A stretch of 64,000 nt of DNA, from NCBI GenBank assembly GCA_000165425.1, contig CT867987.1, forward strand, positions 124,001 to 188,000. The letters are read 5' to 3'. Below, one piece after another: positions 1 to 64,000 of this stretch. This stretch comes from Paramecium tetraurelia. Taxonomy: Eukaryota. The notes beneath the pieces are model-generated. The model was given only the letters and a program-made list of their open reading frames with translations. It did not search any database and was not told the origin of the DNA. The position numbers and the translations under genes were made by a program. Every line of letters starts with the position of its first letter. Position 1 is the first letter of the stretch.

Positions 1-1780
1 GTTATTATTATTTGTATTATTCAGCCTAAGTTTCATCGAAGTTAATGTTTATTGATTGCATTTAAACTGGGTCAAGAACAATGTTGATTGATTACATTTC
101 AGCATCTCCTTGCACAATATTTATTGATTGGGCTACATCAGGTTATCTCTCGGTTGAATTCTGTTGGGCTCCTTGATTGTAATGAAAATAAGGGTCCTTA
201 TTTATTTTTTTATTGCCATAGGTATTATACTTATCGTCTTCATTAATTGGATTGAAGATTTCGTGTGGAATAATAGGTTTATTTTAGTAGACCATTTCTT
301 CTGGAGTGAGAGGAATATATTGATGGTCGTTTACATAAATATCATCTCTATGTTGAGGATTCATAAATTCATGAGGGATAAATCCACCGTTTTGAATGAT
401 TTCTTCAATTGGATCGAAAGGTATTTATGGATTTCTAAATAATTCTCTAGGTCCAGGTTCAAATTAAATTTCTTATTCTGTTGCTATTTGCTCATCAATT
501 TATTAATTATCTTCAACTTATTCTTAATCACCTTCTATTTATTCTTAATCTCCCTCTATTTATTCTTAATCACCTTCTATTTATTCTTAATCACCCTCTA
601 TTTATTCTTAATCTCCTTCTATTTATTCTTAATCTCCCTCTATTTATTCTTAATCACCTTCTATTTATTCTTAATCACCCTCTATTTATTCTTAATCTCC
701 TTCTATTTATTCTTAATCTCCCTCTATTTATTCTTAATCACCCCCTTAATCACCTTCTTATTATTCTAAATCACCTTCTTACTATTCTTAATCTGCTCCT
801 TCCTATTATTCTTATTATTATTCTTCTGGTTATTCTACATTTTCTTCTCCTTGATGGGAAATGAAAAAATCATCTAATCTCATTGTATACTATTTAATTT
901 TTTGCTTATTATGATCTTGAATTTCTTAGTCATTTAGGATATGCACTTAATTAACTGATCTTGTCTCAATTGGATTCAATTTATTATCAGTCTTAAATTT
1001 AGGTTCCTTTCTCAAAACAATTTGAAATTCGATTGGTACAGATATTTATTCTTGATGTTGAATCTGCTCATCCTCTAATTATTCTAGTTCTTGCAATTCT
1101 TCAACCAATTACTCAGCTTCCCCAATCTCTCCATTTCTTATGGGATCAAGGGAAATGTTGAGTTCTTCTAAAAACACTTCTTCAACTTCCATCTCCATAT
1201 TGGCTCTAATGCATACTTCGTAGAGTTTTTCGAGTGGAATAGGGATGGTTTCATCCATGATCATAGCCAATATATCTTTCAACCTTTAGACAACTCGAGT
1301 TCTGTTTGAACGCATTTCGTTTTTTAAGATTTGTAATAGAAAGTCTGGTTATTCTTCTGGATCTAATTCAATGAGATGCTCGATAATTTTGTTGTACAAC
1401 TTGTCATCATCCTGCCAACCAACTTTAAATACTGATTCTTCAGCCACTACTTATTTCATTTGTTATATTTTTTCTTCTAATTTTGATGCAGCATTAGGCG
1501 ATGGTGGATCTCTACTAGGATCCATTTTTAATTTAGTTGGGTACTCTCCCAAATGTGGAACAGGTTCTAAATCAGCAGCCACTCTGACTTCATGCTCTAA
1601 CTTATCATTGAAGGAGCTTGCCGTTTTAGCTGCTGCCAATAAATCATTGTCTGCCACTTGTGAGTCCATAAACCTTTGCATCCAAGGCGGATTGTATGTA
1701 GATATCCTGTCAGTTTGTATTAGTGATTAAATTACAAACTAAGCATGCACACAATACAACAGAGTTATAATTAAATACAT
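1..1780 (-). CDS. Secreted acidic/Gln-rich protein with QIEGDQE heptad repeats (3' end beyond window)
   Basis: ATG at 1780 gives MYLIITLLYCVHAQFV (signal-peptide-like). In code 6 the segments I translated, including 480 to 1, stay in this frame with no TGA. It includes track ORF 1463-1681. Confidence 0.8.
521..790. repeat. 21-bp coding tandem repeat (TTCTTAATCACCTTCTATTTA-like), ~10 near-perfect copies plus degenerate ones
   Basis: Directly visible. The minus strand reads TAA ATA GAA GGT GAT TAA GAA = QIEGDQE, in frame with ATG 1780. Confidence 0.9.
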
Positions 1781-1785
1781 TTAAT

Positions 1786-2534
1786 ATGAAATACATTATT
1801 TTGCTAGCTCTGTTATTCAATTTGAATCAATGCATTAGTTTCTATGCCAAAGAAGGAGTTGAAAAGTGCTTCTCAGATGAAGTGCCTAGTCAAACTGTAA
1901 GTCCCCATTATTCATCATTTAGATAGTAGTGATATATCATGAATTGATGTCAGAAGGTGTGGCCAAAAATGAAAAAAGAGGTATTCATTCGTTCTCCACT
2001 TAGACATCCCAAAAATGATCAAAGATGGAATCACTCTCAATGTCTATGGCCCTGATGGCAATATAGTGAAAACTGCTAAAACTGTGGAAGGAAAGAACAA
2101 ATTGTCATTCACAGCCAAAACAAGTACCTTTGTTACTCATACGTTTTAGTGGGCAGATACAAGTTCTGTGTAATCAAGTCCAAATAATTTTGGAGTGTCA
2201 ATGAGTACAAATACTCCATTAAAATACAACAGGGAGTTGATCACAATCTCCAAGATGCTGCAAATAAGACTCACGTTGAATCCATCAAAGGTATCACACA
2301 CTTTTTACTATTCCTTTTATAGACAGAATTTCAGCCTTGAAAAACAGAACAGATGATTTCATTTCGCTTTAATAATTGAATCGAGAACAAGAAGACAAAT
2401 TAACTACTCAATCGATCGACATCAGCAGAAGAGTCACTTAGACTACCATTTTATAAATTGTTGTCCTTCTTGCATCTGGTGTCTATTAGATTTGGAGTCT
2501 AAAGAAATTCTTTAAGTAGAGATTCTTGATGTGA
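1786..2534 (+). CDS. p24/emp24/gp25L (GOLD-domain) cargo receptor
   Basis: MKYIILLALLFNLNQC signal, EKCFSDEVP, GRYKFCV, coiled coil, TM and tail QIWSLKKFFKQRFLM*. Four tiny GT..AG introns. Confidence 0.9.
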
Positions 2535-2558
2535 TGTTTATTTTATTAAAAAATATCA

Positions 2559-3011
2559 ATGCTTTTCAACAAGGGACTTTATATACATTAATACTGTGTA
2601 TCACATCATTCCAATCCTGATCCCATCTAAATTACTTTCCATTTTGAAGAATCCTTACCGATTTGTCCACTAATCAAGATGCCATCCCAAAAAATTGAGT
2701 GGTTGTAAACCAAGTTGCCTTCAATCAAAACTAGAAATTCAAAGGCTGAAGCACAGACTGAAAGACAAAAATAAAATAAGAAGTCATGTCATACTAGAAT
2801 GGCATCACAGGTTAAATCCACTCCCACTTCTCCATTTACCGTAATTATGAGAACTAATAATCTATCCCCAAATGAGTTAGAAAATACTGCTAAAACTGTT
2901 CGTTATTAGTAGTTCCAACAACAATCATATTTAGTAAATAAATACTTAGCTCCGAGAAAGTTGGGATTGCATAGAGGAACCAATCCACTAAATTTTGGAT
3001 CAGAGAAATGA
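2559..3011 (+). CDS. Hypothetical protein, 150 aa
   Basis: Uninterrupted code-6 ORF MLFNKGLYIH...PLNFGSEK*. No recognisable domain. Confidence 0.6.
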
Positions 3012-3354
3012 GGGTTTCATAACTTATTATCCCACTATCGAATTCACTCATTTAATATAATAATTTAAATGCTGCCTTATATAAAAATAATTAAAGAATC
3101 AATTTTTACTTTATTTCGCCTTCTTTTCTTCTTAAGTATATATATAAATTATACTAATCAAATTTTAATTTGTTTTTATTAACCTATTGTTTTTATTTTT
3201 AAAATATTCAAACACATATTAGAGTCTTTAATAAATTCAAATATTAACATCATTTTCTATTACTCCTTTGAAAAGTTATTTGGAACCACTATGGGAGCTT
3301 AATTGGCAAGCATTTATTTTTAAAATTATTATATTTATATCAGATTTTATCTAT

Positions 3355-6300
3355 ATGTGGCTCCCCTTCTTGATCGTGATTTCAGAAGCCTGTGATGTCA
3401 GAATCGATGAAATAAACATCTATCCAACTTAAGGAGAGAATTACATACTTCCAATGGACACATTATTTAGTGGCAGGAACTTGTCCTATTTTTGTTAGAA
3501 CTGCCCCAACAACCTTATTCTCTATAATACCTTCGAAACTATTGTCTCCAAAGACAATTATGGTAAATATGGAAATTTAATGAAGGCTTCACCACTAAGT
3601 CAATCGACTCAAATAAGACACATTTTGCTGTCTTGACTTACGAATAAACTCTAAATATTTATAATAATGATCTAGATTTGGTATCAAATCTCTAACTAAC
3701 TGATGGTTGGACGTATTTTAATGCAATCTACACGATCAACAATGAAGTTTTGCTGAATTGTTATAATCAGAATGTATTGTAATTTCTTTTTTAAAAACAA
3801 AATAAGTTCGTTTCTATATAGAAGTTGACATCACCCACTCCCATGAAAACTAAGATGAGATCATTTATTACCCAAAAGAAAGAAGCATTATTGTATGCGC
3901 AATTCTATGCTGAGTACTCAACTCTAACTCTCTTTATTTGGGAAGATGATCATTATAAAAACACTAGTGAGTGGTAGCATCAAATATTAGATTTCGATAT
4001 ATCAGACAAAGGATTCATCTATATTTTAGTTCCCAATGTGGGAATCTACCAGGCAATCATAGACAAGGAACTTAAATTTAGTGTGCCAACAATGCATTTA
4101 TCACCTCTGCAGCTACTCACAATAACAATTGGAACTAGTGTTACTTTAAACTCATAATTGGATATACTAATAATTACAAGCTTTGATTATGGTTCTTCTG
4201 TTTAAAAATATGTGGCATGGGAAAATTCTATTTATTTTTTTGGAGATTTTATTTTAACATATTTTGACTTTAGTCTTTACTCTACTTTACAAGTCCAAAT
4301 TAGTTAATATTTTTTAATCATTCAATAAGATAACTATTTTACTGTGAATTCAGCAGAAATCATCTATCAATCCTAAAATCGCAAGTCCATGTTTACATTT
4401 TCAAGAAACACTAATGACATCACATAAATATATTCCTATTTAGATCCAGCAACTAACCGTTTATATGAATTTAGCAACAAATTAACAGTTTCAACAATTC
4501 AGAACCCATAACTAAAAGGAATATTTGATCTTAATATCTCAAAGGGTCATTTTTCTATCTCTGCGTTTGAAATAGAGTTGCCCTTTTTAAATAGATTTTG
4601 TCGATCTCAAATTACATTTAATCTTTTGCCAAAGAATGACACCAATATCTATTAAGTGTACAATCAGAAATTGCCTAAAGTGATTATGCAAAATTCAATC
4701 GTTTAATATGCAGTGGACAGTTTTTCAGGTCCTCTATAAAAAATCAATGCAAACATCTCTGATCCTAAATTAGGGAAATTCGATGATGAGACCTTTGAAC
4801 TCTTAAATGTTTAGATTGATTAAGAATTTGACTTAGTTAAACTATTTTATGTAACTCAACTTTCTCTAGAAGGATTAATTTTAGTAGGGGTTCAAGATCT
4901 GACTTTGTATATTTATATTTGTTAAAGTAATTACACTTGCATGTAAGTTTATAATAATATTTTTAATCAAAAGATTCACTTCATAGAAATTTCATTTTAT
5001 TATTTATCAAACTTTACAGTAGCTATTAATTAAGGAAGTGTTGAATTGATATTAATCTAGGCTAATTACGACGAACAATTATTTGGCTAAAATATCGCCT
5101 TTTCAGAAACAGTTATCTGTTGTTAACCATTTGAGTAGTTTTTATTAACTTACAAAAATTTAGTTCTCCTGACTCCTGATAAGAGAATAATTATAACCAC
5201 GTTTAATTAAGATGTTATTTTCAGTTTAGATGAAGAAATAGTGAACCAACTTTTCTATGATCAAATCGAAAAACGATTAGAATTCAACCCTAAATCAATT
5301 ATTACTAATTAGTTAAACCTAGCATCTATTTTTTTTATTAATAACAGGGATAACTTTATTATAATTGATATTGCTTATAACAATAGTCTTATACCAATAA
5401 GTATTACTTTTGTTAACTATGAAATTTATTCATTGAATCTTGTTAATGAATAGATAGTGGTTTCAAATTTATTGGAGGATGATATGCTTGAATTTGAAGT
5501 ATATAAAATTTACAACATTTTGAAACCTGAATTTTAGAAGTAATTACCCCCTTTGTAAATTCTAAGAGGGGTTCCAATTTATTCTGATGATGCTCATCTC
5601 TATGTTCGCTCTCAAGCGAATTATATGGTAGTTTATAGTCCCGCTCTGCCTTACCACAGTACTTAGTATTTTAGATTCAAATTCACAGGGAATTACTTCA
5701 GTTGCATCGACTTAAATTATACATCCTATGTTACTTTTTCTAATAAGTATTATTTGTTGCATGTTGCAATAACTGAACAATTTATAAGCAGTAATGTTAT
5801 AAATGCTACCTACATTTCAGAATTAACTTAGATATTTGCTGTATCATCTGCATTAAATGTTGAATCAAAATAGTATTTTGACGATACTATTTATATTATA
5901 AATCCACTAATTGATATTGAAGTGGATTCTAAGAATTTAACATACCAGTTTCAAAAGGCTGAGCATTTTAGAATCGATTTAGATTTTCTATTCAATTTTT
6001 AAATTCTTAAATATGATTTGTAAACTAATGAGTAAGACTCAAAATAATCAAGTGTCGCATGTTAGTTATATCCATATTTTTAAGGTTAATAGAATTATAG
6101 TTTTCCAAACTTTACAATAGTATTGAATGTGAATAACGAGTTCTATTTATAAAGCAACACCTCAATACTTGGAGTGCAATCTGGAGTGCAAACATAATAT
6201 CTCTATTAGTTCTAAAAGTGTATGGCCTCTGCATCTTATTAAAATAAAATATACACAATTTGTATTAGTTCTTAAATAACATTCCTAATCTAATTTGAAA

Positions 6301-7391
6301 TTTCAGGAGCCAATATTACACAACTTTTTGGGTATGCTGCTTTGCCATTATCATGCCAAGTGATTAAAAAAATGGTTTAATTTTAGAATTTAACCTTTGT
6401 ACTTGGCTAGAATGTAATATCAAGTAAATATGAGTATATTTACGTATACAATCTATATAACTTAAGCAATATTACAGTCTAAAATGTATCTTGCAAGAAA
6501 GGCATTGAGGATTTCGCAGTTCAATATCTCTATAACCAAACTCAAAGTGAGCAAATTATTGCTATATTTTTCATCTGCGATAATGCACTTTATTATAACC
6601 TTGGCTATTTAAATTAGATTAATTACACACTTCATTTGGATAAGGATTTTTAGAATGTTATCTTAAAAGATAAAAAACTATTAATATTGAAATAAACGGC
6701 TATGCTGCAAATAATTCCCTTAGCTTTGAAGTATAACGAGATCCTGCTGGCTCTAACAACCACAAATGCCACAACTTTCATTTTCACCATGACATTCAGC
6801 AAAGATTTATACGTCAAAAAAGAACTGCAGTTATAGACTATAGTCTAAACAATCCCCCCATATGGAAATTATACTCAATAATACTTTGGATTAGCAATGA
6901 AAGGTATATTATTACTACTGTTTGCCTAATAAAATGAGCGTGTTTTTGCTGTCTATAATTATACCAAAATTTAAAGCAACATTAGAGAACCTTTAATGAT
7001 GATGGGAGGCCTTAATTAATCACTCCCTAACCCCTAAGGAGTGGCTATCTCCATAGTGTCTAATAAGTTAGGGGGCTAAATTGTGGATTTAACAAATGGA
7101 TCACTAAATATATATAATTTTACTTCTTCAAATTATTTAACATGCTAATCAACTTAAAGAGCTCACAACGATTAATATTATTCATTGAGTCTTTACAATT
7201 CTTTTAGTTCAGATACTATAGAATTAATTTTCCAATATAAAAAAGAGGGTCCAACTTATTGGATATATATCCTTTTGGCTATGGTCATTTTAAGTGTACT
7301 AAGCTTTGTCTATGTATATCGACAAAAGATGAAGGATCATAGGTATTTTTTTGAGGGAGAAGAAGAATTAACTGATGAATTTGAGCTTTGA
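3355..7391 (+). CDS. Large single-pass (type I) membrane protein of unknown function
   Basis: MWLPFLIVISEAC signal, long ectodomain, C-terminal TM (YWIYILLAMVILSVLSFVYVY) and acidic tail ending TGA 7389-7391. Several tiny introns. Confidence 0.75.
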
Positions 7392-7807
7392 ATTAACTTG
7401 TATTTATAACCTATTTATAAAGTATAATAATAAATTCTAAGAATTATAAATCCTAAAGATTAAAATACGAATGATGCTAAATACATATATTATAAACTAT
7501 AATAATAGAAATAGTGTTAATGTCATAAATGTTTTGAAGAGTAAAATTTAATTGGGGTGATGAACCATATATAAAAAGGGAACTTTGAAGATATATTATT
7601 GTATAGGAATAAAGTAAGCATGGTTATTGAAATAACTCTAATCTTGGATAAGAAAAGCAAAATAAAGAATATAATTTTTATATATATGATGAAGTGGGTT
7701 ATTAGAAGATCCATATTTAAGAAGTAAATAAGTTTGTATTGTAATTAAAACTGATTTCAGGATTATAAATTTAATATCTATATAAATTATATTAAGATTA
7801 TATTTTA

Positions 7808-8726
7808 ATGGGGTCTTGTAAAAGTTGCGAAACTCCTCAAGATGACAAGATTTTACATGCTTTGCCTAGTGATTCGAAAAGACCTAAGAGCGCCGAGATA
7901 ATTGCTCCAATGACTGGAGAAACCGAAGTAACTCGAGATAAAAGAGGAACATTTACTTATGAAAATGGAGCAAAATATACTGGAGAATGGTACAATATTA
8001 TTTTATATTTTGTTTTGGATTGGTATATGTCGTGATGGTTTTGGTACTCAAGTTTGGCCAGATGGAGCCCAGTATGAAGGACAATGGAAGGATGATAAAG
8101 CTCAAGGGAAGGGAGTCTTTAAACATGCAGATGGTGATATATGTAAATGAGTTTATTGAGTATTTAGATGATGGAGAGTGGGAAAATGACAAGGCAAATG
8201 GCTATGGTATTTATATTCATGCTGATGGTTCCAAATATGAAGGACTCTGGAAGGATGATAAATAACATGGCTATGGAAGTGAAACTTGGACTGATGGAAG
8301 CAAATACGAGGGAACCTACAAGTATGGAATGAAAGATGGTACTGGAACCTATTATTGGCCAGACGGAAAGGTTTATTAAGGCTAATGGTTACAAAACAAA
8401 ATGACAGGATACGGAGTATGTCATTGGAAAGATGGAAGATGCTATATTGGTGAATGGTTGGATAATAATATGCATGGTCATGGTAAATACACTACTCCAG
8501 ATGGGAAACAATATGAAGGAGATTATTATTTTGATAAAAAGCACGGATTTGGCACATTTACTTGGCCAGATGGCAAGAAGTAACTATGAAAATAATTTGT
8601 AGATATTCTGGAAACTGGAAGAAGGGTAAGTAACATGGCAAAGGTAAAATAATAGTTGATAAAATTGAAAAACATGGAATGTGGGAAGATGGCAAACGCA
8701 TTAGATGGATTGAAGATGAAGATTGA
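7808..8726 (+). CDS. MORN-repeat protein with N-terminal MGSCKSC acylation-type motif; first intron lacks an AG acceptor (possible pseudogene)
   Basis: Repeated YEGxWxxxKxxGxG motifs. Introns 8143-8167 and 8580-8602 are canonical; putative intron 7990-8017 ends in TTG. Confidence 0.85.
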
Positions 8727-9208
8727 TTCTTTATATTTTTGTAATTAATGTTTTTTTCGATTGTTTATAAGTTGATTAATTAAAACACTTAATTATATTT
8801 TGATTTTAAAATTAAATCAATCTATCTCTTTGAACCTATTTAATGATTTCATAATTTATATATATAGAGATATGAAGTGCACTTGATAAAAGGAAATATA
8901 AAAAAAATTAATTCAAATAATTCTACTGTACTTTTTTAATGATCCAATTAAAAATAATTAAATAAAAACTAAGTTCTATATGATTATTATAAAAAGAATG
9001 ATATATTATCAACCTATAGAATACTTTATATATACTTTAATAAACACCTATATAATGACTTCACAAGATCAGAACTATTTCATTTGAGTACCAAACAAAT
9101 ATAAATTACCAATTGAACCAGTTATCATTCTTTGTTAAACTTTCACAAAATTGATTTTATTGAGTAATATAAAATGAAATTTTATATATAATTATAAATA
9201 TATATAAA

Positions 9209-11250
9209 ATGTCTAACCACCGCAATTTGAAGGATTTGTTTCCCTCAAAATTGAATTAAATGAAACCAAAAGTTGTAATTTATTGGGGTAATATTATTAG
9301 CAACAAAGTGAAACAACAAAGTAAACTCATAAATCACCTTTGGGTCTAAGTTAATTTACAAGTTTTTTTCAATTAGCTCAATTGTCATCTAAAAATAAAA
9401 ACAAATAATCTCAACAGAGAAGTGTAACACCTTAAAAAATAAAAATTGTTCAATTAAATATACAAAAATAAGATTAATCACAAATCTAAATTCAATCTAA
9501 GCATTTACGAAATTAGAGTGCATCGAATATCAATAGCAGCAGAAGTAATTCATTTTTTAAAGAAAAACAAGATTACTTATTCTAAAATACAAGTTCTCGC
9601 AGTCCTATTCAAACATTTTTGAAATAGGAATTAAAATAATCAAAACTATTAATCAATTCCCAGTTGCATCACTAGTAGGCTTCAAATTTAGACTTGTAAA
9701 GCAAATCCAAAGATTAATCCCCTATTAAACCAGCATTTTACGATAATTTAGACATAATCAATAGGAATACTGCAAGAAAAAATTCTCAATCTCCGAATAC
9801 GTCAATTTAAAAAATATCTCCTTTTATTAATCTTAAACAATCGAGTTCAACCAACATCAAATACCCAGATCATCAGATAAAGCAATAAAATAGTTTGGTC
9901 AAAGAAAATAAACCTGCAGATAAACCATATCAATTAATCAATCATGAGGTTCCGTAAATCCAGATAAAAAAGCAAGAGTTTCAGGTGCCTAGCCAATTTA
10001 AATAAAGCAAAGGACTTGATAATTTATTTAACTCTATGTTAAGTATTTAGCACATATCGCATATTTCGAGAAATGAAAATTCAAAGAGCATTTTTAGATA
10101 ACAAGAGAAGCCTCAATCCAGTGATGATGAAGAGGAAACTTTGATTGTCGATTGCAATATCTAAATCAACAAGTATAGTTTTCAATTTCATTACGTGATT
10201 GGCAAGGGAGGTTTTGGAAAGGTGTGGAGAGTTGAAATGAAAAAAAGCAAATAATATTATGCAATGAAAGAGATGTCAAAAGCTAAAATAATAGCGAAAC
10301 GGAGTGTTAATTCTGTCATGAATGAACGTAATCTTTTAGCTTAATTCAAACATCCCTTTTTAATCAATATGAATTATTGTTTTTAAGATAGAGAAAATCT
10401 CTATCTCGTAATGGATTTATTGACTGGAGGAGATCTGAGATATCATATTGGAAAAATGAGAAGATTCAAAGAGCATCAAACAAAGTTCTTTATTGCCTGT
10501 GTGTTTCTTGCACTAGAATTCTTACATAATAATAATATTATTCATAGAGACTTAAAACCTGAAAACCTAGTTTTAGATAAACAGGGGTATGCAAGATTGA
10601 CGGATCTAGGGATTGCAAGAGTGTGGAAATCAGAGAATTCTCAAGATACAAGTGGAACACCAGGATATATGGGTAATATTTAGTAACTAATTGAATAGCT
10701 CCTGAAGTTATGTGTAGATAAAATCATACTATAGCAGTGGATTACTTTGCATTGGGAATAATGGGCTATGAATTTATGTTAGGAAGGAGACCGTACAATG
10801 GAAGATCAAGATAAGAAATTCGTGATCAAATTTTGACTAGATAAGTGCAAATCAAAAGGTCTGAAATACCTGATGATTGGTCGGTGGAGGCTGCAGATTT
10901 CATCAACAAGCTTATTTAGAGAAAGCCTGCGAACAGATTAGGATTTAAGGGACCTGAGGAAGTGAAAAATCATCCTTGGCTTCGTAATTTCCCATGGTAA
11001 AAACTCTTGAACAAAGAGATCGAGTCTCCTTATATTCCGAAAGTAAAATTTTATTACTAATAAGTAAATTGATGATAATGTGGAATATCTGAATTAAATA
11101 AGCGAAGATAATGATAGTTAGGATGAATTAATTAAAGAAAATAAGCTTTTACTAAAAAAGAATTCAGTCCAAAATTTATTTAGTGGATATAGTTATGAAT
11201 GTAATACAAAATACACTAAGAGTACATCTAGTACTCTTTTTTTGGGATGA
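9209..11250 (+). CDS. AGC-group Ser/Thr kinase with long low-complexity N-terminus
   Basis: [32 protein letters not shown](A)PE and an AGC-type C-tail. Stop TGA 11248-11250. Confidence 0.9.
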
Positions 11251-11289
11251 CTTTATTATTTTATATTTAATATATAGTAAACTAAACAT

Positions 11290-13047
11290 ATGTTTAGACG
11301 AGTGTCGAATATCGATAAGCTAAAATAATAGATGAAATTGAGCCAATAAGTCAAAGAACTTTTGCAGAGAGGAGAGATAGATATTGAAAACCCATTTCAT
11401 TTTGAAGTAAAACTGAATGAAAATAGATTATCATTGCTATATTATCTAAAGATGAAAAATAGAGGAATTAAAATGATTTAAATGTGTTGGCTTCAGCACT
11501 TTCAACTATAAAATACTTTCATGAAATGTTAAAAACTACAAGTTTCGATGAAATGCTCAATTTATACAAGGAGTTGCAATACATTAATTTACCTGCTCGT
11601 AGGACACTTTTCAGATGTGGTGACATTGGCAAAAACTTTTATATAATTTTGAGAGGCAGTGTTTGGGTAATCATGAAATTTATTTAAGGTGTTGGTTGGT
11701 AGAAGTGGACTTGGAGATGAGAGATTAGAAAAATAGGAAAAGAAGCCAGATAAAAAATATGATAAAAAGCAAGAAAAAAAACATGAGATTGGTAAAGAGT
11801 TTGATGAAGGAGAAGAATCAGTATACTTTATGGCTAACTTAGGATGAAGATCAATATGAAGATTTGGAAGATGAGAAAATGCTTGAAAATAAATACCCAA
11901 ATATGATGAAGGTAGGTAAGATAGAGTAGGGAGGCAGTTTTGGAGAAATAGCTTTAACTAATTCAGTGCCTAGACAGGCTACAATAGTGTGCGCAGAAAA
12001 TTGTTAATTTATTAAATTATCAAGGGAAGCTTTTAATAAGTTTTTATGTAATTTATTTAATAAATGTTATAGCTGAGTATTATACAAGAATTTAAAATAA
12101 AAACTTCTTGTTTCTTAAATCAATTAACATTTTCTCAGATTGGTCAGATGGAGATGTAGGATTAATACAATATCATCTACAAAATATTGAATACACGATG
12201 AATACAGTTATCTATAGAGAAGGAGAATTGATTAAAGGAGTCTATTTCATTGTCTCAGGAGTAGTTGAAATACAATAAAAAAGCAAATCAAATCATAAAA
12301 TTTAATAGAATCAATTAATTCATAAACAATAGATTGTACTGAATAGATATTCTGCAGGATAAGTCTTTGGATTTCTGGAAATTTTATAAAATAAAAAAGC
12401 TAGAGAAACAAAAGCAGTTTGTTTAACTGAAAAAGTTAAAATACTCTTTTTAGATGAAGATGTAATTATTGTTTAATTTCAAGAGATTTAAATTGTATTG
12501 TTGTCAAGGGTAGTCTTAAAAAGTCTTAGACAAAATGTCCAAATAGATGGAATATACTTTTGAAAAAGCAAATTTCTTATACCAGGAAGCTTTAAAGTAA
12601 TCAAATCAATCTTTGTCTCTGAACCTTGCTGAAAGTGACAGTTATTTATAAAGATTAAAAACAGAAAATCAACCTATTTGTAAAACTAATAGAAGCAAAA
12701 TAGTTAAAAGATCTTTAGACATATTAGGCAATATATCTCATCAATCATCGAAAATTTTAAATTATTGTGAATGTGTCTCTGCATTTAACAAAGATAATCA
12801 AGTGAAATTGAACTTAAATAATCCATTGATTCAAATTGAGCCCAGCAAAAGAGTAAAAATGCAACAAATACAGTTTCAATAACTGTATTCACCAGGCCCT
12901 CCTCCTACTTCACGAATTCCTTAATTTTCTAGTAGGGATTCAAGATAAACCATACTCAGATAATTGAAATTGCCAAGTTTATTCAAATCATAATAATCAG
13001 AATAAGATGACAGAATTTCTATTAGATAATTAGATCCTGTGATTTGA
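11290..13047 (+). CDS. Cyclic-nucleotide-binding domain protein (two cNMP-like domains)
   Basis: LFRCGDIGKNFYIILRGSV, GSFGEIALTNSVPRQATI, and a second IYREGELIKGVYFIVSGVV...FGFLE. Stop TGA 13045-13047. Confidence 0.85.
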
Positions 13048-13115
13048 ATTGAAGATTAATAAAGAATTTTTAAAATACTGAATTTTTCCGAAAAATTCAA
13101 TAATAATGCTATTCT

Positions 13116-14455
13116 TCATTCCTAATATTCAAAATGCTCGTCTTAATATGTGTCCAAAGTATCTTGATATAAAAATATTGTATCATCAAGCCTAGATTAA
13201 GCTCCCACAAATTCTGATTCCTCAATTCCTTCTTGAATATATTTATGGACGTAAGATTTTTTAGGGTACATTTTCTTAAATTTCTCACTTAAACTCTTCA
13301 GGGATTAAGTTATGCTAGAAGAATGAATAATGGAACTTCCAAAAAATTCATAATTTTAATATTTTTTCTAACATATATTGGTAAAAAACATGTTTATTCC
13401 TTCGAATTTCTTTTTAACCCCTGTTCTATATCTCTGGTGTTCTAGATAATAGTCGAAACAAGAGCATTATTTATCAAATTCCTTATTTGATACTTTTCCC
13501 CTTACGCTAAGCGCAGCTGACACAAATTTTCCTTAGGTATATACAGCGCTAGTTTGGTTGTGATCTGATGATATTAATTCCTTAAAAATTTAATATTCAT
13601 CCATCTTTAAGTATTCCTTGTAGTAATCGCTGTATAGATTATTAGTCATGTTACAAGTAAATAATTTATAAAATGCAAAAGGGCTCAAATTTGTTGAAAG
13701 TTTTCTCAAACTTGAATTAATATCCCCAGGATTTCTGAATGGTGATGAATTACAACATATTGTTTAAGCAACATGAAGATTTGCATCTTAATAATCAAAT
13801 TATATGCCTAATCTACTAAGGTTTTATTTTAATCCTTCATTATCAAAAAATATTAATTGCTCAGCCGAATCTATCAATTAATTAAATGCTAAAGCAGAAT
13901 TATAAGGTGAAACCACACAATTGTCGTTTAATTTTACTGAAGGAACTAATAAGTTACATTAAGTAATGGCATTTGAATATTCATCATTTAGCATTTGAGA
14001 TAAAACTGCTGATAAACCAGATCCAGTATTATTAAAACAGTGATACCACCAATTATGGATGCAAAAATTTAGAATCCTTACAATGAATCACATTATTCTA
14101 TCTCTTATCTTATCCTATCAAAAATAATGTCAACAATTTAATTGCAGCAATTGTTTTTTACAAATCCAAAATTATTGCCAGATGAATAATTAAATGAGAA
14201 CTGATTACATGGATTAAAATCTGTATTTGAGTAGGGTAAATCTTATCCTAAATCGACTTATACAGTTCGAGGAAGTGGTGTCTTCTCACTTAAATTATAA
14301 AACAAGATATTAGAAGAATTAAGCAAATTATTTTTATTTTGTTCTTGTAAATCAATATCACTTTCAAATTCACTATCTATATACATTTCTTCCCAAAATT
14401 TAACTCCCATTTTATTACCAAAGCCTCCTAATTGCAATACTAAAATTTCCCTCAT
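13116..14455 (-). CDS. Highly divergent beta-like tubulin; signature motif interrupted by a 17-bp insertion (possible pseudogene)
   Basis: MREILVLQLGGFGN, PRTVQVDL, SGNNFG, EQCDSLQGFQI, VVSPYNSAL, PGDINSSLRKLSTNL, YVHKYIQEGIEESEF. Frame break at 14027-14045. Confidence 0.85.
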
Positions 14456-14835
14456 GGTTTATATATATTTTAATAATTGCTAAATTAAGAGAAAAGTAAA
14501 TTATTATTTTATCATTACTTAAATTTATGTACTAACAACTCTAAATAAATGTCCTACATCAAATTCCAAAATATACCTATACTTGAATAGATTTCATATT
14601 TTTCAAAATTAATTGGCCGTTAAGAATGAAAAATATTTTGTCTATGACAATGAGCAATTTTGAATTTCAGGATTGAAAAAAATACAAAAACAAAGTTAAA
14701 TCTTTTTAAAAGATCAGCCAAAGAAAACATGATCTCATTGACTTTGCCAATTTTGAAAAAAAAATTCAATTAAAAAAAAATAAATTTTGATTTTAAATTT
14801 ACTGTTAGAAAATCTTATAATCAAATGTTATTGAT

Positions 14836-15804
14836 TCAATTTCTTCCTCTGAAATGTAAATTTTATTTCTTGTGAGCTCTTTTTTCCTTTCTATTTTCAT
14901 CACCATTGTCACCGTTATCTCCATTATCTCCGTTGTCTCCGTTGTCTCCGTTATCTCCGTTATCTCCGTTGTCGCCTTCACCTTCACCTTAGCCTTCATC
15001 TTCTCCTTAGCCGTCATCTTCTCCTTAGCCGTCATCTTCTCCTTAGCCTTCATCTTCTCCTTAGCCTTCATCTTCTCCTTAGCTTTCACCTTCTCCTTCA
15101 CCTTCGCCTTCATCTTCTCCTTCACCTTAGCCTTCATCTTCTCCTTAGCTTTCACCTTCTCCTTAGCCTTCATCTTCTCCTTAGCTTTCACCTTCTCCTT
15201 CACCTTCGCCTTCATCTTCTCCTTAGCCTTCATCTTCTCCTTAGCTTTCACCTTCGCCTTCACCTTCGCCTTCGCCTTCGCCTTCGCCTTCGCCTTCGCC
15301 TTCGCCTTCGCCTTCGCCTTCGCCTTCGCCTTCGCCTTCGCCTTCGCCTTCACCTTCGCCTTCACCTTCGCCTTCACCTTCGCCTTCGTCTTCACCTTCA
15401 CCTTCGCCTTCGCTTTCTCCTTCACCTTAGCTTTCACCTTCGCTTTCTCCTTGGCCTTCTCCTTCGCTTCCTTCTTCACTTCCTTCTTCACTTCCTTCTC
15501 CTTCACTTCCTTCTCCTTCGCTTCCTTCTTCACTTCCTTCTCCTTCACTTCCTTCACTCTATTCTCCTTCTTCACCATTTTCCTCTCCATCACTTGACCA
15601 TTTATCCACTCCATCATCCTCTCCAGTGGGCCAATCATCTTATGGTTAACTGCTGTCTTCTCCGCCTTATGAATCTTCTCCGTTTGAGCTTTATGGTTAT
15701 TCATCTTCACCATTTTATCCTGATCCATTTCCTTCATCTTGTTTATGGAATCTTCTTGCAGAGATACATAATAACAATAGAGTAATCAATAAAAATTTAT
15801 TCAT
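14836..15804 (-). CDS. Secreted Glu/Gly/Asp-rich low-complexity protein, 322 aa
   Basis: MNKFLLITLLLLCISA signal, then EGS/(EG)n/EGQGED/(DNG)n repeats and basic tail RKEKRAHKKQNLHFRGRN*. 969 nt, intronless in code 6. Confidence 0.85.
14905..15560. repeat. Nested coding repeats: 9-bp (CTCCGTTRT), 18-bp (CCTTAGCCTTCATCTTCT) and (TTCGCC)n hexamer run at ~15265-15350
   Basis: Directly visible. They encode DNG, EGQGED and EG repeats on the minus strand. Confidence 0.9.
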
Positions 15805-16048
15805 TTTAATATTATTTATTTATTAATTATACTTATACTGTTATAAATTGTCAGGTTTACATAACAACAGCTGTTAATATTTTTATAAACTGAATTAATT
15901 TTGCATCCAATATTTAAATAAATTTCTTCGTTATTAAAGAGGTAAGAGTCAAAAATAATATTGTACAGTATTTAGATAATGATATCAAATCAGAAATCCT
16001 TAAAAATAATTATGTATAAAATCTTCAGTTAATTAATCATTAATAATT

Positions 16049-16415
16049 TCAAATGTTTTTATTAATCCTAGATAATATAAATACAAGGTCTTATTAGCAA
16101 TAAATTTCCATACAATTGATATATGCCCTGGCTTTGATATTTGATTTTATGCATTAATAATACTAATATGAGTTTAATATTTATTTTTAGTACTTATTTT
16201 TTGTAATTTTAAGAGTCATTTGGGTAATATTTAGAGAAACAATTATGCTATGTCTTCATACAAGATGCATCAGAAAAGCATGAGTCAGCATAATTCTAAC
16301 AGAACTTTTGTTAACATTTTTCATATGAATTTATAGGATCCTCTTCATATTTGTTGTAATATATTCTTTTCTGAAAGCTGAGCGTAATGCATATTATAAA
16401 AAATAACTAATACAT
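16049..16415 (-). CDS. Small secreted cysteine-rich protein (~110 aa)
   Basis: MYQLFFIICITLSFQ...CQQKFCQNYADSCFSDASCMKTQHNC...QCIKSNIKARAYINCMEIYC...NKNI*, with one ~31-nt GTA..TAG intron. Confidence 0.65.
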
Positions 16416-16593
16416 TATAAATTAATTAATATAGCGATTATATATTCAATTATTCATATTTAAAGTTTGTATTTCTCGTAAGTTCCCATCCTAAGTATTA
16501 TAAATAATGCGATTCTCATCTTGAAAATAAATTTCTAATAATAAATATATAATAACAGCAAACTAACTAACATTAATATTATTAATAAATACT

Positions 16594-17508
16594 ATGTTCA
16601 ATTCAGCCTAAAAAAGAGCCCCACCTTAACTCTTAGTAACTCCAAGATATAGAACTACTCAATCCGAATACAATAATCCGAATTCAGAGAGGTTATTTGA
16701 AAAGGCTAAAGAAAACTCATTCAATTAACTGAAAGTTCTTCAATAGATTGGTTATGGGAAATTCAGTAAAGTGATGCTAGCTATGTAATAAATTGATAAT
16801 ATAGTAGGTTAAATGGAGAAAAATTTGCATTGAAGATAATAAATAAAGGTTGCACAATCAAGACTCAGACCTAATAGCACTTATAAAGAGAAATCCAAAT
16901 AATGAAGTAGCTCAATCATCCGAATATTGTTAAATTATTTAAAGAGTTTTCAGACGAGAAGAATGTTTACTTGCTCTTAGAATATTGCAATTAAGGTTCA
17001 CTTTTTAATTAAAAATTTGATTAAACGCAAATAAAACAAATTATTAAGGAAGTTCTACTCGCATTAAAATATCTGCACAGTCAAGGAATTATGCATAGAG
17101 ATATTAAGCCAGAAAATATCTACTTACATAACAATCATGTAAAATTAGGAGATTTTGGGATTGCCTAGTACATAAAGAAGCAGAGTAAATCCTTCTGCGG
17201 AACCTTAGATTATATGGCACCAGAAGTTATAAATTAGAATTGTAATTCATTTGTTTAATTTAGTTTATGATAATCGCATAGATATTTGGTCTGTTGGGAT
17301 TTTGACATACGAATTAAGTAATCTTGAGCCTCCAATCAAAGATAGAGATTAAAAGCTATAAATGAGACGAATAATTTCAGAGGAAGTATAATATCCGAGA
17401 CATTTTGACCAGAAACTTAAAAATTTTATATCTAAATGTTTGAAAAAAAGGAGTGATGAGAGAGCAACAATAGATGAGTTGTTAAATGATGAATATATTC
17501 ATTCTTGA
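16594..17508 (+). CDS. Aurora-like Ser/Thr kinase
   Basis: [43 protein letters not shown]. Two tiny introns. Confidence 0.85.
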
Positions 17509-17646
17509 GTTTTTACTTGTAATATAGAATATAGTATAACGACATATTTATAAAATGATAGAATTTTCATAATAAAATTAAGTTTGTGTAAAAAAGAATT
17601 ATGATTTTGATAATAAAATTAATTCATTCACTAATTTAGAATAAAT

Positions 17647-18489
17647 ATGTCTAACTTCAATAGTCTGAGTTCCATTGTAGAAGATGATAATGAATAAGAA
17701 TCTTTTACATTTAAAAGTAATAAATCCGATTTTTCTGAAAATAATAGCCTTTCTTTTGAAAATGAAAATGCCAACTTCGACAAGTATATTTATAGATCAT
17801 TTTTTTTTAGTTAATTTTACAAAATAAAAGATTCATTTGAAATTATAAAAGATCTTATACAATAAGATAAGAAGAGATAATACTAACAAAAGAAAAAACA
17901 GGAAAAATAATAAATGTTTTAGAATCAATTGCCAGTATTTAATCAACAAATGATTTAAAAGGATTCTCAATAAAATAATCAATAAATGCAAATTTAAAAA
18001 ACTAAACATTAATAAAAATAACATAGGAGAAGTCACTCGGATAAAATTAAAGATTTCAAAGAATAAATGTTAAATTTAAATGGCAAATAAGTTAATGAAA
18101 ATCATTAAGATCATGAACTAGAGCATATTCTCGATAAGTTACACCAAGTGGAAACTTGCGAATATTGTAAAATTAAAATAGAAAGACACATTTTAAAAGC
18201 TCATGAAGAGTAATGTGTTTATAAAGAAACAAATTTTGATGAAATTCAGTGTCCTTATTGCGGTGATAGTATTGTCAGAGCCTTTATTAATGACCATTTC
18301 GAAGAGTGTCTTATGTATATAGAGGATAAATTTGAAAAATTAGCAGGAATTCAGGAATGCAGTATATGCATGAATGAAATAGTTGGGAATAAAAAAACAC
18401 TTAAATGCAAACATTACTTTCATTCAGATTGTATTTAAGATTGGCTTGAAAGAAAAAATGTATGCCCAGTTTGCAGAATCTAGATCTGA
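17647..18489 (+). CDS. RING-H2 E3 ligase with two C2HC-type zinc fingers
   Basis: CSICMNE...CKHYFHSDCIQDWL...CPVCR, with upstream CEYC..H...C and CPYC..H...C. Confidence 0.85.
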
Positions 18490-18844
18490 AACTGAATTCT
18501 ATTGAATTATAGTAAATTTTTTATAAAATCTATTACCCTTACTATTTATAAATTTCAAGATTAACTAGGTATCCTACATTAAGCTCTTAAAATATATCTA
18601 GATATAATAATATTTTTAATAACTCCTCCAAATAGTTGGAATAAAATATAAAAAAGTTTAGATTAATATAATAATTTTTGTAACTTGTTTTTAATTAAAC
18701 AATATGAAAAATACGTTAAACTGATTAAAAATGAGAGTTTGACATAGCCTATGACAATTTAGATTATTTTAAAGATTCTTTGAAAAAGTTTGTATAACAA
18801 TTAATTAACAAATATATGTATAAATATATATTAAAATAAATTTA

Positions 18845-19143
18845 ATGAATAGTGAAAATTATAAGACTGAAATACATAATATGATTGAAAACGGAAAGGA
18901 TCCAAAAGACATGGTTATTTAAATGTGTCGTCCATAATGCAAATGGTATGATGATAAATACGACAGATGTGTAAAGGCATTCCTTTCCTTGAAAAATGCT
19001 GATCCTGAAAAGAATTGCGTATTATTTTTACTTATAGTAAGATGTATCCTTATAGAGACTTGGTGACTTGTGTTGAAGCTTGCGTTTAGCCAAAAATCTA
19101 GCATGCTTTAAGAGGAAATGAACATGGTTCAATATTTGCATGA
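18845..19143 (+). CDS. QCR6: Cytochrome bc1 complex hinge subunit (QCR6/UQCRH-like)
   Basis: DPKDMVIQMCRPQCKWYDDKYDRCV...NCMYPYRDLVTCVEACVQPKI matches the hinge-protein Cys pattern. One 23-nt intron. Confidence 0.8.
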
Positions 19144-19936
19144 ATTATATATAATGTTAAATATAATTATCAATAAAATAAGAATAAGCAGAAAATAAAG
19201 TAGATATTAACATTTTAAATTGATTAAAATTTACCTATTTCTCATTTCTTAAAAAAGAGAATTTCTTATAATATTTGAATTCTTGATTGAGTAGTAAAGT
19301 GTAATTAATTTTATTAATGACAAAGCTTTTCAAATAATCTTAAGAAATGACTATTACATGAGCGATAAGCTTAGAAGTAGAATTTGAGAATGTAATCTCT
19401 TGAAACATTCCTGAATGTTAAATATCTAGATATTACAAAGGTAATTAGTATAAAAATAACAATTATATTGAATTCTACTATGTATTCTCATAAGTTTAAA
19501 TAAGTAATTTGCCTTTTGCAATTTTGTCATTTTTGATAAGCGTAGAAAATGGACGATTTATTTTTTGAACTGAAATTAATTATATAAGATTGCTTATTCT
19601 TAAAATTCTTGAATCTGACTTTAGTAATTTATTTGGATAAGTTATGAAATTGAAATGAGACACTAATAATCTTGTTTAAAGGAGATCTTATAATATTAAT
19701 ATCCTCTTTTTCATTTGATTTTGTGTATAATTTTTTGGTTTATATCTTAAATAAGAATAAGCCACTACATCAAATGGATATCATCCTTGGAGAATGATGG
19801 AACTTCTGAATTATAATATTGGAGACTGATTTTTATAAGAATTTCAGAAAAAGATGTTAACAAAGTTGTATATCATACTGCTAGTGAAAATAATTTGACT
19901 CGTTTATATTTATTCTAATTTGAAATTTATTAAAAT

Positions 19937-20501
19937 TCATTTCTTTTGTTTCTTTCGTAAGTGCATGCTGCTCTGTTTTTTCTTTTATTTACTCTTTTTG
20001 TCATTTCCTTGAGTGCCTTGCATTTGCTCTCTCTACTATTGTTTAACTATGACACTTTGCACATTCCCGTTTTCATCTACTCCCTACTCTAGCTTGAGAA
20101 ATTCTTCCTCTCCCATATCATGTACTTAAAAATTGTTAGGATTACTCTTCTCTTGATTTTAATCAGGTTCATCGACATCGTAGTATTCATATACACTAAT
20201 CACTTCCTCAAAACAGTCCTCTGGGATATCATAATTATCAATCATCCTTCCTAAATCTAACTAGTGTCCTAAACTCAGCTCATCAGGATATGCATCATAT
20301 TCGTATATGGCATCTTCATATTCTTAAGATATTTCTAAATTTTGGATATTTCTTTAATACCTTCAAACCATCTATCCTCACCATCTATGACCTTTTTGAT
20401 GATTTTGGACTCAATACTTAATAGAAGATATATGTACTTTGACTGATTGAGCAGTTCACAAAAATAACACAAAAAAGATAAACAACTAAAACGAATTTCA
20501 T
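19937..20501 (-). CDS. Secreted acidic protein with basic C-terminus
   Basis: MKFVLVVYLFCVIFVNC signal, E/D-rich body, ends KKQSSMHLRKKQKK*. One intron. Confidence 0.7.
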
Positions 20502-20518
20502 AATATAATTATTGTTAA

Positions 20519-21224
20519 ATGTAAGAAAACTTAATTCAAATTGACTTCTCATAAATAGAAAGTTTGGATCCCTGTATACAAGGAGGATATAAGATAATTT
20601 TCAATCAAGAGATCCCTTTTATGATTAAATTTCCAGACTAAGAAGATCAGAGTATTATTGAAATAATCAGAGTCAGAATCATGATTTTGGTATGAAAATT
20701 TTAAATTATCATAATAGGGAAATGGAAAAGATTTATAACAATTAACTTTAGAGTTATCAAGCGAAAATGATTTATTTTTCTATTATTTTCACACAGTCGA
20801 TAAAGACAATTTTCAAGTTGTCAAAACTAATTAAAAACTCAACACAGATTTCTTTGGGTATCCAGAAGTATGCGTTAAAACATTCAGGAGATGTTTATTG
20901 GAAAAATAGCAGTAATAAATGTAATATATGTGGCAGATTTGCTCCTGTGTTGTACATTTAACAAAATGCAAGAGCTTAAGTGAGTATTGTTTAAACATTG
21001 GAGTATAAAGATTTGACTTTGATCACATTTGAAATGATTGCTGGGGATGAAGAAATCATAAAATAGCATATCTACTACAAGCATGGTGCAGTAAAATCTA
21101 AGTTTTAGATATTAAATGCAAAAATAAAAGATGTAATTATATTTTGTGATTTCAGATACATGAATTAGTCAAAGTAAAGAATCCATAGTTGTTGCTTCAT
21201 TTATAAAAATACCTTCCTAATTGA
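20519..21224 (+). CDS. SAS-6-like protein (SAS-6 head domain, no long coiled coil)
   Basis: LELSSENDLFFYY, QKLNTDFFGYP, QTLEYKDLTLITFEM, LVKVKNPQLLL. Three tiny introns. Confidence 0.75.
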
Positions 21225-21331
21225 TGATTAAATATTATTTACAAATTTTTAATTGATATTTCTATAGTAAAATATTGATTTATTGATATGATTTATATAA
21301 TATTATTATTTATAAATGAAAGTACAACAAA

Positions 21332-23103
21332 TCATTTTGGTAAATAATCAGGGAATAAGTCTTAAACTAAATGCAAAGGATCTTAATAGTTTGTGTAGGA
21401 ATTCATCTTCAATAATTATGAATTTAGCTCTCTAACATCAGTGACCATCCTAAATTTCATTAAATAATTTTGTAAATATAATAATTCCTAAGTTTGAATA
21501 ATTTTATTACTTAATCTTATTTATTATCATAGAATGCAATAATTGGTACTCCATTATCGATTTATTACCCAAATGAGTAACTAGCATTATCAATCAAAAG
21601 AATATTAGATAATTTTCTGTTGCCTAAGACCCTAGGGATATAGAACTGAAATACCTTAAATCCTTAACATATGCTCCTTCCTCAGTTTGTAAACAATGAT
21701 CCCTAAACAGACGATGGCTGATCCATTGTTTTTTTGGGTCCAAGTAATCTAAAACTATATTAGCATAGCATGAATGAGAAGCTGTAAATACGATGATTTC
21801 AAAATGTCGAGATAAAGTTTAAAGAATTTGCTAAGCAAATGGCCTGATATTGATAGATGCTTAGATAGTCTCTCCAGTGGGGAAAGAGATGGGTAACACA
21901 ATATCTCCAGGGACAGCAATACTTTCATTGCAATGAATAAGAGTTTCATCCAAATCAAAAACCAATGTTTTGAAATGATTAGATTTTGGTAGATTCACAA
22001 TTTTGTCTTCTTGAAATTGCAATTGTAAATTTCTAGCATACTCTAAACCCTGATTTATAATGATAAGAGCATACCTAGATAGTTTGCACAATGTGATCTC
22101 TGACTACTTCATCGTTTTTGTTACTTTATTCTTAGACTAAGGCTCTCATTACACTGGAAATATAATATAGGAACTATTTTCAGATTAAATGTGTACATTC
22201 TCATCCTTTTTTGGCTTCTATGATGAATATGACTTCTCATTAATGACTGTTTTGATAATTGGAACGGCTGTTTAACTAATTTCTAGAGACTAGTGTCTGC
22301 TAATTTAGGATTATTATTGTGGTTATTGTGGTTGAGTTGGTTTTTTTATTTGCTTTACTTATGTAACGAATTGATCAAGATTGAGACTTGATTATTTCTC
22401 TTTACCAATTTGACTTTGCTTTAAAGCCTTGTTGAGTTATAGATTCAGAGCAGTTGCACATTTGGTTAAATTCTTTTGGAGTGCTTGCTTCTTTGGGTTC
22501 ATTATTTTCTTAGTCTTTTTTTTAAAAGAACTTAGCAGCCAAACCTACTGGCTTTTGCTTTCCTCTTTCTGATTATTTCTGTAATTAGGAATTGCTTATT
22601 TCTATATTGGATTTAATTTTATTGATCTTGTTTTCCAAAAACAACAATTTCTCGTGTAATTTTTTATATTCTGATTAATCAATTTATTTGTTTGCCAACT
22701 GTTAATTAGATTAAGATTTCACTAGACAATTATCTGGAACCTATTTTAATGAATAATATCTTGATTAAGGAGTGGCTTATTATGGTTGAATGTAGGTTGA
22801 GTTCTTTAATTCCTTGAATGAGCATCTGGATGGTTGTTTCTGGTTAGAAAATGCCCTTTTATCATTGGAAGCTGAGGATGGTCTTGGCACTGCCTATACT
22901 GATGGTTGTCTGGGTTGGGAGGAATTGGGACGCATTTCTGGTTTTTGGAGGGTCTAAGTGGATTGATATTGAGGGTAAGCTTATATTGGTTTTCGTTTTT
23001 GCAATTATGCATATGAGTTCTCCTTATCAGGTGTCTATTTGAAAGACTAACGAAAGGAGTCTTAAACTACAGGTCTTTGAACATATTGTGGTACTCGTTG
23101 CAT
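21332..23103 (-). CDS. FCP/SCP (NIF-domain) HAD phosphatase
   Basis: KTLVFDLDETLIHC catalytic motif, FTASHSCYA, IDN motif. Long Q/P-rich N-terminus. Confidence 0.9.
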
Positions 23104-23345
23104 TCAGTTTAAATTTGTTAAATTAAAAAAAGTCTGTTTAATTTAATATAATCACTCAATATTTTCTTTTTGTAGTATTTCGGCATTGCAAATTTCTGGG
23201 TATTATGTATTATTAAGAAGTTCAAAATTGGGATTAAAAATTTATTTTATGTAGTCCACGTATTAATAATTCTAATAGTGAAATTATCTAGTGAAGATTA
23301 AATGTGTTCTTTAAATGACATTTATATTTTTTATTAATAATTAAA

Positions 23346-26300
23346 ATGAATTAGCTGCTGGAAGGTAAGATGTTGGTGTTATGTTAGACTTGATTTAACA
23401 ATTTATAAAGGATGGAGAGGAGAAGCAGAGTGAACAAATAAGTCGTTAAGTAATGTAAAAGCATCCTGTTGTCTACTTGTGCAAATGTTCTGAGATTTTA
23501 GATGAAGTACTTATTAAATGTATTTTAGATGACTGAAATAAATAGCGAATACATCAGAGTACTTCGTTTAACACTTCAGGTTTCTGGGTTGTTAACTCGA
23601 ACAGAGGAGGCCAAATTAGGAGTCATATAATGCACTCAAGTGTTAAAACGAATTATAAATCGAATTCTGAGTCAACCTTAAATTTCAGAGGAGTTGAATT
23701 AATTGCTCACCGATATCCACATCAAATTAATGGATGTTTTTGATGAATTGATTATCAATCATATTTCTGATTTTTTTGAATCTGGACGTGTTCCTGAAAT
23801 AGTTATTTTGAAGATCATTTAGCAGATTTTCGAATCATAAAGTAAAGAGTTAATTAAATTTGTTTAGGTAAAGAATACTTTAGACAATTTTCATACGAAA
23901 TATTATAAAAGATTTTATCATCTCTCTCTCTTGTGAAGACTGATTAATGTAGATTAGATTATTGTTCATTGTTGCAATCTATTTATAAAACACTAACTCA
24001 TTTCGAAGAGAATCAGATTTAAATTAATCAGGAATAGGTTTAAAATGTAAGTTGGCTTATTTTTGACTAAATCATCAAAGATTGGATGCAAACTACCACT
24101 TAAGTTTAAGTGTTGTCTTTGGTTGGATTTATGAGTTAATTTATATCAAGGGATAGATTGGAACGAAGTCTAGAAAGATTGACATCTGTATATTTGAGTG
24201 TTTTGAAACAAAAAAGCAATTAATTAAGACCATTGTTTGAAGGTTTCAATAAGTTCCTGGAAAGATTATACCATTTGGACAGAATTGGATACGAGGGAAT
24301 CATAAAATCGATTATGGTTTCATTGTATGAATTTTACAAGAATCCAATCTTCTCTCCTAACTACCCATTTGATCCAAATGCTTTGAAGTATAAGAATGAC
24401 TTATTGACCCTTTTGCAGACAGTATCAAAGTTTAATATAGATAATTGTTTAGATCTGTTTATTGGTAGAATTAATGTAATTAAATGTATGTATATTTTAG
24501 AGTAAGGATTAGATAGAGAGAGTTTCATGTCTATGGATTTGCAATTTCATTTTGTCTAGAAATTTCAAACTGATCTCTGAACCATACAAAAGACAATTAG
24601 TGTTATAATTACTAAATTTATAATTTGAATAAGATTGCGAAGTGAGATATTCAATTTGCGAAATCATTTTACAAATCTACTACAAACTAAAAGATGAAGA
24701 ATTACCAATCAATTAAACCTACTTGGACGTTAAAGCTCTCCTCTTTTATTTGTTTAATCAGGTATCGATACATGATAAGGAATTGGAGGAATACGGAAAG
24801 TAAAGGGCAGCACCATTCGAGACGACCTTAGAAGTAAGATTCAAATTTATATTTTGAAAGCTATTGAAGAGTAGAGCTTAAAAGGTATTGACAACACTTT
24901 CATAAGATCAGTATTTTTATGATTTATTATGGCCGATGGGATTGGAAATTATTAATAACCAAAAGTTTTCTCCAGGATTATCTCATATTTTTAAATGTTA
25001 CACTTAGATCTTGCAAAAATTAAGCATTATCACTCCTAATTCCCCTGTTGCCTAACATGTTATCGTTGTGAGAATGCTACTGCTAATTTAGATTCCATAC
25101 TTCTTTCCAAATTTAGGATTTGAAGCTGTTAATTTCTTGCCATATTTGATAAAGACATTTGATTTGAAGGTCCCAAGTAGTTTTCACTAAAATGTAGAAG
25201 CATTGAAACAATATCTCATAAATAAAAAGCCTTTGGATGAATTTTATGAGGAGAAGGTATAATAAATTTGGAAGGTTTGCTTATCATTATTCATTTAAAA
25301 TAAAGAACTCTCTTAAATCGAGGAGGACTTTTAGGTTTAACTAAGCATGTATTTAAATTCACAAGCCTTGAGATTGCCAATAATGAAAATGTAAGCAACT
25401 CTAATGAGTTTTCTCACTAATTAGGAAACAATTAAATACAATTTAGATAAGTTGTTTAGCATTTGTCATCAAGAATACACAAATCAAGCTCTAAATCTCA
25501 ATGTCCCAATTTAAGAGCCAGACTTCAATCTTCGACTTTGTGTAGCTGAATGCTTTGGTTACATCGGAGAAAGACACACTCAATTAGTATTAGATAAAGT
25601 CAAGTCAATTTTAAATTGCGAAGTGATTCAAAAGAAGAATACAGGTTCATTCAAGGAGAGTGTTTTATCAATTTTTTAAAAAAATGGCAGTGATGAATAT
25701 TTGGCCTCCTTTAGAGCTACGCTACTAATAGCCTATGGATGTTTAGCAAAATAAGTTTCTTTAGAAACATTGGAGAAGAATATCCTACCAAATGTTATGC
25801 CATTTATTGGACATGAACAATTGTTCAATTCTCTTTAGATCTCTTTAGAATCCATAAGCAAAGCAATCGAAAGATCTATTGAAAATACAGATGAAGCTGC
25901 TGCATCCTCATTTTTGTTGAGTTACTAAAAATATAGAGAATAGGTGTTGAATCACTGTTAAAAAAATATCACTCGAGGAAATATATTTAGGAATCTTAAT
26001 ACAATTAATTTACAATATCGTTTGGCTCCGGTTGAGTATAATAAGGCTAAATAATTATTGAGTTAACATTTGGATTAGAAGTATGATCTTTCAATTGAAT
26101 AAGTCAGTCTTACGTTTTAAAACTGTTTTTTGTTGTTTTTGGGAACAGTTAAATTGGAAGAAGACTCTTAAAGTATTTCAGTTTGGCAATCTCTATTGTA
26201 TTTAATAAAATCAATTAAGGATAATGATTAATTGATAGAAGTTTTGTAGAAAAGTATTTAGAGAGTGAAACTAAAGATGGAATAAAATCATAAGAATTAT

Positions 26301-28261
26301 TTTAAGGTAATTTTGACTTTACTTTCAATATAATATCGTAATACAAATGCAAAAAGGTCGGTTGTCTTGATTTTAGAAAAGGTAATGTTATCTTTGGGAG
26401 TATATTTGGATATCTACTAAAAAACTGATGAAGAGTTTAATTCTTAAGTAATAAAATCGTTAAGAGAGAAACTGCATCACAATGAATTGGCAGTCTTGAT
26501 GTAGGAATTATAGAATCTCATCACTGAGCCAATCGTTGATTCACTACATGGATTTGTCTCTCTTATTCAATGCATATATCAAAGTGACTATGGTGATTTA
26601 AATAAAGTTCTATTTCTATTATAATCCATTTGTCAATAGGGAGCCGGATCTTCCTCTGAAGAAGTGATGTAAGATTATATTTTTATAATTAGTAATTCTA
26701 ATCTCAGCAAAGCAATGGATTTATTGGCATAAAATAATTTGAGTGATTCTTTGAAGGTTCTTTTGGATAATCAATCAGAATTTCCAGTGAGTATGTTTCC
26801 GAGATTGTTTCTTAATTGTGTAAGTTAAAAAAAGACTTTTATGGTGTAAAGCTTTAAGTTTTTAACAGATGTGTTAAATAATCCAGAAGGAAGTAATCAA
26901 TTTTTTCGATTATTTAGTTATCACTGGAGATATTGGAAATTATTTAGTTAATGCTTCATTATTTATTGGATAATTGTTAATTGACGAGAACAAAATTCTA
27001 GCAGAGATGCTACACAAATCAATGGCCAGTATTTTGGGAACCTTCTTGCTTAGATTTATGACTTGTCATGATCCTAAATTATCTGGATCATCTTAGTCAG
27101 TCTAGACTGCTATTTGGGCATTTCAAAATTTTTTGACTATTTGCAACATTGAAGGAATATCACAACACGTTTTTAAGAAGTTGTTAATCGAGGAGGAAGT
27201 TGAGGATGGAGTTCAAGAGATTGTTATGATATATTGTAAAGGGGCTTCATTCCAAGATCAACAGAAACTATTTTACTTTATTGAAGGTTTCACAAAAAAG
27301 GAATAAGCATCATATAGATTAGGGGCAATAGTTGTTATTAGTTAATTCATAAGAAGTTATAAGAAGGAGTATGCTTAATAGAATGTTTATGAGAATCTAT
27401 TGAAAACCCTATTAGAATCAGCTGAAGATGACAGTGATAATGTGAGAGCTTAAGTGGCATTTGGATTGGGAGGATTATCATATTATCTAAAAGCTGATGA
27501 GACAATTGAAAAGGAGTTATTGTAAGAGATTATCGAATGTTTAATAAACTTATTGGATGATCAACAAGAGATTTGTGTGAGGAGTGCGATGATCAGTTTA
27601 TAAAATTTGGTTGACTCTAAAACTGATTTTATAGCATACCTTCATTAATTGATTTTTACCACAACAGCTAATTTTGAGAAGACAATGACTAAGATTAGAA
27701 TTTCTGCTTTTTCCTTGTTCTCAAAATTGTGCAATACTTGTTTTGTAGAGGAAATAATGAATGAATAATTAATGTCTTATTTAAGATAAGCATTAGTATC
27801 AGTGATGCTTCATTTGTTAGATGAGAGTGTTCAGGTTAGATAGGTGTGCAAGTTAGCTTTGGAACCAATTGGAAACTTACTGCAAGCACCACTTTTAAAG
27901 TAAATTGATTTACCTATATTTAAGACAACTGTCAAATAATGAAATCTAAAGTGAACTTGAGACGAGCCATCTGGAAGAAAATGAAAAAATCATAATGATA
28001 ATGACCATAAATTTGGAATAAGATCATTTGAATGTAATATTAATGATAATATTAATTTAGACCTATATCAAGGCATTGATTGAGTTTTGCAAAAGTCCTG
28101 AACATAATATAAAAGGAGCAGCCTTGTTTAGTTTGATTATTCTTTTGGCCTTTAGAGAAGTAGGTGACTATAGACCATAAATTGAATAATTATGCAAGGA
28201 GAACAGTAAAGCAAAGTTGATCACAAAACAATTAGTGATGAAGGCAGCGTACTATTTATGA
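23346..28261 (+). CDS. Large HEAT-repeat protein, MROH/Maestro-like
   Basis: Helical repeats with segments resembling MROH1 (YKNDLLTLLQTV, LLWPMGLEII, LMLHLLDESVQVRQVC-like). Several tiny introns. Family call is from remembered similarity only. Confidence 0.6.
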
Positions 28262-28379
28262 TATACCTAAAAATATATAAGAAATGTGTATAATTATACA
28301 TTTTATATTTAATTGTAGAAATTACTGTTTAACTTAATACGAATTTAATTATATGATAGAAAATAATTTATACTACGAA

Positions 28380-29967
<1,588 letters not shown>

Positions 29968-30773
29968 AGGAAATTAATTATTTTATTTATTATATAAAAT
30001 TAAAAGATTTGTTACATTCCTATTGTCTTTATATATTATAATAACTATCTCAACTAAAATCATTATATAATATATCTTCTCATAGGCTGATTAGGATTAT
30101 ATTTAATTATTATTAAGGGTTTTTAATTTTATGAAAATAGTTAATATTTATAAATAACATAGATTATTTATCAATAAATTCATAATCATGTGCATCTTTA
30201 TCAATTTTCATAATTATTAATTTAAAACATATTATAATGCTAAATTATAATAGAGAAAAATCAAAGAAAAAATAATGATACATCTAAAATTAGATAGTTT
30301 ATAATTAATTTTCAACATTGCTTATTCATATAAAAAATATTTATTATTTGTGTTCGGTTTGTTGTAAAATTAAACTATCAGAGAGTGTTGAAGCAACTAA
30401 TAAAAATGAAGCTAAATTGATTTATGCCATATCGAGCCATATTCCTTTATTGCTATAAGAGTTGCTAATTATTTGATATTAGGAGATTTGAATTACTTTT
30501 TAAGACATCTTATTAAATGTTAGTCTCTGATGAAATACCTCTACTTTGATGATTAGATATTTTGTTTTGAATCTGGATGTGAATATGAATTCTCCCATTT
30601 TATTTTGATGATATCATATAAATGTGCCTGAATTTGTTCTATATTAAAAGCGGATAGATAAATTAGATGATTAAGGTCATCGCTCTCAAATAATTTGATT
30701 CAAACTATTTATTTAGAATCTAAGTTGCTATAAAACGATACTATTTAAAGATAGCAAATTATGTTATATAAAT

Positions 30774-32412
30774 TCATATAATACATTTTGTCTAAATTAG
30801 ATCATTGTAAGCCTTTGAATCTTTCAGATTTTTATCAATGATTTTTCTAAACAAATTATTAGAACTAATAGGGAATTCAGGCTCAAGTTTATCCTTGTAA
30901 GCTTCGTTAAAGTCTTTTTCAAACTTTTGTGGATTTGATTTACTTTAGAGGGAGCTTGTGATTAATGATCTCAATCTAACGTACTTGCTCCTTAGATATG
31001 CAACTTGTATTTCAACAATGTCTTTAACTAATTTTGTATTCTGTACAATTCTTTCTGGGATAGTTTTTAATAATTAAGGATTCGAATTAACTTCTAAGAC
31101 GTAGATTTGCAAATCATCAGTGAGCATGAAATCGACTCCAAAGAATTCTGATAATTTACTATCTTTATCAAAAAAGTGTTAGGTGCTCATTATTAGATGT
31201 TAGATGGTAGTGTGTATTTTAGGATAGAGGTAATCTTCTAACCATTTCTTGTTCTTTATTTTTTTTTATTTCAATAGCAATTCTTAAAGGTAATCTAATT
31301 TCCATTCAATAAAAAATTGTTTATCCTCGTCTAAATCTTGGCCCTCTATTTTCGTTTTGACGATCGCAGTGTTGCAAACATGTGAGGATTTTTCTAAGGA
31401 AAACTTATCAAATGGCGTGGCACATCTTCTAATTAAGGAACTATCATAAGCATAGGCAATCAAGGGATAGGTAGAAGCAATTATGAAATATATTCTAAAT
31501 TCAATTTTATGTCCTTTGAATAGATAGGGATTATTGATATATTTTTAGGCGATTATATACTTTGAATTTAGACCGCAATTCTAACCATTCTAGTATTCTT
31601 TGATGAGTTATTGAGTTTCTTTTTAAAATAACATAGTAATCCCCGCCCCTCTATGTACTTCCAATCCTAATTTACTTATGAATTGTGGTCCTTGTTTTTA
31701 GAACTTCTATTGGTACTCCGTAGTGTTAATAAACTCAAAGAATGCTGAACACTCATCTTTCAGCCATAATCTGTAAGATTTGGGGATGTAAGTAACATTT
31801 GTTGAACAGAATTCAGGCATGGTCTTCAATTTATCCACATATAAATAATAGTTATTTAGCAATTCATTTTTGTATGCTAGTTGTTATCGACCTCTCATGT
31901 GGTTATGTTTCTAAAACAAGCACATAGCAGCTAGATAAATTAGATATTTCATTACATAGTCCTGTAGTTGTTTTAGTGAGATAGGAGTCATAATAATTAA
32001 AAGGAATTGTCAAGGCTTCGGGTAGGACACTCTTATTCCTTATTTTACCTTCGGTGTAATTGGTGATCTTGATAAAGCTGATAGATTAGACAATTTCTTG
32101 GGTTAAATCATCGGTATCTCTGGTGGTGTGAATGTCCTTTAAAACGACATCAGGGTGATAAAATTTGAACGTATCCGATTAGTTGCAGTAACTGTCATTC
32201 AGATATATTTAAGATTTCGATAGGTCGAATCGATATAATCTTTTACTTGTATAATAATCCCTGTTGTTGAAAAAGTTGGTGGTGGTCAAAGTATTCATCT
32301 ATTTGATAATATCCTTGACTTAATCATATTATTTATAGACCAAAGTGTTCTCAAAGAGCCATTTCTACAAAAACAAGATGCACAGGGATACCAATAATAT
32401 TTATTAGGTCAT
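30774..32412 (-). CDS. Tubulin-tyrosine-ligase-like (TTL/ATP-grasp) protein with N-terminal hydrophobic segment
   Basis: QKHNHM, YIPKSY, HRGAGI, IAQKYINNPYLFKGHKIEFRIY, HVCN, FFGVDFML, LEVNSNP. N-terminus MTQQILLVSLCILFLQKW. Confidence 0.85.
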
Positions 32413-32430
32413 TAAATTAAAATAATTATA

Positions 32431-32501
32431 GGGCCATTAGTATAGCGGTAGTATGGATGTTTCGGGTACATCAGATATGGGTTCGACTCCCGTATGGCCC
32501 C
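32431..32501 (+). tRNA. tRNA-Pro (anticodon CGG)
   Basis: Acceptor stem GGGCCAT/ATGGCCC. Anticodon stem GATGT/ACATC with loop TTCGGGT. T-arm ATGGG-TTCGACT-CCCGT. Discriminator C. Confidence 0.93.
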
Positions 32502-32508
32502 TTTTTTT
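32502..32508 (+). terminator. Pol III oligo-T terminator
   Basis: T7 run immediately after the tRNA. Confidence 0.8.
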
Positions 32509-32610
32509 AATAAATCATGCGATTAAATATATAATAATGCTAATTCAATTTTGCTTAACATTTTAGTGCATGTATATATATATAATAGAGAAAATAGCCT
32601 TGTAATGTAT

Positions 32611-35600
32611 TCATTTTAGCCTTGAACCAATTTTCATGATGTTGTAATTGCTTGGCACTTTCATAGGATCCAAACGTGACATGACTTGTTTATCATCAAC
32701 AATTTATCTTAGAACCATTTTATCATGATACCCATATAAGTACTTATTTCTTGATTAAATTTATTTGTCTATTGCGTCTCTTCTTTTGTTATAATCATTA
32801 TATTTAATTAATTATTCCTTCTTCTTGATTACAGTAATAGATTTTAATTTGTTTTATTGTTTTTAATCGGTTGGTTTAAGTATGTATTTGGAGTTGTCAA
32901 TGTTGCCATCAGCATCAAATGCTCTTTTGTCTATTCCTCTCAATTCGTCATAATAGGGTAAAATGTAGACATCGGTGGGTCTCCTCAAATGTTCCGCAGT
33001 AGGTCTTCTTTTCTTTTATCTTCTGACAGGATTGAATTACATAGCTTCCTCCTCTTCTCCACTATCGTCATCAGCATCTTAATTATAAATGCGCCCTTTC
33101 CCATTTGTATTGTAATCCTTATTGAATTTCTCGATTTCCACATCAACATCACTTTCTGTACATTCAATTGTATTTCTAATTTACTCTGCTGCCTTAAGGA
33201 AATGCTCTGAAAAAGCCTTCCAGGCTTTGATTGTCATGTATAAGTATAGATACTCTTGAAGGATATTAAAGTTGCTTTGCAAATCCACAATCTAACTGAC
33301 AACTTCTCTTCTGTAATGAGGATTTCTTTGATTGTAGAGTCGATACTTAACCTTTTTGTCGTTGTCCTTCATTATTTTTTTGCCAGCCTTTGTACTTATT
33401 TTGAATATGCTTTCCTTGAACGCTGCTTTAAAGACTTCATAAAGAAGATTCCTAAAAGTAAGACATCCATCAAAATCCTTCTTCAATTCAAACTCAGATG
33501 CATGTTTGGCAGCATCCCATATATTATCTCCTCTCCGTGCTCCCAATGGTTCTCCTAGTTCAAGTAGAAAATGAGCCAAATATTTGGTTTGTATTTTTGT
33601 TCCTTAGAATTCTTCAGAGTATTTGCACCACAAATTTCTAAAGGTGTCGATGGTTTCAACATAGGTTTCCACACAACTACTACTGGTGTCATAGAACTTT
33701 TCAAATTCTTAAACCAGTTCACAAACTATTAAATTAAGTAAGACTCTTGCTCCCACAAAGATCAAACTATAATAATAAATTTGAGCCAAGATCCAAGGCT
33801 GATGGTGCTCTTTCATATACTCTTACGAATCCTAATAAATAAATCTCCATCCATTTTCTATAGTGCATTTGAATGTTACTATCAACCCATAGAAAAAATT
33901 GGTGAAGTTCTGTTGATCATTCATCATAAAACCTGTTTCGATATCTGAAAATAATTCACAACCAATATAAGAGTAACACGATAGTACTGTTACAAACAGA
34001 CCCAAGATCCTTAACAAAGCCATCTTATTAAAATAGATCACATTCAATAACTTCCTTATCCTTGTGAATTGCTGAATGATCAGAGCCATTCGTAAACATC
34101 TATGAAGTATAAATAATCTCAGCCACACAAAATAAGGGTCATCTCTGCTTGCTCTCACATATCTGATAAATATGCTGTGTTGGATATCCAAAAAGAAGTC
34201 TATTATTGCACATATCACAAATATCAGTTGCATCTATCTCCAAACATCGTCAAAATATCTTTTAATGTTTAATGAGAACAACTTGACTACACAATCTATT
34301 GTTAGGATGAGACTAAAAAAGTGTTGGAATCCATTCAGAATATTGAGATAGTGGTTGCTTGCAGATTCGTATAATAACATTAGAATGACTAAAAATAATT
34401 ATATTGCTTTTACATAAGTTTATTAACAAACTGTATTTGGTTACAAAAATATAATAGGAATTGCTTAACAATTTCTTTGCTCCCAATCTTATCCCTTTCT
34501 TTGGAGGTTTAGAATAATTTGGTGTGTCTTGCATGATTATATCAGATAATTTCAGAAATAACTCCTAATCTAAGGTTAAGTCTGGATTAAGCAATTGTGA
34601 TTTGTTCTATTGGAAATTTACGAATATAACTCCAGCAAAGAACTAAAGGAAAAATAGTGTCCCTACAAAAGTAAATGAAAAAAAGAATAAATAAGAAATC
34701 CATTCATTATTGAATCTTATTGGCCCCGTAGTTTCAGGAGCACTATTGATACAAATGAATAAAGTCTAAGCCCAAAGATCAAAAGTAGATAACACATACA
34801 ACGATTTCATGGCCTCCAAAATATTGTCAAAATTATATTAGTAAACAATCCATTCCTCCTTCTCCTCTTCACATTCTTCTTTGCTAACTCCGTAATTTGT
34901 AGCCTCACCACAATAACCCATCTTCCCTCTATAAATTGTCATACCGAAAATTGCAAATATGAACCAAAATAATAACACTACATAAAATATTGAAATAATA
35001 TCTCCCAATGATTTCATGATAGCTCCTCGCTCATTTATAAAGAAACCGTATGTTGATGTGACTTTTAATGGTCGCAAATAACCTAAAAAGAGCATCCATT
35101 CCAGGGCTTCATGTTGAGTGGCTATGTGCAAAAAATAACAGATTATGTAAACAAAGTCGATAAATACCCATATGCTGTTGAAATAACCATCCTCTGATAG
35201 TAAACCATATGTTATAATTTACAAGATGCCATCAATGAGGATGATTAAATTACAGATCAACTTAATTATTTCGCAAATACCCCACTCTTCATGTCGATAT
35301 TAATCAGTATAGGTAATCACTATTAAGTTTATTAAGCTGCCCCACAATATTAGAATCATTAATGACTAAAAGAATCGGTTTTCAGTAATTGAGAAGCATA
35401 ACTTTCTAAATTTGTTCTTTTTGGAAATAAGGAATAAAGAATATTGATTTTTGATATTTTTGAATTTCTCATTCTCTTCTGGTTGAATTAATGAAGACAA
35501 GATGTTATTGAGAGTAAAATTTTTTTTTATCTTAGCTGAAGTATGAGTTTGATTATCCTATTCATCAGTTTTTTCTTCCTCGATCTCCTCAACATTCTCT

Positions 35601-38600
35601 AAATAACTAGCAAATCCATCTAGAATTATAACAAATGCTAAGCCGAATCCAAAATAGTTGACTATAAATACTAATGAAATACAAAATAGAAATGCTATGT
35701 ATGAAGCACTATATTAAGTACTTAGTATGACTACTCCATACCAGTCATCACTTGTTGAAATGTCATATACTGCAATCCAAGATTAGTAGATGTTACCAAA
35801 ATAATGAAACAATGCCAATTCTCCACTATCTGGAAAATTGAAGATCTGCAATGAAAACACAGCATAATTTAATATTAAAAAGAATAACAACAAGGTCATC
35901 ATAGCATAATTAGGGAATGTCTAATATGAGATCACCATCATATTTTGAGCAAACGTATTGTATTTGATGACTCTAAAGAAGAATAATGATTTCAAAATTC
36001 TGATGTAGGTGAAACTTTCAATTAAGACCTCTTCATCCTAATAGATTGTGAGAGTCAAAATTCTTTCAATGGCTGAAATCATGATAACCAAACACCCTAA
36101 AATGTTACTCACTTTGTATAAATAACCCTTTATGCATATTGATTTAATGAGGATCTCCAATACCAATAAGATATTCACTGATAAATCGAAGAAATCTGAA
36201 ATACCAGAATCATAATAATCTGAGAATGCAATGAGTAAAGTATCAATGCATACGAAACTATCGATTATTACCATAACAAATTATTGAGTAATGAAAATTC
36301 CTAGATAGAATTTAATGTATTCTAAATAAAACATAAATCCTTTTGCAAAATAATAATTCCATCCTCTATTTAAGTCTTGTATCACAGAATTAGCCTTGTA
36401 ATTTTTCATTAGATCATTCCCTGACCATTTCTTTTCTATAAAACCCTCAATTATTTGAGAATCTTAATCGTAATATTTTTGCTCGTAATCTTTAATTTCT
36501 TAAGTTTCTACTTTCAATTCCGCATTTATAATCTTCTCTATCTATTGATAAGGTAATTATATCCCATCTAATAACATGTATCTTGATAATTAGGGTATAG
36601 ATTTGCTAAACTAGGTGCTCTATTGAAATTTCTAGGAATACATATGCTTTAAGCTCTTTCCCTTTTTAATTTATATTATTTCTTAAGGGTATTTTTCAAG
36701 TTTAGATTGGTCGAGATTAGAACTTATTTCATCTTCACTCAATTCTCTCACTGATATATTGTTTTCCTCATTGGCTTATTGAATCTAATTATAATGCATT
36801 GCGAAATTCGATCTTCTAATTGGAAATAGATGCTCCTCTTTTTTTGAGTTCTCCTTGACTGGGTCTTTTTGTGTATCAACTACATAAGTTTAAGTAGCAA
36901 ATATTTTAGGAATTTTTTTGGTTTTGGCTTTGGTTTGTGTGGGTATAGGTGCTTTAGGTTATATTTCTAAATCTTCCATAGAATTGAATTAATTGGGAGT
37001 TCCCTTAATTATTTACTTATTAAGACTGAGATAATCAATACTTAAGAAAGTGTAATAGAGTTAGAGTTCGTTAAAGTGATTTTCATTCGCTTAAATTATA
37101 ATTTTCATTTAATTTTGAAGTTTATGATTTGGGAAGAGGATGTAAATTATCCAACTACCAAATGTATACTATTGTTAAATTAAATGTCTTTCATTTATCA
37201 TTTCATTTTTTTATCTTGCTGATAACAACTTTGTTTTTTCTTAATTAGCAGTTTCGGGAAATATGTGCTTTTATCCTTTTATATGAGGTTCATCTTGAGA
37301 ATTGTTTGAGAATGACTTACTGTTTAATCTACCAGATTTCCCTTTTAAATAATTCTTATAGGATATTTAGTAGTACTACCACATGCCAATGGCCTTTAAT
37401 TTTTATAGATTTACACTAATCTGATCTTCGTAAGATTCAGGTTTGATAGGGTTTTTAACATAATATTCTTAAGTTTTGTGATAGCTTACTTTTAGGACTG
37501 CAATCAACAATTGAAAATAAAACTTATTGATAGCGAAGATGATAAAAATGTACAAGATACAAACAAGGGGATTAAACTATTTCATTAATACGTACATAGA
37601 GATGGTCCAATCATTCACAACACTAGTCCTGATAGTTTAGAAATAAGAGAAAATAATATCATCAAAATGAGTTGGAGTATCTAAATTACTTAGTTGTCGA
37701 GCACAAATATATCCATGTTCACATTCAACATAGCCACACACATCTTCTTCAAATTTCTCTAATGAAAATATGCCCAATTCCTCATTCATACAACGATATC
37801 TGATGACTCCATTAAATGCATACAACATAATCAAAGCGATGAGAATTGTGAACAATATCAGAATCAATATATTTTCAACTATCTGTTTTACGGCCTCTTG
37901 GATTGACATAAGCATAATGTTTAAGGTACTGCTAATCTTACCAACATAAAAGGGAATCCTTATCAATCTAAAGGTTGAAACATCAAAAGGAATGTAATCA
38001 TTTTCTATAAGGAATAGAAAATATAATATCAAAATTATTAAGTCATAAATATTCCAAAATGAAGAGATGTATTTTTTAAATCCTTGACCAGCCAAATGAA
38101 TTAATGAGTCTGCGAAGTAGAGTGCACATAGTATATATTAATACGATTAGATTTCATTTTATTAAGTAGATGATCTATTGAGGAACAAAATGATATTCGT
38201 TAATGTCAGAAACATTTCATAAAGATCAAAAGCTGTCCATTGCAATAAACGATAACAACAAATCTCAAAACCAACTACAATAAAAAACAATATTTTCCTA
38301 AAATACAGCAATTTATTATTGTCCTAGTAGTATTTTATCTCCATTAATAACCATTTAAAATTATGGTTCACCTTCAATTCGATGTTATAATTTTAACTTT
38401 CTTCATTATATAGATTCTCATGGAGCATTAACAAAATATTATTCTCCTTTTCTTCCTATTCCTCAGGTTTTTCTTCTGCATTAGTTGTTTGAAATTACTT
38501 CTTGAGATCTTCCTAATTATCTTATACTTCCCTTTATATTGTTTATTACTGTTTGTTAGTTTAACTTTCATCGATGCAATCTCCAAAATTGGAGGCATCC

Positions 38601-39097
38601 AATCTATATGACTCATTTTCTTTTAATAATTGCTCAAATGCCTTTTTAGATGCTTATCTTGTTAATGCTTCATTTAAAATAATCATTGAGTGCTCTTATT
38701 CTATATTATAGGTATTATACTGTTCTGATGCTGACTCTTCATCTCTCGCTGGTTTCTCATAAATTTGATTTTCCTATAGTAAAATTAGAGTCTAATTGTT
38801 TTGAGTTGTTCTGTTCTATGTGAATCGCTTTTTATCACTCCTCAGAGTTTGAGATTTTTGCGATGATTTTAAACTTTCCTTCATCATTTAAGTTCCTTTT
38901 GAAAGCTATGATTCAGGTTTATTTTTATCCAACACTACGGAAGCTGTCTATAATTTTTATTTGTTTTAATCTTATTGCTCTTGTTTCGGATCGCTTTGAG
39001 CATCCCATTTATTCTTTTTTTAGGCTTGTTTACCTTTTTAAGGTTATTAAAACACAGATACTTATTTCTGCTACTTTACAGCGTTAACTTATTACAT
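32611..39097 (-). CDS. Four-domain voltage-gated-type cation channel alpha subunit (Cav/Nav superfamily, divergent), copy A
   Basis: Four 6TM repeats with P-loops VVNDW, TSDDW, TFDLW and IENGW. Degenerate S4 helices, C-terminal ELGEPLG motif, one 25-nt intron near 34390-34414. Confidence 0.85.
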
Positions 39098-40036
39098 AAA
39101 ATAAATATTAGATTAATACAAATTTCACAATAGCACAAAGAGTTGTATGTTAATTATGAGCATTTTTTGAAATATCAAAGAAAGCCGTATTTAATAAATT
39201 TCAATAATATGTAGAAGTTTAAAAAAATAATGAAATTCCTTGAACATTCATTCCAATATGATTAATAATCGTATGCCATATAGGAACATACATTTTAGAC
39301 ATTATTATTTTGATCCCCTTCAATTATAACCCAAAAAACTTTGAGTCTCGTCAAATCGCATTTTCATTTACTAATTAAAGGGGTCTTGGTATAAATATGT
39401 TGTAAGAACTAATTAATGAATTATAAAATAATAGGAGATCAGGAAAAATATTGTTTTAATCAAGGAAATGATGTACCAAAAATATCATATATATTGTTTT
39501 TTAATATTTTTTATATTAGTTGATTTTAATAATAAATCACATCAAGTTAATAATCAAACTTATTTCATGTTTTTGAAAAAGGTCTTTGAAGAATTTCCTG
39601 CTGAATTGGAAACACTAGCTCATTTTTAGAAAGGATGGATATACATCTAAATATTGAATAAGCAAATGTGATGATATAAAATAGATACAGAGATTTAGGG
39701 GATTTATTTTATTACTAACTATATTCATAATCAAAAGTGAAGTATTTATTATAATTGTATATTTTTAACGAACTAGAATGAACTCATTCTAAAAATTATA
39801 AATATTATGACTTATTTTTATTCGTTATCGATATCCTATATGTCTTCTGTAGAATTAAAGCATGCAACCTTAAAGGAATTGGTTTTTGTTAAGAACAATT
39901 CTTAAAAGTTCTTTTTGGCTAATACTCAGTTATTGAATTTTAGAGATTTCAGATGATAGTTTATTCTTATGTTTTTATCTGTAAGCACATCTCATGTTTA
40001 TATTGAATGAATCAATTTGTGTATATTATTTTAATT

Positions 40037-43000
40037 ATGTAATCTCCAATAGCTAGAAAGAAGCATCCTTCTAAAACTTTTGTTGTCAAGAAGAACACTC
40101 AATTGTTTTAATCTGCCGATCATGGGAACAAGAGATAAAAATCATAAAAAATGGACAAATCCTCCAGAAGAAGAGGAAATTTCTTGGATAAATAGGACGC
40201 ATTTTAAATCAATAAATATGCAGCCAAGATCAACCATAGTTCTGATTCAGAATCTGATAGCGATGTTTCTATTGGAAAGTCTGGTAAATCTGAAAGTTCT
40301 GAATCCAGCATAAAATCAGCAAAAACAATCAGACCACGCTCATCCAAAAGAATACGAGGAAATCTTAATTAATACACACAAGACTTATTCTCGACTATAA
40401 TAAGGAAGACGGAAAGCCAAAAGGACTAGCAAAAGTAAGAATATATCCTATGATTTAAGAGAGGAAATTTAGTAAAAATTATTTGAAAGAATGGCTGACA
40501 AAGCTACAGCAGAGAACTATTTACTCCACTAAAATTTAGAAAAATTTGACTAGCCTTTTAAGAGAAGCAATCAATTTTCAAAGGATGGGTAAGATTCTGA
40601 ACATTCGTTTGAAATATTTTCTAACCTCTCAAATGAAGATAAGCAATCATATAATTCGGACACAAGTGTTTAGATCGAAGAAGTTTAAGACCAATAGAGA
40701 ATCTCACAACAGAGAGAAAATTCGTGCCATAGTCTCAAGATGTCCATCTAAACTCCCAATGCTGAATTTAGTGTAAACCAATAAATTTTATTAGTCTACC
40801 TATTTCAAACCCAGAGTCTCTAATTTACGGGTATCCCTAGCTGGTTTTAGTCCCTTGTAAGTTAGTCATTCATCCTAATCTTCCGAAGATGTATGAAACA
40901 ATTATTAATTAGGAGAATTTTGACCAATTATAAAACTTGTCAAATTAATTCGACAAGATTTATTAAAAATTATCTTATGTTAATGGAGCGTAATTTATCA
41001 AATATAGAAAACTTGAAAGCTTCCGTAAATACCATTTGATTTATGTAATAATCAAAAATAATTGAGAGCTCTTATATAGATAATTACAAAATGTTAAAAT
41101 TTAGAAAATATGTGCTTTACTTATATTTGATAATAAAGAGACTTTCTAAAATTATTGTAAGATCCAGACTATTTTAATACATATTGACTTTAGTTACCTT
41201 AGGAAACATAACTATTTATGTGTTTGAACATCTTTAATAGTAAGAGAATAAATATAAAGATATTTATTTTAGTAAATATTATAATTTAAAACTTAGTTTT
41301 TTTATGGTTTTATGTCGTAGATATAGTGTTATAACTGTGTGCTTTCGGATTGTTTCGTACGAAATTAATCTTTCTATCAAGAGTGATCGATGCTTCATTA
41401 ATTATTCTATTTTATTATCATTTAAGCTATTCTGACAATATTTTGGACATAACACCATTGAGAATGACAAGATTGTTGAAGCATCTCGGAGGTATTTTTG
41501 CTGGTACGTAAATGTTCATAATATAAAAAAGGGTTATAAAGAATGATTGAAGCATTAATAGAATCCTTAAAATTTATTTTGGAATCAACAGCAATTGTAA
41601 TTTTATTTGCTTTATTTTTTGCCTCTCTAGGAACTTCATTATTTATGGGTTTGCTTAATTAAAGATGCTTGCCATCAGATGAGTCAGAATGGGTGTAATG
41701 TTAGCAAGGTTTATGTCCAGATGGAATGACTTGTTAGATGACAGACAAATCATATAATATTCCAACAAACTTCAACAATATCATCTATTCTTTTGGCCTT
41801 ATTTTAAAAACAGTTACAATGGATGATTGGAGCTGGGTCATGTATTATACAATTAGGGCATTTCATCCAATTGTCTGGATATATTATGTGTTGATAATAT
41901 TTGTGGGGGGGTTTTTCGGATTCAATCTTCCGATAGCAGTATTTAAGACTCATTTCAGCGAAATGCAATTTAGAGAGGTGAAACATTAAGATGAAAGAGA
42001 AAATGTACTCAGCAAATCTAATTTGACTAGAATTGGATTTTATCACTACATAATTTAGTTGAATTAATTTTTGCTTTCAGACTCTCCTGATATCATAATA
42101 AATGAGCCTTAGACAAACAAAATACAATAATTTTTTGATTTATAACCAAGAATTTTATTGGGAAGTGTCTTAAATGAAAATCGAATGAATGAAAGCAATT
42201 TTTCTCACCTAAAAAATTAAATAAAAAACTTTTCACTCAAATTCTACCTCCTGCCAAAATTATCTATTCTTTAAAAATTCTACCTTAATTTGGACATCAA
42301 GAAATTTACTTTAGATTCAAAAATTTAAGAAACTATTAAATAATTTAGCAAATCGTCGTTTTTACTTGAAAAATATGTAGATTATAAATATCAATATATA
42401 TAAACAAGTCAATTAGATATACTAAGAAATTCACTTTTTCAGGTCCTTAAAACCACAGATAATAAAAATTCTAAAGCCTATAAAAAAAAAGTGTTTTACT
42501 ATTAACCAATTTAACGGAAGAAATAAGGAATTTAAAGAGAAGGAAAATCATTTAAATCTGAATCAATAGGAGCAATACAAGCAAATAATCCGAGATCTTT
42601 TGCTTAATTACCTATAAAAGTTTCAAAAAGAATAAAAAAAAATAGTTTAAATCCTTCAGAAATACATGGTGTAAAATCTAGTTCAATGTCTTATTCTCCA
42701 AATGTGGGAGAAATTCATAATAAAGAAATTGAAAAGTAGAGAAGGAAGTTCCCTTACTTTATTAGTGAATAATAAAAGTTCGTTCCTAAAGAAACTTTGT
42801 ATAAGCCTTTTACGATATATCATTGTGGCGAATTGAAAGTACTTTTACATGGGAATTATTTGGATTATGAAGATGTTTAAAAGAGGATAAAAGCCAAAAT
42901 TAAATTTAAGCAGGAAGAGGAACTAAGATTTTAAGATGAATACACCAAAATCAAGAGAAAAGAGTTTCAAAAGAGATTCATTAAATCAAGAAATTGGTCT

Positions 43001-46000
43001 GGGAACAATATATTGGCCAATAATTGGGTTTTAATAAAAAAGTTCAATGATATTTTTTAATAGCTAAACCTAAGGGATATTGAAATTTGGCAAAAATCTT
43101 TCAGTGGTATTTTGATGGCTTTGAGAAAATATGCATTTTTGATAATGCACTTTAAGTTAACAAAATTTATTTTTGATTTAACAATTCTTATTAATACACT
43201 ATTTTTAGCTTTACAAGGTATAATATAAAGAAGCATAATTGATTAAGTAGAAGATATTGCCACAATATTATTATCGACTGAAATCATTCTATAATTGATT
43301 GTCTATAAACCAAGTAATTTATTATAAAAGTATTAGGAAGAATTGCAAAAAACAAACATCTTGTAATTGAATTACTCATAGTCATCTTGAGTTTGATAGA
43401 ATTCGGGTTTAGTAGCTATTTGAATGTAAGTGAACAATATTTAAGACTAATGAGATCTACAAAATGCCTTCTATTTTATAGATGCATAGCCTACATCTAC
43501 ATGGCTCGAATAATTGGAGCCATAGCATAAATTACATACAAGTCTTATGTCTATTTGGCCTTTCTTATGTTCTTTATGATCTTTACTTTTGGGTTGATTG
43601 GAATGGAGTTGTATGCTAATAAATTCGATAGTTATCACAAGGAAGGTTATATGCATTCATTTGATGATCCAGCGAAAGCATTTATGACAGTATTTAATAT
43701 AATGACAAATGATGATTGGTTTGGAGTTTATAGAATTGGTACAGAAGTGTAGACAGAACTCTCAATAACTTATTCTATTGGGTTGGTGTTTACACTCAAC
43801 TATTTTATTTATGGAATCATGATGGCTATATTATTGGATGGATTTAGCCAATATTTAGAAAGGGAATCCACAAACGACTAAAATGAATTCCTGAAAGATA
43901 AGATTAAATAAATAAATAAACTCAACAAGCAATTAAATTCTTAGGCTTCAGAACATGATTCTGATTCAGAATCCGAATCAAACTCTAGTTCATCCTCAAT
44001 ACAATAATACTAGGATTAAGCTAACAATGTCTAAAGTGTTACTAATAGATATCATGTAAGAAAGGAGAGTATGTCCCCTGACAATATCTTAGCATCTTCT
44101 AATAATTTAAGAGAGTAATTAAAGAGGGATAGTAATTTCACAGAAAAAATATTTCATTCTCTACAATTCCCAGTGGCCAGAACTAGAAAAATGGATTAAT
44201 AGGAGGAGGAGAAAAAGAAAATAAAAGAAGATTTTAGAAGATTAAAGGGCAAAGTCAACATGCTAAGGGTGAAGTCTTCTGAACCGAAAACTATTAAATA
44301 TTTGTAAGATAATTTAGAACAGGTCTACAAGAAAACATTCAAACAGAATCATAAATTGTATGCTGGGGTTGATTGCTTGCAATCCTACTATTGCTTTAGT
44401 AGATCGAATTCTTTAAGAAAACTCTTCTTTAGAATCAGTGTTAGTGCTTATACCAAATATTTTATTGATTTGATATTGCTTCTCTCCATTACTTATTTGG
44501 CTCTACCACAGGATATTTAGGAAACACCCTTGTGGGTTACCATATTATTTATTTTGAATTCAACAATTTTTATTGAATTTATAATTAAATCTATCGCTTT
44601 TGGGGCATGTCTTGATAAGGGATCATATCTAAATGTATTTATTTTTATAATTCATAGTATACATGGAAGGTGATTGATTTAGTATATATAATTGTGTATT
44701 ATTTGGAATTCTTTAAAATTGCCAATCTACCTATTTTTATTGTGATAGAGACCTTTATATATTTTAGACCTTTGAAGTTGCTTTATCGAATAAAATGGGT
44801 AGTTCGAGTGAGAGCAGCTTTAACATAATCCTTATTTGATATTATCAATGTTTTTGTAGTCTTGCTTTTAGTGTGGCTAATGTTTGCTGTTTTTTCAATG
44901 ATGCTGTTTGCAGGTAAAATGGGGTTTTGTGAGGAATAAATAAATTATGATGTGGGGTAGTAGGAGTGTATGAAACAAGGCAAAGAATGGAGAGTATATA
45001 AGCACAATTTTGATAATATTACTACTGCAATGCCTGTATTATTCATTATTTCAACCTTTGATGGATGGGGTTCAGTCTTATGGGTGTCACAGAACAGCAG
45101 AGAAGCTTCGAATGGCCCGCATCCTTATTTCAGTTAAATTCCATCATATTTATTTTATGTGGCCTTTTGCACTGTAGGATCAATGTTTTTCCTGTAGTTG
45201 TTCACTGGTGTGTTATTCATCAATTTAAAGGCCAACTCGAAATTAATGGAGAACCAGTAATTAACATAGGCACAATTAGAGTATATTAAGATTTCAGAAA
45301 TCATTCTACATGATCATCCCATAAGAGCCTCCTTACCTAGATCTTAATTAAGGAGGATCTTGAGTAATTTCATTATGAATAAATACATGGATTTGTGCAT
45401 GTTTTCTATTTTGCTAGTAAATTGCGTTGTTATAATGATGATTTATCATTCAGCTGATGATCTTTATAATGGAAGGATCAATAAGATTCATCATGTTTGT
45501 ACTTTAATTTTTGCGACTTGGTTGCTACTCCAATTTTTGATCTTAGGAATCAATAGATTTAAGGATAATTTATGGAGAACCTATACATCCTTGGTTATTA
45601 TTTTAGGAGTTGTTGATTTGATTCTGGATTATAAATATGATTGGTTCCGGTTGTATTGCTACTCAACCTAATTAACTTAGCATTATTAATTGCTGAGAGT
45701 GTTGTACACTCTGAGAAATTTAAGAATCATACTCATCTTCCAAGGATTGTAGAAGCTCTAAAGATTAGTAAGAGTAATGTCATTTGCATTTCCATTCTTA
45801 CTTAAGATTCTTTTCATCCTCCTAATTATAATGGTTGTGTTTGCCTTTTATGGAGTGATGTTATACGGAACTATAGACAAGGGGGAAGTCATTAATGATC
45901 TAATCAATTTTTCAAACTTTTGGTTGGCAATGTTGACACTTTTTAAATGCGTTAGTGGTGATGATTTTCGATCCATTATGAATGACTGTATGCATCACAA

Positions 46001-46859
46001 TCCTTATTGTTCAGAAGACCCTAAATATTGTGGTTCACCCTATGCTTAAATCTATTTTATTTCTTTTATGCTCATATCTAATTATATCCTATTGAATTTG
46101 TTTGTTTTGGCAATGATAGAATAATTTGAATTCTTCTTTAACAATTAAGATTCCATTCTTTAAACATACGTAGAAAATATCGACTCATTTAGAAAAGCAT
46201 GGTTCAAATTCTCAAGTTAGAATGGACAAGTATTAAGCATTAGATGCTTGCCTCATCTATTGATTGAAATCAAAGAACCACTCGGCTGTAAACCCTATGA
46301 TAATGTGTGGGATGCTGCCAAATTGAGTTTGCAATTTAATCTATTTTGTGACATTGGAGATAACATCTCCTATAATTAATTGCTATACGAGATTTTTCAT
46401 CGTCGATATTAGAAGCAGATCTTCGACCAATGTTCAGAAATGGCAGCTCAAAAGATGTCTTAGTTCCATAAGACTATGATTTTTAGATTAGCCTACTATC
46501 GAAGAAGAGGATTTAGATAGAGAAGGAAAAACATTGGACCTCAACTTAAATTAGATGGAAATGGCAATATAATGCATATGTTATTGATGTCGTTAGTTGC
46601 ATTCAAAGTCTGGAGATCATATACCAATCACATAATTGCTAACATTATTACGGACTAATAATATTTCTCGGAAAGAACTGTAAGGGATACTGAACCTATC
46701 AGACATTCTATTACACTGAAAAGCATTGAGAGTTAAGAATCTAGGATAAAATTAAATGATAATCCTGTTTATCAAAAAAGAAGGATGGGTAGAATGAAGA
46801 GAGTTTCATTGCAAGGATAAATTAATGACTATTTACCAGGGGATTGCATAAACGTATGA
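40037..46859 (+). CDS. Four-domain voltage-gated-type cation channel alpha subunit, copy B
   Basis: P-loops TMDDW, TNDDW, TFDGW and SGDDF. S4-like LRMTRLLK and LRVLYTLRNLR. EIKEPLG motif. TGA 46857-46859. Confidence 0.85.
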
Positions 46860-47059
46860 TTTTTCATCTTATTTTAGCCAAAACCTGTGTTAAAAAGAAA
46901 AAGTAGTTTTGGGATAGAGGAAGGAAATGTTTAAACAGTTTATCATTCGCGTTAAATATAGAGGATATAAAAAATATATAAATTGAATTGATTATTATTA
47001 TTATGATTAATTCTAATATGTAACAAAGTATAAATTTTGAATTGAGATTCATATCCTTT

Positions 47060-50000
47060 TCATACTTCGTCCTATTATAATCTAGAATTATTATGAAAAC
47101 TTCTCATAGATACATTTTTAGATGGCCTGATTCTTTCAAATGGGTTACGATTCGATTTACTTCTTTTATACATTTTTTTTTCAACTCCCTTCACATAAGA
47201 ATAATAATAAGTGATTTTCTTAAGAATTTCATCTATATTAAATTCAGGGAAATACACAAGAGTAGATTTACAACAATCAATCTCAATATTTTGATTTGGA
47301 TGAACAATATCCAGAATCTTCTATTGCAAATAATTCTCTTATATATATTCGGCAGATTAGCTTACCGGGTCAATTTAAGTAATACTCGGAATAGGATTTG
47401 CTTACCCCATTTTTTTAGACTCTCGAATGCTGACTCTTCCTAATTTCTAATCAAGTGTTGCAAACAGCTATTATTTTTATTATTGACTTGGACTTAAGTT
47501 TACTTATTGAGATTAATTAATTTTTCGCTAGAGTTGCTGACCTAACTATAAAGTTGTTTTTCTTTTCTTCCTTCTTCTCTCACCTCCAATTTACATTCTC
47601 CTCTCTTAATTTTCAATCTATTTCTTGATTAATGATTCTTTCATATCACTCTACTCACTAGTCCTGCTAAGCTGTTTCACTAAATATTTATCTTAATCTA
47701 ATTAATAAGTTAGATTTCCAAACTTTTAGGACAAGAAAAAATTGTTGAGTTCATCAAAATTACATGATCTTCTAGGACTACTTTAGAGTGCCTTATGGTA
47801 TAATTTATTGTTAAATGAAGTAGGGATTTGATTATTGGCAACACCATATATTTATGATTATTATTATTCTAATGCTTCAGTTTCTTTTTCTAAGATTTCT
47901 TTCTTAAATACTTAGAAGGCTTTGTATTTTTCTTTTCCAAATTAATTTTTCTAGAATAACGTGAGGCTTTTTTTTAGCTCATGAGTTGGTGTGATATCTT
48001 TCAAATCAGTTGTCATTCCTCCTGTCAACGTTTTTGTGCTTTTCTTTTAAAATGCCTTTTAAATTTCACCGTTTGTGATAATTGGAGAATCTTACAGATT
48101 TTTAGAAATCTCATCTGCAACTGATGAATCTAATTCAATTTTTTTGCTCAATTAAAATCCTAGAGATACCAAGTACTCGTCTGTATATTCTCTATAATAA
48201 CTTAAATTATTTACTATTCAGTTATATTTTCAACTAGTAATTTTAGTGCTCCTTCTTAAATACTATTGAGAGCCTCTCTAGTTCTTGATTTCATCGATTG
48301 TCGATAAGGAAATTTAAGCCTATTATTCAATCTGACAGTTTTGAAACTACTAGCTATTTTATTAATGTTGGGTTACAAAAATACAAATGGACATCTAAAT
48401 ACATTAATATTATTACTGGATAAAATTGTGAGTCCATCCACAAACTTCACATACATTTCCAGTACCTTTAAATTAGGGATCAAACAACAATCTATCCCTC
48501 TTCATACAAAATATTTCATATTCTTAATCACTTTCACTAATAACATTAATAAAGTCCTCGTAACTAATGAGATTATGAAGAAAATTATTACTCAATATAA
48601 GCCATTTAAGTAAATCTTAAAGCCCTTACTTTATATTCATACGGCTGCTATGTTATGAACTCTCTCTCTCCTAAAACTGCTCTAATATTGGATCATATGC
48701 ATTACCCAGAATTGACCTTATTGAGAAAAGTTTCTGTGGCTTCATAATATTCATTTTCATCTACTATTAGTATATATAATTACTCTTATGATCTGCTACG
48801 AATTCTAAGGCTCCTGAAAGTACAAACCAAATTTTAGTTGGTTGATCAAATCGAGAATACAACACCTCTTCCGGTAACACTTTTTTCTCCTTCACAAATT
48901 AACATAGATTATTAATTGTAAGTTCTTTAAAATTTTCTCTCAGAAATCTGGACTTCTTAAGAGTATTACTATATAAATCTGTCAAAACCTCCTCTCTCAA
49001 ATGTTTAGTTAATTGATTGATAAATATCTCTGCATGACTATCTTCCTCTTGTTCAAGTTGGAAAAAGTATTCAAAATACTTCTTGACCTGGAGGATAAAT
49101 TAAACCATTACTTTTAATGACAGATTAAGATTTAGACCTCGTTTTCTAATATGTGAATGAATTTGACGCAATTTAAACTTATAAGTAGTCTTTTTATCAG
49201 ACATCTATTTAAAAATATTGCCGATATTTGAAATACAATATCCAAATACTCCACAAAGTAGCAATGTTACAACGATAACAAAAATCCTTTCAAAAGTTGT
49301 GACTGGTACAATATCTCCATAACCCACTGTAACTGTTGTGATTACACTCCAATATAGAGATATGATATATCTGTCAAACCAATGATAATCAAAAGCCTAT
49401 CTATCATAATGAGTTAGCCAATTGTCAGTTATGCCAAAAGATTCATATTCTGTTAATGCAACAAAATGCCATGCACATCCACAAAAGTGACCTGTCAAAA
49501 CCAGAAAAAAGATAAGCTTTAAAAGATCAACAACAATTTGGATGTTCTCCTAATCATATCAGTTTATTATTACTTCCAAATTCAATATTTCTTCAATATT
49601 TTGCATCAAAGGAGTCAGTCTCGTCAATCGAAATAATAATGTGTATCTAACAAAAGGTATGTTCATATTTGACATCAGGAATGGTATTACAACCACTAAA
49701 TCCCAAAAGAAATTGTCTTTCAAATAATGTTTCACTATAGACTTTCTATCTTCATGCATCAAACCCTTATCATAATAAGCAGTATTAAAATTAATTATTA
49801 TCTCCGCTATAAATATCCATGATGGTAACAAATCAAATAAGTATTCAAATACTCCTTAAGTTTAAATATTGAAACTGATGTTTATGGGAATGTAAAATAT
49901 GTTCATCACAATGAAGAGTAATAACAAAATATCCCAGACAATCTTAAATTTGCTATCAGGTCTTATGACTATTATGATTCTACTTAATAATTCTAATCCA

Positions 50001-50866
50001 TATTCCAAGCAATGTATGAGTCTGGTTGCTCTTTTTTGAAAATTATATTTCAATATTAAAAATAAACTAGGCTTCTGTTTAATTTGCCGAGAAATTAAGA
50101 TATATTCAAAATTACTAGACAAATCTCCTATAATAGAAAATATTTTTCTTGTCATAAGTTTAAATTTTATGGTCTCAGTTTTAGTTTTTAGCTATTGAAT
50201 AAATCTCGATACTAATCTTATTATTATAAATCCTTTAACAGCCCAGATATTATTTAACCTACTAATCATTTTAAATTTTACCCGATTTTCCCTTCTTTTC
50301 TTCTACTGTTCCTCTTTGATGAAAGCTCATTGGTTTGATAACTTTTTTACTTCAATGGCTCCTTCGTCTTTCTTAACTTAACTTCTTCCAATTCAAATTA
50401 TTGCACAAAACTTTAGTATTTATCTATTCTGGAGCATGACTTTGCTCCTTACACTTATTAGTTGAATCTAGAATCAATTATTAATCCAGTATGTGCTTTT
50501 CTGTTAGAACCCTAATTATTGTATTGGTTATTAGCGATTCTCTGATTTCTAATGAAGGTATTTGTTCGTGATCTTGCAGATTCTTGATCATATCTGTTAT
50601 CGCTTATATGCTCCAACAATAATATACCTAACACTGCTCAAGTAATCATCATCTTCTGAACTTTCTCCTTTATGTCCATCATTCAAAGCTCGGAAATTCA
50701 TGCTATCAAATATTTTTCTCTTATGTTTCAGTGCTTCGTCAATCGTTTGCTCTGCCTCATTATCATTAGAGTAAATTGGTAGGAGCTCCTCAAATCGAGG
50801 AGATGTGATATTCTAACTATAGATAGGCTGATCTATGCAAAGGAACGGACTCTCCCTTTTTTTCAT
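47060..50866 (-). CDS. CNBD-containing (KCNH/EAG-like) potassium channel
   Basis: RPDSKFKIVWD, INFNTAYY, S4 LLFRLTRL, pore YWSVITTVTVGYGDIVP, C-linker and cNMP domain. Confidence 0.92.
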
Positions 50867-51477
50867 TATTTAATTTTATATAGATAATTACTTTTTAATC
50901 AAAATCTTTAGGTATGGATTTTATTTCACTTCCTTAAGAAAGATTATCACAGATAGTACCAATGAAAAATTTCAATATTTTTTATTTTTAACTCCACTTA
51001 ATCAATAATTTTTGTAATCATTTTAAACAATAATTGGAAGAACAAGAAAGAATTCCCAGATTAAACTAATCATAATATATTTAAATTAGTATCTTAAATG
51101 GGTCTTAAATCTTTTCGATTGTTTAAGTTATAGATAATTAAATTACAGTCTAAATTTAGATTCATACAAATAATTATAAAATTAATATACTTTTTTTTCG
51201 ATTTCAAACCATATAGCTGGGATACCATATATGTGTTGCCAGATTCTTAATTATTCTTTATAAAAAATCCATGACTTTATAATTTTTGGTTAATTTTCCA
51301 CCTTAATTTATTTGGCTTTTTTATTCGATAGAGAGCATTCTTAGAGCATGGGCTACTTTTATAATTTTTCATTTTATTCAACATCGTACTGTTATTGTTC
51401 AAATTACATTAAATACAGATATATAACGAAACTATTTTTAGAATATGCTTATAATAATATTAAAAATAATTTAAATT

Positions 51478-54400
51478 ATGCAAATTATAGGGAAAATCAT
51501 TAAAAATTAACTTAGAGAAATGCAATAATTGCTCAAAGAATCCAAGGCATCCACTTAGATAAACTTAAAGATTTTATCATTGTTCTATGTAGGAATCAGA
51601 TTGAGTATTTTATTGCCCACATCTTAATTTGCGAATGAAAATTACAATGTATGCATTTTGTTTTGATTATTTCCAAGGATGAAAAATTTATCTTATTAAA
51701 AACAATAATAAATTGGTTTACAGTGCTTAGCCCTATAAATTCTATGAATAACCATAGTATTATAATAATCTCTGTAATAATAATAAGCATACTTCATTGG
51801 ATCTCTACTTTAATTATTATTTTTGGAAGCTTTGAATCTAAAATTTTACACCATTATAGCCAGAAGTACTTCACCTACTTAAGCTCTCTTCTACTCTATC
51901 CTACATTTATACACATACAAAATTTAAAATTTATTGGTGATTTTAATGAAATTGTTATTGTTTCCATCATCCCTGTCATTTTCAATTCAACTATTTAAAA
52001 TTACATTCAGCGTAACTACTCTCTACCTACCAGAAACCCTTTTGTAAAAAGACATCGAATTTCAAATTATCTTATTTCTTTGATAGAAATGATTGGATTG
52101 GTTTCAATAGTATACATATCAGAAGAATATCAATGTGTGTTATTGATTTTAATATATTTTGTGCAGCTCTTAGATGCTTTGTTCGTAAATCCTTATTAAT
52201 ATTATGTAAATTTATAATATTGCTTTTGGAGCAGTCTTCTATTTTTTGCATCCCTGTTTAAACTGATCGCCTTTTTTTGGGATACATATTAATATTTCTA
52301 CTTAGGTATATACCTCATACCGTTGTTGAGCTTTGTGGTATAAGGATATTTTCAATAACAACAAGAAGATAATTTAATTTAGAATTGTCTATAAAAAGAA
52401 TTGCTGTTACAAATTGTAGACATGTATTATTCAGGAAATGAAATCACAAAGAACAAGATACTGTATATAATACGTACGAAATTCTAAATAGTGATAAAAG
52501 AGAAATTCGACATTGACTTGTAGTTGTAGTAATGCATAATGCAACTATTCACTAAAATCATCGAGCAACAAAATATCTCAGAGAGATATCAAGATGAGGA
52601 CTTTTATATCTATAAGATCCTATTTTTTTTGTAGACATGCGAAAAACAGAATCTAGGATACATTAAGATGAAAAAGTTTTAGGCATCAACAAATTCTCAG
52701 TCATTATACTTTCAGATTCTAGCAGATAACATTTATTCTTCAGTTGTTAAGAATAAAATGAAAAAAAAAATAACTCAACAAACAGATGACTCTCAAAATT
52801 CATTAAGTTTAACAGAAATAAGAGCAAGTTAAATGTTACATGAAAAAAGCATGACTGTTATTGCATAAATACTATCGACGAAACTGAAATTCTGGGAGAG
52901 ATTATAATAAGGATATTCAAAAATTGAAGAGTTGGCAAAACAGTCAGAAAATTTAAGTAATTTACTAATTAAGTTAAAGAATCTAGTATTTAGTGAACTA
53001 TAAATTAATGTTTTTTCAATACAAAAAGATTTATTCAAACTCAATATTTTAGATTTGAGATTGTTGTCTCTCATATTCTCAGGAGTCTTAAATGATTTCC
53101 ATATAACATTAGAAATTGAGTAGCGAATAGAAGAACTGCTTAGTTTCGAAAGAAATTTATAAAGTCGAAATATCTTAAATACTACTCTTTTGAATGACGA
53201 GGTTATCTTAGTATCTGTGAGTATGTTGAAGAATTAAGGGCAGATTATGGCCAGCAATAGAACTAAAATGTAGAAGTTCTTTCAGTATCCCACAGAAGAT
53301 TCATTCATGCAAATTTAACATATAAATTAATTGCTACCTAAATACTTGCAAGAGAGACATGATGAATTTGTCAACAATTTTCTGAGAATTGGAGAATCAT
53401 TTATATTTGAATAAAGTAGAGATGTATTCCCTATATATTAAACAGGTTTTTCATTCAATTCTACTCTGTAATTAGTGCATTCGTATGATAATTTAGATGA
53501 TTATATAGTGACTGCGGCAATAAAGTAAGTGAATGAAAATACTGATTTTATTATCTTTGATGATACAGGAAGAATCTTGGGGATATCAAAGTCCATTTAA
53601 AATATTTTGTTATCAAATAGTAAGTAGGAATTTGATGAGCAAATTTTAAAGTCTTACATTTTCTTCTGGTTTCATAATTTATTTGATTCTGTCTAATAGT
53701 TTTAGCAGGAATAGCAAAATGATTAGTTGAATACATTTAAGATTAGTACCCAGAAGACGTTTGTCACCCCAATTTCGGATATTGATATTATATTAAGGGA
53801 ACATGAAACCTACAGAAAATCTCATTTGATAACTTAAACAAGTGGAATGAAGACGGAATAATAAGAAAATACTTATCATTAAGTTTAATCACAACCTAAA
53901 TACACGTGCTTTAAGAAAAACTATATATAATAGACCCAAGATTTTGTTTCCAGTTGTTCTTTGAAAGAAAACTCCGTGCATCCTTATTATCAGATAGTGT
54001 ATAATCTCATATTAAATGTAATGAAAAATAAGTATCCATATTTTTTGATGCAAATTACTGAATATAGATATAAAGATGTAAAAAAATAAGGTCTTGAATT
54101 GTCCAATAGTGCTATTAGCTCTTTTTATCAGTCCAAAAATATGAAAACAACCGACTAAGTCGAGGATGATTTTCAATTGGATGAAAATGATGGACCTTTA
54201 AACTTTGTCATCAACTAACCGGTTGTTAATAAGTTATTGATAAATGATCAAGATGATGAGACTTACTAAGAAGCTAATGTGAATCGAAACTTGCCATAAT
54301 AGAAGTCTATTGACCCTAGGGAAAGCAATTTGGTGTCTCCAAGAGGAAACAGAGAGATCTTGATTTAAAAAGAATATGATTATGAAGACGAAGAGGAGGA

Positions 54401-56551
54401 AGGCAGGGACCAAAAATCAAAGGTGGATAAGAGCAGTTCTTAAAAAGAGTAACGGGCAGATATTTTATAAGTTGTTTTGAGAGAACAAAATTTGGAGTAA
54501 AATGATGGACATAAATAAAATAAGCAATCTGTTACTAGTGCTACATCTGATAAAACCCAGAACTCTGTATATAATTTGATTAGAAAACTTACTTATTCGG
54601 AATAGATGCAAACTTCAATCATCAAAAGCATAGTTATTTGTATTGTTTTGACATTGATTATGATGGTACTAATAATTTCAGAGATGTAGATTGCACGGTC
54701 TAATACAGATTAATTGAAATATGATATACCTTTGGTGAGAATACCTCAGAGATTCAATCGACTTTATTGTACTTTTGTGACTTTAGGTTAATTGGATCTG
54801 TAATTGAATTTATTAAATCAATCTTATGGAGCTCTATATGAATATCGTGTTAAAAATGAAAGCATAATTAGAAGAGAAGAGATGTTGAGTATGATGACGG
54901 ATCTCAAAAATGAATTCGCAAAATTGGAGGAAGAAAATAGATTACCTGTTGTGGCAGTTCGAATAATTAATGAATTTTCATATTAGGAATTGAATATAAC
55001 AATGATTTAATTTGACTCTATGGTAAATGAATACACTGAGAGAATTAACTAATACTTATAAGGTACGGATGAAATTAGCTACGTAGAGAAGATTTAAGTG
55101 TTGGTCTAGTTTTTGAAGGGTAACTTGATTAATCAATTGAATCTCACTATCAAGTTAGTGAAAGAAATTGAAAATGAATTCTTTAATTTAATCACTTATT
55201 TTGAGACAGAATATCTTATATTTCTCTTAGTGTTACTTTGGATTATATTCTTTATGTTGATATTGCAATTTAGACAATGGCATTAACCGTATATATACAT
55301 GTAGACTGTTTTACTTCTCATAAGTAGGATATCAGAGAAGGATATTGAATATTCTTGTCAAAAGATGTTGTATATTTCGAATATGCTGGATAAAGATAAA
55401 CAACTATGGAAACATATCAATTATTTTAGAGAGTATTTCTGGTTCTCAAGAACAAGTACACACAATTCAATCAAATATACCTCAAGTTCTGTATCATAAT
55501 TAAAACAAACGTCGAAATAGAGTTCCACTAGAGTCAAATCAGTGTCCAGAATTCAAGAAACAAACTTTTCAATTCTTAATATCTACTTAATGTTGTTTTT
55601 CCTTTGGGTTCTATTGTCTGGATATGTTCTATCAACCTTCTTAATTATGAAACAGAATATGGAGGATTCTCAGCCTGAACTAAGATTGGCCATGGAATAT
55701 GTTAGATTCAAATAGGATTTAGATGGAGTTATGATAATTAGTTAATTACTAAAGAACCAATAGATCCTAATTGATGAAACCATGGCAAGTGGAGTGTTCC
55801 GTCTAAATCCAGAATTGAGCACCAAAGATAAATACTTTACTAGATTATATGCTGAATTGCTAAAATAGTTCGTTATTCTCCAAGAAGATTCTACTTCAAT
55901 TTTCGAACATATATATAATGATATAGTAGCATCCAAAAAAATCAGTTCAGCAAATAAAGATCTACTCTTAAAAATGTATGAGACTGACTTATGTCTGATT
56001 ATACCTTCTCAACTACCCTTCTGTGAATATGAAAATGGTCAATTCAAATATTTCCCTACATACCCATCAGCAGAGGATATGGATGACAATCGTATGCTCT
56101 ACAGATATGGAATTAATGGGATCTTTTAAACGTATTAATCATAATATAACTTAGCATATAATCCATCTTTACCACTCATTATTCTCTTGAACTCAACGGT
56201 ATTAAAGATACAAATTTGACTATAGTTAATTAATTCCTACAATCCCCAGAATATATCTAAGTCATTCTATCTTATACATTTGATATCAGTTTTGCACTAT
56301 TAGAATTCTATTATACTATTATCCAAGCCTCTTTGGACATTTTGGAAGAAGATTATCAAACGATTGTTATATATGTGGTCACTTTTGGCTTGGGGGCTTT
56401 AATTACCTTTTATTTAGTTATTTTTATTCGGGCCACTACACTTTAGTAGAGAGTCTAATCAATTAGATAAGCATTAATAATAATCCCTCACGAGTCACTT
56501 TAAGATTAATCAATATTAAATGCGATAAGAAAGATTGACAGAACTCTTTGA
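51478..56551 (+). CDS. Multi-pass membrane protein with PAS-like domain (ciliate-expanded type)
   Basis: N-terminal TM bundle, PAS-like INQLLPKYLQERHDEFVNNFL, later TM segments, C-terminal IRQALIIIPHESL. Confidence 0.7.
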
Positions 56552-56627
56552 TTTCTATATATAAAATTCCATAGGATTATACTTATAAACAAATAATTCA
56601 AATATGACTTATAAGTTCATTGAAATT

Positions 56628-57430
56628 TCATTGGTTTTCTTTATGTTTCCTTGATCTTTTGTACATCCTGGCATAAATAGCAGCTGCAATTGTGATGCCT
56701 CCACTACATAATAACCAAAATTTGGCTGCCTTATTTATTTTTAATAATTCCTCCTCTAGACTATCAATAAACGATTCTTTAGATGATCCTAAAATAATCA
56801 AAGGAGTAAAAACACCATCCTGCTATAATTTGCCACAAACACCATACTAATTTTATTTTTAATTATACCTATTAATTTGGTAGCAATGCAAATTCTGTAT
56901 ATGTAGTTTGAAAAACGTGTTGGTTGGCTATTTTAATTTATGACAATTCACTTTTCATTATATTCTCTCTCATTTTTGGAAGATTATATAATACAAGGGA
57001 TCGATTTGGCAAATATTTTACTTCTAATTAGTGGTTATCATTTCCAAGAGTAAATGATATTAAATGATCTCTTTTAAAGGTAATTACCTATCCCAAATTA
57101 ATCATGAGTCCATCTCCAACATCTTTTTACTTTTCTTTAATTGTAGGCACAATTGTAGATAGAATAGCCCTGACTGATTTATCTGAAAAGGTCGGTCTAA
57201 TAATACTCTAAGCATTCGTACTGTAAATTATTGGAAGTGATTTTTCCAGTCAAAACTAGGTATTGATTAATGGGTAGATCTGCTTTACTATTGATGTAAT
57301 CAAGATTGTAGAGAGCCATTTTATCAACATCTGTAAACATCTTTGAAAGTACTTTCTCCTTTCTAAATAAAACAACTGCCCTCAATGCAGCACATGATGC
57401 AGATGCAAGACAGAAGTTAGTAATTAGCAT
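56628..57430 (-). CDS. GIDE/MUL1-like two-TM protein lacking a RING finger
   Basis: N-terminal hydrophobic helix, YLVLTGKI, TEFALLPNQQYGVCGKL, SKESFIDSL, then TM FWLLCSGGITIAAAIYA and a short basic tail. Two introns. Confidence 0.55.
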
Positions 57431-57440
57431 TTATATAATA

Positions 57441-58156
57441 TCAAAAAAATATTTTAATTTCACTCGGTTCAAGCAATTAAGTAAGCATCGAATAATTTTC
57501 ATTCTTTATAATATTGATCGAGGAATCGTAATAGTTTTCGAATGACTCAAAATTAAATATCTTGTTTACTATTCCTGCTTATAATGAAGAATAAGCCTTT
57601 ATTAAAGAATTAACTTTACTTTTATAGCCTTGACTACTTTTTTATCGTTGTTATTGCATTTCTCTAGAATTTATTGAATAACTTCGCCTTTGACATCTTT
57701 AAAATGCTTTTGGATGAAAATTTCGATTTTTTTTGGTTATGATTGTTTTATTGACTAAATCTTAATCTCTGGATTGTTTTTGCTTTGTTTTGATTCCTGT
57801 ACTTTTGAATGGTTAGTACCTTTTACGATTTCTGGTTAAATACAATTTAATTATACTTTCGTAGATTGGTAGGAGATGTTTATGGGTTTCTTTATTTATG
57901 GCTTATTCAATAGATATCTTGAGGTTATTATTCTTTTTGGCTTAACTGCAATAGTGTTCAAAGTGTTCTTCAAAAGGCTTAAGATCTTGATATTTAAGTT
58001 CACCTCTAAAATGATAATATAAACTAACTGCTGATTGTCTCCAAAGAAAAAGACTCTGCATTTTTATTTATCTGGTTAATCGTATGCTATGGTGCATGGC
58101 CAATAGGGGTAGCCTTAGATCTTGCCCCAAAACACATCGTTCTTGTTAAATTGCAT
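57441..58156 (-). CDS. PWWP-domain protein
   Basis: MQFNKNDVFWGKIQGYPYWPCTI...CRVFFFGDN...DLKPFEE. Confidence 0.85.
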
Positions 58157-58174
58157 TAATTTTAATAATTTAAA

Positions 58175-58666
58175 ATGGCTTCACCATCTTAATTAATATT
58201 TATCGGACTCATCCATTTTGAGATTAGGGAGTAGGATAGAAGGATATTGAAGAAGTAAAGCTTAGCTTAAATAGAGGACTCTGATGTTAAGGAGTTTTTA
58301 AGAAGTGAACAGGAATATGAGAGAACTAGAAATAAAGCTCAGTCTCCTTTTTTCAAGAAAATGGATAAGAATCCCAATTATTTACTGGTTTTGGAACCAT
58401 CGTTGGTGAGTCAAGTGAACCAAACATTAAGAGGAATAGAGGATCATATAGCAGAACATCTCCCAATTGAATTACCTGAAGATGAATGGAAATAGAGAGC
58501 AATAAAAATATTATTAACTTGGAATCTGTCAGAAAAGAATGAATTGGCCAAGTTCGCAACTGGGAGTGAGTAAGTTGAGAAGCACTATCTGGAATTCGGA
58601 CTTTTATTTTTAGTATTGGCAGTTATTGGATATGTTATGATATTTGTGATGAAACACATGATTTGA
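58175..58666 (+). CDS. Tail-anchored membrane protein, 163 aa (possibly longin-like, no clear SNARE motif)
   Basis: Intronless code-6 ORF with a single C-terminal TM, FGLLFLVLAVIGYVMIFVM. Confidence 0.65.
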
Positions 58667-58704
58667 GGAAGATTAGATATTTATAATTTCAAACAATATT
58701 GAAT

Positions 58705-59392
58705 TCAACAGCATCCTCCATCCTTTTTCTTTTTTTTAGTTTGATCATCAGCTGTAACTCTGACGCTGGCATTTTGTGGTTTATCTACCTTCTTTCCTTC
58801 AACTAATTTGTTTTGTTCCTCATACAGGATCTACTCAGCTATCGACACAAACAATTCTTAGATTCCTTTGTTCTCCTTACAACTTGTAAGTTTGAGAGAA
58901 GCTCCAATTTGCTAAAATAGGGCTTTTGTCATTACCTGAGCATAGTTGTTTGCTTCGTCATAGGAAACTTTCTCATCTTCGATCAAATCGTTCTTATTTC
59001 CCACGAGAACTTAGACTAAAAATTAAATGAGATCTTACTTATCTTTTTTGGACCATGAGCTTTCAATTCATTTACCCAAGATTTAAGCACATCAAAGGAA
59101 TCTTTGTGTGTAATATCGTAAACTATCAATGCTACTTAAGCCTCTAAAAATAAATGAGCACTAAACCTCTATAATACAAGGGAGTGAGTGATTTGTATTT
59201 TTCTTATCCAGCAGTGTCCCAAATCTGAAATTTAAAATTGATTCCATTGACTTCTATGGTTCTAGCCATGAACGCAGCCCCCAAAGTAGATTCATGAGTC
59301 ACTTTAAATATATCAGAACAGAATCTCAGCACAATTGAACTTTTGCCCACTCCTGAATCTCCCAATAATACGACCTTAACTTCGCGATTCAT
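58705..59392 (-). CDS. Rab GTPase, Rab5/21/22-like
   Basis: GDSGVGKS, STLGAAF, WDTAGQE, GNKND, C-terminal KKKKDGGCC*. Confidence 0.92.
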
Positions 59393-59439
59393 TATTTAAT
59401 TAATTGATTAATGTTATAGAATATATAAAATAAGAGTCC

Positions 59440-61218
59440 TCATAAAATAATGTGGAATAACCAGAAAAAGACAAGCATTATCTCAGATGAATGAATCGTA
59501 CTCAAACAAGTGTCTGGACAGAAGTACTATCCAGTATCATAATCACTGCATTTTAAGCAATAGCCGTTGACACTTTTAAAAAATATGGAAATGCTTTATT
59601 CCTAATAAGTAGGAGGCACACTACCTTCATCGACAAACTAATCCAATTTAGTATCATAGTCTATGATTGTTTAGCATAAATAGCAAAATCCATCGTCATT
59701 AGTCTCAAGGCAATGACTAGGATAAGGCACACAGGATTTCATGTACAAAAAGTAATTATCCATGCATTATTAGCATAATTCTTAGTTAAAATTACATTGC
59801 TTGCATCCAAATTAGCATATTTTGCATTGTCCATCAATAGCTCCATAACCATCTTCACAATCCGTGCAAACACCTTTTACTTGGCAACTCTTACAGTTTT
59901 CCACTTCACAACTTTCACAAACTCCATTTAACTAGATATATCCTTCCTTACAAGTTTCACATTACTTCACTTTTTCATTGCATGTGATGCAATTATCTCC
60001 ACATGAAGAACAAGTTTTCCCATCCAATTCTAAGAAGTAACCATCTGCACATTAAATGCATTAAAATACATTTTTTGGAGTAATGTAACAATCTAAACAA
60101 TTTTGTGTTTTTTCTTTGCAAGTTATGCATTTTTGAGTAGAATTTTCTGTAAGTAAAATGAAGCCAATTAAACAAGTCTTGCAATATCCATTCTAATCAT
60201 TTATTGTTGCACAATTGTAAATATTTTTAATGCAAGTATATTTTAAAAGGTATGGGATTTCTTTTTCAAGATCTACATACCTATCCTAAAGTAACAAATA
60301 GCCAGGTTGACATTATGTGATCATCTCCAAGGATTCACATCTCCTAATGTGTGCTGTGTTTTCTTAGTTGACAATGCAAGTATCACATTTTTTGTCATCT
60401 TCATTATAAAAGTAGCCGTTTAAACATTGCGAGCATTCAAAATATGAAGATTAATCATCTCTAAATAGAGTAGTGCAATCCATGCAATTAGGAAATAAAT
60501 CTTAACACCTATTACACTTTGTTTTGTCATCATTTGGTATAGAATAGTAATTGCAAACGTTACATAGGGTAGTATTTTCGCAAGTATCACAATCTTTAAT
60601 GCACTGAATGCAAGAATTAGAACCATCCTTAAAATATCCTCTTTAGCATTCCTGACATACGTCTTTTTCACAAGTCTTACAACCACTAACACTACAAAGT
60701 TTGCAAACAAGATTTGATTGTGAAGTGGTCAAAAAGTAGCCATCCTAACACTTGTTACAAAATGCTAAATTAGCGCAGTCTTCGCATCCTTCTCCACATT
60801 ATCGACAAACAAATTCAAAATCAACATAGTATCCTAAATCGCATTCTAAGCATCTCCCGTGCATTGATATCAAAGCACATCGTCCCATAAAGACACAAAC
60901 ACCGTTTATATTCCTGTATCCGGATTGACATAATGTACAAACATATTATGTTAATAAAGGATTCTTGCAACAATTCTGACAGCCTTTTGGACAAGGTTTG
61001 CAGCTTGTATCCTCCTTGTCATAATAATAGTTATCGATGCAAGAAGTGCACCCGCCTTAACTCTCACATTAACAATTAGGTGATCTACATCTCAAACATT
61101 GCTATCCATTCCAGTAGTACCCTGTTGTTTTTGATTAACAACTCTACCTAAGTCTTGTTGTTTAGGTCTCCGTAATTGAACAATCTATACATTTTAATAA
61201 CAAAATCAATAATAACAT
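59440..61218 (-). CDS. Cysteine-rich (CxxC/furin-like repeat) surface protein, probable GPI anchor
   Basis: MLLLILLLKCIDC signal, many CxxC..CxxGYY repeats, hydrophobic C-terminus IMLVFFWLFHIIL*. 1779 nt. Confidence 0.85.
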
Positions 61219-61236
61219 AAAAAAACTATTATATTT

Positions 61237-62718
61237 TCAAATATTCTTTTAGTTCACTTCTTCTCCAATAACATAATGATTCTTTTTGCTTTTATTATGC
61301 CATACAATAGTAATAAGTAAGGATAAAACTAAAAATATTGTAATTCCATAAATTAGATAATTTGCTTTAGAGTCCGTATTTGAATTCATTTAAGATAATT
61401 CGTTTGGTAAAAACTTAATGGAATTTGTTGCCTTATACTAGATTTTCAACTAAGACCTGTCTTAAGTTAGAACTCTCCTTGATGCAAGCAAATCAGACGA
61501 TAGAACCAGATCAATTTATTGATCAAATTTGATGTCGGATTTCTTTATTTTGAATTTGTAAGTAATCTTTTAATCTCGTACAAATGAGAGCATAAAATCT
61601 AAACTATCATAAGCCTATCCATTTTATTCAAGATAAGCCTCCTTCAACATTACATTCTCTATTTTTAAGTCTTCATTATATATAGCTTAAGTGATAGTTA
61701 ATAAATCATTATTAACCTACCCTTTTGTTATTTCATTAGTAACTTCTAATTGAATGTTCCCATCTTCAGGAATAGTAATAATTTATGTGGTAGAAATGGA
61801 TGCAGATGTCTCTAAATTGGTAGTGATATCACCTAAAAGTAATAAATTATATTGAGCAATTTGAGCTGTAGTCAATGCAATGCTTAAAGAACATTGACGA
61901 ATAATCTTTGTTTTATCTTGAACCATTATTTTACAATACTAAGTAACTTAATCTTAAGTCAAATGGAAAGACAATTGTTTCTCACTATTGAGTGAAATTT
62001 AATTGGATGCCAAGACATATTCTATTTTATTAGATTTTATTTCCTATATAATATAAACCTTAGGAATTAAACATTAGCCTAAATTGACATCAAAGTCAAC
62101 TGTCACTTAATACATTCCTTATTTATCAATTAAAGAGTTTGCTTTATAAGCACTTTAGGTGGTTAAACCACTTAAAGTGTCAAAGCAAGAGTCGGGTATG
62201 CACTAATAGTTTATCATTGAAAAATGATCAATACAGTTTGTACATTCAAAATTTGCATCGCATTCTTTACAATTTAAATGACAATCAGTTGTCAAAGCAA
62301 ATTTTTATAATTTAGAATTTGTTCCTAAAATTTTAATATTTATTTTCTATTAATCTAAAACAGTTTTTATAATTATTTAATTATTTGGGTATGACTTCTA
62401 CTCTTACTTACTATCATTTATTAAAATCTGAGGTGTTTGAGTACTTAAATTTTAAAAGGTGAAGATAAGGTTGTATGTTGATTACTTTGATATTTTTAAT
62501 TTATCTTTTAGACATAACCCTGATTCTGGTATTTCATAACATTCAATCCAATTTTGATCATTATTTTTACAATTTGTTGGCACTATGAGTTGTTCACTTT
62601 TACAATCCATCCATATTTACTCTTCCCATTATACTTTTGAAGATCCCAGATTCGGGTAAACTGTAATTGCTTGGGAGATGGTTAGAATAGCAAATATCAA
62701 CTGGAGCAAGTAGTTCAT
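61237..62718 (-). CDS. Type I membrane protein with one furin-like Cys-rich repeat
   Basis: MNYLLQLIFAILTISQA signal, CHLNCKECDANFECTNC, TM YLIYGITIFLVLSLLITIVW. 1482 nt. Confidence 0.75.
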
Positions 62719-62797
62719 TAATTAAATTAATTAGAATATAAATTGACTAATGAAATTTGAAGTTAAATAATACAGATAGAATAACAAATATTCTATT

Positions 62798-63341
62798 TCA
62801 TTAAATGATCTCTTAATAAATTATCTAGTATTTTTAATAAGCAAATCCTATTATACAATCTATAACTTCAAAGGCTTGGTCTGCAATTTTTATCAGTTCC
62901 TTCTTCAATATTTTGATAAAATTTGTAATTGAGTAAATACTAAATTAGACTAACCTATTGCTAGAATATAGGATTATCGAAATTACCTATTAGTTATATA
63001 AATGCCATAAGAATGAGACTATCTCTAGAATCTTGATTATATTAGAATCTTAAGGTGCATAGTCTTTCAAAGTAGGATTCTTTATGAGTAGTTGATAATC
63101 TACCTGCTATTTTAATATACTCTCGACATCCATTGATGAGCACCTATAAATATTATAAATAAAGTAATCTACGTTGAAATACAATCATTTGACTCAAATT
63201 GAACACAGTTTTATTTAATCATCCAAAGAGTGTATAGCAAGATTCTAAGCACAATTTAAATTCACTAAATGATGTTGCCAGACACCCTCTGACCTGCCAT
63301 TTAAAAGAGATAGTCGAAATCTTTGTAAGAGTGCTAAGCAT
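62798..63341 (-). CDS. Hypothetical protein or gene remnant; exon structure unresolved
   Basis: Coding-like 3' exons ending ...KYQIIYQEIIQ* and intron-like GT..AG segments. I could not build a clean 5' frame. Confidence 0.3.
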
Positions 63342-63421
63342 GTTCTTGAATAAATATAATAATCAATAATATTTGGTTTCTCCAAAATAAATATAATTTG
63401 TTCCCATTATTTTTAAAGAAG

Positions 63422-64000
63422 ATGGGATGTAGTAAATCTGTTTCGATTGTTAAACCTCTTGATTTCTAAGAAATAAGGGAAATCACCCAGAAAATGATTG
63501 AGGGTGAAAATGAGATTATCACCATACTTTTTCCTGTAACTGAGAGATCTTAAAAGCGAAAAAGCACTATCACAGTATTTTTATCTCCTCGAAAGTCTCA
63601 AAGTCGTCAAGATTTGTATTAGTCACCCGTTCGAATTTCTGCCAGATCGAATTCAAGAATTTTCAAAGAAGAGAAGATCACAGAAAACATCTTAACTTTC
63701 ACTGAAAGATCCACTTAAATCCAGTCCATTAGTCTTGCTTCTGAGTCTCCAACAAGAAGAGATAGAGACGGAGGTAGTAGTGTCCATAAGGCTGCATCCT
63801 CCTTTCATTCTAATGTTGAAGGCCAGAAAATAGACAAAGAACCTGATCTTCATCCGATCGTACAATAGCAGATACAAAAGCTAGGATCATTCAAATTTTT
63901 GTAAGATTAAAATTACTCGGATTGTATTAAGTTGCAGCCCCATAGATTTTCTAATGGGGATGTCTATTCAGGTTGTTGGAAAAATAACCTTAAGCATGGT
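63422..64000 (+). CDS. MORN-repeat protein (5' part; continues beyond window)
   Basis: MGCSKS N-terminus; frame open to the window end; first MORN repeat FSNGDVYSGCWKNNLKHG. Confidence 0.85.

What the first reader, a model, noticed from the sequence alone, without database searches (positions are those of the whole stretch)
14027..14045. 17-bp TA-bounded IES-like insertion splits the GTP-binding signature of a divergent tubulin
Seen: the minus strand reads GCA TCC ATA ATT GGT GG[TATCACTGTTTTAATAA]TA CTGGATCTGGT. Removing the 17 bp between TA 14027-28 and TA 14044-45, keeping one TA, restores the frame. It gives ASIIGGTGSG, which aligns gap-free with canonical HSLGGGTGSG. Known: Paramecium IESs are excised between TA dinucleotides leaving one TA, but P. 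aurelia IESs are typically >=~26 bp. Inference: this may be an IES that shrank below excisable size and is now fixed in the soma, an unusually short IES, or a plain indel. A 38-nt GTA..CAG intron starting at the same point would also restore the frame but delete GTGSGLS, so the locus could be an IES-to-intron conversion yielding a P-loop-less tubulin. TA ends alone are weak evidence in AT-rich DNA.
Basis: partly seen in the sequence, partly recalled or inferred. Interest (0 to 1): 0.75.

Follow-up and report, generated by a model that had tools for sequence, protein, structure and literature searches.

The report
Leftover stub of mis-cut germline insertion
The 17 extra bases that break this Paramecium tubulin gene are the stub of an already catalogued 127-base germline insertion that the cell cut out at the wrong internal site, a known kind of editing error that is unusual here only because it is the main form in this assembly and common in some cultures.

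Summary
In detail: 17 bp between TA 14027-28 and TA 14044-45 frameshift a divergent beta-like tubulin, and only their removal restores SIIGGTGSG, found in the paralog and all sister-species homologs seen. It is not an assembly error (3 of 3 DNA runs laid hold it). But it is neither a 17-bp IES nor an intron. Contig break points in 2 of 3 DNA runs show a further insertion starting TAC at the inner TA. Published IES coordinates place IESPGM.PTET51.1.100.137987 (127 bp, Pgm- and Ezl1-dependent, late-excised) at the outer TA and show that the strain-51 reference lacks the 17 bp. So the stub is what remains when the 127-bp IES is cut at an internal TA (about 110 bp out): a 'partial internal' alternative-boundary error, a described class. 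At 17 bp it is below the 26-bp minimum, so it should be a dead end until the next sexual cycle. The one RNA run lacks exactly 17 nt, not 38; the 38-nt intron is a gene-model patch. Unusual: the error product is the assembly's consensus and about 30% of flanking depth in two runs, while published strain-51 controls show at most about 9% retention. The cause of that difference is untested.

The parts
13116..14455 (-). Divergent beta-like tubulin gene, no true intron; 440 aa when the IES is fully excised, 193 aa with the stub
   Evidence: translation; Pfam Tubulin PF00091; best PDB matches of the ortholog are all beta-tubulins; RNA contigs cover 13108-14445
14027..14043 (+). 17-bp stub = the outer end of the 127-bp IES (IESPGM.PTET51.1.100.137987); outer boundary TA at 14027-28, end reads TATTATTA
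14044..14045 (+). Junction TA left by excision at the internal alternative boundary; in germline-containing DNA a further insertion beginning TAC (about 110 bp if the allele is the catalogued one) sits here
   Evidence: contig ends 14046/14044 and 57-bp bridge 14017-14073 in X2 and X7, reproduced exactly by simulation; 127-17=110 is inferred
13874..13876 (-). Premature TGA reached in the shifted frame, 56 codons after the break
   Evidence: 193-aa ORF
14009..14046 (-). 38-nt GTA..CAG gap used by database gene model P0008; not supported as a real intron
   Evidence: model; RNA contig keeps these exon bases; intron sizes
14356..14357 (+). Site of a second, normally excised IES in the same gene (IESPGM.PTET51.1.100.138299, 135 bp); internal control
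   Evidence: bubble 14328-14384 in 3 of 3 DNA runs; id maps onto this TA; length

Best explanation
The germline copy of this tubulin gene carries a 127-bp IES inside the codon for the GGT/ACT junction of the GGTGSG loop. Normally the Pgm complex cuts at both outer TAs and end-joining leaves one TA, giving an intact 440-aa gene (shown: strain-51 reference, RNA). The IES has a second TA 17 bp inside one end, followed by C. When that internal TA is paired with the far end, about 110 bp are removed and 17 bp stay (shown: the three forms; inferred: the 110-bp figure and that Pgm makes the cut). The stub is below the 26-bp minimum, so it cannot be removed in a second round and persists in that macronucleus (inferred from published size limits). 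It shifts the frame to a 193-aa product, and no 20-35-nt GT..AG splice can rescue it, so such copies are nulls (inferred). The likely local cause is a weak true end (TATTA) competing with an inner TAC end in a long, late-excised, chromatin-dependent IES (inferred). Why the error is the majority or near-majority form in G000 and three runs but rare in published strain-51 controls is open; my odds: line-to-line developmental chance or knockdown conditions plus ascertainment 0.4, maternal (epigenetic) inheritance of the boundary choice 0.3, a germline allele difference between stocks 0.3.
For:: X1 holds the stub in one unbroken 3,147-bp contig with 0 differences; X2 breaks at 14046/14044 with a low-depth 57-bp bridge; X7 also breaks at 14028; RNA run X17 lacks exactly 17 nt; of 9 simulated mixtures, only 'stub + insertion starting TAC at 14044' gives X2's ends and only 'excised + stub + insertion' gives X7's. 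The 312-bp spacing to the second bubble was predicted before the look-up; ids .137987 and .138299 are 312 apart; 5 of 5 upstream IES ids land on TAs at offset 40, 10 of 10 following ids at offset 57 (next best offset 6 of 15), so the strain-51 reference is 17 bp shorter here; X1 shows no other difference in that interval; length 127 bp; retention 0.81 in PGM, 0.50 EZL1, 0.63 PTCAF1 knockdowns. 'Late' class; late IESs make sevenfold more errors than very early ones; 134 of 689 residual TA-indels were parts of longer IESs. SIIGGTGSG intact in 10 of 10 family members other than the two models of this gene; dN/dS 0.19 against the paralog, the same before and after the break, so the gene is not a decaying pseudogene.
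Against: The germline sequence beyond TAC was never read here; the 110-bp inner piece is arithmetic and assumes the same allele. All runs are contigs, not reads, so shares are rough and rare forms are hidden; in X2 the visible branch depths (20, plus about 11) do not add up to the flanks (about 64). The four runs were picked from those best matching the stub-bearing window, which favours stub-rich samples. 110 bp is 3.3 bp off the nearest size peak while 127 bp is on one, and a 17-bp shift is not the 10-11-bp shift typical of PgmL1/PgmL3-type errors, so helical phase does not explain the inner cut. The published polishing pipeline names only 1-2-nt indel corrections, so how the 17 bp left the strain-51 reference is not documented.
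Confidence: 0.88

Rival explanations
1. The inner ~110 bp is a real, younger IES inserted near the end of an older one (nested, sharing one boundary). Excising it first leaves a 17-bp remainder that cannot be excised. Same products, different history.
For: Inner end starts TAC, the marginally preferred first base for IESs up to about 135 bp; nested IESs are documented; the inner cut is used far more often than typical errors.
Against: No scaffold-100 id string was found in Table S5 of PMC9808624 (Table S4 not searched, and id format there unseen). An older host IES would have had to be at least 26 bp and then lose length. 110 bp is off-peak.
Confidence: 0.07
2. IES-to-intron conversion: cells that keep the stub splice a 38-nt GTA..CAG intron and make a tubulin without GTGSGLS.
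For: The splice reopens the frame; database model P0008 uses it; the IES TA after a G creates a GTA donor (sequence).
Against: RNA contig of X17 lacks 17 nt and keeps the other 21. 99.9% of introns are 20-35 nt and the consensus is GTA..TAG. A second database model of the same gene patches the break differently (P0014, SIIGAGSG), which shows guesswork. All other family members keep the loop. X17 may come from cells with the excised form, so stub-rich cells are untested.
Confidence: 0.02
3. A 17-bp IES, either shrunk below excisable size and fixed, or excised although shorter than 26 bp.
For: TA ends; a form without the 17 bp exists.
Against: The catalogued IES at this TA is 127 bp; germline-containing runs have extra DNA at the inner TA; the minimum IES size is 26 bp.
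Confidence: 0.02
4. Assembly error or ordinary indel in a dying duplicate gene.
For: A paralog exists (61% identical); the draft had thousands of small errors.
Against: 3 of 3 DNA runs hold the stub; no other lesion in the gene; dN/dS 0.19; RNA covers the gene.
Confidence: 0.01

Closest known systems
Partial internal (alternative-boundary) IES excision errors / TA-indels of Paramecium tetraurelia (PMC3464196, PMC6143343, PMC9670198, PMC4132734)
   Same: One true TA and one internal TA are used; part of a catalogued IES stays in the macronucleus; one TA at the junction; long, late-excised IES.
   Different: Described as low-frequency (controls: median 0%, mean 1.5-2.4% per IES). Here it is the assembly consensus, so it would be scored with reversed polarity as a 'low-frequency TA-indel with an outside boundary', and it is about 30% of flanking depth in two runs. 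The shift is 17 bp, not 10-11.
Nested or internal IESs (226 listed in PMC9808624)
   Same: An excisable TA-bounded piece inside a longer IES.
   Different: Here the inner piece shares one boundary with the outer IES and the remainder is too short to excise; not found in the one internal-IES table searched.
Gene switches by alternative IES boundaries: mtA of P. sexaurelia, mtB of P. septaurelia/biaurelia; IES+ macronuclear variant lines such as 51G4404 (PMC7900874, PMC2425466)
   Same: Boundary choice during macronuclear development turns a gene on or off without a germline change.
   Different: Those use outside boundaries or whole-IES retention, are tied to a phenotype, and in some species are maternally inherited. 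Here no phenotype or inheritance is shown, and the IES hardly depends on Dcl2/3/5 (0.03-0.09).
Ciliate 'divergent group' beta-tubulins of the P. aurelia complex (PMC11321004)
   Same: Pfam Tubulin domain, about 29-30% identity to conventional beta-tubulins, two copies per aurelia species seen.
   Different: Which named group (beta6/7/8, theta, iota) could not be settled; the family reads IGGTGSG instead of GGGTGSG.

Membership tests
Paramecium IES (the 17 bp on its own) | Bounded by TA at both ends, one TA left after removal | tested here: met
Paramecium IES (the 17 bp on its own) | At least 26 bp | tested here: not met
   17 bp against the 26-bp cut-off
Paramecium IES (the 17 bp on its own) | Is the whole germline-limited insertion at this site | tested here: not met
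   extra insertion at the inner TA; catalogued length 127 bp
Partial internal alternative-boundary excision product | A catalogued, Pgm-dependent IES at the same site | tested here: met
   retention 0.81 in PGM knockdown
Partial internal alternative-boundary excision product | Retained piece starts at one true boundary and ends at an internal TA | tested here: met
   offset change of 17 bp and contig ends; indirect, the IES sequence itself was not read
Partial internal alternative-boundary excision product | Correctly excised form also exists | tested here: met
   RNA contig of X17; branch at 14028 in X7; strain-51 coordinates
Partial internal alternative-boundary excision product | New stub junctions need Pgm | not testable with these tools
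   needs read-level data from new macronuclei with and without Pgm
Spliceosomal intron (38 nt) | GT..AG ends and 20-35 nt length | tested here: not met
   GTA..CAG but 38 nt
Spliceosomal intron (38 nt) | Removed from mRNA | tested here: not met
   1 of 1 RNA run lacks 17 nt, not 38; stub-rich cells not tested
Maternally controlled rearrangement (epiallele) | Excision depends on scnRNAs (Dcl2/3, Nowa1/2) | tested here: inconclusive
   published retention DCL2/3 0.07, DCL2/3/5 0.03, NOWA1/2 0.14-0.17, TFIIS4 0.18 against controls 0.009-0.089: weak at most
Maternally controlled rearrangement (epiallele) | Progeny copy the parent's macronuclear form | not testable with these tools
   needs pedigrees through autogamy or crosses
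Tubulin superfamily, beta-like | Tubulin GTPase domain; best matches are beta-tubulins | tested here: met

The most novel reading that the evidence does not exclude
The boundary choice at this IES is a heritable somatic switch: once a macronucleus carries mostly the 17-bp stub, its sexual progeny reuse the inner TA, so some laboratory lines are standing somatic knock-outs of a conserved divergent tubulin with an unchanged germline. Because the stub is too short ever to be excised, the locus would be a natural reporter for how IES ends are chosen and for the first step by which part of an IES becomes somatic DNA.
Probability: 0.25. Interest if true: 0.55.

Novelty: new member of a known kind. 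Interest (0 to 1): 0.3.

Why it matters
Mostly a correction: two database proteins for this gene (433 and 439 aa) are patches over an IES stub, and the 'P-loop-less tubulin' does not exist as far as the data show. It is also a worked case in which an assembly's consensus is the excision error and the rare-looking deletion is the correct gene. For specialists the useful point is the frequency spread at one locus, from a few percent to a majority, with a stub that cannot be cleaned up; that makes a simple PCR assay for how Pgm picks between two TAs 17 bp apart and whether the choice is inherited.

Tried and rejected
No RNA holder was on record; X17 is marked 'RNA?' and was accepted as spliced RNA only because its contigs lack four GT..AG introns of 20-22 nt. 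Word shares (1 row at 0.99, 1 at 0.98, 13 at 0.96 of 24 rows) fit loss of the 45 stub-spanning words (expected share 0.967) but cannot tell 'excised only' from a mixture, since X7 is a mixture at 0.96; not used as evidence. Splitting bin depths into branch shares was tried by hand and dropped: short chance matches add depth. Simulated alternatives that failed to give X2's contig ends: excised+stub only, 38-nt deletion, insertion at the outer TA, a substitution, insertion without the third shared base. Nine scaffold-101 ids and four short scaffold-100 ids were left out of the offset test; scaffold 101 had no pair 312 apart among the ids shown. Full-text searches for the gene ids, the IES id and 'iota-tubulin'+Paramecium found nothing; supplement searches in PMC6143343, PMC11321004, PMC8670300 (file cut) and Table S5 of PMC9808624 found nothing. 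Helical phase as the cause of the inner cut was tested and does not fit. The tubulin's group name could not be assigned. Earlier findings of this scan: none returned. No structure prediction was run.

Full report
1. The observation. The window is AT-rich ciliate DNA read with code 6. A tubulin gene runs on the minus strand from ATG 14455 to TGA 13116. The frame breaks after SIIGG. Of all deletions of 1-44 bp tried around the break, only one 17-bp deletion (three equivalent placements) gives a full ORF with GGTGSG, 440 aa; left in place, the ORF stops at 193 aa. The 38-nt GTA..CAG gap also opens the frame (433 aa); the only GT..AG gaps near the break that do so are 38, 41, 41 and 44 nt, none of 20-35 nt. 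TA ends prove little: 27 TA..TA deletions near the site reopen the frame, and 4.6% of random 17-mers would be TA-bounded.

2. The gene. G000 holds one close paralog (C39), uninterrupted, whose DNA equals the excised junction. A search with the paralog gave 11 proteins at E<=1e-40, 8 of them from Paramecium; 7 of those 8 have SIIGGTGSG, the exception being P0008, the 433-aa model of this very gene (GSPATT00027639001). Three further cluster members also have it; P0014, a second model of this gene, patches the break as SIIGAGSG. The excised form is 88% identical to the P. octaurelia ortholog, 61% to the paralog, 29-30% to conventional beta-tubulins; dN/dS against the paralog is 0.19 (0.17 before, 0.19 after the break). 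Pfam and PDB searches place it among beta-like tubulins. So the gene is conserved and the lesion is isolated.

3. Public runs. I laid 4 of the 24 runs listed, chosen among the best holders; all are contigs. X17 lacks four GT..AG introns of a neighbouring gene, so it is spliced RNA; its contig over the tubulin lacks exactly 17 nt at 14027 and nothing else. The 17 nt have no GT..AG placement. X1 carries the stub in one unbroken 3,147-bp contig with no differences, so the stub is not an assembly error. X2's contigs end at 14046 and start at 14044, joined by a 57-bp piece at depth 20 against about 64. X7 shows the same piece (17 against about 62) and also breaks at 14028. A de Bruijn simulation of 9 mixtures reproduced X2 exactly only with the stub form plus an insertion beginning TAC at TA 14044, and X7 only with the fully excised form added. 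The same signature at 14355-14357 appears in 3 of 3 DNA runs, a second IES 312 bp away.

4. The published IES catalogue. In Table S3 of PMC9808624 (held cut at 33,178 rows) two ids are 312 apart: IESPGM.PTET51.1.100.137987 ('Late') and .138299. Mapping 21 ids onto G000:C4: 5 of 5 upstream ids fall on a TA at offset 40, the 10 ids from .138299 on at offset 57, the last 5 at offset 58; no other offset from -300 to 300 placed more than 6 of the 15 downstream ids. The strain-51 reference is therefore 17 bp shorter between window 12083 and 14356, an interval in which X1 shows no other difference from G000. It has the excised form, and .137987 sits at the outer TA. Supplements of PMC9670198 give its length as 127 bp and retention of 0.81 (PGM), 0.50 (EZL1), 0.63 (PTCAF1), 0.07 (DCL2/3), 0.09 (DCL5), 0.03 (DCL2/3/5), 0.18 (TFIIS4), 0.14-0.17 (NOWA1/2), 0.12-0.13 (ISWI1), and 0.009-0.089 in controls, where the neighbour scores 0. 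Excision scores in old-macronucleus fragments are 0.95-0.99. That the small control signal is the stub is my inference.

5. How it works. Shown: three forms exist (full IES, stub, clean). Inferred: 17 + about 110 = 127; Pgm pairs the far end with either the outer TA (clean gene) or a TA 17 bp inside (stub). The stub is under the 26-bp minimum, so it stays until the next macronucleus is built, and it makes a frameshifted null. The outer end reads TATTA; the inner begins TAC, and C is the marginally preferred first base for IESs of this length; late IESs are the error-prone class. Against a simple geometric cause: 127 bp is on a size peak and 110 bp is 3.3 bp off (peaks), and PgmL1/3-type errors shift by 10-11 bp. 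The stub is the consensus of G000, the only visible form in X1, and 0.28-0.31 of flanking depth in X2 and X7, about half of the excised molecules if retention equals the neighbour's. That is far above published control rates, but these runs were selected for matching the stub, their treatments are unknown to me, contigs hide rare forms, and X2's visible branch depths do not add up. Chance, knockdown effects, maternal inheritance and a stock-specific allele all remain; weak Dcl2/3/5 dependence argues somewhat against maternal control.

6. Comparison with what is known. Alternative internal boundaries are a described class: 134 of 689 residual TA-indels were parts of longer IESs, and 249 of 1,090 'low-frequency' TA-indels share a TA with an IES site. 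This case belongs there, with the polarity reversed: the assembly holds the error. Gene switching by boundary choice is known for mating-type genes, and maternally inherited IES+ lines are known; neither inheritance nor a phenotype is shown here. IES-intron interconversion is a published idea, but the only RNA evidence is against it at this site. I found no paper naming this gene or IES in main text (Creative Commons library only).

7. What I saw of each paper. PMC3464196: passages and sections 12, 27; supplements listed, not read. PMC9808624: passages, Table S3 in part, Table S5 searched; Table S4 not searched, supplementary PDF too large. PMC9670198: passages, section 26, rows of four supplementary files; Dataset EV2 too large, and it bears directly on the frequency claim. 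PMC6143343: passages, supplements searched. PMC11321004: passages, section 11, supplements searched. PMC8670300: passages, cut supplement searched. Passages only: PMC7402521 (45, not used), 10.1101/2025.11.02.686105 (49), PMC3698930, 10.1101/114215 (65), PMC7900874, PMC4132734, PMC2425466. Recalled, from no call: that contig assemblers drop low-depth or longer bubble branches, and that NMD may remove frameshifted transcripts, either of which could hide the stub in X17.

8. Verdict. Real, IES-derived, explained: a partial internal excision product of a catalogued 127-bp IES. New member of a known kind. Interest 0.3, carried by the high and variable frequency of a non-removable, gene-breaking stub.

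Noticed in passing
window 14036-14043 (+): Inside the stub, AACAGTGA matches the IES end consensus TAYAGYNR at 7 of 8 positions, missing only the T of the TA; it may be a dead former boundary or chance.
   Followed up: partly
window 14836-15801 (-): Upstream gene encodes a protein with a hydrophobic N-terminus and a long acidic Gly-Glu / Gly-Asp-Asn repeat; no Pfam match.
   Followed up: partly
L002:1501-2817: Database model P0002 (431 aa) of the paralog lacks 7 residues (NVYFNLN) that the open frame and all homologs keep; probably another false intron.
   Followed up: no
window 14044-14073 family-wide: All members of this tubulin family read IGGTGSG where conventional tubulins read GGGTGSG; effect on nucleotide binding unknown.
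   Followed up: no
L004:1501-2900 and L005:1501-2200 (minus strand): Two conventional alpha-tubulin copies in G000 leave the frame late in the gene; likely small sequencing errors or introns. L004 also has a divergent alpha-like tubulin right behind it.
   Followed up: no
window 21324-23803: Offset to strain-51 IES coordinates changes from 57 to 58 here: a 1-bp difference, probably a corrected sequencing error.
   Followed up: no
window 11043, 11407, 11667, 11821 (+): Four GT..AG gaps of 20-22 nt confirmed as spliced by the RNA run; three lie in the cyclic-nucleotide-binding-domain gene region just downstream of the tubulin.
   Followed up: yes
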